This document shows, piece by piece, positions 1 through 64,000 of a DNA stretch of 64,000 nucleotides. The number at the start of each line of letters is the position of its first letter. Within the stretch, counting starts at the first letter, position 1. This DNA comes from Pseudomonadota bacterium. GTDB lineage: Bacteria > Pseudomonadota > Alphaproteobacteria > Caulobacterales > Caulobacteraceae. The notes under the pieces were generated by a model. The model was given only the letters and a program-made list of their open reading frames with translations. It searched no databases and had not been told where the DNA came from. The stretch lies in contig JAKBBV010000009.1 in assembly GCA_021808285.1 (NCBI GenBank), positions 952-64,951 of the forward strand. Reading direction: 5' to 3'. The position numbers and the translations under genes are program-made.

Positions 1-1
1 A

Positions 2-442
2 GCCGCCGCGCTGTGTCTCTTCGGGGCTCTGGCGCGACCCGAGGCGATCAGCGCCGAGCGAGCGGCGGCGATCGGCTTTTCGATCATGTTCGTGTTCGCC
101 AGCCCGGGCGCCTACGCCTTGATCTTCCTTCTGTTTCTGGTTTTCCAGGAGGCCGGGCGCGGCTGGGGCGTTCGTCTGGCGGTTCTGGCCGCCTATCTCT
201 GGTGCATCCCCTGGGACTACAATCTCGCGCCGGTGATGCATGAGTCGAACTTCAGTTTCCTGGCGGGCCGTCCTGTCGGATTCGAGCTGTCCCTGACCCT
301 GGGCGAGCTCCTGAGGCCGGCGCTGGTGCTCCTCATTCAGGTCGGACTCGTCATGGACACCCTGCCTCGCCTGGCGTGCGCCCTGCGCCGGGGCCAGTCT
401 ACGACCATGCCCGTCATTGCCCCGGAGGCGACCAGTCGCTAG
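2..442 (+). CDS. C-terminal part of an unknown polytopic membrane protein (5'-truncated by window edge)
   Basis: Frame is open from position 2 (AAALCLFGALARPEAISAERAAAIGFSIMFVFASPGAYALIFLLFLVF...) to the stop at 442, with several hydrophobic segments. Family not recognised; a GT-C glycosyltransferase-like tail is only a guess. Confidence 0.6.
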   Translation, partial: AAALCLFGALARPEAISAERAAAIGFSIMFVFASPGAYALIFLLFLVFQEAGRGWGVRLAVLAAYLWCIPWDYNLAPVMHESNFSFLAGRPVGFELSLTLGELLRPALVLLIQVGLVMDTLPRLACALRRGQSTTMPVIAPEATSR

Positions 443-514
443 GGTCCCGCCGCATCGGTCGGGCGCGTCTCAGCGTCGCGACTCTCCCCGAATTCCAAGG
501 ATCAAGAGCTTTAA

Positions 515-1312
515 GTGTCGGATTTCGTCAATGAGGTTGAGGAGACTCTGCGCGCCGAGCGCATGGCCTCAATTTTCCGCAGGGTGTGGCCCTGGTTCGC
601 GGCGGCTCTGATCGCCACCATCGTCGGCTGGCTGGGCGCCTGGGCCTGGCAGACCTGGCGGAGCCAGAACATCGGCCGCGCCTCGATCGTCTATGACAAG
701 GCGATGGCCGCGCTTGAGGCCGGCGACCAGGCGGGCGCCTTCACTCAGCTTCAGCCCCTCGCCCGGAGCGGGCCCGCGGGATATCGCACCCTCGCCCTGA
801 TGACCCAGGCCGACATTCGCCTTTCGGCCGACAAGACCCAGGAGGCCGCCAGCCTGTTCGATCAGGCGGCGAAGGCGGCGCCCAATCCGATCTTCCATGA
901 TCTGGCCGCTCTGCGCGCCGCGCAGGTTCTGATCGACACCGCGCCCCTTCCGCAGATGACCGTGCGTCTTGGTCCGCTGATCGGGGCCGACAAGCCCTTC
1001 GACCTCCAGGCCCGTGAAGCCCTGGCCATCGCCAAGCTCGAGGCGGGACAAACGCGGCAGGCCCGGGACGATCTCAATGCCCTCAGCCTTTCGCTCGGGG
1101 TCTCCTCGTCCATGCGCCAGCGCGACCAGGGGATCATCGCCCTGATCGATTCCGGACAGGGCGCGCGGGTCGCCGAGGTGGTCAAGGCGGCAGCCCACCT
1201 GCCGCCGGGCGCGGAGGCGCAGGCCATGAAGCTCCTGTCGGAGGCCCAGGGACCCTCACCGGCGCCGGCGGGACCTGGGACCGCGCCCCCCGCGACCGCC
1301 CCGGCCACGTGA
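515..1312 (+). CDS. YfgM-like TPR membrane protein (ancillary SecYEG translocon subunit family)
   Basis: GTG start. N-terminus SDFVNEVEETLRAER, then one TM helix and TPR-like helices. Conserved position directly upstream of bamB-der. P/A-rich C-terminal tail. Confidence 0.85.
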   Translation: MSDFVNEVEETLRAERMASIFRRVWPWFAAALIATIVGWLGAWAWQTWRSQNIGRASIVYDKAMAALEAGDQAGAFTQLQPLARSGPAGYRTLALMTQADIRLSADKTQEAASLFDQAAKAAPNPIFHDLAALRAAQVLIDTAPLPQMTVRLGPLIGADKPFDLQAREALAIAKLEAGQTRQARDDLNALSLSLGVSSSMRQRDQGIIALIDSGQGARVAEVVKAAAHLPPGAEAQAMKLLSEAQGPSPAPAGPGTAPPATAPAT

Positions 1313-1344
1313 ACGCCGCGATCTTGAAGCCTGAAGGCCAGCTT

Positions 1345-2766
1345 ATGACCTCGTCCAAGCCCCGACACGCGGCCCTCGCCCTTGCCGTTCTGGCCGTTGC
1401 CGCGCTTGCGGGCTGCGCCACGGTGAGCCGGCTCAATCCCTTCCATGGCGGCCACCGCGACCGCCATGAGCGCCCGGCCAAGGACGAGGCCAACCGCGTG
1501 CCTCTGGTCTCGCTCGACGACCAGCTCAAGGTGTCCGACGCCCTGCGCGGGGTGGGCTACCAGATCGCGCCGGCCGCGCCGGCGTCCAACTGGCCTCTTC
1601 CCGGCGGCGATGAAGACCAGGATATGGAGAACATCGCCGCGGCCCCGGATTTCGCCGTCGCCTGGCGACGCGGCTTTGGCCGGAAGTCCTCACGCACCAT
1701 GCATGTCACCTCGCCGCCGATCCTGGCCGAGGGACGCGTCTTCGTGATGGACGCCATGGCCGAGGTCAGCGCCCACGACGCCAAGACCGGCGCGACGATA
1801 TGGCGCCGCAGTATCGAGACCCGACCCTTCCGACGCGGTCGCTCCATCGGCAAGATGCTCGCCGACATCGGGGCCGGGCGTTCGGGCAGCGGGGTCACCC
1901 TCGCCTGGGGCGGCGGCATGGCCTGGAACGATGGCCGTCTCTATATCTCGTCGGGCTATCGCGAACTGGTCTGTCTCGACGGCGCCAGCGGCAAGGAGAT
2001 CTGGCGGACCACGACGGACGCCCCTCTGCACGCCGCCCCGACCGTGGCGCGCGGCAAGGTCTTCGTCGAGGACGTGGATGATGAGCTGTTCGCCTTCGAC
2101 GCCAAGGACGGGACCCAGCTCTGGACCTATCAGGCCCTGGCCGAGCCGGCGCGGATGCTGGGCGCCACCAGCCCGGCGATCGACAATGACACCCTTGTCG
2201 CCTCCTTCGCCTCGGGCGAGCTGGTCGCCCTGCGATCGGGCAATGGGGAAGAACTGTGGAATGTCCCGCTCTCGAAGGTTTCGCGCACCAACGCCCTTTC
2301 CGAGATCCGCGACATCGTCGGCCGCCCCCTGATCCATAGCACCCAGGTCATCGCCGTCAGCCACTCGGACACCATGAGCGCGGTGGACTTGCGCACCGGC
2401 GTACAGGACTGGACCCTCCCGGTCTCGGCGATCACCAGCCCCTGGGCTTCGGGCGACGTGGTCTATGTCATGGACATCACCGGGCGATTGATCTGCGTTT
2501 CCGTGGACAGCGGTCAGATCTACTGGATCACCAACCTGAATGAGCATCTGAGCCGCAAGAAGCGGGTCTATTGGACGGGGCCGGTGATGGCGTCCGACCG
2601 GCTCATCATGGGCTCCAGCGACGGTCGCGCCGTCTCCGTGGACGCCAAGACGGGCAAGCTGCTGAAGACGATCAAGCTGGGCGCCGATGCGCTCATCGGA
2701 CCGATCGCGGCCGATGGCATGGTCTATTTCGCGACCGACAAGGCCGAGCTCATCGCCCTGCGATGA
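1345..2766 (+). CDS. bamB: PQQ-like beta-propeller lipoprotein, BamB family
   Basis: Lipobox LAGC; repeated DAxTG..W / ..G..LW propeller motifs; yfgM-bamB-der synteny. Start chosen at ATG 1345 (ORF open from 1309). Confidence 0.85.
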   Translation: MTSSKPRHAALALAVLAVAALAGCATVSRLNPFHGGHRDRHERPAKDEANRVPLVSLDDQLKVSDALRGVGYQIAPAAPASNWPLPGGDEDQDMENIAAAPDFAVAWRRGFGRKSSRTMHVTSPPILAEGRVFVMDAMAEVSAHDAKTGATIWRRSIETRPFRRGRSIGKMLADIGAGRSGSGVTLAWGGGMAWNDGRLYISSGYRELVCLDGASGKEIWRTTTDAPLHAAPTVARGKVFVEDVDDELFAFDAKDGTQLWTYQALAEPARMLGATSPAIDNDTLVASFASGELVALRSGNGEELWNVPLSKVSRTNALSEIRDIVGRPLIHSTQVIAVSHSDTMSAVDLRTGVQDWTLPVSAITSPWASGDVVYVMDITGRLICVSVDSGQIYWITNLNEHLSRKKRVYWTGPVMASDRLIMGSSDGRAVSVDAKTGKLLKTIKLGADALIGPIAADGMVYFATDKAELIALR

Positions 2767-2785
2767 GCGTTCAGGGGCAGGGATC

Positions 2786-4417
2786 GTGGCGCTGAAACTC
2801 GCCATTGTCGGCCGACCCAATGTCGGCAAGTCGACCTTGTTCAACCGTCTTGCCGGACGACGCCTGGCCATCGTCGACGACCGACCGGGCGTGACCCGCG
2901 ACCGGCGAGAGGCGAAGGGACGTTTGGGTGATCTCGACCTTGACCTGGTGGACACTGCCGGGTTCGAGGACGTCGACGACGAGAGCCTTGAGGCTCGCAT
3001 GCGGCGCCAGACCGAGGCGGCGGTGGCCTCGGCGCAGGTTGTGGTCTTCGTCATAGATGCGCGGGAGGGTGTCACCCCGGCCGATCAGATCTTCGCCGAC
3101 CTGGTGCGTCGCAGCGGCAAGCCCGTGGTCGCCGTGGCCAACAAATGCGAGGGAAGGGCGGGCGCGGCCGGCGCCCTCGAGGCCTTCGGTCTGGGATTTG
3201 GCGAGTGCGTGGCGCTCTCCGCCGAGCATGGCGAGGGCCTCGGCGAGCTCTATGCCGCCTTGCGAAGCGCCGCCGCAGGTCTCGACCCGCAGAGCCCGGA
3301 GGCGCCGGAATCAGAGTCCCCGCCCATCCGCATCGCCGTCGTCGGCCGGCCGAATGCGGGCAAGTCCACCCTGATCAATCGTCTCATCGGCGAGGCGCGC
3401 CTGCTCACCGGACCGGAGGCCGGGATCACCCGCGACGCGGTCTCGGTGGACTGGGTCTGGCAGGACCGCAGGGTGCGGCTCGTGGACACGGCGGGACTGC
3501 GTCGCAAGGCCAAGGTCACGCCAGGTCTGGAGCGGCTGTCGGCCCAGGACAGCCTGCGCGCGATCAATCTGGCCGAGGTCGTGCTGCTGGTCATGGATGC
3601 CGAACATGCGTTCGAGACGCAGGACCTGACCCTGGCCGATCTCGTCGAGCGGGAGGGCCGCTCGCTCGTCTATGTGCTCGCCAAATGGGATCTTATGGAT
3701 GAGCCTGGGGCGCGCCTGCGCGAGGCGGTCGAGACCGCAGAGCGGATGCTGCCTCAGCTGCGCGGGACCCCGCTCGTGGCGCTTTCGGCGGAGACGGGGA
3801 GGGGGCTGGACCGGCTGATGCCGGCGGTGATCAAGGCCCAGGCCGACTGGTCGACCAAGCTCAAGACCCGGGATCTGAACGACTGGCTCCGCCTCGCCAT
3901 GGAGCGGCATCCGCCGCCGGCGGTGAACGGCCGCCGGATCAAGCCCAAATATATGGCCCAGACCAAGGCCAGGCCGCCGACCTTCGTGCTCTTCGCGAGC
4001 CGCGCGGCGTCCATGCCCGACAGCTACAGGCGATATCTGATCAATTCGCTTCGCGAGAGTTTCGATCTGCCTGGAACGCCCATTCGCCTGACCGTCAAAT
4101 CCGGGTCGAATCCCTATGTGGACGGCGAGGCCGCTTCCGCGCCCCGAGCCGCGGCGCCCCGGGGGGCGGCGACCAGAGCGAAAGGTCCAGGCCTGGCCGC
4201 GGCGTCAGCCCAGGCGCAACCCGGGAAGGCGAAACCTGGGAAGGCGCAACCTGGGAAGGCGACATCCGGCAAAACGGCCAGACCCAAGACGGCCAGACCC
4301 AAGACGGCCGGATCCAAGGCGCACGGGCCCGGAGCCGCCAGACCGGGATCCTTCAAACCGGTCAAGCCGCGGGGCTCGGGACCTCCGCGCGGGCGGCCTT
4401 CCAGGCCGCGAAGCTGA
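2786..4417 (+). CDS. der: Ribosome biogenesis GTPase Der (EngA) with long basic C-terminal tail
   Basis: Two GTPase domains (GRPNVGKS / GVTRD / DTAG and GRPNAGKS / GITRD / DTAG) plus KH-like domain (YRRYLINSLRESFDLPGTPIRL). GTG start at 2786. Confidence 0.97.
   Translation: MALKLAIVGRPNVGKSTLFNRLAGRRLAIVDDRPGVTRDRREAKGRLGDLDLDLVDTAGFEDVDDESLEARMRRQTEAAVASAQVVVFVIDAREGVTPADQIFADLVRRSGKPVVAVANKCEGRAGAAGALEAFGLGFGECVALSAEHGEGLGELYAALRSAAAGLDPQSPEAPESESPPIRIAVVGRPNAGKSTLINRLIGEARLLTGPEAGITRDAVSVDWVWQDRRVRLVDTAGLRRKAKVTPGLERLSAQDSLRAINLAEVVLLVMDAEHAFETQDLTLADLVEREGRSLVYVLAKWDLMDEPGARLREAVETAERMLPQLRGTPLVALSAETGRGLDRLMPAVIKAQADWSTKLKTRDLNDWLRLAMERHPPPAVNGRRIKPKYMAQTKARPPTFVLFASRAASMPDSYRRYLINSLRESFDLPGTPIRLTVKSGSNPYVDGEAASAPRAAAPRGAATRAKGPGLAAASAQAQPGKAKPGKAQPGKATSGKTARPKTARPKTAGSKAHGPGAARPGSFKPVKPRGSGPPRGRPSRPRS
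4214..4318 (+). repeat. Seven tandem 15-bp units in the der tail
   Basis: gcgcaacccgggaag / gcgaaacctgggaag / gcgcaacctgggaag / gcgacatccggcaaa / acggccagacccaag x2 / acggccggatccaag, encoding AQPGK AKPGK AQPGK ATSGK TARPK TARPK TAGSK. Confidence 0.9.
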
Positions 4418-5129
4418 GGGTTTCCGTCGGCGGGCCCAGTTCCGGCGCCGCGCACAGCTCTACGATCATCGGGCCGATCTCCGCCGGATCGGGCAGGGAC
4501 TGAGGGTCTTCGCCAGGATAGGCCTCGGCCCGCATCCGCGTTCTCATGGGCCCGGGATTGACGATCGCCACGCGCAGGGGCGAGGCGTCGGTCTCGTCCG
4601 CCCAGCTCCGGCCAAGCGCCTCGAGCCCCGCCTTGGTGGCCGCGTAGTGGCCCCAGAACGCCCTGGGTCTCGTCGCGACGCCGGAGGTGAGAAGGATGGC
4701 CCGGCCGGCCTCGCTGGCCCTCAAAAGCGGCTCCAGCGAGCGGATCAGGCGGAACGCCGAGCTGAGATTGGTCGAGACGATCTTGTCCCAAAGCTCCGGG
4801 GTGATGTGGGCGATGGGGCGAAGGCCGGCCAGCATGGCGGCGGCGTGAACCAGGATGTCGAGGCGCTTGTGGCGGGAGAAGATGGCCCCGCCCAGAGCAT
4901 CCACCGCGGCTCCATCGGTCAGATCCAGCGGGACAAGGGTCGGACGCGGCCCGTCGATGGCGCGGATGTCGTCGTCCAGCTCCTCCAGCCCCCCTTGGGT
5001 GCGGCCAATGGCGAAGACCTGCGCCCCCGCGCCTGCGAGGGCGATGGCGCTGGCGCGTCCGATGCCCCGTGTCGCCCCGGTAACGACCGCGATTTTCCCC
5101 TGGAGAGGATGGCCGGCGGCGGATGTCAT
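4362..5129 (-). CDS. Short-chain dehydrogenase/reductase (YciK-like)
   Basis: TGATRGIG nucleotide-binding motif and YAATK catalytic motif; conserved position downstream of purF. Confidence 0.92.
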   Translation of the reverse strand: MTSAAGHPLQGKIAVVTGATRGIGRASAIALAGAGAQVFAIGRTQGGLEELDDDIRAIDGPRPTLVPLDLTDGAAVDALGGAIFSRHKRLDILVHAAAMLAGLRPIAHITPELWDKIVSTNLSSAFRLIRSLEPLLRASEAGRAILLTSGVATRPRAFWGHYAATKAGLEALGRSWADETDASPLRVAIVNPGPMRTRMRAEAYPGEDPQSLPDPAEIGPMIVELCAAPELGPPTETLSFAAWKAARAEVPSPAA

Positions 5130-6613
5130 GCGTCCTCCAGGAAGGAGAGCTGCGGCTGCGCGGCGTGGCTGTCGAGCCCCTGGGCCCGCTCCCTGTCCAG
5201 CAGACGGGTCGGATAGTCGCCGGTGAAATAGTGATCGGTGAACTGTGGGCAGTCAGGGTCGCGCGGGCCCGCGCCCATGGCCCAGTAGAGCCCGTCCACG
5301 GACAGGAAGCCCAGGCTGTCCACCTCCAGCAGATGCGCCATTTCGGGCAGGGTGCGGGTGGCGGCCAGGAGGTCGGCCCGGTCGGGCATGTCGATGCCGT
5401 AGAAATCCGGCCATTTGATCTGGGGCGAGGCGGAACGCAGATGGACCTCCCTGGCCCCGGCCTCCCGCACCATTCGCACCACACGCACCGAGTTTGTGCC
5501 GCGCACAATGGAGTCGTCGATGAGCATGACCCGCTTGCCGGCCAGCACCGCCTTGTTCGGGCTCAGCTTCATGCGCACCCCGTGTTCGCGGGCGCCCTGG
5601 GACGGCTGGATGAAGGTGCGGCCCATATAGTGATTGCGGATGATGCCCATTTCATAGGGAACCCCGCTGGCCTGGGCGTAGCCGAGCGCAGCCGGCACGC
5701 CGGAGTCGGGCACCGGCACGACGACGTCCACGTCCACATGGCTTTCGGACGCCAGTCTCTGGCCCAGTCGTTTGCGCACCTCATAGACGGAGCGGCCGTT
5801 GACCACACTGTCGGGCATGGCGAAGTAGACGTATTCGAAGACGCAGGGCCGCGCCCTGGCTGCGGGGAAGGGACGCAGCGTCTCCACGCCGCTGTCGGAG
5901 ACGACGATCATTTCCCCGTGCTCCACATCGCGCACGAACCGGGCGCCGATCATGTCCAGAGCCCGGGTCTCGGAGGCGAACACCGCCTTTCCGCCCAGAT
6001 CGCCCAGAACCAGGGGCCTGATGCCCAGGGGATCGCGCACCCCGATCAATTTCTTATTGGTCAGCGCCACCAGGGCGTAGCCGCCTTCGACCTGGCTCAA
6101 GGCGTCGATGAATTTCTCGACGATCTTCTCTTTGCGCGATCTCGCCACCAGGTGGAGGATCACCTCGGAATCCGAGGTCGACTGAAAGATGGCCCCGGCT
6201 GAGACCAACTCCTCACGCAGGGCGAGGAAATTGGTGAGATTGCCATTATGGGCGATGGCGATGCCGCCACTCTTGAGATCGGCGAACATGGGCTGACCGT
6301 TGCGCAGGAAGCTGCCGCCGGCGGTGGAATAGCGGGTATGGCCGATGGCCGATGAGCCTGGCAGGCGGCGGGTCAGGTCGTCCCCGGAGAAGGCGTCGGC
6401 CACATGGCCCAGATGGCGCTCGGTGTGAAAGCGCTGACCGTCGAAGGCGGCGATCCCACAGGCCTCCTGTCCGCGATGCTGCAGGGCGTGCAGACCGAGC
6501 GCCGTCAGGGCGGCGGCCCCCGGCGCATCGAAGATGCCGAAGACCCCGCATTCCAGGCGCGGGGCATCATCCAGAGGATCACGCACCGAGGGCGAGATGG
6601 AAGGTGGGATCAT
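5126..6613 (-). CDS. purF: Amidophosphoribosyltransferase
   Basis: Propeptide followed by catalytic ECGVFG; HALQHRGQE, GHTRYST, PVPDSG, DDSIVRG; PRTase C-terminal domain. Confidence 0.98.
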   Translation of the reverse strand: MIPPSISPSVRDPLDDAPRLECGVFGIFDAPGAAALTALGLHALQHRGQEACGIAAFDGQRFHTERHLGHVADAFSGDDLTRRLPGSSAIGHTRYSTAGGSFLRNGQPMFADLKSGGIAIAHNGNLTNFLALREELVSAGAIFQSTSDSEVILHLVARSRKEKIVEKFIDALSQVEGGYALVALTNKKLIGVRDPLGIRPLVLGDLGGKAVFASETRALDMIGARFVRDVEHGEMIVVSDSGVETLRPFPAARARPCVFEYVYFAMPDSVVNGRSVYEVRKRLGQRLASESHVDVDVVVPVPDSGVPAALGYAQASGVPYEMGIIRNHYMGRTFIQPSQGAREHGVRMKLSPNKAVLAGKRVMLIDDSIVRGTNSVRVVRMVREAGAREVHLRSASPQIKWPDFYGIDMPDRADLLAATRTLPEMAHLLEVDSLGFLSVDGLYWAMGAGPRDPDCPQFTDHYFTGDYPTRLLDRERAQGLDSHAAQPQLSFLEDA

Positions 6614-7167
6614 GACGGGGTTTCCAGGACGACGGCGAGGTGGGAAGGGCGGGCGGATCGAGCTTCAGCGGCATCCATGTCGCGGGTCAGGCGCAGTCCT
6701 CGCGGCGCCACGGCCCTCAGCATGGCCCCGGCGCGGGCCGTCAGCGGATAGAGCCGCGCATGGGCGATCCATCCCGGAAGGCTGTCGGACGGAATGACGG
6801 CGGCGATCAGAACCCCGAACAGGGCCAGCACCAGGAGGCCGCGGGCGAGGCCCACGCCCAGGCCCAAGAGACGATCGAGGCCCGCGAGGCCCCCTTCCTG
6901 CACCGAGGCGCTGAGAGCCCCTGTCATCAAACGAAGGCCCATATAGGCGACGACGAAGACCAGGAGCATCGCCAACGACTTGGCGACCCAGTCGAATTTC
7001 ACGAACTTGATCATCAGGGGGCTCAGGAAGGGGCCGACGGCGAAGGCCAGGATCAGGCTCGCCGCGAAGGCCAGAACCGTGGTGACCTCGCGTGTGGCGC
7101 CGCGCATCAGCCCCAGAAGGGCCGACAGGGCCAGCACACCCCCGGCTATGGCGTCGAACAGAGTCAT
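6610..7167 (-). CDS. cvpA: CvpA (colicin V production) family membrane protein
   Basis: GLMRGATREV and LDRLLGLGVGLARG motifs, four TM helices; radA-cvpA-purF synteny with ATGA overlap to purF. Confidence 0.9.
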   Translation of the reverse strand: MTLFDAIAGGVLALSALLGLMRGATREVTTVLAFAASLILAFAVGPFLSPLMIKFVKFDWVAKSLAMLLVFVVAYMGLRLMTGALSASVQEGGLAGLDRLLGLGVGLARGLLVLALFGVLIAAVIPSDSLPGWIAHARLYPLTARAGAMLRAVAPRGLRLTRDMDAAEARSARPSHLAVVLETPS

Positions 7168-7201
7168 GGCGCGGCGTCCCATCGGAGCGGCGCGCCGGAC
7201 A

Positions 7202-8566
7202 TCATTGCCAGCGACCCTCGCCGATGCGCGTCACCGCCTCGGCCAGGCGGGTGACGCCGCTCACCCGCACAGACGCGCCCTCGGCCGCGACCGGAGCCAG
7301 GGCCTGGCTGAACCCCAGCTTCGCAGCTTCCTTGAGGCGGGACTCTGTTCGACTCACGGGACGGACATCTCCGGACAGGCTGATCTCCCCGAACACGACG
7401 CAGTCCTGTGGCAGGGCGACATCCAAAGCTGAAGAGGCCAGGGCGGCGGCGGCGGCGAGATCGGCGGCGGGTTCGCTGACGCGGAGGCCGCCAGCGACGT
7501 TCAAATAAACGTCACGACCGGCGAATCCAAGACCGCAGCGCGCTTCGAGCACCGCCATGACCATGGCCAGGCGCCCGGAGTCCCAGCCGACGACCGCGCG
7601 CCTTGGCGTTCCGTAGACGGAAGGGGCGACCAGGGCCTGGAACTCCACGAGAACCGGACGCGAGCCCTCGATCCCGGCGAACACCGCCGCCCCCGCCGAC
7701 CGATCCCCACCCTCGTTGAGGAACAGGGCCGAGGGATTTCTGACCTCGTTGAGCCCGGTATCCCCCATTTCGAAGACGCCGATCTCGTCCGTGGCGCCGA
7801 AGCGGTTCTTCACGCCGCGCAGCACGCGGAACGGATAGCCCCGCTCTCCCTCGAAGGCGAGCACCGCGTCCACCAGATGTTCAACCACCCGCGGACCGGC
7901 GATCTGTCCGTCCTTGGTCACGTGGCCCACCAGAATCACCGCGACGCCGCGGCGTTTGGCCAGGCGGACAAGCTCCGCCGCGCAGGCTCGCACCTGGGTG
8001 ACCGAGCCCGGTCCCGCCTCATGCGCCTCGCTCCACAGGGTCTGCACCGAATCGATGACCACGAGGTCGAAGGCCTCTCGCTTCAGGCCCTCGACGATCT
8101 CGCGCAGGGACGTCTCGGCGGCGAGGCGGACATTGGCGTCGACCAGGCCCAGCCGCTGGGCCCGGCCGCGGATCTGCTCGGCCGCCTCCTCGCCGGAAAT
8201 GTAGGCGCAGGCCGCGCCGCGCCGGGCCGCCTCTGCGCAGACCTGCAGGAGAAGGGTGGACTTGCCCACGCCCGGATCCCCCGCCACGAGCAGGGCCGAG
8301 CCTGGCACCACCCCGCCGCCGCAGACCCGGTCGAACTCGCCCACGCCGGTGGCCAGGCGCGGAGGCGGCGGCGTCTGGCTCTCCAGGTCCTCGAACGCCA
8401 GGCCCCGGCCTTTGCCCGATCTCGCGGGCCGCAGGGCGCCTGGCGGGGCGCCGGAGCTCTCCTCGACGAGACTGTTCCAGGCCGCGCAGGCCGGGCAGCG
8501 CCCCGACCATTTCGACTGTGCGGCGCCGCAGGACTGGCAGACATAGAGGGCGCCGTCGCGAGCCAT
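7202..8566 (-). CDS. radA: DNA repair protein RadA/Sms
   Basis: CxxC-x10-CxxC zinc finger, Walker A GDPGVGKST, KNRFG motif, Lon-like C-terminus. Confidence 0.98.
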   Translation of the reverse strand: MARDGALYVCQSCGAAQSKWSGRCPACAAWNSLVEESSGAPPGALRPARSGKGRGLAFEDLESQTPPPPRLATGVGEFDRVCGGGVVPGSALLVAGDPGVGKSTLLLQVCAEAARRGAACAYISGEEAAEQIRGRAQRLGLVDANVRLAAETSLREIVEGLKREAFDLVVIDSVQTLWSEAHEAGPGSVTQVRACAAELVRLAKRRGVAVILVGHVTKDGQIAGPRVVEHLVDAVLAFEGERGYPFRVLRGVKNRFGATDEIGVFEMGDTGLNEVRNPSALFLNEGGDRSAGAAVFAGIEGSRPVLVEFQALVAPSVYGTPRRAVVGWDSGRLAMVMAVLEARCGLGFAGRDVYLNVAGGLRVSEPAADLAAAAALASSALDVALPQDCVVFGEISLSGDVRPVSRTESRLKEAAKLGFSQALAPVAAEGASVRVSGVTRLAEAVTRIGEGRWQ

Positions 8567-8656
8567 GATCTCCGAATCGCTCCCACAGCCGAGGCCTGAC
8601 CCGGAGACTCTAACACAGGCGTCAAGAGGGCCGCGCCGTCCTCGCCGCTGATGCGG

Positions 8657-10144
8657 TCAGCGCGGCTCGAAACGACCTTCGCGCGCCCAGTTGCCGAACT
8701 TGGTCAGGTCCTCGTTGAAGCTGAGATTGACCGTGCCGATGGGGCCATGGCGCTGCTTGCCGATGATGATCTGGGCGAGGTTGCGCACCGGGTCGAGCTT
8801 TTCCTGCCAAGCCAGATGCTCGGCGGTGCCTTCGGCCGGCGGCACCCGGCTGAGATAATAGGCTTCCCGGTAGATGAACATCACCACGTCGGCGTCCTGC
8901 TCGATCGAGCCCGATTCTCGAAGATCGGAAAGCTGGGGCTTCTTGTCCTCCCGGTTCTCGACCTGACGCGAGAGCTGGGCCGCGGCGATGATCGGGATCG
9001 AGAGTTCCTTGGCCAAGGACTTGAGTCCCTGGGTCACCTGGCTGACCTCCTGGACGCGATTCTCCGGCCGTCCGTCTCCCGTCGTGACCAACTGGAGATA
9101 GTCCACGATCAGGAGGTCGAGGCCGACTGTGCGCTTGAGCCTGCGCGCCCTGGCCGCGAGCTTGCCGATGGAGATGCCGCCGGTGTCGTCGATATAGAGC
9201 GGAATCTCGGAGATCTCGGTGGCGGCGTCCCGGATGCGACCAAAGTCCGAGGCTGTGATCTCGCCCTTGCGGATCTTGTCGGACGGCACTTCTGAGACCT
9301 CGGCCAGAAGGCGCATGGCGAGCTGATCCGACGACATTTCGAGCGCGAAGAAAGCCACCACGCCACCGCTGACGGTACGCCGCCCGCCCTCCGGATTCGG
9401 TTCCCAGGCATAGGCCTTGGCGACGTTGTAGGCGATATTGGCGGCCAGCGAGCTTTTGCCCATGGAGGGGCGCGCGGCGAGGATGAGAAGATCACTCTTG
9501 TGCAGGCCGCCGAGCTTCTGGTCGAGGTCGATCAGTCCCGTGGAGATGCCCGAAAGGCCTCCATCGCGCTGAAACGCCTCGGCGGCCATGGCGATGGCGC
9601 CCCGGACCGAGGTGGAGAAATCGACGAACCCGCCCGTGGCGCCGCCCGTCTCGGCCAGGGTGTAGAGCTGGGACTCCGCAGCCTCGATCTGCTCGCGGGC
9701 CGAGAGCCCGTCTCCTCCCGTCTGGGCCGCAGCGGCGATGTGCCCGCCGATGCGAATCAATTCGCGCCTCAGGGCGAGGTCGTAAATGACCCGTCCGTAG
9801 TCGAAGGTGTTCGCCGCCGGCGGCGCCCGATCCACCAGATCGGCGAGGTATCGGACCCCGCCCAACTCCTCAAAGGCCGGGTCGCGCTGGAACTGCTCGG
9901 CCAGCAGAATGGGCTCGGCCAGATGTCCGCGCTGGACGTGGCCCTGGATCGCGCCAAACAGGCGGCCGTGGAAGGGCTCGAAAAAATGAGCCGGACCCAG
10001 GGCGTCTGACAGCCTCTCAAGAGCGCTGTTGTCATAGAGCAGGATGCCCAGAAGCGCCTGCTCCGCGTCGATATTGGCGGGGGCGTGCGAGACGTCGAGC
10101 ACGGGGGTCGCGGGGCGAAGATCGAGCTGTGGGACGAGGGCCAT
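8657..10144 (-). CDS. dnaB: Replicative DNA helicase
   Basis: ARPSMGKS Walker A, IVDYLQL, QLSR, LSDLRESGSIEQDAD, KQRHGP. Confidence 0.98.
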   Translation of the reverse strand: MALVPQLDLRPATPVLDVSHAPANIDAEQALLGILLYDNSALERLSDALGPAHFFEPFHGRLFGAIQGHVQRGHLAEPILLAEQFQRDPAFEELGGVRYLADLVDRAPPAANTFDYGRVIYDLALRRELIRIGGHIAAAAQTGGDGLSAREQIEAAESQLYTLAETGGATGGFVDFSTSVRGAIAMAAEAFQRDGGLSGISTGLIDLDQKLGGLHKSDLLILAARPSMGKSSLAANIAYNVAKAYAWEPNPEGGRRTVSGGVVAFFALEMSSDQLAMRLLAEVSEVPSDKIRKGEITASDFGRIRDAATEISEIPLYIDDTGGISIGKLAARARRLKRTVGLDLLIVDYLQLVTTGDGRPENRVQEVSQVTQGLKSLAKELSIPIIAAAQLSRQVENREDKKPQLSDLRESGSIEQDADVVMFIYREAYYLSRVPPAEGTAEHLAWQEKLDPVRNLAQIIIGKQRHGPIGTVNLSFNEDLTKFGNWAREGRFEPR

Positions 10145-10216
10145 GCGGCGAGCTTAGCCCAACCGGACGCTCCGCGAACCTCCGGAACGGAGTCTGATCA
10201 CAACTTCCCAGGCGCC

Positions 10217-10225
10217 TGTGGATGA
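10217..10225 (-). promoter_or_regulatory. Candidate DnaA box upstream of dnaB
   Basis: TCATCCACA on the minus strand, 1 mismatch to TTATCCACA, about 70 bp upstream of the dnaB start; GANTC (GAGTC) at 10190-10194 nearby. Confidence 0.35.
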
Positions 10226-10284
10226 CCGTCGAGCGTGGCCTCCGGCGATGCCGGAGCGCGCCTCCCGCAAGCCCTTCCGCAAGC

Positions 10285-10863
10285 CTAGTTTTCGAACGAC
10301 TCCTGCGCGCCGGCCCCGCCCTCGATCATGTCCGCGGCGGCTTCGGCATCGGAGGCCCGGTCAGCCTCGAAACGAGAGGCGATGACATCTTCGCCCCGGG
10401 CCTGACGCTCGGCCTCATCCGCGCTGCGGGCGACGTTGATGGTCACCGTCGTCGCGACTTCGGCGTGCAGGCGAAGTTTGACCGTATGCAGACCCAGGGT
10501 CTTGATCGGCTTATCGAGCACCACCATCGCCCGCTCGACACGACCACCCTCGGCGGCGATGGCGTCGGTGACGTCCCGCGCCGTGACCGAGCCGTAGAGC
10601 TGTCCGCTGTCGCCGGCCTGGCGGATCAGCACATAGCTCTTGCCATCCAGGCGCTCGGCGGCGCGGCTGGCTGAGGCGCGCGCCGCGGCGTTGCGGCTCT
10701 CGATCTCGGCCTTCTGCGCCTCGAATACCTTGAGGTTGCCCTCCGTGGCGCGCAGCGCCTTGGACTGCGGCAGGAGGAAGTTGCGGGCGAAGCCGTCGCG
10801 GACGCTGACCACATCGCCCAGACCGCCCAGGCGCTCGACGCGCTCCAGCAGGATGACCTTCAT
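10285..10863 (-). CDS. rplI: 50S ribosomal protein L9
   Basis: [32 protein letters not shown]; GQLYGSVT. Confidence 0.98.
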
Positions 10864-10873
10864 GGCGCCGCTC

Positions 10874-11137
10874 CTACTTCACGACGTGGGGAAGGAGGGC
10901 GAGGAAGCGCGCGCGCTTGATCGCCTGGGCGAGTTCGCGCTGCTTCTTGGCCGACACGGCGGTGATGCGCGAGGGCACGATCTTGCCTCGCTCGGAGACG
11001 TAGCGCTGCAGCAGCTTCACGTCCTTGTAGTCGATCTTGGGGGCATTGGCGCCGGAGAAGGGGCAGACCTTGCGGCGGCGCATGAAGGCGCGGCGCGGAC
11101 CGCCGGCGGCTTCGGTGACGATGTTGTCTTCGCTCAT
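10874..11137 (-). CDS. rpsR: 30S ribosomal protein S18
   Basis: [25 protein letters not shown]...[12 protein letters not shown]. Confidence 0.98.
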
Positions 11138-11161
11138 GACCTTGCTCTCAACTCTCTGACG

Positions 11162-11524
11162 TCAAACCGGCGCATCTTCGAAGCGACGGTCCCGCTCACG
11201 ATCGCGCCGCGCCAGGACGGGGGACAGGTCGAGATCCAGGGCATCGACCTTGATCGTCAGGTAGCGCAGGACGTCTTCATTGAGCGACAGCTGCCGCTCC
11301 ATTTCCTTCACCGCCGCCGGCGGAGCGTCGATCGCCAGCAGGGAGTAATGTCCCTTGCGGTTCTTCTTGACCCGATAGGCGAGGTTGCGAAGGCCCCAGT
11401 ACTCGATCTTGACGATATGTCCGCCGTGGGATTCCACGAGCAGCTTCAACTCGTCATTGAGAGATTCGGCCTGGGCCGGAGAGATGTCCTGACGCGCGAT
11501 CAGGACGTGTTCGTAGAGTGCCAT
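11162..11524 (-). CDS. rpsF: 30S ribosomal protein S6
   Basis: [10 protein letters not shown]...[20 protein letters not shown]...EDVLRY. Confidence 0.98.
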
Positions 11525-11630
11525 GCGTCACGTCCGAGTTGTTCCGGGGGTCGGCGACAAGCGGACGCTCGGATGCGTCTGCCGGACGATGGATCCCGCG
11601 CGCCAAAGCCGCGCCGGACCGACCCCACCT
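11525..11630 (-). ncRNA. Candidate structured 5' leader of rpsF (possible S6:S18 autoregulatory element)
   Basis: Perfect 8-bp inverted repeat ggggtcgg (11547-11554) / ccgacccc (11619-11626) enclosing two smaller hairpins immediately 5' of rpsF. No covariance model was run. Confidence 0.35.
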
Positions 11631-11840
11631 GATTGAGGGAGACGGGCGGTTAGACGCAAACCCCGCCCAAGGCAAGGAGATTCGCGTGTCTGGACCCCAG
11701 TGAAGGACGCCGATCCAGGGATCGGTCCCCCGCGTTCCGGGCCATGCCCCCAGTTCCGGCGCTGGAGCGCGCCCGCCGCGGCCAGGTGGGTGGGATCTGA
11801 CCCACCCGCAAACCCTGATCGCGGGGGTTGAGGGCGAGGG

Positions 11841-12383
11841 TCAGGCCGGGTGCTTGGCTCGCCAGGCCTTCACCGCGTCCAGGGTCTTTGTCACGTGCTG
11901 GTCGGGGTCGAGGTTCGAATAGACGAAGAGGACCTTGTCGTCGGGGGCGATGACGTAGCTCGTGCGGTCGGAATGGCCGGGATAGATCGCCAGCATGGAG
12001 TTGTAGCTCTTCGCGATCTTGGCGTCGGGATCTGCGGCCACGGGGAACTTCGAGCGGCACTCGCTCACCGAAAATTCGGTCAGGCGGTCGATATTTCCCG
12101 CCGTCACGCCGATCAGTGTCGCCCCGAGTTTCTTGTACTCATCGGAGGCGTCAGCGAATTCGTGAGCCTCTATGGTGCAGCCCTTGGTGAAGGCGGCGGG
12201 AAAGAAATAGAGCACGACCGGGCCCTTCTTGAGCGCCTCCGCCATGTTGAATGGAAACTGCTTGCCCGCCTGAGAGGCCTGAGCGGTGAACTCCGGCGCC
12301 GTGTCGCCGACTTTGAGCGCCGCATGGGCGGGCAGGACAAAGGCCGCGGACAGCGCGGCCCCGATGGCGAGATGACGAATCAT
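11841..12383 (-). CDS. Peroxiredoxin (BCP/PrxQ-like, AhpC/TSA family) with signal peptide
   Basis: FPAAFTKGCTIEA (PxxxTxxC) motif; N-terminal MIRHLAIGAALSAAFVLPAHA|A signal peptide. Confidence 0.9.
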   Translation of the reverse strand: MIRHLAIGAALSAAFVLPAHAALKVGDTAPEFTAQASQAGKQFPFNMAEALKKGPVVLYFFPAAFTKGCTIEAHEFADASDEYKKLGATLIGVTAGNIDRLTEFSVSECRSKFPVAADPDAKIAKSYNSMLAIYPGHSDRTSYVIAPDDKVLFVYSNLDPDQHVTKTLDAVKAWRAKHPA

Positions 12384-12624
12384 GAGTATGCCGTGCCTCC
12401 GTTGAGCGGACTCTTCACGCGGACCCGTCCGTGCAGGGGGCCGCGCCATGTCATAGTGACACAGTTAGGTCCGCCATGGCCATCGCAACAGAGGCCCGCG
12501 TGTGGAACTTCAGACCATGACGCTTGCTGACGGCCTTCTTGTGGATGACGCCGCTTTGACCTAACCCTCCGCGCCCCAGGAGCCGGCGACGCGTGCGGCT
12601 CGCCGTTCCGGGAGCAATGATCCG

Positions 12625-13572
12625 ATGAGCCTCGCGCTGGTGTTTCCAGGTCAAGGTAGTCAGGCCGTGGGTATGGGCGCTGAGTTGGCGGACGCCTTTC
12701 CCACCGCCCGGGAGGTTTTTCAGGAGGTCGATGAGGCTCTCTCCCAGCACCTGTTCCGACTGATGCGGGAGGGGCCCATCGAGGAGCTGACCCTGACCGA
12801 GAACGCCCAGCCGGCCCTGATGGCCGTGAGCCTGGCGACCATGGCTGTCCTGCGCTCGGAGCTCGGCCTTCAGTCCGGCGCCGCGGCCTTTGTCGCGGGC
12901 CACTCCCTTGGCGAATACTCGGCTCTGGCGGCGGCCGAGGCCCTGACGACCGCCGAGACGGCCCGTCTTCTGAAGCTCCGGGGCCAGGCCATGCAGCGGG
13001 CCGTTCCCGTCGGCGAGGGCGCCATGGCGTCTCTGATCGGCCCCAGGACGGACATCGCCCTGGCCGAGTCGGCCGCGCGGGAGGGATCGCGGCTGGGCGT
13101 CTGCGTGGTGGCCAACGACAACAATTCCGGCAATGTCGTCATCTCAGGCGCCAAGGCCGCCGTCGACGCGGCGATCGAGGCCGCCAAGGCCCTTGGCGCT
13201 CGCGCCATCCCGCTGAACGTCTCCGCCCCGTTCCACTGCCCGCTCATGCAGCCGGCCGCCGACGAAATGGCCGCCGCCCTCGCGGGCGCCGCGATCCGCG
13301 CTCCCAAGGCCCCCGTGGTCGCCAATGTCACGGCCCGCCCGACTCTCGACCCGGACGTGATTCGCCGCCTTCTGGTGGAGCAGGTCACCGGACGGGTCCG
13401 CTGGCGCGAGAGCGTCGAGTGGCTGGCCACGGAGGGCGGCGCCACGCGATTCGCCGAGATCGGTTCGGGCAAGGTCCTGACCGGCATGATCAAGCGCATT
13501 GCGCCGGAAGCCGAAGCCATGGCCCTGAATACGCCCGCCGACCTCGACGCCTTCGCCAAGACCTTGGGTTAG
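12625..13572 (+). CDS. fabD: Malonyl-CoA:ACP transacylase
   Basis: FPGQGSQ, GHSLGEY, VSAPFHC. Confidence 0.98.
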   Translation: MSLALVFPGQGSQAVGMGAELADAFPTAREVFQEVDEALSQHLFRLMREGPIEELTLTENAQPALMAVSLATMAVLRSELGLQSGAAAFVAGHSLGEYSALAAAEALTTAETARLLKLRGQAMQRAVPVGEGAMASLIGPRTDIALAESAAREGSRLGVCVVANDNNSGNVVISGAKAAVDAAIEAAKALGARAIPLNVSAPFHCPLMQPAADEMAAALAGAAIRAPKAPVVANVTARPTLDPDVIRRLLVEQVTGRVRWRESVEWLATEGGATRFAEIGSGKVLTGMIKRIAPEAEAMALNTPADLDAFAKTLG

Positions 13573-13605
13573 GCGAAGCTTGGCGACCATCAAAGTGAGG
13601 CTCTG

Positions 13606-14346
13606 ATGTTTGATCTCTCAGGCAAGACCGCGCTCGTCACCGGGGCGAGCGGAGGCATCGGCGGCGCCATAGCCCGGGCTCTGAGCGTGGCGGGGGCGCG
13701 GGTCGTGCTCACCGGAACCCGGCGCGAGGCGCTGGAGGCGCTGACCGGAGAGCTCGGCGGCTCCGCGCATAGCCTTGTCTGCGACCTCGCCGATCCGGCG
13801 GCTGTGGATGCCCTGGTCGGCCAGGCCGAGGAGATCGCCGGCGCGCCTCTCGACATCCTGATCGCCAATGCGGGGGTGACCCGGGACGGTCTGCTGATGC
13901 GGATGAAGGACGAGGACTGGGCCGCCGTCATCGCCATCAATCTGGAGAGCTATTTCCGCCTGGCCCGCTCGGCCCTGCGCGGCATGATGCGCCGTCGCGA
14001 GGGCCGGATCATCGGCATCACCTCCGTCGTCGGGGTCATGGGCAATCCGGGTCAGACCAATTACGCGGCCTCGAAGGCGGGCATGATCGGCTTCACCAAG
14101 GCCCTGGCTCAGGAGGTGGCCAGCCGCAATATCACGGTGAATTGTGTGGCCCCGGGTTTCATCGAAAGCCCCATGACCGCAGCGCTGAGCGACTCCCAGA
14201 AGGCGGCGATCCTCCAGACGATTCCCATGGGGCGCCTGGGAGAGGGCGAGGACGTGGCGGCGGCCTGCGTGTATCTGGCGAGCCGCGCCGGCGGCTATGT
14301 GACCGGTCAGACCCTGCACGTGAACGGCGGCATGGCGATGATCTAA
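13606..14346 (+). CDS. fabG: 3-oxoacyl-ACP reductase
   Basis: TGASGGIG, NAG, YAASK, HVNGGMAMI. Confidence 0.97.
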   Translation: MFDLSGKTALVTGASGGIGGAIARALSVAGARVVLTGTRREALEALTGELGGSAHSLVCDLADPAAVDALVGQAEEIAGAPLDILIANAGVTRDGLLMRMKDEDWAAVIAINLESYFRLARSALRGMMRRREGRIIGITSVVGVMGNPGQTNYAASKAGMIGFTKALAQEVASRNITVNCVAPGFIESPMTAALSDSQKAAILQTIPMGRLGEGEDVAAACVYLASRAGGYVTGQTLHVNGGMAMI

Positions 14347-14541
14347 GCCTTGCCGACGGCCCGGCTCCGCCCGCTAGGCGGACGAAAAGGAACATGCTAG
14401 GCGGTCGCCAAGGTCCTCTGGTCTTCACCGCGTCCCCCGGGGCGAGAGGGAGATCAGACTGATCCGGGATTTTCTGGGGCGTGTGTTCGATGCCTGCGTC
14501 GAGCCGCTCCGTCATCGAAACAGAAGGACGGGACACAGACT

Positions 14542-14781
14542 ATGTCCGATATTTTGGAGCGCGTTCGGAAGATCGTCATCGAGCACCTCGACGCTGACCC
14601 GGAGAAGGTGACGGAAAAGGCCAGCTTCATCGACGACCTCGGCGCCGACAGCCTCGACAATGTCGAGCTGGTGATGGCCTTCGAGGAAGAGTTCGATATC
14701 GAAATCCCCGATGACGCCGCTGAGCATATCCAGACCGTGGGCGATGCGGTGAAGTTCATCTCCGAGCGCCTCGGGTCCTGA
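14542..14781 (+). CDS. acpP: Acyl carrier protein
   Basis: LGADSLD phosphopantetheine site; [14 protein letters not shown]. Confidence 0.98.
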
Positions 14782-14818
14782 CGCCCGCCGATGCGGCCGT
14801 CATAAGGGGCGCCAAGTC

Positions 14819-16105
14819 ATGACGCGTCGAGTCGTCGTCACCGGACTGGGCATGGTCACCCCGCTGGGCTGGGGTGTGGACGTCACATGGCGCGCGCTCC
14901 TCGCCGGTCGGTCAGGGGCGGGACGCATCACGGCGTTCGACCCCACAGACTATGCCTGTCAGGTGGCCTGCGAAGTGCCTCGCCTCGACGGCCGCGGCGG
15001 CGGATCGCCGGGCATGCCCGGCGTGTTCGATCCCGACCAGGTCATGAGCCCCAAGGAGCAACGCCGCGTCGACGATTTCATCCTCTACGCCATGGCGGCG
15101 GCGGACGAAGCGGTCCGCGACTCCGGTTGGTCCCCTCAATCCGAGGCGGATCGCGTCCGGACCGGGGTCAATATCGGATCGGGAATCGGGGGCCTCGCGG
15201 CGATCGCCGATACGGCCATCGAGCTGAAGGAAAAGGGACCTCGGCGCGTCAGCCCGTTCTTCATCCCCTCGGCCCTGATCAATCTCGCCGCAGGCCAGGT
15301 CTCGATCCGGCATGGCTTCAAGGGACCTAACCACGCTGTGGTGACCGCCTGCGCCTCAGGCGCCCACGCCGTCGGCGACGCCATGCGCTTTATCCGCAGC
15401 GGTGACGCGGACGTGATGGTCGCCGGGGGCGCGGAGGGGGCGGTCTGCCCCATCGGCATCGCTGGATTCATCGCTTGCCGGGCCATGGCCACAAGCTTCA
15501 ACGACGCGCCGCAGAAGGCGTCCAGGCCCTACGACAAGGATCGCGACGGCTTCGTCATGGGCGAGGGCGCCGGTGTGCTGGTTCTGGAGGAGCTGGAGCA
15601 TGCGAGAGCCCGGGGGGCCAAGATCTACGCCGAGGTGATCGGCTATGGTCTCGCGGGGGACGCCTATCACATCACCGCTCCGGCGGAGGATGGCGACGGC
15701 GGATATCGCGCCATGGAGGCGGCCATCGCCCATGCGGGTCTGGATCCTGCGGACATCGACTATGTGAATGCGCACGGCACTTCGACGCCGCTCGGCGATG
15801 AGATCGAGCTTGGCGCGGTGGAGCGACTCTTCGGTCAGGCGGCGGGCAAACTCGCCCTGTCCTCCACCAAGTCCTCGATCGGGCACCTATTGGGCGCTGC
15901 GGGTGCGGTAGAGGCGGCGTTCACGGTCCTGGCCTTGCGCGACCAGATCGCGCCGCCGACGATCAATCTCGACAACCCCTCGGTCGAGACGCCCATCGAT
16001 CTGCTGCCGCATCAGGCCAAGGCGATGGAGCTGAATATCGCCATGTCCAACAGCTTTGGCTTTGGCGGCACCAACGCGTCGGTCGTCTTCAAACGCGCCC
16101 CGTGA
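14819..16105 (+). CDS. fabF: 3-oxoacyl-ACP synthase II
   Basis: TACASG, NAHGTST, KSSIGHLLGAAG, SNSFGFGGTN. Confidence 0.98.
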   Translation: MTRRVVVTGLGMVTPLGWGVDVTWRALLAGRSGAGRITAFDPTDYACQVACEVPRLDGRGGGSPGMPGVFDPDQVMSPKEQRRVDDFILYAMAAADEAVRDSGWSPQSEADRVRTGVNIGSGIGGLAAIADTAIELKEKGPRRVSPFFIPSALINLAAGQVSIRHGFKGPNHAVVTACASGAHAVGDAMRFIRSGDADVMVAGGAEGAVCPIGIAGFIACRAMATSFNDAPQKASRPYDKDRDGFVMGEGAGVLVLEELEHARARGAKIYAEVIGYGLAGDAYHITAPAEDGDGGYRAMEAAIAHAGLDPADIDYVNAHGTSTPLGDEIELGAVERLFGQAAGKLALSSTKSSIGHLLGAAGAVEAAFTVLALRDQIAPPTINLDNPSVETPIDLLPHQAKAMELNIAMSNSFGFGGTNASVVFKRAP

Positions 16106-17118
16106 CCCGACGGCCCTGGCGAAGACCCTGGTCGCGCCGCCGCCGCTCGGGTCGTCGCCTGTCCCTCAGCTTGCTGATCCCGCCGGTCCTGGTTCTCGCG
16201 GCGGCGGGCGGCGTGGCCCTGTTCGCTCCGGGCCCCGGGGCCGGCGGGGCGCGCGACGTCGTCCTTGAGCGGGGAGGCGGGGTCCTTGGTGTGGGCGAGA
16301 CCCTGCGCCGGGCCGGGGTGGTCAGGTCCGCCTGGCTTTTCGCCGTGGTCGCGGAAGTCACCGGAGCCGGAAGCCGCCTGAAGGCGGGGGAATATGCCTT
16401 CGCCCCCCATGAAAGCCTGATCTCCGTCATCGAGGCCATCGCCCGCGGACAGGTGGTGAGGCGCTTTGTGACGATTCCCGAGGGACTGACCTCCGCTGAC
16501 GCGGCCGCCATTCTTGACCGGGCGGACGGTCTTGTCGGGACGGCGCCGACCGCGCCCGAGGGGGCGCTCCTGCCGGAGACCTACGAGGTGCGACGCGGGG
16601 AGACCCGCGCCGACGTCATTGACCGGATGCGCCGCGCCCGCGATCAGCTTCTCGCCCGGCTGTGGGCGTCGCGCCCGGCGGGCCTGCCCTACGCCAACCC
16701 CGAACAGGCTGTCACCCTCGCCTCGGTGGTCGAAAAGGAGACGGCGCTGCCGGCGGAGCGCCCGCGGGTCGCGGCCGTGTACGTCAATCGTCTGAGACTC
16801 GGCATGCGCCTCGATAGCGATCCCACCGTCATCTACGGGCTGACCCATGGCCGGCCCCTGGGCCATGGCCTGACCCGCAGCGAGCTGGACGACGCATCGC
16901 CCTACAATACCTACCGTTTCGGCGGACTGCCCCCCACGCCCATCGACAATCCCGGGCGCGCCTCGCTGATCGCGGCCTTGGCGCCGGCCCGGAGCGCGGA
17001 TCTCTATTTCGTCGCCGATGGATCGGGCGGGCACGCCTTCGCCGCCACACTCTCGGATCATGTGCGCAATGTGCTGCGCTGGCGGAAGGTGGAGCGGTCC
17101 CGGAGCGGTGACCCATGA
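16102..17118 (+). CDS. mltG: Endolytic transglycosylase MltG (YceG family)
   Basis: N-terminal TM helix, LKAGEY, TIPEG, LASVVEKET, LDSDPTVIYG, SPYNTY, GLPPTPI, LYFVADG; GTGA overlap with fabF. Confidence 0.95.
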   Translation: MTRRPWRRPWSRRRRSGRRLSLSLLIPPVLVLAAAGGVALFAPGPGAGGARDVVLERGGGVLGVGETLRRAGVVRSAWLFAVVAEVTGAGSRLKAGEYAFAPHESLISVIEAIARGQVVRRFVTIPEGLTSADAAAILDRADGLVGTAPTAPEGALLPETYEVRRGETRADVIDRMRRARDQLLARLWASRPAGLPYANPEQAVTLASVVEKETALPAERPRVAAVYVNRLRLGMRLDSDPTVIYGLTHGRPLGHGLTRSELDDASPYNTYRFGGLPPTPIDNPGRASLIAALAPARSADLYFVADGSGGHAFAATLSDHVRNVLRWRKVERSRSGDP

Positions 17119-17294
17119 GGCGTTTTGGCCCGAATCACGGCCAATGGGCCGCGCGACAGCACGAGGCGGCCCTGTCCAGGCGGTCCTCTTGGGCGCCGTG
17201 CATTCACGCGCAGGCGAAGGGCGGGGCCAACGGCGTTTCCGCCGCTTCGAGGGTCGCATCAGGCGGGACGGTGGGAGGCGAGGCCCGGGCATGA
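17115..17294 (+). CDS. Putative 59-aa ORF bridging mltG and gmk (not in ORF track)
   Basis: ATG 17115 overlaps the mltG stop (ATGA) and TGA 17292-17294 overlaps the gmk ATG (ATGA); GGAG at 17102-17105. No recognisable domain; codon usage is not clearly typical. Confidence 0.35.
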   Translation: MRRFGPNHGQWAARQHEAALSRRSSWAPCIHAQAKGGANGVSAASRVASGGTVGGEARA

Positions 17295-17947
17295 ACGACA
17301 GCATCTCGTCACCCCCCGATCGGACCCGAAGGGGGCTCCTTCTGGTGATCTCAAGCCCCTCTGGCGCCGGGAAGACCTCCCTGGCCCAGCGCCTCACGGG
17401 GGAGTTCTCGGACCTTGGGCTGTCGGTGTCCTGCACGACCCGGGCGCCGCGACCTGGAGAGCGGGACGGCCGCGAATATGTCTTCCTCGATCAGGCCGAG
17501 TTCGAGGCCCGGAGGCGGCGCGGCGACTTCCTGGAATGGGCGGAGGTGCACGAAAACCTCTATGGAACGCCGCGAGGCCCGGTGATGGAGCGCCTGGGCC
17601 GGGGCGAGGACGTGCTCTTCGACATCGACTGGCAGGGCGCCGCTCAGATTCGCGCGGCCGCCGCCGAAGACGTGGTCAGCGTCTTCATCCTCCCGCCCAC
17701 CATGGCCGCCCTCGAACGGCGCCTGCACACCCGCGCCCAGGATTCGCACGAGGTGATCGCCAGACGCCTGGCCCGGGCCCGGGGCGAAATCGAACGCTGG
17801 CCCGACTATGACTATGTGATCGTCAATGACGACTTCGACGCCGCCTATGCCCGGCTGGCCCGGCTCTATCTTGCCGAGCGCGACCGCCGGCTGCGCAATC
17901 CCTGGATCGGGGCGTTCGTGAAGGAGCTTTTCGCTCAGACGCCTTGA
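17291..17947 (+). CDS. gmk: Guanylate kinase
   Basis: SPSGAGKT, SVSCTTRAPRPGERDGREY, FDIDWQGA, YDYVIVNDD. Confidence 0.97.
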   Translation: MNDSISSPPDRTRRGLLLVISSPSGAGKTSLAQRLTGEFSDLGLSVSCTTRAPRPGERDGREYVFLDQAEFEARRRRGDFLEWAEVHENLYGTPRGPVMERLGRGEDVLFDIDWQGAAQIRAAAAEDVVSVFILPPTMAALERRLHTRAQDSHEVIARRLARARGEIERWPDYDYVIVNDDFDAAYARLARLYLAERDRRLRNPWIGAFVKELFAQTP

Positions 17948-17954
17948 GCGGCCG

Positions 17955-18848
17955 TCACTTGCCGGTGATCCCAGGATGGGGCGGGGCGTCAGACCGCGTC
18001 GCCAGCCAGGTCCGGGCGAGGTGAAGGAACGCGTCCGGAGGGACGGTCTCGGCGCGCGCATCGGGGTTGAGGGACGCCGCCCGGCAGAGATCGGCGCCGC
18101 CGAAAGCCTTGAGCGAGGACCGCAGCATCTTGCGCCTCTGGCCAAAGGCCGCAGCCGTGAGCGTCTCCAGCGCCGAGATCTCGGGGTCCGGCGGGCGGAC
18201 GGGACGAGGACGCGCGCGGATCACGGCCGAATCGACCTTCGGCGGCGGCGTGAACGCCCGGGCCGGGAGGTCCATGACGATGCGGGCCTCGCAAAGGGTC
18301 TGGGCGATGATCGAAAGTCGCCCATAGGCGCCCGCGCCTGGGGCCGCGACGATCCTTTCGGCGACCTCCCTCTGAAACATGAGGGTGAGGGAATCCGGCC
18401 GCCAGGACCCCAGAACCCATTTCAGGAACAGCGCCGTCCCCACGTTGTAGGGCAGATTCGAGACGAGATGGGCGCTTTCGCTCCCCGTGACGCCGCGCAG
18501 AGCAGCGGCCTCGTCCACGCGCATGGCGTCGTCCTGGATCAGGCTGAACCGACCCGGACAGCACTGGCCAAGAGGGGCCAGAACCTCGGAAAAGCGCGGA
18601 TCGCGCTCGAAGGCCACGACCCGGGCGCCGGTCTCCAGCAGGGCGCGCGTCAGGCCGCCGGGGCCGGGGCCGACCTCAACCACCACGTCCTCCGGACCGA
18701 CCTCCGAAAGGCGCGCGATCTTGCGACAGAGATTGAGGTCGAACAGGAAATGCTGACCCAGCCTCTTGTCGGCGAGCAGCCCGGCCTCGGCCAGGGTCGT
18801 CTTCAGGGGCGGGAGACGCGCCAGCGCCGCGGCGGCCTCCGCGTTCAC
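17955..18848 (-). CDS. rsmA: 16S rRNA m6,2A1518/1519 dimethyltransferase
   Basis: LGQHFL, EVGPGPGGLT, SNLPYNV, FTPPPKVDS, AFGQRRKMLR. Confidence 0.97.
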   Translation of the reverse strand: MNAEAAAALARLPPLKTTLAEAGLLADKRLGQHFLFDLNLCRKIARLSEVGPEDVVVEVGPGPGGLTRALLETGARVVAFERDPRFSEVLAPLGQCCPGRFSLIQDDAMRVDEAAALRGVTGSESAHLVSNLPYNVGTALFLKWVLGSWRPDSLTLMFQREVAERIVAAPGAGAYGRLSIIAQTLCEARIVMDLPARAFTPPPKVDSAVIRARPRPVRPPDPEISALETLTAAAFGQRRKMLRSSLKAFGGADLCRAASLNPDARAETVPPDAFLHLARTWLATRSDAPPHPGITGK

Positions 18849-20161
18849 CGCGTCTCGATCGTCGCCTGATTGCGCAGGTCGCGCAGCGCTCGCTTGGAGA
18901 TCATCGCCAGCTCCTCACCGAACAGGCGGTCCTTGATCTGCGCCGGCGTCAGGATGCCGGCCCCGCCCAGATGACGGTCGCACACGGCGATCAGGTGCAG
19001 ACCCGCATCGGTGCGAATGGGCTCCGACACCTCTCCGGTCGTCATGGTGTCCACCGCGTCCCGGAAAGCTGGGGCCAGGTCCTTGACCTCGGCCTCGCCC
19101 AGATCGCCGGCCACGACGCCGGGAATCTTCTCCGCCGCCGCCTCCATGCCATCGCAGCCGTGCAGCTTGGCGCGCAGAGCCGTGAGTTTCGCCGCCGCCG
19201 CCGCGACCTCGGTCGGGGTGGCGGTCTTGGGCAGCCCGATCGCCGCCTGCTCCAGATGGACGACCACGGTGGCGCCTCCGGCGCGGCGATCCTGCAGCAG
19301 GATGATATAGGCGCCGTCCTTGGTGGGGATCGGATCCGAAAGCTGGCCGGGCCGCAGATTGTCGAGCGCCGAATCGACTTCAGGAGGCATCTCGCCCGGC
19401 GTGATCCAGCCCACCGAGCCCCCGGCCGCCGCGGTCGGGGAGTTGGAGAACTGCCGCGCCACGGCCGCGAACGGCGCCCCGTTCTTGATCTGAGCGATGA
19501 GTTCGGTGGCGCCCTGCACGGCCTGGGCCTCGCCGCCGGCGCGGGAGGCGTCGATGAAGATCTCGCTGACCTGATACTGGGGCTTGTTGGCCTCGGCTTC
19601 CTGGCGCTTCTGGAACGCCTTGATCTGATCCTCGCCGACCTCAAGCCGCTGGCCGTAGCGGCCGCGGATCCAGCCGCGCCAGCTGATCTCCGCGCGGAGC
19701 TGATCCTTGAGGGTTTGCGGGCCGACCCCTTGAGCGGCCAGCTGCGTCAGGAGCTGGGTCGAGCTGGTGTTGTTGGAGCGGGCGATCTGAGCGATCTCGT
19801 CGTCGACCTCCGCGTCCGACGCGATCAGGTCGAACTTCTGCGTCTTGCCCTCCTCGCGCAGGTCCTGAAGCTCCAGATGCTCATCGATCAGGGACCGGAT
19901 CGCCTCCTGCTGGAGGGCGGGCAGGTTCTGTTGAGTCGGCTGGATGCCGGCGGTCACCACCAGGAGCCGCATCCGCTGGACGATGTCGTAGGTGGAGATC
20001 ACGTCGTCATTCACCGTGGCCACGACGCTCTCGGTCATGTCGCCGCCAGGGCCGCCGCCGAGGGGCGACGCGGCGGCGGGGGGCGCGGCGGATTGCGCCA
20101 GCGCGGCCGGAACCGGAGACAAGGCGAGGGCGGCGACGAGGAGCGGTGAGAAAGGGCGCAT
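18845..20161 (-). CDS. surA: SurA-like periplasmic peptidyl-prolyl isomerase/chaperone
   Basis: Signal peptide, VATVNDDVIS SurA N-domain, parvulin motifs (FAAVARQFS, GGSVGW, GDLG, SEPIRT). Confidence 0.9.
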   Translation of the reverse strand: MRPFSPLLVAALALSPVPAALAQSAAPPAAASPLGGGPGGDMTESVVATVNDDVISTYDIVQRMRLLVVTAGIQPTQQNLPALQQEAIRSLIDEHLELQDLREEGKTQKFDLIASDAEVDDEIAQIARSNNTSSTQLLTQLAAQGVGPQTLKDQLRAEISWRGWIRGRYGQRLEVGEDQIKAFQKRQEAEANKPQYQVSEIFIDASRAGGEAQAVQGATELIAQIKNGAPFAAVARQFSNSPTAAAGGSVGWITPGEMPPEVDSALDNLRPGQLSDPIPTKDGAYIILLQDRRAGGATVVVHLEQAAIGLPKTATPTEVAAAAAKLTALRAKLHGCDGMEAAAEKIPGVVAGDLGEAEVKDLAPAFRDAVDTMTTGEVSEPIRTDAGLHLIAVCDRHLGGAGILTPAQIKDRLFGEELAMISKRALRDLRNQATIETR

Positions 20162-20222
20162 GGAGGACAGAGAGCGTACTCGTATCTGGCGGTCAGGTTA
20201 AGGCGTCGCGTCGGCGGCTCTT

Positions 20223-22571
20223 TTAAGGCGCCCCGCCCAAAGTGGCGAGCGAAAGGCGCAGAAGCACCGAGGTCGTGGGGCCGAAGGTCCCGTTATAGGT
20301 CTGGTCATGGCGGTAGAGCACCTCCACCCGGATGCAGCTGTCGCGATAGACGAGGCCGATATCCGACTCCCGCCAATGCCCCCCATCGACGATGGCGTAG
20401 GTGCTGACGCCCCAGTGCTCGGTGACGAAGGCCTCGCCGCGGACATCAAGGCTGGTGAGCGGCAGACCGTTGGGCGCGATCGGCTCCTGAAGATAGGCGA
20501 CATAGCCATCGATGCGCGGGGCGGCGAAGGTGACGCCGGTCTCGAGCTGGTCCACCCGGCCGGTATCGGTGTTGAGGCGGAGATTGGCGAAGGCGCGCAT
20601 GCCGGAAATCAGGGTGGTGTCGCCTTCGAGCACATAGTCCGAGAGCGCGTTGGCGAGGCCCGAATAGCCGGGGATGGAGGGGTCGCTCTGGGCGGCGAAC
20701 CGCTTGCCGAACATGAAGTTCGCGGTCCGGCCGTCATCCATGATGATGGTCCCTTGACCGCCCAGGGTCACGGCCTGACCGCCCTCATAGAGGTCGTAGC
20801 CCGGCGAGCGATTGGCCTCGAACAGGTTGGTCGGCTGGAGCTCGAAGTCCGTGCTGTCGAAATTGGGGATGCGGGGGTCGACGCTCTGCAGGTTGGCGAC
20901 CGAGATCTCGGCGATGGGTTCCACGATGATCGTCGCGGTTTTGGTCTGACGGATCATCGGATAGGTGATCACCGCGCCCGCCATGGCGAAGCCGCGCGGG
21001 ATGGTGGCGCCCGGGGCGCTTTCCAAGGCGGCGGCCGACGCGGTCGCGGGGGGCGCTCCAGTTCCGTTCTGACCCGCGACGTTGGGGAGAGCGCCGTTCG
21101 CGGTCGGGGCGAGCGGCATCGAGGTCACATTGTAGATGTCTCCGCGAAGGTCGGCGAAGGGCTGGATGCGCAGCCCGTTGTTCAGGGTGATCGAGCTTTG
21201 CCAATCGGCCTCGGCCGTGGCGCGCCGGCTATCCACACCCGGCAGGATGCTTTGGTTGGCCAGTCCGGCATTGGCCAGAGACTGGTTTTGAGAGATCAGA
21301 ACCGCACTGCCCGACACCCGCAGGCGGCCGCCAAGAACCGAGCTTGGATCCTCCCAATGCCCCTCCACCAGCGGCGCCACCAGGGGAATGGTGCTCTGGA
21401 TGTCGCTGACGCGCAGACCCTGGATGCTGATCGCGGCAATGGAGAAATAGGAGTTGTCGTCCTGGCGCACCGCGTCGAGCTGGGAGATCAGGCGACGGTC
21501 ATCCACGCCATAAAGGCCGCGGTCCACGAACACATCCTGGATCGAGTACTTGTCGAAGATCAGCGGATCGGACGTGCGCTCGGCCGTGAACCCCCAGGAC
21601 CAGTCATCGTTCAGCTGAAACTCGCCGCTGCCCAGGATGTAGCTGTGGGAGGTGGCCTGGCCGAACCTCTGACCGTTGGAGGTGAAGTTCTGATCGTAGG
21701 TATAGCCAAGCCGGATATCCATCAGGCCGGAATAGGTGCGGACCCTGTATTCGGCGTTGAGGAAGGGATTGACCAGACCATTGATCTGCGGGGTCACGGT
21801 CAGGTCCTGTGAGGGCGAGATGATCTGATAGTAGGGCTGCTCCCAGCTGAAGCCGCGGATCCCGGAGAGGGTGATGTTGGGAATGAGCAGTCCGGACTTG
21901 CGATCCACCGAGGGGTCGGCCGCCGGGAGGTAGGGCACGTAAAGGATCGGGATGCCCTTGATCTCGACCACCGCATCGCGGAAGGCGAGGGTCTTGTGGA
22001 CCTTGTCCTCGATCACCTTGCGGGCGCGGATCGACCAGGTCGGCTGGCCGCCGCCCCTGGCGCAGGCCTCGCACGGCGTGAACACCGCCCGCTCGAACTC
22101 CGTGATCCCGCCGCTGTGGCTCACTGTCCTCTGGGCGGCGATCTTCGCATCGTCCTGAAGACGGGCCGAAAAGCCCAGGGCGAAGCCCTCGCCCATGGTC
22201 TTGTCGAGATGGATCTCATCGGCGAACTGCGCCGTTCCATCGGCCGAGATGATCTCCACGTGGCCCGTGGCCAGGATCGCGCCGCTCGCGGTGTCGTAGT
22301 CGAGCCGGTCGGCGCGCACGACCCGGCCCTTGTAGCGCGCCTCGACGGCGCCCTCGGCGATCACGTGGTGGGTGAGCTCGTTCTGCAGCAGACTGTCCGC
22401 TTCGAGATAGAACCCGCCATCGCCCAGGCCGTCAGCGGGTCCGCTCGCCTTGGGAGATTTGGTGGACGAGGCGATGGAGGACAGGGGCTTGGCCAGGGCC
22501 AGTGTGGCCTGGGAGACGCCGCCGAAGAGGAGGGCGAGGACGGCAAGGCAGCGCCAGGCGTGCGCCATCAT
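20223..22571 (-). CDS. lptD: LPS assembly outer-membrane beta-barrel LptD
   Basis: OstA-like N-domain (LEAD, GAVEARY), FTPCEAC, PTWSIRA, C-terminal YRDSC and alternating beta strands; lptF-lptG-lptD-surA synteny. Start uncertain (ORF open to 22748). Confidence 0.92.
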   Translation of the reverse strand: MMAHAWRCLAVLALLFGGVSQATLALAKPLSSIASSTKSPKASGPADGLGDGGFYLEADSLLQNELTHHVIAEGAVEARYKGRVVRADRLDYDTASGAILATGHVEIISADGTAQFADEIHLDKTMGEGFALGFSARLQDDAKIAAQRTVSHSGGITEFERAVFTPCEACARGGGQPTWSIRARKVIEDKVHKTLAFRDAVVEIKGIPILYVPYLPAADPSVDRKSGLLIPNITLSGIRGFSWEQPYYQIISPSQDLTVTPQINGLVNPFLNAEYRVRTYSGLMDIRLGYTYDQNFTSNGQRFGQATSHSYILGSGEFQLNDDWSWGFTAERTSDPLIFDKYSIQDVFVDRGLYGVDDRRLISQLDAVRQDDNSYFSIAAISIQGLRVSDIQSTIPLVAPLVEGHWEDPSSVLGGRLRVSGSAVLISQNQSLANAGLANQSILPGVDSRRATAEADWQSSITLNNGLRIQPFADLRGDIYNVTSMPLAPTANGALPNVAGQNGTGAPPATASAAALESAPGATIPRGFAMAGAVITYPMIRQTKTATIIVEPIAEISVANLQSVDPRIPNFDSTDFELQPTNLFEANRSPGYDLYEGGQAVTLGGQGTIIMDDGRTANFMFGKRFAAQSDPSIPGYSGLANALSDYVLEGDTTLISGMRAFANLRLNTDTGRVDQLETGVTFAAPRIDGYVAYLQEPIAPNGLPLTSLDVRGEAFVTEHWGVSTYAIVDGGHWRESDIGLVYRDSCIRVEVLYRHDQTYNGTFGPTTSVLLRLSLATLGGAP

Positions 22572-22740
22572 CGCCGCATCCGCTCGCCCTGATCCGCGCG
22601 ATCGCTGTTCCAAGAGGACCCCGTTGGCGACCGCCAATTTCGCGGCGGCCGTTCTGGCCGAAGCCATAGAGGAGGGGCCCTCGCGAGGCAAAGGCGATTG
22701 CTTCGCGCCCGCCGCCTCGTCCTCCGCCACCCCTCCTCCG

Positions 22741-23820
22741 TCAGCCATCCTCGGTCCAGGCGAGCAGGGTCAGACCGCAGAGCAGGGTGAAGATCGGCAC
22801 GGTCCAGGCCGCGAGCGTCACCGGCGTCACCTGATTCGCGCCCAGAGCGCCCAGGAACTGGTTGAGGAAGAAGATGGCGAATCCGATGGCGACCCCGGCG
22901 CCCGTCATCAGAATCAGGTCGCCCAGACGCATCAGCCGCAACGAACAGCTCGCCGCCAGGGTGGCCATGGCCGCCAGCAGCAGGGGCAGGGCGAGAAGCT
23001 GCTGCCAGCGGAGGTCATAGGGCGCGGCCGAATAGCCGGCCTCCGAGGCGGCGCGACTCTGGTCCGGCAGGTCCCAGAACCCCACGGCGCTGGCGGCCAC
23101 CAGACTGGTCATGGCGCCGCCGCGATCCGCGCCCAGACGCACCTCGTCCGCCCTGACCACGCCCTCGCCGGGCGCCGCCTCGCTGACGCCAAGAAGCCGC
23201 CATGCCCCGGGGGTCAGGACCGCGGCGTCGGCGTGGAGGCGACGGGCGAGGACGAGGGCGCCGTCGTGATTGTCGGCGACATAGGCGGTGACGTCCTGAA
23301 GCCGGGTGATCTCGCCGATGCGAATCTGACGCCGGGCATGGAGAATCAGCGGTTGGTGATCGGTGGACTGTCGCAACCAGAGCTCCGCCCGCCCTCCCGC
23401 CCCCTCTTCCATGGCCGCGCGCTCGTCCTGGTAACGGGCATTGAGCGAGGCGGCGAGCGGATTGAGCGTGGTCATGGTCACTGCCCCGACCACCGCCGCT
23501 CCCAGCGCCGCGGGGGCGACGAACCGCCAGGCCGACATGCCGGTGGCGCGCATGGCGATGAGTTCGTTGCGGCGGTTGAGCGCCACGAAGGCTCCCATGA
23601 CCCCGAACAGGAAGACGAAGGGCATCAGGAGCAGGATCACCGAGGGGGCTTCGAGCGCCACGAGGCGGACCAGGGTGGCGAAGCTCGCATCGGCGCGACT
23701 CCCTACCGTGCGGGACAGCTCGACGAACTGCACCAGCACCACCACCGAGGCGAGCACCGCCAGCACCGCGGCGACGCCGATCAGGCTGCGCCACAGGACA
23801 TATATCTGAATCCGGCGCAC
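22741..23820 (-). CDS. lptG: LPS export ABC permease LptG
   Basis: YjgP/YjgQ family: RRNELIAMRATGMS, six TM helices, ends WTEDG. Confidence 0.92.
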   Translation of the reverse strand: MRRIQIYVLWRSLIGVAAVLAVLASVVVLVQFVELSRTVGSRADASFATLVRLVALEAPSVILLLMPFVFLFGVMGAFVALNRRNELIAMRATGMSAWRFVAPAALGAAVVGAVTMTTLNPLAASLNARYQDERAAMEEGAGGRAELWLRQSTDHQPLILHARRQIRIGEITRLQDVTAYVADNHDGALVLARRLHADAAVLTPGAWRLLGVSEAAPGEGVVRADEVRLGADRGGAMTSLVAASAVGFWDLPDQSRAASEAGYSAAPYDLRWQQLLALPLLLAAMATLAASCSLRLMRLGDLILMTGAGVAIGFAIFFLNQFLGALGANQVTPVTLAAWTVPIFTLLCGLTLLAWTEDG

Positions 23821-23823
23821 AGC

Positions 23824-24957
23824 TCAGACCGCGGCGGGGAGGGGCGGGGCGGGGCGCGCCGGCAGCAGCGCGGGGACGGGAAGGTCCAGAAGCACCAGCG
23901 CCGCGGCGAGGCCCACGGCGGCCAGGGGCGGCGCATACTGAAGCGGATTGAGGCCCGGCGAATGGGCCGCCGCCGCCTGCACCGCCAGGCCCGTGACCCT
24001 CAACCCCAGGGCCGCCGCCGAGGCCGCGGCGATGCGTCCGCCGTAGCCCATTCGGCTGAAGGCCCCGCCCAGAATGGCGGCCAGAGCCAGGCTCATGAAG
24101 GCGAGGTTGTAGAGCGGCGCGGCGATCCGGGCGTGGCCCTCGGCGAGCAGATCGCCCACATGCTGGGCATCCCAGGCGATGCGCCGGTCGGGGAAGAACA
24201 GCTCGTGCGGGTACCGATCCGAGAGCTTGTAGCGCACCCCGCCCTGGGTCCCGAGCAGGTCCTTGAGATCGAGGGCGTAGGCGTCGAAGGACAGCAGGTC
24301 GAGACCGCCCGCCTCGGAATAGCGGGCATTGGCCCCCCGCGTCATCATCAGGATCGGCGCCCCGCGCCGCGAGGTGAGGCGCCCCTCGAGGGCCGTGATC
24401 GTCGTATCCCGTCCCCCCTCCGCACGGTGGTCGATGAAGAGGTTGTGGATCACGCCGTTGGCGTCCACCGACTGGGCATAGACCGTCAGGCCCGGCGCCG
24501 GGTGAGTGAAGGCGCCCGGCCGCACCAGGCTGGTCAACAGATCCGTGCGCGCGGCCTCCAGCGTGTCGCGCATGGCGCGAAACGACAGCGGCTGGATCCA
24601 GAAGGTGACGACGAAGGAGAGCAGGGTCGCCAGCACCGCCAGCCTGATGGCGGGCGAGATCACCCGCCAGCGACTCGCGCCGCCGGCGAAGCAGATGACG
24701 ATCTCGTTCTCCGTGTGCAGGCGATTGAGCGCCATCAGGCCGGCCACCAGCACGGCGATGGGCAGGATAAGGACGAGCAGTTGCGGAGTCGCCAGAAGGA
24801 TGACCTTGGCGAAGACCAGCGCGCTCTCCCGGTCGCTGATGAGGAAACGCAGGGAAGAGACCGCCTCGCTGAGGATCGCCACCACGGTCAGGGCCGCCGT
24901 CGCCGCGACGGTCGGCCAGAACAGCTGGCGAAAGAGATAGCGTTCGATCAGCGGCAT
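23824..24957 (-). CDS. lptF: LPS export ABC permease LptF
   Basis: IERYLFRQ, LNRLHTENEIVICFAGGASRW, RIAAPLY. Confidence 0.92.
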   Translation of the reverse strand: MPLIERYLFRQLFWPTVAATAALTVVAILSEAVSSLRFLISDRESALVFAKVILLATPQLLVLILPIAVLVAGLMALNRLHTENEIVICFAGGASRWRVISPAIRLAVLATLLSFVVTFWIQPLSFRAMRDTLEAARTDLLTSLVRPGAFTHPAPGLTVYAQSVDANGVIHNLFIDHRAEGGRDTTITALEGRLTSRRGAPILMMTRGANARYSEAGGLDLLSFDAYALDLKDLLGTQGGVRYKLSDRYPHELFFPDRRIAWDAQHVGDLLAEGHARIAAPLYNLAFMSLALAAILGGAFSRMGYGGRIAAASAAALGLRVTGLAVQAAAAHSPGLNPLQYAPPLAAVGLAAALVLLDLPVPALLPARPAPPLPAAV

Positions 24958-25045
24958 GCGGATGAAAGGAGTCCCGGCGCGGAGGAGTCGCGCCGATTAA
25001 GGCATCCCCGGCCGCTTCCGACAACCGATCCCCGCCGAGGCCGAC

Positions 25046-25747
25046 TCACAGCGGCGGCGCCGCCGGTTCGAGCGATCCGAATACCCGCGCGAAGCTGTCC
25101 TTGAGCGCCCGATCGACCGCGCCCATGTCGGCGGCGGCGCCGAGCGCGGCCAGACTGGTGACTCCGAACTCGGTCAGGCCGCAGGGATTGATGCCGGTGA
25201 AATGGTCGAGGTCGGGCGAGACATTGAGGCTGACGCCGTGGAAGCTGACCCAGCGACGCAGCTTCAAGCCGATAGCGGCGATCTTGCGCTCCTCGCCCGC
25301 GGCCTCGACCCAGACGCCCACCCTCCCGGCTCGGACGCCGGCCCTCACCCCCAGGTCCGCAAGGGCCCCGATGAGCCAGTCCTCCAGGGCGGCGACGAAG
25401 GCGCGGACATCCCTCTCGCGCTGGCCAAGATCGAGCATCACATAGGCGACCCTCTGGCCGGGCCCATGATAGGTGTGCTTGCCCCCGCGCGCGGCGGGGA
25501 AGACGGGAAACCGCTCCGGCGTCAGGAGGTCCGCGCCCCGGGCCGAGACTCCGGCGGTGTAAAGGGGCGGATGCTCCAGCAGCCAGACCAGCTCGCCCGC
25601 GCGCCCCTCCAGGATCGCCTCCACGCGCGAGGCCATGGCGGCCATCGCTTCGGGATAGGGGACCAGCCCCTCGCTCGTCGCCCAGCCGGCGGGCGCGCCA
25701 TCGCGGCGATGAAGGCCGGGGGGCAGCGGATTTGGGGACGCGTCCAT
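25046..25747 (-). CDS. lipB: Octanoyltransferase LipB
   Basis: [41 protein letters not shown]. Confidence 0.96.
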
Positions 25748-25837
25748 GACTGCGGGATGTGGGGTCATTCGCCGCCTTGTGCAAAGCCGCCTTCACAAAG
25801 GCTCAACCGTTTGCTACCTGCCCGCCCCTCACCATGA

Positions 25838-25922
25838 GCGGTCGTGGCGGAATTGGTAGACGCGCAGCGTTGAGGTCGCTGTGGGGCAACCCGTGGAAGT
25901 TCGAGTCTTCTCGACCGCACCA
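25838..25922 (+). tRNA. tRNA-Leu(GAG)
   Basis: GCGGTCG acceptor, GGAATTGGTAGAC D-arm, CAGCG-TTGAGGT-CGCTG anticodon arm, long variable arm, GTTCGAGT T-loop, encoded ACCA. Confidence 0.97.
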
Positions 25923-25971
25923 TCCCTCGCCTGACCCCTGAGGGGGGCGGGGCACTGATGAGGCGTGAGCG

Positions 25972-27138
25972 ATGATCCCTAACCCTGGTCCGACCCTGGA
26001 TTTCGGGCTCGGCGAGACGGCCGACGCGATCCGCGAGACCACGGCCCGTTTCGCCGCCGCGAAGATCGCCCCGATCGCGGCCCGCATCGACGCGGACAAC
26101 AGCTTTCCGCGCGAGCTGTGGCGGCCCATGGGCGAGCTGGGCCTGCATGGCGTCACCGTCGAGGAGGAATGGGGCGGCCTGGGTCTGGGCTATCTGGAGC
26201 ACGTGGTGGCCATGGAGGAGGTGTCCCGCGCCTCGGCCTCGGTGGGGCTGAGCTACGGCGCCCACTCGAATCTCTGCGTCAACCAGATCCGGCGATGGGG
26301 CTCCGACGACCAGAAGTCGCGCTATCTGCCCCGCCTGATCAGCGGCGAATGGGTCGGGGCCCTGGCCATGAGCGAGGCGGGCGCCGGCTCGGACGTGATC
26401 TCCATGCGCCTGCGCGCCGACCGCCGGGGCGATCGCTACGTCCTCAACGGGGCCAAGTTCTGGATCACCAACGCCCCGCACGCCGATGTGGTGGTGGTCT
26501 ACGCCAAGACCGAGCCCGACGCCGCCAGCCGGGGCGTCACCGCCTTCCTCGTCGAGAAGGGGTTCAAGGGCTTTTCCTGCTCGCGCAAGCTCGACAAGCT
26601 GGGCATGAGGGGATCGGACACCGGCGAGCTGGTGTTCGAGGACTGCGAGGTTCCGGAGGAGAACGTGCTGGGGCCGCAGAACGGCGGCGCCGGCGTCCTG
26701 ATGAGCGGTCTCGACTATGAGCGCGCGGTCCTGGCGGCCGGGCCCCTGGGGATCATGCAGGCCTGCCTCGACCAGGTGCTGCCCTATGTGCGCGAGCGAA
26801 AGCAGTTCGGCCGCGCCATCGGCGGGTTTCAGCTGATGCAGGGCAAGATCGCCGACATCTATGTCGCCCTCAACTCGGCCCGCGCCTATGTCTATGCCGT
26901 GGCCAGAGCCTGCGACGCCGGGCGGACCACGCGTTTCGACGCCGCCGGGGCGATCCTCCTGGCCAGCGAGAACGCCGTGCGCGTGGCGCTGGAATCGATC
27001 CAGGCCCTGGGCGGCGCCGGCTATCTCAAGGAGTTCCCGGTGGAGCGGTTCCTGCGCGACGCCAAGCTCTATGACATCGGCGCCGGCACCAACGAGATCC
27101 GCCGCTTCCTCATCGGTCGCGAGCTGATCGGCGCCTGA
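25972..27138 (+). CDS. ivd: Isovaleryl-CoA dehydrogenase
   Basis: [58 protein letters not shown]. Confidence 0.95.
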
Positions 27139-27146
27139 GCGCGCGC

Positions 27147-28355
27147 TCATTTAGGCTCGGCGCCGGCGACGGCGCGGCGGAAAATCGAGAGGATCAGGCT
27201 GAGGATCGCGCAGGACGCGGCCGTCAGGGTCGCATCGATCAGCAGACCCCCGTCCAGGCCGCGGGCGGCGAAGGCCAGGCCATCTATCCGCTGCATATAG
27301 GTCAGCGGAATCGAGCTGGCGGCGAAGAGGAGGCCGAACTGCGTGGCGGCGAGGGGATTGTCCCTGCCCAGGCTGTTCAGGGCGATGAGGTTGGAGACCG
27401 CGAAGGCGGCGGCCTGGAACAGGTTTTCGCCCAGGAGCGCGGCCCCGAACCCGGCGGGAGTTCGGGGAGCGGCGATCAGGAGCAGGCTGAAGCCCGCGCC
27501 GATCAAGCCGATGGCCAGATAGAGACGTCGGGGTTGGAGCCGGCCCCCGAGCGGCAGGATGGCCAGGCTGCCCACGAGGCCCGCCACGGTCACGCCCGCC
27601 CCGCCGATCAGGCCCGCCAGGGCCTCGGGCGTGTGGAAATCGCCCGCGAAGCCGGACAGCGAATTGGTCAGGGCGAAGGCCGTGGCCGGCGAGATGAAGA
27701 GCAGCAGCGTCCAGCCGACGATGGGGCGGCGCACCACCCTGATCACATCCCGGGCGAAGGCGGCGAAGCCCGCGCCCATCAGGCGCGCATCGGCGGAAGG
27801 GCAGGGGGTGAGGGCGAAGAGCGGCAGGGCCAGGAGACTGAGACCGCCCAGGCTCAGCGCCCCCACCGGCGCGGGAAGGCCGCGAAAGAGCGGGATGGCC
27901 AGGCTCGCCGCCAAGCCGCCGGAGGCGATGTTCGCCGCCGCCATCCAAGACCCCGGGCGGGCCGGGGCCTCGCGCGGGACCAGCTCCCCGAACCAGCCGC
28001 CGCAGGCCGCCGAGACCATGTAGGCGGCGAAGCTGGAGACGAAGAAGAGCGCGGGCAGGAGGGGCGTGTCCCGCACGAACAGAAAGGCGCCGGCGCCCGC
28101 CGCCGCCGTGACCAGGGTGAAGAGCACGGCCCAGGCGCGGCGGGACAGGCCCCAGTCAAGAAGGGGGGCCAGAAGAAAGCTGAGGAACCCCGGGGCCAGG
28201 GCCATGGAGGTGATTTCGGCGACGCGTTCCGGCGACGTCCCCTGGGAGGCCAGGATCTGCGGCATGGTGATCAGGAGGAGGGCCCCGTTGATCCCGAGCG
28301 GCCAGAGGCCAAGTCCCAGCCAGGGGATGGCGGGGATGGCGCGCCCGCGCGTCAT
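27147..28355 (-). CDS. MFS transporter, AmpG-like
   Basis: About 12 hydrophobic helices; SFLLAPLLD motif and AATQFGL near the C-terminus resemble AmpG/PAT family members. Substrate unknown. Confidence 0.75.
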   Translation of the reverse strand: MTRGRAIPAIPWLGLGLWPLGINGALLLITMPQILASQGTSPERVAEITSMALAPGFLSFLLAPLLDWGLSRRAWAVLFTLVTAAAGAGAFLFVRDTPLLPALFFVSSFAAYMVSAACGGWFGELVPREAPARPGSWMAAANIASGGLAASLAIPLFRGLPAPVGALSLGGLSLLALPLFALTPCPSADARLMGAGFAAFARDVIRVVRRPIVGWTLLLFISPATAFALTNSLSGFAGDFHTPEALAGLIGGAGVTVAGLVGSLAILPLGGRLQPRRLYLAIGLIGAGFSLLLIAAPRTPAGFGAALLGENLFQAAAFAVSNLIALNSLGRDNPLAATQFGLLFAASSIPLTYMQRIDGLAFAARGLDGGLLIDATLTAASCAILSLILSIFRRAVAGAEPK

Positions 28356-28501
28356 CGGGCGCAGGGCCTGACGGGCCGCGGATCGGCGCCCCTCGTGCGC
28401 CTTGCAGCGGGGTTGAGCATCCCGCTCAGTCTTGAAACAATTGCAAGTCTCAGAAAAATAACCATAAATTGGAGTTTATGACGCGTGAAGCGCCAGGATG
28501 T

Positions 28502-28620
28502 GCGGCCAAATTGGCAACATTTTTGGCCGCAAATGGCAACGTCTCTGGCCGCAGATGGCGCCATGTCTGGCCACAAATGGCAACCTATTGGCCGCTGAAT
28601 GGCCACCTCTTGGCCCCGCG
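28502..28620. repeat. Phased TGGC repeat array (~11-bp period, 22-bp dimer unit)
   Basis: TGGC at 28512, 28524, 28534, 28546, 28556, 28568, 28578, 28589, 28600, 28611 (spacings 12,10,12,10,12,10,11,11,11). Alternating TGGCCGCAAA-type and TGGCAAC-type units. Confidence 0.88.
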
Positions 28621-28872
28621 CCCCGCAGGCCCCGCGCCCGCCCTGGCCCCGACGCCGCGCAGCGCTTCGCCGCCGCGACAGGGGCGAGCCGGACAGGATG
28701 GCGAAAATCGCACCGGCGCTGAAACTTGGCGAAAAAGGGTATAGAATTCGGCGTCAGGCCATATCCTACGCCTAAGACATTGCATTCCGCAAGCGCTTAG
28801 GGTTGTGGCGCCGGGCTCGATGGGGTTGGCCCAGGCCTTGGATGCGCGCTCTTGACGTTCGGAGTCTCGCGG

Positions 28873-28945
28873 CGCCGGCTGCAGGGCTCGAACCCGCGAC
28901 CTTCGCTTTACAAAAGCGCTGCTCTACCAACTGAGCTAAGCCGGC
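28873..28945 (-). tRNA. tRNA-Thr(TGT), CCA not encoded
   Basis: GCCGGCT/AGCCGGC acceptor, AGCTCAGTTGGTAGAGC D-arm, anticodon loop TT-TGT-AA, GGTTCGAGCC T-arm; followed by G-CCG rather than A-CCA. Confidence 0.95.
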
Positions 28946-29204
28946 CTCCGCGAACCGCGCGCTTATGCCCTCTCGCCCTTGGCGAGGGCAAGGGAGGGGG
29001 GTCGAATAGGGCTAACAGGCGAAGCCCGCCGTGGGTCGCGATCTGTTCATGTGCGGGACGGGTTTAAGTCCCAATGGCGCCATCACGGCCGCCAGAAGGT
29101 CTATCCGGGCCAGATGAGCGCCGTCCTGCGCCGGGCGTGACGTCTGCGCCAGGAGAGGGCGGACAGCGTGGCGGGAGTGGGGGGCAGCCGGCATACCGAA
29201 AAGG

Positions 29205-29705
29205 TCAAATCAGCCGGATGCCGAACTCCTCCCTCAACTCGGCGAGAGTTCGCGTCTCAAACTCTGCTGGCGGGTTCCACGGCCACCTCTTTTTCATCCG
29301 GAAAGCTTCGATCAGCGCCAGCACCGCCCGGGGCAACACACCTAAGGTGACGCCGAGGGCATTCAGAAAGCCTAGCTCGTTGAATATGGCCTTAGCCTCT
29401 GGATCCCGGGTCAGGTATTCGGCGTAACGTCGCCAGCCAACGTCGCAGGAAAGCAGCGTGCGGATGTCGGCCATCCCTTCGTCCGGAAGCGTGGTGTCGA
29501 GACCGAAGATCACATGGCAGAGGTCGTGACAGCGGAAGAGCTCAGCGCTGCCGGGGGCTAACGTCTCTGGTCGCGCGACTCGTCCGAGGTTCCGCGCGTA
29601 GTATTCCTCCAACCCCTCGGCCAATGTCTGTTTGGCGTCCTGGTTCTGGTATCCGGCGCCGGCCGCGTGGGCCGCAAAGCCTGGACTCAATGCAAGCGCG
29701 GTCAT
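29205..29705 (-). CDS. Coq4-like putative metalloprotein
   Basis: HDLCH-x11-E (HDLCHVIFGLDTTLPDE) matches the Coq4 HDxxH-x11-E motif; C-terminus LAELREEFGI is also Coq4-like. Codon usage looks less GC-biased than the neighbours. Confidence 0.72.
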   Translation of the reverse strand: MTALALSPGFAAHAAGAGYQNQDAKQTLAEGLEEYYARNLGRVARPETLAPGSAELFRCHDLCHVIFGLDTTLPDEGMADIRTLLSCDVGWRRYAEYLTRDPEAKAIFNELGFLNALGVTLGVLPRAVLALIEAFRMKKRWPWNPPAEFETRTLAELREEFGIRLI

Positions 29706-30000
29706 TTCCTAGACTTCTGCACTGGCGGTCAGCCCCCCAGACGTCCGGGTCGGGCTGGTCCCGCGACGGCGATAGGCCTCGATCGCTCCATGCTGAGGAC
29801 TTTGGCTCACTCGGACCCTCCGCCAGATAGCCGACAATAGCGCCGGATATGTCCAGGATGGCAAGGACGCGAAAGGCGGTTTGGTCTGATGGGCGAGCAG
29901 GGCGCTGTCCATTCTGGCCCCATCGTCCGGCCCCCACCGTCTGGGCTTAAGGCGGCGGCGAGGATATACCCCGCCCTCCCGACAACCTCGCACCCTTGCC

Positions 30001-31713
30001 ATGGCCCGCATCCTGATCACCTCGGCCCTGCCGTACATCAATGGAATCAAGCACCTGGGCAATCTGGCCGGGTCGATGGCGCCGGCCGACGTGCAGGCGC
30101 GGTTTCAGCGCGCGCGGGGGAATGAGGTGCTTTTCCTGTGCGCCACGGACGAGCACGGCACGCCGGCCGAGCTGGCCGCGCAGGCGGCCGGCATGGAGGT
30201 GCGGGCCTACTGCGACGCGATGCACGAGGCCCAGAAGGCGCTCGCCGCGGGCTTTGGCCTTTCCTTCGACTGGTTCGGGCGCACCTCCTCGCCGCAGAAC
30301 GCCGCCCTGACCCAGCATTTCGCCGACGTGCTGGAGGATCGCGGATTCATCGAGGAGCGGGTCGATCGCCAACTCTATTCCCTGGACGATCAGCGCTTTC
30401 TGCCCGACCGCTATGTGGAGGGCACATGCCCGATCTGTGGCTATGGCCAGGCGCGCGGCGACCAGTGCGACAACTGCGGCAGCCTGCTGGACCCCCTGGA
30501 GCTCAAGGATCCCTATTCAGTCATCTCCAAGAGCCGCAATCTGGAGGTGCGCGAGACCCGGCACCTTTATCTGCGCCAGACGGGGCTGGAGAGCGATCTG
30601 AGGGCCTGGGTCGACGCGCGGACCGACTGGCCGGCCCTGGCGCGGTCCATCGCCTACAAGCACCTGGACGATGGCCTGATCGACCGGGGCATCACCCGGG
30701 ACCTGAGCTGGGGCGTGCCGGTGCTGCGCCACGGCCGGCCGCGGCCGGGCATGGAGGGCAAGGTCTTCTATGTCTGGTTCGACGCCCCCATCGAATATAT
30801 CGCCGCGGCGCAGGAGTGGGCCGACGCCACGGGGGGCGACTGGACCCGCTGGTGGCGCCTGGACCAGGGCGCGCAGGACGTTCGCTATATCGAGTTCATG
30901 GGCAAGGATAATGTCGCCTTCCACAGCGTCAGCTTTCCCGCGACCCTGCTGGGCTCCGGCGAGCCCTGGAAGACGGTGGACACGCTCAAGGCGTTCAACT
31001 GGCTCAACTGGTATGGCCAGCCGTTCTCCACCTCGCATCAGCGCGGCATCTTCATGGACGCGGCCCTGGAGATCCTGCCGGCGGACATCTGGCGCTGGTG
31101 CCTGACGGCCTACGCGCCGGAGCATTCGGACAGCAGCTTCACCTTCGATCAGCTGGTGGCGGCGGTGAACCGCGATCTGGCCGACGTTCTGGGCAACTTC
31201 GTCAACCGCATCCTGCGATTCTGCGAGAGCCGATTCGAAGGCGTCGCGCCCGAAGGCGGGGAGGAGGGGCCGCTCGAAGCCCAGCTGAAGGCCGACCTGG
31301 CCGCAGGCCTGGCGGAGCTGACGGCGCAGTTCGAGGCCATGGAGTCGCGAAAATCGGCCCAGGCCCTGCGGGCTCTCTGGTCGCTCGGCAATGTCTATCT
31401 GCAGGAAGCCGCGCCCTGGACAGCGATCAAGACCGATCCGGTCCGGGCCGCGGTCATCGTGCGCACCGCGATCAACCTCGTCGCCCTCTACGCCCGCATC
31501 AGCGCGCCCATCCTGCCCTATTCCGCGGCGGCCATGGCCGAGGCGGTGGGCGAATCGAGGCTCGACTGGCCCGGAGACGACCTGGCGGCGGAGCTGGCCC
31601 GGGTCCCGGCCGGGCGGCCGGTGAGGAGCCCGCCGCTGCTGTTCGCCAAGATTGAACCGGAACAGGTGGCGATCTGGTCGCAGCGTTTTGGCGCTCCGGT
31701 CGAGGCGGCCTGA
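30001..31713 (+). CDS. metG: Methionyl-tRNA ligase (no C-terminal tRNA-binding appendix)
   Basis: [15 protein letters not shown] (HIGH), TDEHG, CPIC/CDNC zinc knuckle, [18 protein letters not shown]. Confidence 0.97.
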
Positions 31714-31778
31714 GGGCGAGGGCCGGTTCGGCGGGCCCGGACGATGCGTCGGGCGCCGCTTTGGGCCCGGTTCAGGGG

Positions 31779-31807
31779 TTGAAGGGGCGGGGCGAAGGGT
31801 CTATCGC
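31779..31807 (+). promoter_or_regulatory. Candidate housekeeping-sigma promoter for nuoG-N
   Basis: TTGAAG (31779-31784), 17-nt spacer, TATCGC (31802-31807), about 80 nt before the nuoG ATG. Confidence 0.35.
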
Positions 31808-31886
31808 CCCCCGCGTGATCGTCCGGCGCGGCCGGCGGTCGCCTCGCAAGACGCGCAGCCGACTTCGAACTTCTCTCCGAGGACTC

Positions 31887-33959
31887 ATGCCCAAAGCCAA
31901 GGTCAACGGCGTCGAGGTCGAGTTCGAGAACGGCATGACCGTGCTTCAGGTCGCCGAGCTCGCCGGGGAGGAGATTCCCCGCTTCTGCTATCACGAGCGC
32001 CTGTCGATCGCCGGCAACTGCCGCATGTGTCTGGTGGAGGTGAAGCCCGGCCCGCCCAAGCCGCAGGCCTCCTGCGCCCTGCCCGCCGCCGAGGGACAGG
32101 AGATCATCACCAACTCGCCCATGGTGAAGAAGGCGCGGGAAGGGGTGATGGAGTTCCTGCTCATCAATCACCCGCTGGACTGCCCGATCTGCGACCAGGG
32201 CGGGGAGTGCGACCTGCAGGATCAGGCCATGGGCTATGGCCGCGACGCCTCGCGCTATGACGAGAACAAGCGCGCGGTCGAAGACAAGCATATGGGCCCG
32301 CTGATCAAGACGGTGATGACCCGGTGCATCCAGTGCACGCGATGCGTACGCTTCGTCACCGAGGTGGCCGGCGCGCCGCAGCTCGGCATGGTGTCCCGCG
32401 GCGAGGGCGCGGAGATCACCACCTATCTCGATAGCGCCATCACCAGCGAGCTGTCGGCCAATGTGATCGACCTGTGCCCGGTGGGCGCGCTGACCTCGCG
32501 GCCCTACGCCTTCAACGCCCGGCCCTGGGAGCTGACCAAGACCCTGACCATCGATGTCATGGACGCCCTGGGCAGCGCGATCCGCGTGGATGCGCGCGGA
32601 CCGGCGGTGCTTCGCGTGCTGCCGCGCACCAACGACGCGGTGAACGAGGCCTGGATCAGCGACAAGACCCGCTATGCCTGCGACGGGCTGGCGCGGCAGC
32701 GCCTGGATCGCCCCCTCCTGCGCCAGAAGGGCAAGCTGGAGCCCATCAGCTGGGCGCAGGCCCTGAGCCTCCTGGCGGCGCGTTTGAAAAGGACGGCGCC
32801 CGAGCGCATCGGCGTGATCGCCGGCGACCTGCAGGACACCGAATCGCTCAAGGCGGCCAAGGATCTGTTCACGGGCCTTGGCGTGACCTCGCTGGACGGC
32901 CGGCCGGACGGCCTCGTTCTGGGCCAGGGGCCGCGCGAGAGCTGGCTCTTCAATCCCACTCTTGAGGGCGTGGAGCGCGCGGACGTCGTGCTTCTCATCG
33001 GCGCCCATCCCAAGACCGAGGCGGCGGTGCTGAACGCGCGCCTGCGCCGCATGTGGCTTTCCGGCCAGACCCGATTCGCGGCCATCGGCGCGCCGCGGGA
33101 TCATGGCTTCGAGGTCGAGGCCCTCGGCGAGGGCGGCGAGGCGCTGGAGGCCCTGGCCCGGGGCGAGGGCGAATTCGCCGCGGCGCTGGCCAAGGCGGAG
33201 CGTCCGGTTTTCATCCTGGGGCAGGGGGCCCTGACCCGGCCGGACAGCGGCGCGATCGTCGCCGCGGCGGCCAGGGCGGGCGCCCGGTGCAAGCTGGTGC
33301 GCGAGGGATGGAACGGCTGGGCCGTGCTGCACACCGCCGCCGCGCGCGTGGCCGCGCTCGATCTTGGCTTCGTTCCCGGGGGGGCGGGGCGGGGGGCCGG
33401 CGCCCTCCTGGCCAAGGGCGGCGCCGATCTCCTGGTCCTTCTTGGCGTGGACGAGGCGGATCTGAGCCAGACCGACGCCTTCGTGGTCTATCTGGGGACG
33501 CACGGCGATCGCGGGGCCCACCGCGCCGATCTGATCCTGCCCGGCGCCGCCTACACCGAAAAGCCGGGGCTCTATGTGAATACCGAGGGGCGGGTGCAGC
33601 GGGCCGAGCGCGCCGTCTTCCCCAAGGGGGACGCCAAGGAGGACTGGACCATCTTCCGCGCCCTGTCGGCGGAGCTTGGCGCCCCGCTCCCCTATGACAG
33701 TCTCGACCAGCTTCGCGCCCGCCTGTTCGCCGACCATCCGAGCTTCGGCCAGCTTGACTATGCGCCAGGCGCCGTCCCCGCCCCCCTGGATCTGGGCGCC
33801 CTGGATCTGGGGGGCCTGGGATCGCCCGGCGTGATCGACGCGGCGCCCTTCGAGAGCCCGATCGGAGCCTTCCACCTGACCAACCCGATCTGCCGCGCCA
33901 GCGTGACCATGGCCGAGTGCGCCGCCCTGGCATCTGGCGCCAAGATGGCGGCGGAGTGA
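31887..33959 (+). CDS. nuoG: NADH-quinone oxidoreductase subunit G
   Basis: [36 protein letters not shown] Fe-S motifs. ATG at 31887 after GAGG. Confidence 0.98.
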
Positions 33960-33964
33960 GCGCG

Positions 33965-35041
33965 ATGGAGACGTTCTGGTCCTCCCCCGTCGGCTGGCTG
34001 GTGCTCACCGCCGGGCAGATCCTGGCGGTTCTGGTCTGGATCCTGCTGTCGCTCGCCTTCCTGCTTCTGGCCGATCGCAAGATCTGGGCCGGGGTGCAGA
34101 TGCGCAAAGGCCCCAACGTGGTGGGTCCCTTCGGCGCGCTGCAGTCGTTCGCGGACTTCTTCAAGTTCGTGCTCAAGGAGATCATCATCCCGGCCGGGGC
34201 GGACAAGACGGTGTTCCTGCTGGCCCCCCTGATCAGCTTCACCCTGGCCTTCGCCGCCTGGGCGGTGATGCCCCTGGCGCCCGGCTGGGTGGTGTCGAAC
34301 ATCAATGTCGGGGTGCTCTACCTCTTCGCCATCTCCTCGCTCGGCGTCTACGGCATCATCATGGGCGGCTGGGCGTCGAACTCGAAATACCCCTTCCTGG
34401 GCAGTCTGAGATCGGCGGCGCAGATGGTGAGCTATGAGGTCTCCATCGGCTTCGTGATCATCACCGTGATCCTGCTCACCGGCTCGCTCAACCTTGCGAC
34501 CATCGTCGAGCATCAGGCGGGCGGGTTCTGGCATTGGAACGTGCTGGGCGGCGGCGGCCTCAAGGGCCTGCCCATGGCGCTGGTCATGATCCCCATGAGC
34601 GTGATCTTCTTCATCTCCGCCCTGGCCGAGACCAATCGCCCGCCCTTCGACCTGCCCGAGGCGGAGTCGGAGCTCGTGGCCGGCTATCAGGTGGAGTACT
34701 CCTCCACCCCCTACCTGCTGTTCATGATCGGCGAGTACGCCAACATCGTGCTGATGTGCGCCCTGATCAGCGTGCTGTTCTTCGGCGGCTGGCAGGCGCC
34801 TTTCCCCACGCCCTTCCTGGCCCATTGGGCGCCCACAGCGGCGAGCTTCTTCGGCTTCCTGTGGTTCTTCGCCAAGATCATCTTCTTCTTCTTCCTGTTC
34901 GCCATGGTGAAGGCGATCGTGCCCCGGTACCGCTATGACCAGCTCATGCGCCTGGGCTGGAAGATCTTTCTGCCGACCTCCATCGTCGCCGTGGTCCTCG
35001 TGGCGGCGTGGCGGGTGTTCGGCCCTGGCGCGGGAGCCTGA
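33965..35041 (+). CDS. nuoH: NADH-quinone oxidoreductase subunit H
   Basis: [39 protein letters not shown]. Confidence 0.98.
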
Positions 35042-35044
35042 GCG

Positions 35045-35542
35045 ATGGCCATGTTCGAACGGATCGGTCAGGCCCTGCGCGGCGCGGCGCTGATGGACTT
35101 CATCGGCGGCTTCGGGCTGGGCATGAAGTATCTGGTCCGGCCCAAGGCGACGGTGCTCTATCCCAACGAGCGCAACCCGCAGTCGCCGCGCTTTCGCGGA
35201 GAGCACGCCCTGCGCCGCTATCCCAATGGCGAGGAGCGCTGCATCGCCTGCAAGCTCTGCGAGGCGATCTGTCCGGCCCAGGCCATCACCATCGAGGCCG
35301 AGCCGCGCGAGGACGGCTCGCGGCGCACCACCCGCTACGATATCGACATGGTGAAGTGCATCTATTGCGGCCTGTGCCAGGAGGCCTGCCCGGTGGACGC
35401 CATCGTCGAGGGACCGAATATCGAATTCGCCGTGGAGACCCGCGAGGAGCTCTATTACGACAAGGCGCGCCTGCTGGAGAACGGCGATCGGTGGGAGCGC
35501 GAGATCGCCAAGAATCTGGAACTGGACGCCCCCTACCGCTAA
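35045..35542 (+). CDS. nuoI: NADH-quinone oxidoreductase subunit I
   Basis: [12 protein letters not shown] and [12 protein letters not shown] 2x[4Fe-4S] motifs. Confidence 0.98.
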
Positions 35543-35648
35543 GACCCCGCCAGCCCGCCGGTTCGCCGGCGCCAGACGAGACGGCGCTCCGGTCGCCGCC
35601 GCGTCGTCCCGCAACGATTTCACCGCAACGGAGCACCAAGGTCCGCCC

Positions 35649-36266
35649 ATGCCGCTGCAAGCCATAGCCTTCTATGCGCTCGCCGCCGTGACCGTGTTTG
35701 CGGGCCTGGCGGTGGTGTTCGCGCGCAATCCGGTCCACTCGGTCCTGTTCCTCATCACCGCCTTCTTTTCGGCCGCGGGGCTGTTCGTGCTCATGGGCGC
35801 GGAGTTCCTGGCGATGATGCTGGTGGTCGTCTATGTCGGCGCGGTCGCCGTCCTGTTCCTGTTCGTCGTCATGATGCTCGACGTGGACTTCGCCACCCTG
35901 AGGCAGGGCTTTGCGCGCTATCTGCCCCTGGGAGGCCTGGTGGCGGCGGTGCTCACCGTGGAGATGGTTCTGGCGGCCACGAGCGTGGCGCACCGGGGGG
36001 CGGCGTCCGGCTCGACCGCGCCGGCGGCGCCGAACGGCGCGATGACCAATGTCGAGGCCATCGGACGCCTGCTCTACACCCAATATGTCTATGTCTTTCA
36101 GGCCGCCGGCCTGGTGCTGCTGGTAGCCATGATCGGGGCCATCGTCCTGACCCTGAAGCATCGTTCGGGCGTGAAGCGCCAGAGCGTCGCCGCCCAGATG
36201 GCGCGCACCGCCAAGGGCGGCATGAAACTGGTGTCCATCACGTCCGGAGAGGGGGTCGACGCGTGA
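35649..36266 (+). CDS. nuoJ: NADH-quinone oxidoreductase subunit J
   Basis: [27 protein letters not shown]. Confidence 0.97.
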
Positions 36267-36571
36267 CCATCGGGCTCGACCATTACCTGGCCGTGGCGGC
36301 GATCCTGTTCACCATCGGGGTGTTCGGCATCTTCGTGAACCGCCGCAACGTCATCGTCATCCTGATGTCGATCGAGCTGATCCTGCTCGCGGTGAACATC
36401 AATCTGGTCGCCTTCTCCAGCTTCCTGCACGACGTGGTGGGACAGATCTTCGCCCTCTTCGTCCTCACCGTGGCGGCGGCCGAGGCGGCGGTGGGTCTGG
36501 CGATCCTCGTCACCTTCTTCCGCTGGCGGGGCGACATCGCCGTCGACGACGCGTCGATGATGAAGGGCTGA
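36263..36571 (+). CDS. nuoK: NADH-quinone oxidoreductase subunit K
   Basis: [27 protein letters not shown]. Confidence 0.97.
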
Positions 36572-36575
36572 TCGC

Positions 36576-38606
36576 GTGACTCCAGAACTCGTCGTCACCC
36601 TGATCGTCTTCGCCCCCCTTCTGGGGGCCCTGACCGCGGGCCTGTTCGGGCGTCTCATCGGTCACCGCGCGGCCCAGACCGTGACCACCAGCCTGCTTCT
36701 CCTCTCGGCGGCCCTGTCCTGGCTGACCTTCCGTCAGGTTTTCAGCGGGGCCTGGCCGCACGCCTTCACGCTCGCCCTGGCGCCCTTCATCCATGTGGGG
36801 GCCTTCGCGTCGGACTGGTCGATCCGCATCGACAGCCTCTCGGCGGTGATGCTGGTGGTGGTGACCACGGTCTCGGCCCTCGTGCATATCTATAGCTGGG
36901 GCTATATGCGCACCGATCCGCACCGGGCGCGGTTCTTCGCCTATCTGTCCCTCTTCACCTTCGCCATGCTGGCCCTGGTGACGGCGGCGGACTTCATGCA
37001 GCTGTTCTTCGGCTGGGAGGGCGTGGGTCTCGCGAGCTATCTCCTGATCGGGTTCTGGTACGAGAAGCCCACGGCCAATGCGGCCGCGATCAAGGCCTTC
37101 GTGGTCAATCGCGTGGGCGACGCCGGTTTCGCGCTCGGCATCATGACCGTGTTCTGGGCCTTCGGCTCGATCCGCTTCGCCGATATCTTTCCGCAGATCG
37201 CCAGCCACGCCCATCTGGCCTGGCGCTTCGGTTCGGGCGAGTTCCGGCTGATGGATCTGGCCTGCGTGCTTCTCTTCATCGGGGCCATGGGGAAGTCGGC
37301 GCAGTTTCTGCTGCACACCTGGCTCCCCGACGCCATGGAGGGGCCGACTCCGGTCTCGGCCCTGATCCACGCCGCCACCATGGTCACCGCCGGCGTCTAT
37401 ATGGTCTGCCTGCTGTCGCCGATGTTCGAGGCCGCGCCCCTCGCCAAGGCGCTGGTCACCGTGGTCGGGGCCATCACCTGCCTCTTCGCGGCCACCATCG
37501 GCCTGGCCCAGAACGACATCAAGCGGGTGATCGCCTATTCGACCTGCTCGCAGCTTGGCTACATGTTCTTCGCCGCCGGTGTAGGGGCCTACCCCGCGGC
37601 CATGTTCCACCTCTTCACCCACGCCTTCTTCAAGGCGCTGCTGTTCCTGGGCGCCGGGTCGGTGATCGAGGCCATGCACCACGAACAGGACATGCGCCGC
37701 ATGGGCGGGCTCTGGAACAAGACCCCCATCACCTATGTGGTCATGCTGCTGGGGACCCTGGCGATCACCGGCGTCGGCATTCCGGGCCTCGATCTGGGCC
37801 TGGCCGGGTTCTATTCCAAAGACGCGATCATCAATTCGGCCTTCGTCGCGAGCCACGGACAGCCTACGGCCATGTTCGCCTTCATCTGCGGCGTTCTGGC
37901 CGCCGGCCTGACCTCGTTCTATTCCTGGCGCCTGATCTTCATGACCTTCCATGGCCGGGCCAAATGGGGCGCCCCCGATCATGCTCACGACCATTCGCAC
38001 GACCCTGCCCAAGACGACGGGCACGGGCATGGGCATGGGCTCGCGCCGCATGAGAGCCCCTGGGTCATGGTCGGGCCTCTGCTCGTTCTGGCGGCGGGCG
38101 CGGTGTTCGCCGGCGGGCTGTTCGACGACGCCTTCATCGGCGAGGGCAGGGCGGCTTTCTGGGGCAAGGCCCTGTCGGCGACCACGAGCGCCGGCCTGCT
38201 GGACCAGATAAGTCACGTTCCCGAATGGGTCGTGCTCTCCCCCCTGGCGGTTTCGCTGATCGGTTTCGCGGCGGCCTGGTACTATTATATCGCCCATGAG
38301 GGCCTGGCGGCGCGCATCGCCTCGCGCAAGGGCCTCGTCTGGGCCTTCCTCTACAACAAGTGGTATTTCGACGAGCTCTATGACGCGGTCTTCGTTCGCG
38401 GCGCCAAGGCGCTGGGCGATCTGTTCTGGAAGGGCGGGGACAAGAGGCTCATCGACGGCTTCGGGCCCGATGGCGTCTCCCAGACCAGCTATCTCGTCGG
38501 CCGCGGCGTGTCGCGCCTGCAGACCGGCTATGTCTATCACTATGCCTTCGTGATGCTGCTGGGCGTCGCCGGGCTGGTCTCCTACGCGCTGTGGGCCTTT
38601 AGATGA
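36576..38606 (+). CDS. nuoL: NADH-quinone oxidoreductase subunit L
   Basis: [58 protein letters not shown]; His-rich linker. Confidence 0.98.
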
Positions 38607-40087
38607 GCGGCATCCTTTCCCTCACCACCTACCTTCCCCTGGCGGGGGTGGCGGCGATCCTTATCGCCCGGGGCCTCACCCGCGACGAGGCGGAGGCGGC
38701 GCGGTCGGCGCGCTGGATCGCCCTCCTCGCCACCCTGGCGACCCTGGCCCTGTCGGTGCTGATCGTGGCGCAGTTCCGGCCCAGCGTCTCCGGGTTCCAG
38801 TTCAGCGAGACCCTGGCCTGGTTCGGCGGGCTCAACTACCGGATGGGCGTCGACGGCATCTCCGTGCTCTTCGTCCTCCTGACCGCCTTCCTGATGCCGC
38901 TCTGCGTCATCGGCAGCTGGCGCTCCGTCACCACGCGGGTGGTGGAATATATGATCGCCTTCCTGGTCCTGGAGACCCTGGTGATCGGCGTCTTCTGCGC
39001 CCTGGATCTGCTGGTCTTCTATCTGTTCTTCGAGGGCCAGCTGGTGCCCATGTTCCTGATCATCGGCATCTGGGGCGGCAAGAACCGGGTCTATGCGGCG
39101 TTCAAGTTCTTTCTCTACACCCTGCTGGGTTCGGTCCTGATGCTGGCGGCGATCCTCGCCATGATCTCCATCGCCCACACCTCAAGCATCCCTGACCTCC
39201 TGACCTACCACTTCGCACCGGGCGTGCAGATGTGGCTGTGGCTGGCCTTCTTCGCCTCCTTCGCGGTCAAGCTGCCCATGTGGCCGGTGCATACCTGGCT
39301 CCCGGATGCGCACGTGGAGGCCCCCACGGCCGGATCGGTGATCCTGGCGGGGATCCTGCTGAAGATGGGCGGCTATGGCTTCATGCGGTTTTCGCTGCCC
39401 ATGTTCCCCGACGCCAGCCACGCCTTCGCGCCCCTGGTCTTCGCCCTCAGCGTCATCGCCATCGTCTACACCTCCCTGGTGGCCTTCCGGCAGGACGACA
39501 TGAAGAAGCTGATCGCCTATTCGTCCGTGGCCCATATGGGCTTCGTGACCCTCGGCATCTTCTCCGGGACCCTGCAGGGCGAGCAGGGCGCGCTCTTCCA
39601 GATGCTCAGCCACGGCGTGATCTCCGGGGCGCTGTTTCTGTGCGTGGGCGTCGTCTATGACCGGATGCACACCCGCGAGATCGCCTTCTATGGCGGCCTT
39701 GTCTCGCGCATGCCGATCTATGCCGCGGTGTTCATGCTGTTCACCATGGGCAATGTCGGCCTGCCCGGGACCAGCGGCTTCGTCGGCGAGATCCTGACCC
39801 TGACCGGGACCTACGGCGCGGCGACCTGGCCGGCGATCATCGCCGTGACCGGCGTGATCCTCTCCGCGGTCTACGCCCTGACGCTCTATCGGCGCGTGGT
39901 CTTTGGGCAGATGGCCAATCCGGCCCTGGCGACGATCACCGATCTGGCCGGGATCGAGATGCTGGTGTTCGCGCCGCTGATCATCGGCACCCTCGCGCTG
40001 GGCTTCCACCCCGCTTACGTTTTCAACATCACCGATGGCGCCGCGGCCCATCTTGCCGACGCGTTCCGCGTCGCCGCGCAGAGGTGA
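38603..40087 (+). CDS. nuoM: NADH-quinone oxidoreductase subunit M
   Basis: [47 protein letters not shown]. Confidence 0.98.
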
Positions 40088-40094
40088 AGAGGTC

Positions 40095-41527
40095 ATGACG
40101 CCCCCCGCACACCTCATCGCTCTCGCCGCGCCGCAGCTCCTGCTGGCCGGGGCGAGCCTCGGGCTTCTCATGGTCGGGGCCTTCCGCCCGCGCGCGCTCA
40201 ACCTCGTGGCTGGCCTCGGCGTGGCCAGCCTGGCCGCCGCGGCGGGACTGGCCCTGATCGGACCGCCGGGCCAGGCCTTCGCCTCCGACCTCGTGGCCGA
40301 TCGCGGAGCGGTGTTCGCGGAGATCGTGATCTATCTGGCCAGCGCCGCGGCGATCGTGCTCGGTCAGGCCTGGTTCGCGCGGCGGGGCCAGGCGAGGTTC
40401 GAGTTCCCGATCCTGATCCTGATCGCGGCGCTGGGCATGGGCATGATGTGCCGGGCCGGCGATCTTCTGTCGCTGTTCGTGGCCATAGAGCTGCAGTCCC
40501 TCTCGCTCTACGTCCTGGCGGCGTTCGAGAAGGGCGACGGCAAGTCGGCGGAGGCGGGACTGAAATACTTCGTCCTGGGGGCCCTCTCCACCGGGATCAT
40601 GCTCTATGGCATCTCGCTCATCTATGGCTTCGCCGGGAGCACGAGGTTCGACCAGATCGCCGCGGCCGTGGCCCACGGCGCCAGCGGCGGGGTGCTGGTG
40701 GGGCTGGTCTTCCTCATCTGCGGCCTGGGGTTCAAGGTCTCGGCCGCGCCGTTCCACATGTGGACGCCGGACGTCTATGAGGGCGCGCCGACGCCGGTGG
40801 TGGGCTTCTTCGCCGGGGCTCCCAAGCTGGCGGCCATGGTTCTGCTGGCGCGGGTGCTCACCGAGAGCTTCGGCCCGGCGCTGGCCCAGTGGCGTCAGGT
40901 TCTCGTGGTCATGGCGATTCTTTCGGTGGCGGTGGGCGCCCTGGCGGGGCTGCGGCAATCGAACCTGAAGCGGCTCTGGGCCTATTCCTCCATCGCCAGC
41001 ATCGGCTACGCCCTGATCGGACTGGCGGCGGGCGGCGCGGAGGGGGTGCAGGCCATGCTGGTCTATATGACCCTCTATGTGATCGACGTGACCGGCTTCT
41101 TCGCCTGCCTGGCGGCCCTGGCGCGGGAGGGTCGCCCCCTGGAGCGGTTCTCCGATGTCGCCGGCCTGGTGCGCGAGCGGCCGGGGCTGGCCGTGGCCAT
41201 GACCGTCTTCGCGCTTTCGGGCCTGGGCCTGCCGCCCTTCAGCGGGCTGTGGGGCAAGTTCTATGTCTTCAAGGCGGCGATTTCCGCGGGCCTCGCGCCC
41301 GCCGCCGTCATCGCCCTGATCGGCAGCGTGATCGCGGCCTATTATTACCTGCGTCTGGTCAAGGTGATGTGGTTCGACGCCTCCGAAGGCGCGGTGGACC
41401 CCCCCCCGTGGAGGCCGCGAGCCTCGCCTACGGCGCCGCGTTCTTCGTCTTCCCGGTGGTCCTCATCGCGCTGGCGGCCATCGATCCGGCGGCCCGCGCC
41501 GCCGCCCTGGCCCTGGTGCGCGGATAA
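40095..41527 (+). CDS. nuoN: NADH-quinone oxidoreductase subunit N, frameshifted at the C9 tract 41399-41407
   Basis: FKVSAAPFHMWTPDVYEGAPTP, GLPPFSG, YYYLRLVK. The final TM helix (VEAASLAYGAAFFVFPVVLIALAAIDPAARAAALAL) is in another frame and ends TAA 41527. The unshifted frame runs on as low-complexity sequence to 41669. Confidence 0.93.
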
Positions 41528-41559
41528 GAGGTCGCACGCCTCCGACGAAAGGACCCGCC

Positions 41560-43314
41560 TTGAAACTCACCCGTCGCGAACTGGCCGCCGGCGTCAGCCT
41601 CGCCGCCGCCGCCGCCGCCCCAGCCATGGCCGCAGGGACGGCCCAGGACTTCCTGGCGATCGCCAATGAGGAGTGGACCTGGCGGCAGAAAGAGTTCGGC
41701 GACGATGAAGACGGGCGCCGCGGCGTCGCGGCGTCGCTCCCCGATGTGGGCGCCGAGGCGCAGGCCGCGCGTCTGGCCCGCTGGCGCGAGGTCAAGGCGC
41801 GTCTGGCGGGGTTCGATCCCTCGGCCTTTGACCCCGAGAACCAGATCAATTTTCAGGTCTACAAGGCGCAGATCGACGCCCTGGAGGCGTCACAGGCCTT
41901 TGGAGACTGGCAGGCGCCGTTCAACAGCGACACCACCTTCTGGGGCGAGATGGCCTCCACCTCGGAGCGCACCTTCCGCACCGAGGCCGACTATCGCAAT
42001 TATCTGGCCCAGTTGGCCCAGACCCCGCGCTATTTCGATCAGCAGATCGCCAATATGAAGCTGGGCCTGGCGCGCGGCTTCACCCCGCCCCAGGCGACCC
42101 TGACCGGCCGGGAAAAGTCCGTGCTCGCCGTGAGCGAGGCGCCGCCCAAGGAGACGCCGTTCTATCGGCCGTTCAGCCACTGGCCCGGCGGCTTCTCCGA
42201 CGCCCTGAAGGCTGAGCTGGCCGCCAAGGGCGAGGCCGTGATCGCCGGGGCGGTGATCCCGGCGCACAAGACGCTCTATGGCTTTCTGACCACGACCTAT
42301 CTGCCCGGCGCCCGCCGCACCCTGGCCGCCTATGACCTGCCTGACGGCAAGGCCTATTACCAGTCGAAGATCGTCGAGTTCACCACGCTCGATCTTCCGC
42401 CATCGGACATCCACGCGCTCGGCCTCAGCGAGATCACGGCCATCCGGCGCGAGATGCAGGCGGTGATGGACGAGGTGAAGTTCCAGGGCGACCTGCCGCA
42501 GTTCCTTCACTTCCTGCGCACCGACCCGCAGTTCTATGTGACCAAGCCCCAGGAGCTGCTCGATCGCGCCGCCTGGATCGCCAAGACCTTCGACGGCAAG
42601 GCCGCCAACTGGTTCGGCCGCCTGCCGCGTCGTCGCTTCGGCATCGTGCCGGTGCCCGCCTCCATGGCCCCCTACTATACCGCGGGGCGGGGAGGGCCTG
42701 GGGTCTATCTCGTCAACACCTACGACCTGCCGTCGCGGCCGCTCTATGCGCTCTATGCCCTGACCCTGCACGAATCCGCGCCTGGCCACGCCTTTCAGAT
42801 GCCGCTCGCCGAGGAGCAGGTCGATCAGCCGGCGTTCCGGCGCAAGAGCTATATCTCGGCCTTCGGCGAGGGCTGGGCGCTCTATTGTGAACGTCTCGGC
42901 GTGGAGATGGGCATGTATCCCACCGCCTATGACCGGTTCGGCATGCTCAGCTATCAGGCCTGGCGCGCCGCCCGTCTGGTGGTCGACACCGGCGTCCACA
43001 CCATGGGCTGGAGCCGCGACCAGGCGATCCAATACCTCGCCGACAACACCGCTCTGGCGCACCATGAGATCGAGACCGAGGTCGACCGCTATATCAGCTG
43101 GCCGGGCCAATCCCTGTCCTACTACCTCGGCGAGCGGGCGATCCTGAAGGCGCGCGGCAAGGCCGAGGCGGCGTTGGGGGACAGGTTCGACATCCGTCAT
43201 TTCCACGATGCGGTCCTGAAGCTGGGAAGCGTGCCTCTGCCCATTCTCACCGCGCGGGTCGACCGCTTCATCGCCGAGGGCGGACCCTCACCCTATCCCC
43301 CGCAAGATGTCTGA
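41560..43314 (+). CDS. DUF885-family exported protein (putative zinc metallopeptidase)
   Basis: TTG start; twin-arginine signal (LTRRELAAG); HESAPGH and EGWALY motifs; RAARLVVDTGVH, EVDRYISWPGQ. Confidence 0.88.
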   Translation: MKLTRRELAAGVSLAAAAAAPAMAAGTAQDFLAIANEEWTWRQKEFGDDEDGRRGVAASLPDVGAEAQAARLARWREVKARLAGFDPSAFDPENQINFQVYKAQIDALEASQAFGDWQAPFNSDTTFWGEMASTSERTFRTEADYRNYLAQLAQTPRYFDQQIANMKLGLARGFTPPQATLTGREKSVLAVSEAPPKETPFYRPFSHWPGGFSDALKAELAAKGEAVIAGAVIPAHKTLYGFLTTTYLPGARRTLAAYDLPDGKAYYQSKIVEFTTLDLPPSDIHALGLSEITAIRREMQAVMDEVKFQGDLPQFLHFLRTDPQFYVTKPQELLDRAAWIAKTFDGKAANWFGRLPRRRFGIVPVPASMAPYYTAGRGGPGVYLVNTYDLPSRPLYALYALTLHESAPGHAFQMPLAEEQVDQPAFRRKSYISAFGEGWALYCERLGVEMGMYPTAYDRFGMLSYQAWRAARLVVDTGVHTMGWSRDQAIQYLADNTALAHHEIETEVDRYISWPGQSLSYYLGERAILKARGKAEAALGDRFDIRHFHDAVLKLGSVPLPILTARVDRFIAEGGPSPYPPQDV

Positions 43315-44038
43315 GCCGGCCCAGGTCATCGCTCTGGAAGAGATCGACTCCACCAACCTGGAGGCGCGGCGAAGGCTGGAGGCTGGCGAGTCCGCCCCGT
43401 TCTGGGTCACCGCGCGGCGCCAGACGGCGGGCCGGGGGCGGCGCGGGAGGTCGTGGGATACGCGCGAGGGCAATCTTGCCGCGACCCTTCTGATGACCAC
43501 GGACCGGGCGCCCATCGAGGCGGCGCAGGTGGCCTTCGTGGCGGCCCTGGCGGTGCATGACCTGGCCTGCGGCTTTGTTCCGCCGAGCCTCGTCAGCCTC
43601 AAATGGCCCAATGACACCCTGATCGCGGGCCGCAAGGCCTCCGGCGTGCTGGTGGAGTCGGGGGGGCTCGATGAGCGTCGCATCTGGCTGGCGGTGGGGA
43701 TCGGGGTGAATCTCGCCCATGCGCCCAAGGATGTGGAGCGCCCCGCGACCTGTCTGGCCGACCATATGCGCGCGCCGCCGCCGCCGCCGCACGAGGCCAT
43801 GCGCCGCCTGGCCGAGGCGTTCGAGACCTGGCGCGGGCTGTGGGACCGTGTGGGCTTTTCCGCCATCGCCGAGGCCTGGACGCGCCGGGCGCACGGGCTG
43901 GGCGCCCGCTGTCAGGCCCGCCTGCCGAACCAAACCCTGGAGGGGGTGGCCGAGGGCATGGATGAGGACGGCGCCCTGCGCCTTCGCCTTGACGACGGGA
44001 CCTTGCGCCGCATCACCGCCGGCGACGTCTTCTTCTGA
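43307..44038 (+). CDS. birA: Biotin-[acetyl-CoA carboxylase] ligase (no HTH domain)
   Basis: DSTN, QTAGRGRRGR, LKWPND, GIGVN, C-terminal AGDV. Confidence 0.95.
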   Translation: MSEPAQVIALEEIDSTNLEARRRLEAGESAPFWVTARRQTAGRGRRGRSWDTREGNLAATLLMTTDRAPIEAAQVAFVAALAVHDLACGFVPPSLVSLKWPNDTLIAGRKASGVLVESGGLDERRIWLAVGIGVNLAHAPKDVERPATCLADHMRAPPPPPHEAMRRLAEAFETWRGLWDRVGFSAIAEAWTRRAHGLGARCQARLPNQTLEGVAEGMDEDGALRLRLDDGTLRRITAGDVFF

Positions 44039-44048
44039 ATCCCGCCGC

Positions 44049-45623
44049 TCAGAACAGTTTGGCGGCCTTCTGCACGGCGATGAAGAGGCCGATGAGGAAG
44101 GGCGCGGCGACCGCGAACCAGGCCAGGGCGCCGACGAGGCCGAGGCCGGACCCTGCGCCGCCCTCCGCGGCCCCGGCCGGGCCGTCCGCCGCAACCGGCT
44201 CGACATGGCTTGAGCTCCGCCCCACCAGGGGCCGGACGAAAAGATTGCAGATGAGCCCGAGGATCATCAGGCCCGCCATGAGATAGAGCGTGCCGTCATA
44301 GACCCTGGCCTTGGTGGCGCCGGCGTCAAGCTGCGCCTGGCGCAGGCCGGCGATCAGAGCCGGACCCACCACGCCGGCGGCGGACCAGGCGGTGATGACC
44401 CGGCCATGGATGGCGCCCACGAAGCGGTCGCCGAAGACGTCGGCGATATAGGCGGGCAGGGTCGAAAAGCCGCCGCCATACATGCTCAGAATGATGCAGA
44501 CCGCCGCCACGAAGGCGAAGGCGAGCCCCAGATGGCCCAGCACGGGGAGGGCGGCGTAGAGCAGGGCGCCGAGGATGAAGAAGACCGCGTAGGTAGCCTT
44601 CCGCCCCAGGCGATCGGAGACCGAGGCCCAGAACAGGCGCCCCAGGCTGTTGAAGAGGCTGATCAGGCCGACGAGGCCCGCCGCCGAAGCCGCCAGGGCG
44701 GCCTTTTGCGCGGCCGTCAGACTCGCGGCGGCGGAGAGGCCCAGGAGGCGCGCGCCGAAGACCTCCTGCAGCATAGGGCTGGCCATGGCCAAAAGGGCGA
44801 TGCCGGCGGTGACATTGGCGAACAGCACGACCCAGAGCAGCCAGAACTGCGGCGTCCGCCAGGCGGCATTCGCGGGCAGATGGTCGTCGCCGGCGCCTTG
44901 AGCCGCGCCCGGGGATTGCGGCGGAAGGCGAAAGCCGAGGGCCCCGCCGAGCATGAAGACCGCATAGATCAGGCCGAGGCTGGCGAAGGCGCCGGCCACG
45001 CCCGGCGCGCCGCCGTGCGCCAGGCGCGCCATCAGCCAGACCGCCAGGGGCGAGCCGATCAGGGCGCCGCCGCCATACCCCATGATGGCGAAGCCCGTGG
45101 CCATCCCCCGACGGTCGGGAAACCAGCGGATCAGGGTCGAGACCGGCGTGATATAGCCCAGCCCCTGGCCGACGCCGCCGATGAGGCCCGCTCCCAGAAA
45201 GACGATCCACAACAGGTGGAGGCGCACGCCCAGGGCCGCGATCAGGAGGCCCCCGCCCCAGCACAGGGCGGCGATGACGCCCGAGCGCCGCGGTCCCACC
45301 CGTTCGACCCAGCCCCCGAACACCGCGGCGGACAGGCCCAGCACAGCGATGAAGGTGGCGAAAATGGGCGTCAGGCTGGGCGGGGTCCAGTTGCACGCCC
45401 GGTCGGTCATTTCGCTCAGGAACCCGCCTCCGCAAGCCGGGGCGCCGACGATCAGATGCGTCATGGGCAGCCAGAAGACGCTGAACCCGTAGGCCATGCC
45501 GATACACAGGTGGATCGCGAGGGCGGCCGGCGGAATGCGCCAGCGATTATAGCCGGCCGACGCGACGATGCGCTCGCGGCTCAGCCAGCCGCCGGCGGCT
45601 CCGCCCCCACGCCCATCCGCCAT
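44049..45623 (-). CDS. MFS transporter, oxalate/formate antiporter (OFA)-like
   Basis: NRWRIPPAALAIHLCIGMAYGFSVF, WFPDRRGMATG, MYGGGF, GAIHGRVITAWS. Confidence 0.88.
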   Translation of the reverse strand: MADGRGGGAAGGWLSRERIVASAGYNRWRIPPAALAIHLCIGMAYGFSVFWLPMTHLIVGAPACGGGFLSEMTDRACNWTPPSLTPIFATFIAVLGLSAAVFGGWVERVGPRRSGVIAALCWGGGLLIAALGVRLHLLWIVFLGAGLIGGVGQGLGYITPVSTLIRWFPDRRGMATGFAIMGYGGGALIGSPLAVWLMARLAHGGAPGVAGAFASLGLIYAVFMLGGALGFRLPPQSPGAAQGAGDDHLPANAAWRTPQFWLLWVVLFANVTAGIALLAMASPMLQEVFGARLLGLSAAASLTAAQKAALAASAAGLVGLISLFNSLGRLFWASVSDRLGRKATYAVFFILGALLYAALPVLGHLGLAFAFVAAVCIILSMYGGGFSTLPAYIADVFGDRFVGAIHGRVITAWSAAGVVGPALIAGLRQAQLDAGATKARVYDGTLYLMAGLMILGLICNLFVRPLVGRSSSHVEPVAADGPAGAAEGGAGSGLGLVGALAWFAVAAPFLIGLFIAVQKAAKLF

Positions 45624-45821
45624 CGCGCGCTCCCCCCATGATCTTGGCGGGAGACTGCCTTGCCCAGGGGATCTGTTTCAACCCCGAAATCGGGCGCGCC
45701 CAGGCAAGGCGCCCAGGCAGGGCGCGGGGGCGGGAACGCCGCCGCCGCTGGACCTGAGGCGAAAAACGTGGCGAAAGCGCCCCTGCGCGGCGATCCGCTC
45801 GCGAGGACCCTCGAGGACGGC

Positions 45822-46598
45822 ATGCTTCTGGCGATCGAGCAGGGCAACACCAATACCCTGTTCGCTGTTCATGACGGGGCGAACTGGATCGCCCAGTGGC
45901 GCGCGGCCACGGATGCGGCGCGAACGGCGGACGAATATGCGGTCTGGCTGGGCCAGCTTCTCTCTCTGGCGGGTCTTGGCTTCGGCGATCTGGACGCGTG
46001 CATCGTCTCCAGCGTGGTCCCGCAGTCGATCTTCAATCTGCGCAACCTGTCGCGGCGCTATTTGCGCGTAGAGCCCCTGATCGTCGGCGAGAATGTCGAA
46101 CTGGGCATCGAGGTGCGAATCGAAAAGCCCTCGGAGGCGGGGGCCGACCGGCTGGTCAACGCCATCGGCGCCCGCTCGGCCTATGCCGGTCCGCTCCTGA
46201 TCATCGATTCCGGCACGGCGACGACCTTCGATGTGGTGGCCAAGGACGGCGCATTCGAAGGCGGGGCCATCGCGCCGGGGATCAACCTCTCCATGCAGGC
46301 GCTGCACGACGCCGCCGCCCGGCTGCCGCGCATCGCCATTCAGAAGCCGCGCCGGGTGATCGGCAAGGATACGGTGGAGGCCATGCAGTCGGGGGTGTTC
46401 TGGGGCTATATCTCCCTGGTCGAGGGGCTGATCGGCCGCATCAAGGCGGAATATGCGGCGCCGATGACGGTCATCGGCACGGGCGGGATCGCGGCCCTGT
46501 TCGCCGGGGCCACGCCGGCTATCGACCATTTCGATCCCGACCTCACGATCCGGGGCCTGCTGGAGATATGGCGCCGGAACGGCGGCGCTCGGCCATGA
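45822..46598 (+). CDS. coaX: Type III pantothenate kinase
   Basis: [38 protein letters not shown]. Confidence 0.95.
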
Positions 46599-48283
46599 GC
46601 AGGACGCGCGCCGGACCCGAGGACGAACTGGTCTTCCTGCCTCTGGGCGGGTCGAACGAAATCGGGATGAACTTCAATCTCTATGGCTTTGGTCCCGAGC
46701 ATGATCGCAAATGGATCGTGGTCGATCTTGGCGTCACTTTCGGCGACCTGACCACGCCGGGCGTGGAGATCATTCTGCCCGATCCGACCTTCATCGAAGA
46801 GCACGCCAAGGACATTCTGGGCATCGTCCTGACCCACGCCCACGAGGACCATATCGGCGCCGTGCCCTGGCTCTGGCCGCGCCTGCGCGCGCCGCTCTTC
46901 GCCACGCCGTTCACCGCCTATCTCCTGCGCGAGAAGCTGCGCGAGGCCGGCCTTCTGGACGAGGTGGAGATCACCGAGGTCCCGCTTGGCGGACGGGTGA
47001 CGCTTGGCCCCTTCGAGATCGACCTGATCACCCTGACCCATTCGATCCCCGAGCCCAATGGACTGGCGATCCGCACGCCCCTCGGCGTCGTCCTGCACAC
47101 CGGCGACTGGAAGATCGATCCCGACCCTCTGACCGGCGCGGTGACAGACGAAGCGGCCATCCGCCGCCTCGGCGACGAAGGCGTGCTGGCCATGGTGTGC
47201 GACAGCACCAATGTCTTCGTCGAGGGCGAGGCCGGAAGCGAGGCGGATGTCCGAAAGGTCCTTGGCGATCTGATCGCCAGTCTCAGGGGCGGCGTCGCGG
47301 CGGCCTGTTTCGCCTCCAATGTGGCAAGAATGGATACGATCATCCGCGCCGCCGAGGCGGCCGGTCGGCGCGTCTGCCTGGTGGGCCGCTCGATGGTCCG
47401 CATGTCCCGCGCGGCGCGTTCGGTCGGCCTGCTGGAGGGCACAGGCCCCTTTCTGGAGGAAGCGGCCGCCCGGGGACTGGCCAAGTCCGCCGTCCTCTAT
47501 CTTTGCACCGGCAGCCAGGGAGAGCCGCGAGCGGCTCTCTCGCGCATCGCCGAGGGCAGTCATCCCCACGTCAAGCTGGGCGCAGGCGACGCCTGTATCT
47601 TCTCCTCGCGGGTGATCCCGGGGAACGAGGCGGCGATCCGCACCCTTCAGGACAACCTCGCCGACCGGGGGGTCCGGCTCTATACCGAGAGGGATCATCC
47701 GGGCGTCCACGTCTCGGGACATCCCTGCCGGGACGAACTGGCGCGCATGTATCAGTGGGCGAGGCCCCAGATCGCCGTGCCCACTCACGGAGAGCGCCGG
47801 CATCTTCTCGAACATGCCGCGCTGGCGCGCGATCTTCAGGTCTCCGAGGCCGTGGCGCCGCGAAATGGCGACATGGTCCGCCTGGCGCCGGGCCCCGCGG
47901 CGATCATCGACGAGACGGCGAGCGGAAGGCTCTATGTGGACGCTGGCGTGGTCACTCCGGAAAACGGCGAGGCGTTCCGTGAGCGGCGCCATGCGGCCTC
48001 GAACGGCGCGCTCAGCGTCAGTCTGGCCGTGGACGGCGCCAACCGTCTGGCGGCCGCGCCCCGGGTCCGCAGCCTGGGCCTGCCCTCGGCGGACGATCGC
48101 GCCCTGACGGCGGTGATGTCCGAGCTGGAGGACGCCGCAGCCCACGCCTTCCACGCGCTCGACGCCGAGGACCGCGACGACGACGCCAGGATCGAGGCGG
48201 CCCTGTCCCGCGCCCTCAAAAAAGCCGCGTTCAGGTTGTGGAAGCGCAGGCCGGTGGTGGAGGCGATCGTCCTTCGGCTATAA
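46595..48283 (+). CDS. rnj: Ribonuclease J
   Basis: [52 protein letters not shown] 46595 overlaps the coaX stop. Confidence 0.96.
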
Positions 48284-48312
48284 GCCGCGAGACGCACGAG
48301 ACGAGGCCCGGA

Positions 48313-48750
48313 ATGATCGGCAAGCTGAACCATGTGGGCGTGGCCACGCCGTCCATCGAAGCCTCGGTGCGCATGTACCGCGACCTGCTCGGCGCGACCT
48401 CCGCCACGGACAAGCGGGCCCTGCCGGACCAGGGCGTGTGGGTGGCTTTCGTGAATCTGCCCAATGCACAGATCGAGCTGATCGAGCCCCTGGGCGAGGA
48501 CTCGCCGATCCACGCCTTTCTGGCGCGCAACCCCAAGGGCGGACAACATCATGTCTGCTTCGAGGTGCCGGACATCTTCGCCGCACGCGATGAGATGAGG
48601 GCCAAGGGGGCGACCGTTCTGGGCACGGGCGAGCCGCGTATGGGCGCCCATGGAGTCCCGGTCATTTTCGTTCATCCCAAGGACATGGGGGGCGTGCTCA
48701 TCGAACTGATGCAGGAGCCGGGCGCGACCGTCGGAGGACACGCATCATGA
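48313..48750 (+). CDS. mce: Methylmalonyl-CoA epimerase
   Basis: LNHVGVA, IELIEP, GQHHVCFEV, HPKDMGGVLIELMQ. Confidence 0.93.
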   Translation: MIGKLNHVGVATPSIEASVRMYRDLLGATSATDKRALPDQGVWVAFVNLPNAQIELIEPLGEDSPIHAFLARNPKGGQHHVCFEVPDIFAARDEMRAKGATVLGTGEPRMGAHGVPVIFVHPKDMGGVLIELMQEPGATVGGHAS

Positions 48751-49013
48751 GCGTCGAGTTTTGCGCCGCGGTCTATTTCACCATCTGGTGGATCACGCTG
48801 TTCGCGGTCCTTCCCCTGGGCGTGCGCAGCCATGCCGAGATGAACATTCCGGTTCCCGGCGGCGGCGATCCGGCGTCCCCGGTCGAGCCTCGGCTGAAGC
48901 GCAAGTTCATCACCACCACCTGGGTCGCGGCCCTGATCTTCGCGGCCTTCTATATGTGCGTTCACTTCCACCTGGTGAGCCTGCCGGAGTTTTCCCACCC
49001 GACCGGAGGGTGA
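48747..49013 (+). CDS. DUF1467-family small membrane protein
   Basis: [31 protein letters not shown]; conserved mce-DUF1467-proS position. Confidence 0.85.
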
Positions 49014-49074
49014 AGGCCCCGGCGCCGTTTGCTCGACACGACACCCCATCAACACGACAACCCAAAGAGTTCGC

Positions 49075-50397
49075 ATGCGCTTGTCGCGCTTTTTTCTGCC
49101 CCTCCTCAAGGAAACCCCCTCAGAGGCCCAGATCGTCTCGCACCGCCTGATGTTGAGGGCGGGGATGCTTCGCCAGGAGGCGGCGGGCATCTATGCGTGG
49201 CTGCCGCTCGGCCACCGGGTGCTGCGCAAGATCGAGGAGATCGTCCGCCAGGAGATGGACCGCGCCGGGGCCGTGGAGCTGTTGATGCCGACCCTGCAAC
49301 TCGCCGATCTGTGGCGGGAAAGCGGGCGCTATGACGACTATGGCGCGGAGATGCTGCGCATCACCGATCGCCACGAGCGCGAGCTGCTCTATGGTCCGAC
49401 CAATGAGGAGATGATCACCGAGATCTTCCGGGCCTATGTGCGCTCCTACAAGGCGCTGCCGCTGAACCTCTACCACATCCAATGGAAATTCCGCGACGAG
49501 CAGCGCCCCCGTTTCGGCGTCATGCGCGGTCGCGAGTTCCTGATGAAGGACGCCTATTCCTTCGATCTCGACGAAGCGGGGGGCAAGGCGGCCTACAACC
49601 GCATGTTCGTGGCCTATCTGCGCACCTTCGCCCGCATGGGGCTGAAGGCCATTCCGATGCAGGCCGAGAGCGGCCCCATCGGCGGGGAGCTCAGCCACGA
49701 GTTCATTGTTCTGGCCCAGACCGGGGAGTCGGCCGTCTATCTGGACCGCCGCATTCTCGACCTGCCGATCCCGGATGAGACCGTGGACTATGGCTCCGAT
49801 CTCGCCGGGGTGGTCGCCGACTGGACCGGGCGGTTTTACGCCGCGACCGAGGATGTCCATGACCCCTCGCGCTTCGAGGCCCGGACTCCAGAAGACGATA
49901 GGGTCACCGCGCGGGGGATCGAGGTCGGCCAGACCTTCTTCTTCGGCGACAAATACTCCAAGCCCATGAAGGCCGTGGTCAGCGGTCCCGACGGGGTGGA
50001 GCGTCCGGCGCAGATGGGCAGCTATGGCATCGGGGTCTCGCGACTTCTGGGCGCCATCATCGAGGCCAGCCATGACGAGGCCGGGATCATCTGGCCCGAG
50101 CCGGTGGCTCCCTTCGGCGTCGGCATCGTCAGCCTTCGGCCCGGAGATCCCGCAGTCGATGCAGCCTGCGAGAAGGCCTATGACGCCCTCACCGCGGCCG
50201 GCAAGGAGCCGCTCTACGACGATACCGATGATCGTCCGGGGGCGAAGTTCGCGGCCATGGATCTCATCGGCCTTCCCTGGCAGCTGATCATCGGTCCGCG
50301 GGGTCTGGCCGAGGGGCAGGTCGAGCTCAAGCGCCGGGCCACGGGCGAGCGCCAGTCCGTGTCGCTGGCGCGGGCGCTGGAGATCGTGGGGGCGTGA
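49075..50397 (+). CDS. proS: Prolyl-tRNA ligase (short form without editing domain)
   Basis: [46 protein letters not shown]; 440 aa. Confidence 0.97.
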
Positions 50398-51686
50398 CCT
50401 CCAAGGCCGTGCGCCCCAACTCCGCCGCGCCGTTTTCGGCCTGGGAGCGGGCCATCGCCTGGCGCTATCTGTTCGCGAAGCGCAGCCAGGGCGGGGTGGC
50501 CCTGATCTCCGCCATCTCCTTTGCCGCCATCGCCCTGGCGGTGGCCTCCCTGATCATCACCCTGTCGATCATGAACGGCTTCCGCAGCGAGCTGTCGGCC
50601 AAGATTCTGGGTTTCAACGGCCACGCCTTCGTGGTCGACGGTCAGGCCGATGTGGGCGATCTCGGCCCGATCATCACCCGCCTGCGGCAGGTTCCCGGCG
50701 TGACCCAGGCGATCCCCATGATCGAGTCCCAGGTCCTGGCCCAGGGGCCCGTCGCCGCCTCGGGCGCGGTGGTCAGGGGCATCCGGCCGCAGGACCTGCG
50801 CGCGACGCCGATCTTAGCCCACAACATCAAGGACGGATCGATCGCCCGCTTTGGCGAGGGCGACGACGGCGGCGACGAGGTCATTCTCGGCTCCCGGCTG
50901 GCCGAGACCCTGGGCGTGGGAGTGGGGGACTCGATCTCGTTGATTTCGCCTACCGGAGGCGAGACGGTGTTCGGCGACCTGCCGCCCTCCAAGAGCTATC
51001 GCGTGGCCGCGCTGTTCCAGGTGGGCATGAGTGAATACGACCAGACCTTCCTCTATATGCCGCTGCGCCAGGCCCAGCTGTTCCTGGGTCGGGGTCAGGC
51101 GGTGGACTTCATCGAGATTCGTCTCGCCGATCCGGACAAGTCGCCCGCCCTCAAGCCCGCCCTGGCGGCGGCGGCGGGCCCCGGCGCGGTGGTGTCCGAC
51201 TGGACCGAGCGCAACAAGGCCTATTTCGGGGCCTTGCAGGTCGAGCACAATGTGATGCGCATGATCTTCATGTTCATCGTCGCCCTGGCGGCACTGAACA
51301 TCATCTCGGGCCTGGTCATGCTGGTGAAGAACAAGGGACGCGACATCGCCATCCTGCGCACCGTGGGCGCCAGCCGGGGCGCCATCCTGCGCATCTTCTT
51401 CATGGCCGGGGCCAGCATCGGCGTCGCAGGGGCGATGGCCGGCCTGATGTTCGGCGTCGCCTTCTGCCTCAATATCGAGACCATCCAGCGCTTCATCGAG
51501 TGGATCACCGGCGTCCAGATCTTCAATTCCGAGGTCTATTTCCTGTCCCACGTTCCCGAGAGGATCGATTGGGGCGAGGTCGCCGGGGTCATGGCCTGGG
51601 CGCTGGGCGCGTCATTCCTCTTTACCCTGCTGCCGGCCTGGCGGGCCTCGCGGCTCGATCCGGTCGAGGCGCTTCGCTATGAGTGA
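50394..51686 (+). CDS. lolE: Lipoprotein-releasing ABC permease LolC/LolE
   Basis: [53 protein letters not shown]. Confidence 0.92.
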
Positions 51687-52359
51687 GGCGGTCCTTGAAC
51701 TGCGCGATCTTCATCGGACCTATCAGGGCGCCGACGGGCCCATCGAGGTCCTCCGGGGCGTCGACCTCGCGATCGCGCCTGGGGAGATCGTGGGCCTGAT
51801 CGGGCCCTCGGGCTCGGGCAAATCCTCCCTGCTTCACGCCGCGGGGCTCCTGGAGCGTCCGACGAGGGGCGTGGTGAGGGTCGCGGGTCAGGAGGGCTCG
51901 GATCTGAGCGAGGCCCAGCGCACGCGCCTGAGGCGTCACGCCCTTGGCTTCGTTTACCAGTTCCACCACCTCCTGGCCGAGTTCAGCGCCCTCGACAACG
52001 TCGCCATGCCCGCGGAGATGGCGGGGCTGTCGCGCAAGGCGGCGCGGGATCGGGCGCGGGAGCTCCTGGACCGTCTTGGCCTCACGCCGCGCCTGGATCA
52101 TCAGCCGGCCCGCCTGTCCGGCGGCGAGCAGCAACGCGTGGCGGTGGCCCGGGCGCTCGTCAATCGCCCCAAGCTTCTCCTGGCGGATGAACCCACCGGC
52201 AATCTCGACGCCGCCGCCTCCGAGGCGGTGTTCGCCAGCATTCGCGATCTCAGCCGCTCGCTGGGGGTCGCCGCCCTCATCGCCACGCATAACCTCGACC
52301 TGGCCGGGAAGATGGACCGGGTCCTGGCGCTCCGCTCGGGCCGGATCTCAGCCGGGTAG
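51679..52359 (+). CDS. lolD: Lipoprotein-releasing ABC ATPase
   Basis: GPSGSGKS, GFVYQFHHLL, LSGGEQQRVA, DEPTGNLD, ATH. Confidence 0.95.
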   Translation: MSEAVLELRDLHRTYQGADGPIEVLRGVDLAIAPGEIVGLIGPSGSGKSSLLHAAGLLERPTRGVVRVAGQEGSDLSEAQRTRLRRHALGFVYQFHHLLAEFSALDNVAMPAEMAGLSRKAARDRARELLDRLGLTPRLDHQPARLSGGEQQRVAVARALVNRPKLLLADEPTGNLDAAASEAVFASIRDLSRSLGVAALIATHNLDLAGKMDRVLALRSGRISAG

Positions 52360-52472
52360 AGCCTTTCCCGACCCGATCGGATCAGTCGGGTCGGACCAGA
52401 AAGGCTCTAAACTGGTGAGTTTAGAGCAAATTATCCCCGATCAGATGGCTCCTTCTGATGGGGTTTGCTCTA
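52357..52472. repeat. CIR-like (Caulobacter intergenic repeat) double-hairpin element, 116 bp
   Basis: Arm 1: TAGAGCCTTTC-CCGACCCGA...TCGGGTCGG-ACCA-GAAAGGCTCTA. Central GCTCTAAACT/AGTTTAGAGC. Arm 2: TAGAGCAAA...CCCC-ATCAGA...TCTGAT-GGGG-TTTGCTCTA. The first TAG is the lolD stop. Confidence 0.8.
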
Positions 52473-52654
52473 GGGGCGCCGGGCGTCCGCGGAGCGGGCG
52501 GCGACCGCGATCGCGATTCCGTGGGCGCGGACGTTCACATCTGGAGCGAATGTCGAGCTGACGGACTCGCGACGGACCCCGTCGTTGGCTTCAGGTCCCA
52601 TAATCTGCGCGCCATCTATCGGCCCAGACAGCTCCCATCCGGCCGGACGGCGTC

Positions 52655-53131
52655 TTAGAGCCGATCGCCGCGTCCCAGAGGGTCGGGGAGGGGCTGGCCC
52701 CGGGGCACGAACTGCAGCGACACCGAATTGATACAGTAGCGCAGCCCGGTCGGCCGGGGGCCATCGGGGAAGACATGGCCCTGGTGGCTGTCGCAACGCG
52801 CGCAGCGGGTCTCCACGCGGATCATGCCGTGACTGGCGTCGCGGACGCCCTTCACATGGGCCTCTTCGAAGGGCGCCCAGAAGCTCGGCCATCCGGTGCC
52901 GCTCTCGAACTTGGTGTGATGGCGGAACAGGGGCAGACCGCACAGCCGGCAGCAATAGACCCCATCATCCTTATTCTCGAGCAGGCCGCCGCAAAACGGC
53001 GCCTCGGTGCCATGGGCGAGCAGGACGTCCCGCTCGGCCCGGGTCAGACCGGCCTCCAGGCGGGCGCGCTCCGCCGCCGACGGCGGGCCAAGATCGAAGA
53101 CGGTCGAGGGTGCGGAATCGGATGCGGACAT
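52655..53131 (-). CDS. msrB: Peptide-methionine (R)-S-oxide reductase
   Basis: GTEAPF, CRLC, KFESGTGWPSF, CARCDSHQGHVFPDGP, RYCINS. Confidence 0.96.
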   Translation of the reverse strand: MSASDSAPSTVFDLGPPSAAERARLEAGLTRAERDVLLAHGTEAPFCGGLLENKDDGVYCCRLCGLPLFRHHTKFESGTGWPSFWAPFEEAHVKGVRDASHGMIRVETRCARCDSHQGHVFPDGPRPTGLRYCINSVSLQFVPRGQPLPDPLGRGDRL

Positions 53132-53262
53132 GGGCGAAGCTCGGGGCTGCCGGGGCCGACGGCGCGCCTGGGCGGCGTCCGCTTCCCCGTGGGCAAGGTT
53201 GTCAGCCGGCGAGAGCCCGGCTAGTCCGCAAGATAGTGATCGCGGCGGGCGGGTGTAACCAG

Positions 53263-55275
53263 ATGTTCTCCAAAATCCTGATCGCCAATCGCGGCGAGAT
53301 CGCGGTCCGGATCATCCGCACCTGTCGTCGGCTCGGCGTCGCCACCGTCGTGGTCTATTCGGAGGCCGATGCGGACTCCCTGGCCGTCGCCATGGCCGAC
53401 GAAAGCGTCTTCATCGGCCCCGCCCCAGCGAGCCAATCCTATCTCGTGGCGGAGAAGATCATCGCCGCCGCTCACGCCACCGGGGCCCAGGCGGTCCATC
53501 CTGGATTTGGCTTTCTGTCGGAGAAGGCGGAGTTCGCCCGCGCCTGCGCCGCGGCGGGCCTCGTCTTCATCGGCCCCAATCCCGACGCCATCGACGCCAT
53601 GGGCGACAAGATTCAGTCCAAGCGCTTCGCCGCCAAGGCGGGCGTCTCGGTCGTGCCGGGCCACGTGGGCGAGATCGAGGATACGGCCCACGCCATCACC
53701 ATCGCCGAGGGGATCGGCTACCCGGTCATGATCAAGGCTTCGGCCGGGGGTGGCGGCAAGGGCATCCGGGTGGCTTGGACCCGCCGCGATGTGGAGGAGG
53801 GTTTTCTCGCCGTGCGCGCCGAGGCCAAGGGCGCGTTCGGCGACGACCGCATCTTCATCGAGAAGTTCATCGAGGACCCGCGCCATGTGGAAATCCAGGT
53901 CCTGGGCGACAAACACGGCCATGTGATCCACCTCTTCGAGCGCGAGTGCTCGATCCAGCGGCGCAACCAGAAGGTCATCGAAGAGGCCCCGTCACCCCTG
54001 CTGGATGAGGCCACGCGCGCGGCCATGGGGGCCCAGGCCGTGGCTCTGGCCCGCGCCGTCAACTACGACTCCGCCGGAACCGTGGAGTTCGTCGCCGGTC
54101 AGGACCGGTCCTTCTACTTCCTCGAAATGAACACCCGCCTGCAGGTCGAGCATCCGGTGACCGAGATGATCACCGGCGTGGATCTGGTGGAGCAGATGCT
54201 GCGCGTGGCCGCCGGAGAGCCCCTGGCGCTCGATCAGGAGAGCCTGAAGATAAAGGGCTGGGCCATCGAGGGGCGCATCTATGCCGAGGATCCCTATCGC
54301 AAGTTCCTGCCCTCCATCGGCCGCCTGGTCCGTTATGCGCCCCCGGCGGAGGGGCCCCGGCAGGGATCGCTGGGCGAGGTGGCGGTCCGCAATGAGACCG
54401 GCGTGCGCGAGGGCGACGAGATCTCGACCTTCTATGATCCCATGATCGCCAAGCTCTGCGTCTGGGGGCCAAGCCGCGATGCGGCGGCCGCGGGCATGGG
54501 GCGCGCGCTCGAAGAGATGCATATCGAAGGGTTGTCGCACAACACGGCGTTTCTCTCGGCGGTGATGGAGCAGGCCCGTTTCCTCTCCGGCAAGCTCTCG
54601 ACCAACTATATCCCCACCGAGTTCCCTGACGGGTTCCAGGGCCTGTCCCCGGAGCCCTGGCAGGCCGACATCCTGCTCGCCGTGGCCGTCGCCGCCCATG
54701 ACCGCCTGACACGGCGGGCGCGAGCCGGCGCCGCGGTGTTCTCCGCCGGGCCGGTGCGCGGCGAATGGATCGTCGTGGCGGGGGAGGGCCGACGGCCCAT
54801 CGCGCTCACTCCCGCGGACGGCGGGCTGGATATCGCCTTGCTGGACGAGGGCCGGACCCTGACCCTGCGTGACGTGGACTGGCGGCCGGGCGCGGAGCTG
54901 TTCCGAGGGGTCCTTGACGGTCGGGCCTTCACCGCCGGCGTGACGCCCGCCGCAGAGGGATTCACGCTTCGTTTCCGGGCCGTCCGGCAGAGGGTGCTGG
55001 TCCTGACCCCGATCTCGGCGGAGCTGCACGGGAAGCTTCCGCCACGCACGCCTCCGGACACCTCGCGGATGGTCATCTCGCCCATGCCGGGCCTGGTGGT
55101 CTCGGTGGAGGTCAGCCCCGGCGAGGAGGTCAAGGCCGGACAGGGCCTTTGCGTCATCGAGGCCATGAAGATGCAGAACATCATCCGGGCGGAGCGCGAT
55201 GGGGTGGTGAAGCTCGTGAACGCCAAGCCGGGCGACAGCGTCGCGGCGGATGACGTCCTCGCGGAGTTCGCCTAA
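53263..55275 (+). CDS. pccA: Propionyl/acetyl-CoA carboxylase alpha subunit (biotin carboxylase + BCCP)
   Basis: KILIANRGEIA, HPGFGFLSE, KASAGGGGKG, ERECSIQRRNQK, EMNTRLQVEH, EAMKM biotinylation site. Confidence 0.9.
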   Translation: MFSKILIANRGEIAVRIIRTCRRLGVATVVVYSEADADSLAVAMADESVFIGPAPASQSYLVAEKIIAAAHATGAQAVHPGFGFLSEKAEFARACAAAGLVFIGPNPDAIDAMGDKIQSKRFAAKAGVSVVPGHVGEIEDTAHAITIAEGIGYPVMIKASAGGGGKGIRVAWTRRDVEEGFLAVRAEAKGAFGDDRIFIEKFIEDPRHVEIQVLGDKHGHVIHLFERECSIQRRNQKVIEEAPSPLLDEATRAAMGAQAVALARAVNYDSAGTVEFVAGQDRSFYFLEMNTRLQVEHPVTEMITGVDLVEQMLRVAAGEPLALDQESLKIKGWAIEGRIYAEDPYRKFLPSIGRLVRYAPPAEGPRQGSLGEVAVRNETGVREGDEISTFYDPMIAKLCVWGPSRDAAAAGMGRALEEMHIEGLSHNTAFLSAVMEQARFLSGKLSTNYIPTEFPDGFQGLSPEPWQADILLAVAVAAHDRLTRRARAGAAVFSAGPVRGEWIVVAGEGRRPIALTPADGGLDIALLDEGRTLTLRDVDWRPGAELFRGVLDGRAFTAGVTPAAEGFTLRFRAVRQRVLVLTPISAELHGKLPPRTPPDTSRMVISPMPGLVVSVEVSPGEEVKAGQGLCVIEAMKMQNIIRAERDGVVKLVNAKPGDSVAADDVLAEFA

Positions 55276-55356
55276 AGCTTCGGCTATCGAGCGCGGAGGA
55301 CGCGGCCGGCCCGTATCGTGGGGTGGCCCCCCGCGCCTGTAACGCCTGGAGAGTGC

Positions 55357-56844
55357 ATGCAGATTGAATTCGTCGCCGCCGATGCTCCCGTCGCCGCGGC
55401 TTCCGCCGTAGGGGTCCTGGCCTTCGACAAGGCCCGGCTCTCGCCAGAGGCGGCGCGGCTGGACGCCGAGAGCGGGGGCGTGCTGAGCCGGGCGATGTCC
55501 GCCTCACGCTTCACTGGGGCGGTCGGCCAGACCGTCGACATCCTGGCCCCCGCGAATCTGGCCTGCGGCCGGTTGACCGTGCTGGGCGCCGGGGACGAGG
55601 CCGGGCTCGACGCCATGCGCATGGAAACGATCGCCGCCTATGCCTATCAGGGGGTCAAGACCAGCGGCGCCGAACAGCTCGAGCTGCGCCTGGGTGAGCT
55701 TGACGGGGCTGAAATGGCGTCCGCCGCGGCCTTCGGGATCCGCCTCGCCAGCTATCGATTTGACCGTTATCGCACGACCGAAAAGCCGGAGAAGAGGCCC
55801 TCCATCCGTCTGGTCCAGATCGCCTGCCGGGACCCCAAGGCGGCGCAGACCGCCTATGCCGGGAAGGCCGGGCTGGCCAATGCGGTTCTGTTCGCCCGCG
55901 ACCTGGTCTCCGAGCCTGCGAATATCCTCTATCCGGAATCCTTCGCCCGCCGGGTGCGCGAGCTGGCCTCGCTGGGCCTGGAGATCGAGATCCTCGGCGA
56001 AAAGGAGATGGCGGCCCTGGGCATGGGCTCGCTGCTGGGCGTGGGCCAGGGCAGCGTGCGGGAAAGCCAGCTGGCGGTCATGCAGTGGAAGGGAGCGTCC
56101 GATCCGGACGCCGCGCCCATCGCCTTCGTCGGCAAGGGCGTCTGTTTCGATACCGGCGGCATCAGCCTCAAGTCGGCCGAAGGCATGGAGGAAATGGTCA
56201 CCGACATGGGCGGCGCTGCGGCCGTCGCCGGCCTCATGTACGCCCTGGCCTCGCGCAAGGCCAAGGTCAACGCCGTGGGCATTCTGGGGCTGGTGGAGAA
56301 CATGCCGGACGGAAACGCCCAGAGGCCCGGCGACGTGGTCACCTCAATGTCCGGCCAGACCATCGAGGTCATCAATACCGACGCGGAAGGGCGGCTCGTC
56401 CTCGCCGACGCCCTCTGGTACTGCCACGATCGGTTCAAGCCGCGCTTCATGGTCGATCTGGCGACCCTGACCGGGGCCATCATCGTCGCCCTCGGCAAGG
56501 ACTATGCCGGCCTCTTCAGCAACGATGATGAGCTGGCCGAGCGCCTCCTGGCCGCGTCCAAGGCCACGGGCGAGGCCCTGTGGCGCATGCCCTTGCCGCC
56601 GCAATACGACAAGAACCTGGATAGCGCCGTGGCGGATATGAAGAATGTCGGTCCGCGCTATGGCGGCTCGATCACCGCCGCCCTGTTCATTCAGAGGTTC
56701 GTCGCCGGCCGCCCCTGGGCGCATCTCGACATCGCCTCCACGGCGCACAAGCCCAACTCCACGATCCCGACGATTCCCAGCGGCGCCACGGGATTTGGCG
56801 TGCGCCTCCTCGACCGCCTCGTCGCCGACCATTACGAGAGCTGA
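55357..56844 (+). CDS. pepA: Leucyl aminopeptidase (M17)
   Basis: [36 protein letters not shown]. Confidence 0.96.
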
Positions 56845-56851
56845 TGCGCCG

Positions 56852-57310
56852 ATGAGCGGCGGGCCCTGCGAGGTCTGGTTCTATCATCTGGAGCGCTCCA
56901 GTCTCGAACAGGTCCTGCCGGAGCTTCTCGGACGGACCCTGGCGCGGGGCTGGAGGGCGGAGGTGTGCAACCCCGACGAGGCCTTCCGCAAGCGCCTGGA
57001 CGAGCACCTGTGGACCTTTCGCGACGAGTCCTTCCTCGCCCATGGCCCCGCGGGCGACAGCTTCTCCTCGCGCCAGCCGATCCTGATCAGCGCGGCGCCG
57101 ACGCGGCAGAATGGCGCCCAGGCGCTGTTCGCCCTCGGCGAGGAGATCGGGGAGCTTGAGGGTTTCGACCGCTGCATCCTCATCTTCGACGGCCATGATG
57201 CGGCCAAGGTCGCCGCCGCGCGCGAGGCCTGGAAGACCTGCAAGGCGAGGAACCTTCCCGTCTCCTACTGGCGCCAGGGCGAAACCGGTGGCTGGTCCCG
57301 CGAGGCCTGA
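56852..57310 (+). CDS. holC: DNA polymerase III chi subunit
   Basis: VWFYHL, LDEHLWTF...SFLAHG, QPILI, AREAWK; pepA-holC synteny. Confidence 0.92.
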   Translation: MSGGPCEVWFYHLERSSLEQVLPELLGRTLARGWRAEVCNPDEAFRKRLDEHLWTFRDESFLAHGPAGDSFSSRQPILISAAPTRQNGAQALFALGEEIGELEGFDRCILIFDGHDAAKVAAAREAWKTCKARNLPVSYWRQGETGGWSREA

Positions 57311-57317
57311 AGTCTGG

Positions 57318-59171
57318 TCAGGGCGCCGCGGGGTCGAGCTGTTCGGCCAGGGCCATCCACTCTGCCTCGGCTTCAGCCAGTCGCATCCGCGCGGCTTCGA
57401 GATCCGCCTCAAGGCGCAGGGCGTTCTGACGCTCTGAGAACGCTCCGGGTTCGGCCATGCGCGTCTCGAGCCGCCGCACCTCGGCGGCGCCGGCCGCCAG
57501 CCGCGCCTCGGCCGATTTCAGGTTGCGGGCGAGCCAGGCCTGGGACGGTCCCGCCGAACGCGCAGGCGCGGATTTGGACGTCGCCGCAGGGCGGCGCGGG
57601 GAGCCGGCCTGTCGGGCGCGGGCCAGCACATGCCGGGCATAGTCGTCCATATCGCCCTCGAAGGGACGGATCGTCCCCTCGTCCACCAGCCAGAGCCGAT
57701 CCGCCGCCATCTCCATCAGCCCCCGGTCGTGGGTGATCAGGAGCACGGCGCCGCCATAGTCATTCAGGGCGTCGCGCAGGGCGGCGCGGCTGTCGATATC
57801 CAGGTGGTTGGTGGGCTCGTCGAGGATCAGGAGGTGAGGGGCCTTCATCGCCACCAGATTGAGCAGCAGGCGCGCGCGCTCGCCCCCGGACAGGCTGGCG
57901 ACCTTGGTGGCGACCTTGTCGGCCTTCATGCCGAACTGGGCGAGGCGCGAACGGCGCTGCGATTCCGTCGCCTCCGGCAGAGCCCGACGGATGATGTCCA
58001 GCGGCGTGTCGTCCGGGTCCATGGCCTCGATCTGGTGCTGGTGGAACCAGCCGACCCGCAGACGCGGATCGATCCGCATGGCGCCGTCGCCGGGGAGGTC
58101 CCCCGCCAGGAGCTTGGCGAAGGTGCTCTTGCCCGAGCCGTTGACGCCCAGCAGTCCAATTCGGTCATCCAGATCGATGCGCAGGTCCAGAGCCTTGAGG
58201 ATCGGCGCCCCGCCATAGCCGACGCTCACCCCTTCGAGACGCGCCAGGGGAGGGGCGAGGGGGCGCTCCGGCGACGGCAGCAGGAAAGGGGCCACATCCG
58301 GTTCGATGGCCGGCGCAGCATCGGCGAGGCGGGCGATCATCTTGACCCGCGACTGGGCCTGCCGGGCCTTGCTGGCCTTGGCGCCGAACCGGTCGACGAA
58401 CGACTGGAGATGGGCGCGGCGGGCCTCGATCTTGTCGCGCGTGGCCAGGTCCAGACGCAGGCGCTCGGCCTTGACCCGCTCGAAGCGCGAATAGTTGCCG
58501 GGATAGTAGTCGAGCTTTCCCTCTGAAAGGTGGAGGATGCCGTCCACCGCCTGGTCGAGCAGGTCGCGGTCGTGGCTGATGATGAGGGCCGCGCGCGGAT
58601 AGGCCTTGAGCCGGGCCTCGAGCCAGAGCGCGCCTTCGAGGTCCAGATAGTTGGTCGGCTCGTCCAGCAGCAGGAACTCCGGCTCGGCGAACAGGGCCGC
58701 GGCCATGGCCACGCGCATGCGCCAGCCGCCCGAGAACTCCGCCATGGGTCGCGCCAGGTCGCCTTGCGAGAAGCCGAGGCCATGCAGAATCTCCGCCGCC
58801 CGCGCCGGGGCCCGATCCGCCTCGATCTCCTCCAGACGCGAATAGATATCGGCCAGACGCTCTGGCGGGGCGGTGTCGAGGGATCGCAAGAGATCCGCGC
58901 GCTCCTGGTGTGCCTCAAGCACGGTGTCCAGGAGCGGGACCGCCGTCGCCGGATGCTCCTGATCGACCGAGGCGATGCGGGCGCCCCGCGGCATCGTGAT
59001 CTCACCGCCGCCGGCGGCCAGTTCGCCCTTGATGAGCCGGAACAGGGTGGATTTGCCGATGCCGTTGCGGCCCACAAGTCCGACCTTGGCGTTGGTGGGG
59101 ATGAGAGCGCTGGCCCCATCGAAGAAGCGCCGGCCCCAGGCGTCGAAGATCAGATTCTCGATCCGCAGCAT
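57318..59171 (-). CDS. ABC-F family ribosome-associated ATPase (YheS-like)
   Basis: Two ABC domains (GRNGIGKS / FSGGWRMR / LDEPTNYLD and GVNGSGKS / LSGGERAR / LDEPTNHLD); no TM segments. Confidence 0.93.
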   Translation of the reverse strand: MLRIENLIFDAWGRRFFDGASALIPTNAKVGLVGRNGIGKSTLFRLIKGELAAGGGEITMPRGARIASVDQEHPATAVPLLDTVLEAHQERADLLRSLDTAPPERLADIYSRLEEIEADRAPARAAEILHGLGFSQGDLARPMAEFSGGWRMRVAMAAALFAEPEFLLLDEPTNYLDLEGALWLEARLKAYPRAALIISHDRDLLDQAVDGILHLSEGKLDYYPGNYSRFERVKAERLRLDLATRDKIEARRAHLQSFVDRFGAKASKARQAQSRVKMIARLADAAPAIEPDVAPFLLPSPERPLAPPLARLEGVSVGYGGAPILKALDLRIDLDDRIGLLGVNGSGKSTFAKLLAGDLPGDGAMRIDPRLRVGWFHQHQIEAMDPDDTPLDIIRRALPEATESQRRSRLAQFGMKADKVATKVASLSGGERARLLLNLVAMKAPHLLILDEPTNHLDIDSRAALRDALNDYGGAVLLITHDRGLMEMAADRLWLVDEGTIRPFEGDMDDYARHVLARARQAGSPRRPAATSKSAPARSAGPSQAWLARNLKSAEARLAAGAAEVRRLETRMAEPGAFSERQNALRLEADLEAARMRLAEAEAEWMALAEQLDPAAP

Positions 59172-59285
59172 GGCAAGGGGGCTCGTCTGGGCTGAAAAGT
59201 CGGGTCCGGCGCGCCTTGGCGCGGTGGGAGTGCGCCGCTATAAGCCCCGCTCCTCAATCGAACCACACCAGTTGTCGAGTATTTC

Positions 59286-59705
59286 ATGACCGAACGCACC
59301 TTCTCGATCATCAAGCCGGACGCCACCCAGCGGAACCTCACCGGCGCCATCAACGCCATGATCGAGGCCGCCGGCCTGCGCATCGTCGCCCAGCGCCGCA
59401 TCCTGATGACCAAGGAGCAGGCCGAGGATTTCTACGACGTCCACCGCGAGCGCCCCTTCTATGGCGAACTGGTGGAGTTCATGACCTCGGCCCCGGTGGT
59501 CGTGCAGGTCCTCGAAGGCCCCAACGCCGTGGTGCGCTACCGCGAGGTCATGGGCGCCACGAACCCGGCTGACGCCGCCGAGGGCACGATCCGTAAGGCG
59601 CACGCCCTTTCGGTCGGCGAAAACTCGGTTCACGGCTCGGACAGCCTTGAGAACGCCAAGATCGAGATCGCCCAGTTCTTCGACGAAGGCGACATCGTCG
59701 GCTGA
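59286..59705 (+). CDS. ndk: Nucleoside-diphosphate kinase
   Basis: [26 protein letters not shown]. Confidence 0.98.
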
Positions 59706-59732
59706 TCCCAGCGGCCGCCAGCGAGGCGGCGA

Positions 59733-60761
59733 TCAGGGGGCCGGGACGAGGTCGCCGCAGATGAAGGCGGTCTCGCCGGCGTCGAGCAGCCGCGCCAGGG
59801 TCTCCTCCGCGGCCTCCGGTCCGACCACGAGCACCATGCCGACGCCGCAGTTGAAGGTGCGGCGCATCTCCCCGACCGCGATGCCGCCTGTCTCGCTGAG
59901 CCACCGGAACAGCGGCGGATCGCCAAGGGAGGCCCAGTCGAACCGGGGCGACAGGCCCGGGGAGATGGCGCGCGGCGGGTTCTCGATCAGTCCCCCGCCG
60001 GTGATGTGGGCGGCGCCCTTGAGAAGGCCGGCCTTGGCCAGGGGCAGGACGCTCTTCACATAGATCCGCGTCGGCTCGAGCAGGGCTTCGGCCAGGTTGC
60101 GCCCGGGGGCGAAGGGCGCCGGCGCGTCCCAGGCGAGGCCGCTCAAGGCCACGACCTTGCGGATCAGCGAAAAGCCGTTGGAGTGGGCGCCGGACGAGGC
60201 CAGGGCGATAAGCATGTCGCCGGCGGCCTGAGAGTCCAGCCTGGGCAGAACGCCGTCGCGATTGACCGCACCCACGCAGAAGCCCGCCAGGTCATAGTCG
60301 CCCTCCCGGTACATTCCCGGCATCTCCGCGGTTTCTCCGCCCACCAGGGCCGCGCCCGCCTGCAGGCACCCCTCGGCTATGCCGGCGATGATCTCCGCGG
60401 CCTCCTCGACCTCGAGTTTCCCAGTGGCGAAATAGTCGAGAAAGGCCAGGGGCTCGGCGCCCTGAGCGAGGAGGTCGTTGACACACATGGCGACCAGGTC
60501 GACGCCGACGCCGCCATGGCGTCCCGCCTCGATCGCCACCTTGAGCTTGGTGCCGACTCCGTCGGTGGTGGTCACCATCAAGGGATCGTCATAGCCGGCG
60601 GCGCGCAGGTCGAAGAGCGCTCCAAAGCCTCCCAGGCCCGCGTCAGAGCCGGGACGGCGAGTCGCCCTGGCCAGGGGCTTGATTCGCTCGACGAGCGCGG
60701 CGCCAGCGTCGATATCGACCCCGGACTGGGCATAGGTGAGGGAATTGGCGGTGGACGTCAT
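59733..60761 (-). CDS. purM: Phosphoribosylformylglycinamidine cyclo-ligase
   Basis: [44 protein letters not shown]. Confidence 0.98.
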
Positions 60762-60848
60762 GGAGGGCCTTGTGGGTCTTCCGGGGGGTTAGGGCAAGGC
60801 GAGGTCATCGACTTGCGGAACGGAGCGCGCGAACGTCTATAAGGCTCC

Positions 60849-62018
60849 ATGACCGTCATCACCACCACGCACGCCCTTGAGGCGTTCTGTCGCGAGATTT
60901 CCTCCGCTCCCTTCGTGGCCGTGGACACGGAGTTCATGCGGGAGACGACCTATTGGCCCAAGCTCTGCCTCATCCAGGCGGCGACGCCGGACCTGGCGGC
61001 GGCGATCGATCCCCTGGCGCAGGATATCGACCTCTCCCGTTTCCTGGACATCCTGCGCGACGCCAGGATCGAGAAGGTTTTCCACGCGGCGCGCCAGGAC
61101 ATCGAGATCTTCCACAATCTGGAGGCCATTCCACAGCCGCTGTTCGACACCCAGATCGCCGGCATGGCGGCGGGCTTTGGCGAGCAGATCGCCTATGACG
61201 CCCTGGTGCGTCAGATGCTGAGGCTGGAGATCGACAAGTCGAGCCGGTTCACCGACTGGTCGCGACGCCCCCTGAGCGCGGCGCAGATCGACTATGCCCT
61301 GGCCGACGTCATCCATCTGGCGACCCTGTATCCCCGACTGCGGGCGCAACTGGCCGAGAGCGGCCGCCTCGACTGGGTCGGCGAGGAGATGGCGGCGCTG
61401 ACCGATCCGGCCCTTTACGACACCGATCCGGAGCGGGCCTGGCGCCGGCTCAAGCCGCGGCGCCACACGGCGCGCTATCTGGCCGCCTTTCGCGCCGTGG
61501 CGGCCTGGCGCGAGCGCACGGCCCAGCAGCGCGACCAGCCGCGCGGCCGGATCCTCAAGGATGAGGCCATCGATGAGCTGGCCACCCAGGCCCCCACCGA
61601 CCTGGAAGCTCTCTCGCGCCTGCGCGCGGTTCCCAAGGGCCTTCCGGGGTCCAGGTTCGGCGCCGAGATCGTCGAGGCGATCGCCAAGGCTCTGGTGGAT
61701 CCCGAGGCCTATGCCCCGAAGATCGATCGCGAACGGGCCCCTTCGCGTCCAGCCTCGGGCGCGGTGGTTGAGCTGCTGAAGGTGCTCCTCAAGGCGCGCG
61801 CCGAGGAGTCGGGCGTGGCCTCCAAGCTGATCGCCACGGTCGCCGACCTCGAACGCATCGCCGCGGAGGGAGAGACGTCCATACCGGCCTTGGAAGGCTG
61901 GCGGCGGGCGGCGTTCGGCGAGGATGCGCTACGGCTCATGCGCGGCGAGCTGGCCCTGGTCCTGGATGGTTCGCGCCTGCGGGTCGTGGAGGTGCGCCGC
62001 GCGCCCCGGGCGGAGTGA
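60849..62018 (+). CDS. rnd: Ribonuclease D
   Basis: VDTEFMRETTYWPKLCLIQ, FHAARQD, DTQIA, FTDWSRRPL, YALADV; HRDC domain. Confidence 0.96.
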   Translation: MTVITTTHALEAFCREISSAPFVAVDTEFMRETTYWPKLCLIQAATPDLAAAIDPLAQDIDLSRFLDILRDARIEKVFHAARQDIEIFHNLEAIPQPLFDTQIAGMAAGFGEQIAYDALVRQMLRLEIDKSSRFTDWSRRPLSAAQIDYALADVIHLATLYPRLRAQLAESGRLDWVGEEMAALTDPALYDTDPERAWRRLKPRRHTARYLAAFRAVAAWRERTAQQRDQPRGRILKDEAIDELATQAPTDLEALSRLRAVPKGLPGSRFGAEIVEAIAKALVDPEAYAPKIDRERAPSRPASGAVVELLKVLLKARAEESGVASKLIATVADLERIAAEGETSIPALEGWRRAAFGEDALRLMRGELALVLDGSRLRVVEVRRAPRAE

Positions 62019-62021
62019 GGG

Positions 62022-63548
62022 TCAGCCCACGGCCTTGGCCAGCTCCGGGGCGAGGGTCCGCAATTTGAGGTCCTTGTTCAGGAGCGCGGCCAGGGTCTGG
62101 GCGCGCTTGGTCGTCTGATCGCCCAGCAGGATGGCGCTCCATTCCGGCTCGGTCTCCACCACGAGGCTGTTGGCCTTGATCTGCAGCCGGCACTTGTCGA
62201 TCAGCTCCGCGCTCCGGCCCGAGAGGTCGCAGCCGAGCCGAATCGCGGCGCCCAGGGCGCGGGCGCGGATCTGACGCTCGGGGCTGAGAAGTCGATCGAT
62301 GATTTCAGACCCGGGCGGCTGGGCTCGGGCCGTGTGGCGGGCGAAGGCGGCCTGGGCCAGGAAGGCGCGCTCGGCGTGGTCCATCCCGGCGATGGGTGCG
62401 CGCAGGGTCTGTTCGAACACCAGATCGGCGCGATGATCGGGGTGAAGCTGGGCCCCGAGCTCGGCCAGGCGACAGGCCGCCGCCAGGAGCACCGGCTCGC
62501 GGCCGCCAAAAACCGGCTCCAGACGGGAGAACGCCGGGGCGAGCCAGGCTTCCAGAGCGCGGCCAAGATCTTCGGCCACCGGACCTCGCCCGCCCAGATG
62601 GGCGCAGCCGGCCACCAGAGGGTCCTGGGCCTGGATCTCCCGGCTCATCGCCCGCCACAGGAGACCCTCGCGCAAGCCGAAGGCGGAGAGCGCGACGGTC
62701 TGAACGTCCAGGTGCTCGATCAGGCCCTGCAGGACGGCGGCGGCGTGCGGCAGGTCCTCCAGTCGGCGTTTGGAGATGCCGGGGATCCGCTCCAGAGAGC
62801 CGCGCGACTGCTGACTGATGAACCGGGTCGCGTCCAGGGCCTCGCGCCGGGCGATCTCATACTGGTGCACCACCTCCAGAGGGTAGTCGGCGAGGCGCAT
62901 CTGCAGGAGGGCGAGGTTGCGCCAGGCCCCGCCGACGGCGTGCAGAACCTCGGTGCGATAGTGCGCGGCGATCGGCCACAGCTGCCGGTCGACAAAGGCG
63001 CGCACCTTCAAGGGGTCGAGCCTGGTCTCGGGACTCAGGGAAAAGGGTCCGAGCGGCAGGGTGACGCCCGGCTCCGGGCCTTCGGGCCCCAGGCGGATCA
63101 GCTCCAGGCTGGCGCCTCCCAGATCGCCCACGAGTCCGCGCGCTCCCGGGGCCCCGGCGAGCACCCCCATGGCGGAGGCCTGCGCCTCCTCCGCGCCGCT
63201 GAGGATCCGAAGGTCGAGGCCCAGCCGGTCCCGGACCCTGTCGCGGAAGGCCGGCCCGTCGGAGGCGTCGCGAACCGCGGCCGTGGCGGCGGCGAACACG
63301 TGCTGAGGCCTGGCCGCGTCGATCAGGGCGCGAAAGCGCGTCAGCACGGTCAGCGCCGTCTCGATCCCCGACGGCGAGAGCCGTCCCGTCCGCGCCAGGT
63401 CGCGTCCCAGACCCGCCAGGACCTTTTCGTTATAGACGCTCCAGATGGCGCGCCCGTCGAGGCGATAAAGCACGAGGCGAACGGAGTTGCTGCCGACGTC
63501 GATGACGGCGGCGTCGCTGTGGGTGGGTCTAGCGCTTGGGGCCGACAT
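62022..63548 (-). CDS. ppx: Ppx/GppA exopolyphosphatase
   Basis: [36 protein letters not shown]; C-terminal HD-like region. Confidence 0.93.
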
Positions 63549-64000
63549 GTCGAAGCGCGCGCGGCAAGTCTTTCACCTTCTGCCCCCGACCCGAGAGCGA
63601 CGGGTTGGTCATGAAATATTCGTGGGCGGAAAAGGCGCCTTTGCCGTTCCAGCCCGGCTGTCGGCGATAGTCCCCCGCCTCGTCCAGGACCCAGCTTTGG
63701 GCCTCATCGTTGAGATTCGCCACCAGGATCTGCTGCAGCACCTGCTGGTGCACCGTCGGATTCTCGATCGGGATCAGGGCCTCCACCCGGCGGTCGAGAT
63801 TGCGCGGCATCCAGTCGGCGGAGGAGATGAACAGCTTGGCCTCCCGGGAGGGCAGGGGCCGGCCATTGGCGAAGGCGATGATCCGCGCGTGTTCAAGATA
63901 GCGGCCGATGATGCTCTTGACCCGGATGGTCTCCGACAGACCTGGAATGCCGGGCCTCAGGCAGCAGACGCCCCGCACCACCAGCTCGATGGGGACCCCG
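63529..64000 (-). CDS. ppk: Polyphosphate kinase 1, C-terminal part (5'-truncated by window edge)
   Basis: [38 protein letters not shown]. Confidence 0.95.

Follow-up and report, generated by a model that had tools for sequence, protein, structure and literature searches.

In the cosB site of phage lambda (R3-R2-R1, read by gpNu1) and in the pac site of P1, the hexamers of which lie within pacA, the helix-turn-helix (HTH) of a small terminase (TerS) reads short repeated DNA words. Satellites of the SaPI/PICI type possess a TerS of their own together with its cognate site, by which a packaging machine encoded outside the satellite is made to act on the satellite DNA. Regularly phased repeats are also known from a different context, as the ten 11-bp phased direct repeats of R1 parC organise a curved scaffold of ParR, the product of an adjacent small gene. 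The recognition of DNA by ring-shaped small terminases is a long-standing question, and the natural pac sites are short, irregular and weakly bound. For the TerS rings of SPP1 and SF6 a circumference of about 300 Å has been described, in which adjacent HTHs are separated by about one turn of DNA, and a wrap of about 100 bp has been proposed (PMC4737164).

The array studied here was found in a stretch of 64 kb (the window) on contig C61 of a metagenome-assembled genome (MAG) of an uncultured member of the Caulobacteraceae, which comprises 105 contigs, is 97.75% complete and originates from mine-drainage metagenomes. Positions in the window equal the coordinate on C61 minus 951, and the features of the locus are listed in Table 1. 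The motif TGGC is found at 28512, 28524, 28534, 28546, 28556, 28568, 28578, 28589, 28600 and 28611, which corresponds to a mean spacing of 11.0 bp (99/9). Tandem Repeats Finder reports this array at 28507-28603 with a period of 22, 4.4 copies and 75% matches, and its score of 92 is the top score across the 64-kb window. The period of 22 reflects the alternation of TGGCAAC-type and TGGCCGC-type direct units, which together form a 22-bp dimer. A preliminary description of this DNA, which had reported ten TGGC motifs with a period of about 11 bp and a 22-bp dimer, is therefore borne out, and the same holds for the AT-rich stretch it had placed in front of the array, as the GC content at 28425-28474 is 34% compared to 66.7% genome-wide. 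The ten units it had listed are all there but do not cover the full extent of the array, since two inverted units precede them and three degenerate ones follow.

The inverted units read TGGCGC and TGGCCGC on the minus strand. The second of them, in the form TG(C/T)GGCC(A/G)A, marks the start of the array and is recognisable in 12 of 13 copies of the element family described below. The degenerate trailing units are covered by Tandem Repeats Finder rows at 28611-28662. On its plus strand the AT-rich head contains one match to TTGAAA-16-AAAAAT, and a search across the copies for a sigma-70 promoter at a fixed position relative to the array revealed none in common. In the DNA runs of the source study the window array is without variants, and none of the RNA-seq runs contains its sequence. 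A translated protein repeat was considered as the source of the period and was rejected: 11 bp is not a multiple of three and the overlapping ORFs, such as one of 66 aa at 28585-28785 on the minus strand, have no family match, so that a translated repeat does not explain the array.

Table 1. Features of the array locus and its flanks, in window positions.
Feature	Position	Strand	Basis or remark
MFS transporter gene, left flank	27147..28355	-	weak Pfam MFS_1 match, E=4.8e-7, below cut-off
AT-rich head	28425..28480	none	present in all copies of the sub-clade, not alignable between copies
Two inverted units	28490..28508	-	GCGCCA at 28490-28495, GCGGCCA at 28502-28508
Ten well-formed direct units	28512..28621	+	TGGC positions, Tandem Repeats Finder
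Three degenerate GC-rich units	28623..28654	+	CCGCAGGCCC, CGCGCCCGCCC, TGGCCCCGACG; in phase with the array
Spacer	28655..28779	none	site of the minus-strand terS-like gene in intact modules
Degenerate promoter box	28780..28793	none	TTGCATTCCGCAAG
Degenerate duplicate of the tRNA-Thr 3' end	28803..28822	-	TGTGGCGCCGGGCTCGATGG vs GGCGCCGGCTGCAGGGCTCGAACC
tRNA-Thr(TGT), right flank	28871..28945	-

The array lies 257 bp past the 3' end of the tRNA-Thr gene and 157 bp before the start codon of the MFS gene, for which no NCBIfam name was obtained. The MFS gene had been called divergent, which is not the case, as it is encoded on the minus strand like the tRNA. An Rfam scan of 27000-30500 (E-value mode) returned the tRNA only. 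The real tRNA end is followed, at a distance of about 50 bp, by a degenerate duplicate that an old site-specific recombination may have left as a scar. On the other side of the tRNA gene, the spacer towards metG (28946-30000) comprises 1,055 bp compared to about 125 bp in the syntenic relatives L020 and L022, which points to a second lineage-specific insertion; within it an ORF of 166 aa (29205-29705, minus strand) has no Pfam, PHROG or NCBIfam match.

While the preliminary description had proposed to look for the unit in the rest of the genome, the outcome of this search is that the window array belongs to a dispersed family. Searches by nhmmer with the window element, with an array profile and with a covariance model agree on 14 loci of one anatomy in the MAG. 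Each consists of an AT-rich head of about 50-60 bp, two to three inverted units ending in TG(C/T)GGCC(A/G)A, 10-13 units in direct orientation, 100-230 bp of GC-rich spacer and a palindromic promoter box, for which the consensus is TTGCATnTTGTCAA within the MAG, while relatives have TTGCATnnTGCAAT. The direct unit reads TGG-Y-M-R-C followed by 3-5 less conserved nucleotides. A matrix of 148 units from 13 copies gives T69 G92 G95 C64 C64 R87 C91 (in percent), the mean period over these units is 11.14 bp, and arrays of 10-13 units span 110-145 bp. The 22-bp alternation is not kept in the other copies; the conserved feature is the 11-bp unit. Pairwise identity among the copies of this genome amounts to 45-65%, yet the GG and the C at +4 are kept in phase at 91-95%. 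Chains of at least five TGGC at a spacing of 10-12 bp occur only three times on both strands of the 2.9-Mb genome, and all three belong to the family. The pattern of three consecutive TGGYMRC-N3-5 units has 14 matches in the genome and none for the reversed control; one match, on contig C36, turned out to be a false positive in a coding region.

The copies are located between unrelated housekeeping genes (thrS, guaB, argG, murJ, metG and others), and both orientations occur. In the inspection of the flanking genes of the other 13 copies no tRNA was noted. In six of 13 copies, the one at the MFS gene included, a gene starts just past the head and is co-directional with the box promoter, whereas in the other seven the neighbouring gene converges on the element. 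The tails of four copies (C89, C86b, C25, C28) contain TGGnnn-N5-TTGCAT, but a sigma-54 reading of this word was abandoned as the other tails lack the GG.

In two relatives (G010 and G020) an ORF of 121-123 aa is found between array and box on the opposite strand. The only homologue in the genome studied here is a gene on contig C25 (3305-2553, 250 aa, tblastn 3e-21), which is flanked by head, array and box and represents the sole copy with a gene still in place between the latter two. The box is located about 30-70 bp upstream of the start codon in such intact modules. PHROG families of the terminase small subunit match the ORF with E about 1e-7. A profile of the family finds the nine chains of the 'Pam5 small terminase' (PDB 21di) with E=9.5e-25, the C25 protein alone finds the same entry with E=4.9e-7, and the Pfam profile Terminase_2 is matched by 13 of 60 family members. 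In an AF2 model the C25 protein forms an HTH bundle and two long helices with pLDDT >90 for residues 1-130, followed by a disordered tail. A Foldseek search with this model gave no significant match (best E=2.2), and seven of the 31 listed chains are small terminases. Judged by its sequence the linked ORF encodes a TerS homologue. At 250 aa the C25 ORF is longer than its orthologues (204-217 aa), and its Pro-rich tail, which is predicted to be disordered, runs into the module's own array.

In total the genome harbours 13 copies without an intact gene (orphans), one intact terS-like gene on contig C25 and one solitary gene for the large terminase subunit (terL) on contig C52. Copy C86b keeps a trace of the ORF, while in the remaining 12 of 13 orphans, including that of the window, no gene is detectable; for the window spacer (28655..28779) this was checked by tblastn on contig C61, which revealed no terS remnant. 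To all appearances of its sequence the window copy is an orphan which has kept the AT-rich head, the array and a worn box and has lost the gene, and with its degenerate box it may be decaying. The promoter box is kept in most orphans.

Relatives lack the array at the corresponding site: of about 30 orthologous MFS loci (68-73% aa identity) not one carries it, and in relatives with the same order of genes (MFS - tRNA-Thr - metG) the spacer between MFS gene and tRNA-Thr comprises about 55-136 bp without an array. These short spacers indicate that about 450 bp are specific to the lineage studied here. Genome and metagenome scans for closer orthologous loci yielded at best about 70% aa identity. 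Arrays of the window unit type were found in eight of 61 genomes, with one to five per genome in comparison to 14 here, and the closest species representative, G006, possesses one gene-bearing module and no orphan.

The module is specific to one uncultured genus of the Caulobacteraceae, a widespread lineage of soil, peat and mine water. The terS-like gene is present in 39 of the 61 sampled genomes of this genus with up to eight paralogues, and was not found in a sample of 200 genomes of the class at E<=1e-12. Strong matches are solo genes amid housekeeping genes, weak matches belong to two-gene cassettes in which they immediately precede terL. About 24 of the solo paralogues, from more than 15 genomes, were inspected, and in about 18 of them a phased array adjoins the 3' end of the gene. 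The core of the unit differs among the paralogues (GGCCRC, GGCAGC/GGCAAC, GGCGG(T/C/G), GGCAGG and GGCGCG), and so do the segments before the recognition helix of the proteins (PD(R/K)xHACRLA, (P/A)G(N/H/Q)xHAxRL, GH(S/P)(S/T)RLA and HGHRHGARMA). The type of unit tracks the residues just before this helix, and on the protein tree, which is poorly resolved, the unit labels are clustered (one of 200 shuffles reached as low a value). With a tree so poorly resolved, helix and unit may vary together simply because they are inherited together. All 14 arrays of the genome, which were found with a profile of its own type, resemble the unit type of its single gene, and in L063, the orthologous module of a close relative, an array of 12 units starts closely like the window array. 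Phages with homologues (phiLM21, Pam5, DSS3P8-like) have the usual order terS-terL-portal, and no array lies beside terS in the phiLM21 terS region, the only phage region scanned.

Three TGGTCAC units with a spacing of 11 bp were observed in two genomes from another family of the order (L009/L010, in G039 and G031), about 50 bp past a tRNA-Ala(GGC) gene on the border of a low-GC island. These units resemble arm-type sites and probably have no relation to the window family.

The single, solitary terL of the genome (contig C52, 18892-20340, minus strand) is assigned to Terminase_6N and PHROG 979/2. It has a LysR gene on one side and genes for small secreted proteins on the other. The -10 element of its promoter (TTGACG-17-CATAAT) overlaps the family box, here TTGCATAATGTAAT, immediately before the start codon, and the end of the promoter 9 nt before the ATG suggests a leaderless mRNA. 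A further box (TTGCAAAATGTAAT) belongs to a gene on contig C33 (4512-5400, minus strand) for a protein of 288 aa without family match; this gene also shares the upstream element GTGGGCGGA with the terS-like gene and, going by these common motifs, may be part of the same regulon. Two families of virion proteins were searched in the 105-contig assembly, the portal family PF04860 and the HK97-type capsid family PF05065, and neither was found. Of the 61 genomes of the genus, 47 contain terL, 39 the terS-like gene and 10 the PF04860 portal family. Two terS-terL cassettes, L150 (G065:C41, 8836-11455) and L151 (G055:C33, 4149-6331), are located amid ordinary chromosomal genes; no portal or capsid gene lies near either of these two inspected cassettes, and L150 has an additional terS-like paralogue upstream. 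The PADLOC defence models match neither the TerS-like protein nor TerL. The repeats of the C. crescentus GTA were considered as a possible match and discarded, as they are 150-bp terminator repeats after terL and a different thing (PMC11150451).

We consider it somewhat better than evenly probable that the array is a cognate binding platform of about 100 bp, on which one HTH per helical turn is arranged round a TerS ring, in trans, and together with the solitary box-bearing TerL. An intact module combines the palindromic promoter box, the solitary terS-like gene and, on the opposite strand directly at the 3' end of the gene, an array of about 10-13 units, which measure 10-12 bp and share a conserved 7-bp core. 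The TerS-like protein, predicted to consist of an N-terminal HTH followed by long oligomerisation helices, would form a ring (the solved homologue is a nonamer), and the array DNA would wrap this ring with one HTH docked per helical turn, so that nine to twelve units or about 100-130 bp might make up one turn of the ring. As a nucleoprotein complex, the wrapped ring could then mark the site for the TerL ATPase-nuclease. At 14 chromosomal places this might lead to a cut or set off DNA translocation, or it might do no more than titrate the protein.

Both the spacing of the units, about one helical turn, and the length of the array, about 100 bp in total, fit this ring of HTHs. A high-affinity wrap-around site would be expected to take this form, a regular array adjacent to the gene of an HTH protein that forms rings, in which the unit varies together with the protein. 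The fact that core and box are kept while the ORF has been erased argues that the orphans are maintained rather than neutral. The general proposal of the preliminary description, a cooperative platform for a binding protein acting in trans, is the best supported one, but the Rep or integrase partner it had in mind does not fit, because the linked gene is TerS-like. Binding of TerS to the array, recruitment of TerL and any downstream DNA transaction are what we infer from these features. Several observations count against the platform reading. The array of the intact C25 module, of all copies, is the poorest and most degenerate in the genome, true phages with this TerS family keep the usual order of packaging genes and the phiLM21 region is array-less, and the structure search gave no match better than E=2.2. 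Moreover, a packaging role has no visible capsid partner, since the assembly is without a PF04860 or PF05065 match.

The array could also be an inert remnant in slow decay. It would stem from a terS-array module that was duplicated or transposed and once moved within a small mobile element, and would have no function now, a minority possibility that we take seriously. The loss of the gene in 13 of 14 copies with nothing but a trace in C86b, the degenerate box of the window copy, the absence of the element at about 30 orthologous sites and the single module without orphans in G006 would all be in line with it, and the copies in G053 look like recent spread followed by decay. In that genome five copies (L154, L157, L159, L160, L161) are 87-99% identical in unrelated flanks and have a sharp common left junction, CTAGGGG(A/G)CC, which often includes the stop codon of the upstream gene, while two of them retain only terS codons about 2-59. 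As far as such sequence comparison goes, the module is thus able to multiply within a genome and to lose its gene afterwards. Near-identical copies were found in G053 only; the copies of the genome studied here are dispersed and intergenic, one of them is gene-bearing, and this 'master' copy encodes a TerS homologue, not a transposase. They are also old according to their identity of 45-65%, and that phase and core are kept at 91-95% with the ORF erased is unexpected under neutral decay, as is a promoter box still kept in most orphans. It also counts against this reading that no flank word shared by nine own copies as a possible target-site duplication exceeds the shuffled expectation, and that in the G053 copies no convincing terminal inverted repeats were found.

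Other readings concern the neighbouring genes, a transcript or a lost mobile element. Proteins of the OmpR/PhoB winged-helix type read 11-bp direct repeats, and Pho boxes have a 7+4 architecture, to which that of the unit is similar. Such a factor, or a promoter in the tail reading through, could control the MFS gene and other flanking genes, and the co-directional gene start past the head in six of 13 copies would suit this. Control of the MFS gene had been one of the suggestions of the preliminary description, but it finds no support in the roughly 30 orthologous MFS loci, which are without an array; in the other seven copies the neighbouring gene is convergent, the flanking genes are functionally unrelated (ThrS, GuaB, ArgG, MurJ, MetG), and in relatives the arrays are linked to terS-like genes, which makes a regulatory array very unlikely. 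We regard as highly improbable a multicopy non-coding RNA from the AT-rich head or the box promoter, for example a protein sponge carrying repeated motifs. The head contains promoter-like hexamers, the box region is promoter-like as well and the minus-strand fold has a z-score of -2.5, but this signal comes from GGCC palindromes and the plus strand reaches only -1.5, there is no Rfam match, no terminator and no promoter at a fixed position across the copies were found, and a period of 11 bp suits the geometry of the DNA helix. Finally, phased direct repeats adjoining AT-rich DNA had led to the proposal of an orphan iteron-type origin or of arm-type integrase sites, the latter remaining from an island that had inserted at tRNA-Thr. 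The distance of 257 bp to the 3' end of the tRNA gene and the degenerate duplicate of this end at 28803-28822 speak in its favour. The proposal is extremely unlikely, as 14 copies exist in the genome, of which only the window copy is known to lie beside a tRNA and the other 13 are placed between housekeeping genes. The window flanks (MFS, tRNA-Thr, metG) contain neither a rep gene nor an integrase or island, no rep or int gene flanks any inspected copy and the linked gene is TerS-like. The syntenic relatives, in which an island at tRNA-Thr was to be looked for, have none.

Returning to the platform for TerS, a further step would be a capsid-less dispersed terminase system, in which solitary TerS paralogues with private pac-like arrays of about 100 bp and a solitary TerL sharing their box cut host DNA or start to translocate it at defined sites. 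We think this rather unlikely, but if true the system could feed chromosomal segments into the capsids of infecting phages or GTAs, as site-directed transduction or as decoy defence; alternatively, the terminase pair might mobilise the array elements of about 0.5-1 kb, which would explain their spread without a transposase. Regardless of this the family, with its regular conserved units and a co-varying recognition-helix region, represents a ready-made system for studying the structure of the TerS-DNA wrap and its specificity code. It also demonstrates terminase genes outside a recognisable virus or GTA, as single-gene modules and terS-terL cassettes, with gene-less sites left behind. Provided that the sites are in use, they would set the places of cutting or packaging of chromosomal DNA, with a bearing on gene transfer and phage-host conflict in an uncultured lineage.

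A full-text literature search found no description of a solitary terS with regular arrays, paralogue-specific units, capsid-less cassettes and orphans, and no system compared here combines a solitary chromosomal terS, an array of at least 100 bp at its 3' end, differing units among paralogues, capsid-less cassettes and gene-less sites. In DNA architecture R1 parC/ParR is the closest match. ParR, however, is a ribbon-helix-helix protein that works with the actin-like ATPase ParM, and parC lies upstream and contains the promoter, whereas the array of the present module lies downstream of its gene, the product of this gene is TerS-like and no partition ATPase is encoded next to it. Origins with Rep_3 iterons share the 22-bp periodicity and the adjacent AT-rich segment, but the elements described here have no rep gene, occur in 14 copies per genome and do not conserve the 22-bp alternation. 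Like SaPI/PICI-type satellites they are chromosomal and bring their own TerS with a cognate site; these satellites, however, are islands of several kb in single copy with integrase, replication and regulatory genes, while the module of gene and site comprises about 1 kb amid housekeeping genes, with up to eight paralogues per genome and with orphan sites.

As in lambda cosB and P1 pac the words are located beside or inside the gene of the protein which reads them, or here is proposed to read them, and specificity there is set by recognition helix and word. In these phages, however, only three to seven words exist, which are not strictly phased over at least 100 bp, occur once per phage genome and always adjoin the cut site and terL. 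The pac site of SPP1/SF6, bound by G1P, is similar in that a ring of HTHs about one DNA turn apart, with a proposed wrap of about 100 bp, is encoded by a terS beside the repeats (PMC4737164). SPP1 differs in having three short sets of dissimilar boxes (pacL/pacR) of weak specificity, placed at the 5' end of terS in a complete phage. The arrays of the uncultured Caulobacteraceae, in contrast, lie at the 3' end of a solitary gene and comprise 10-13 near-regular units that share a strong 7-bp core, with no virion genes nearby and with 13 extra copies that are gene-less.
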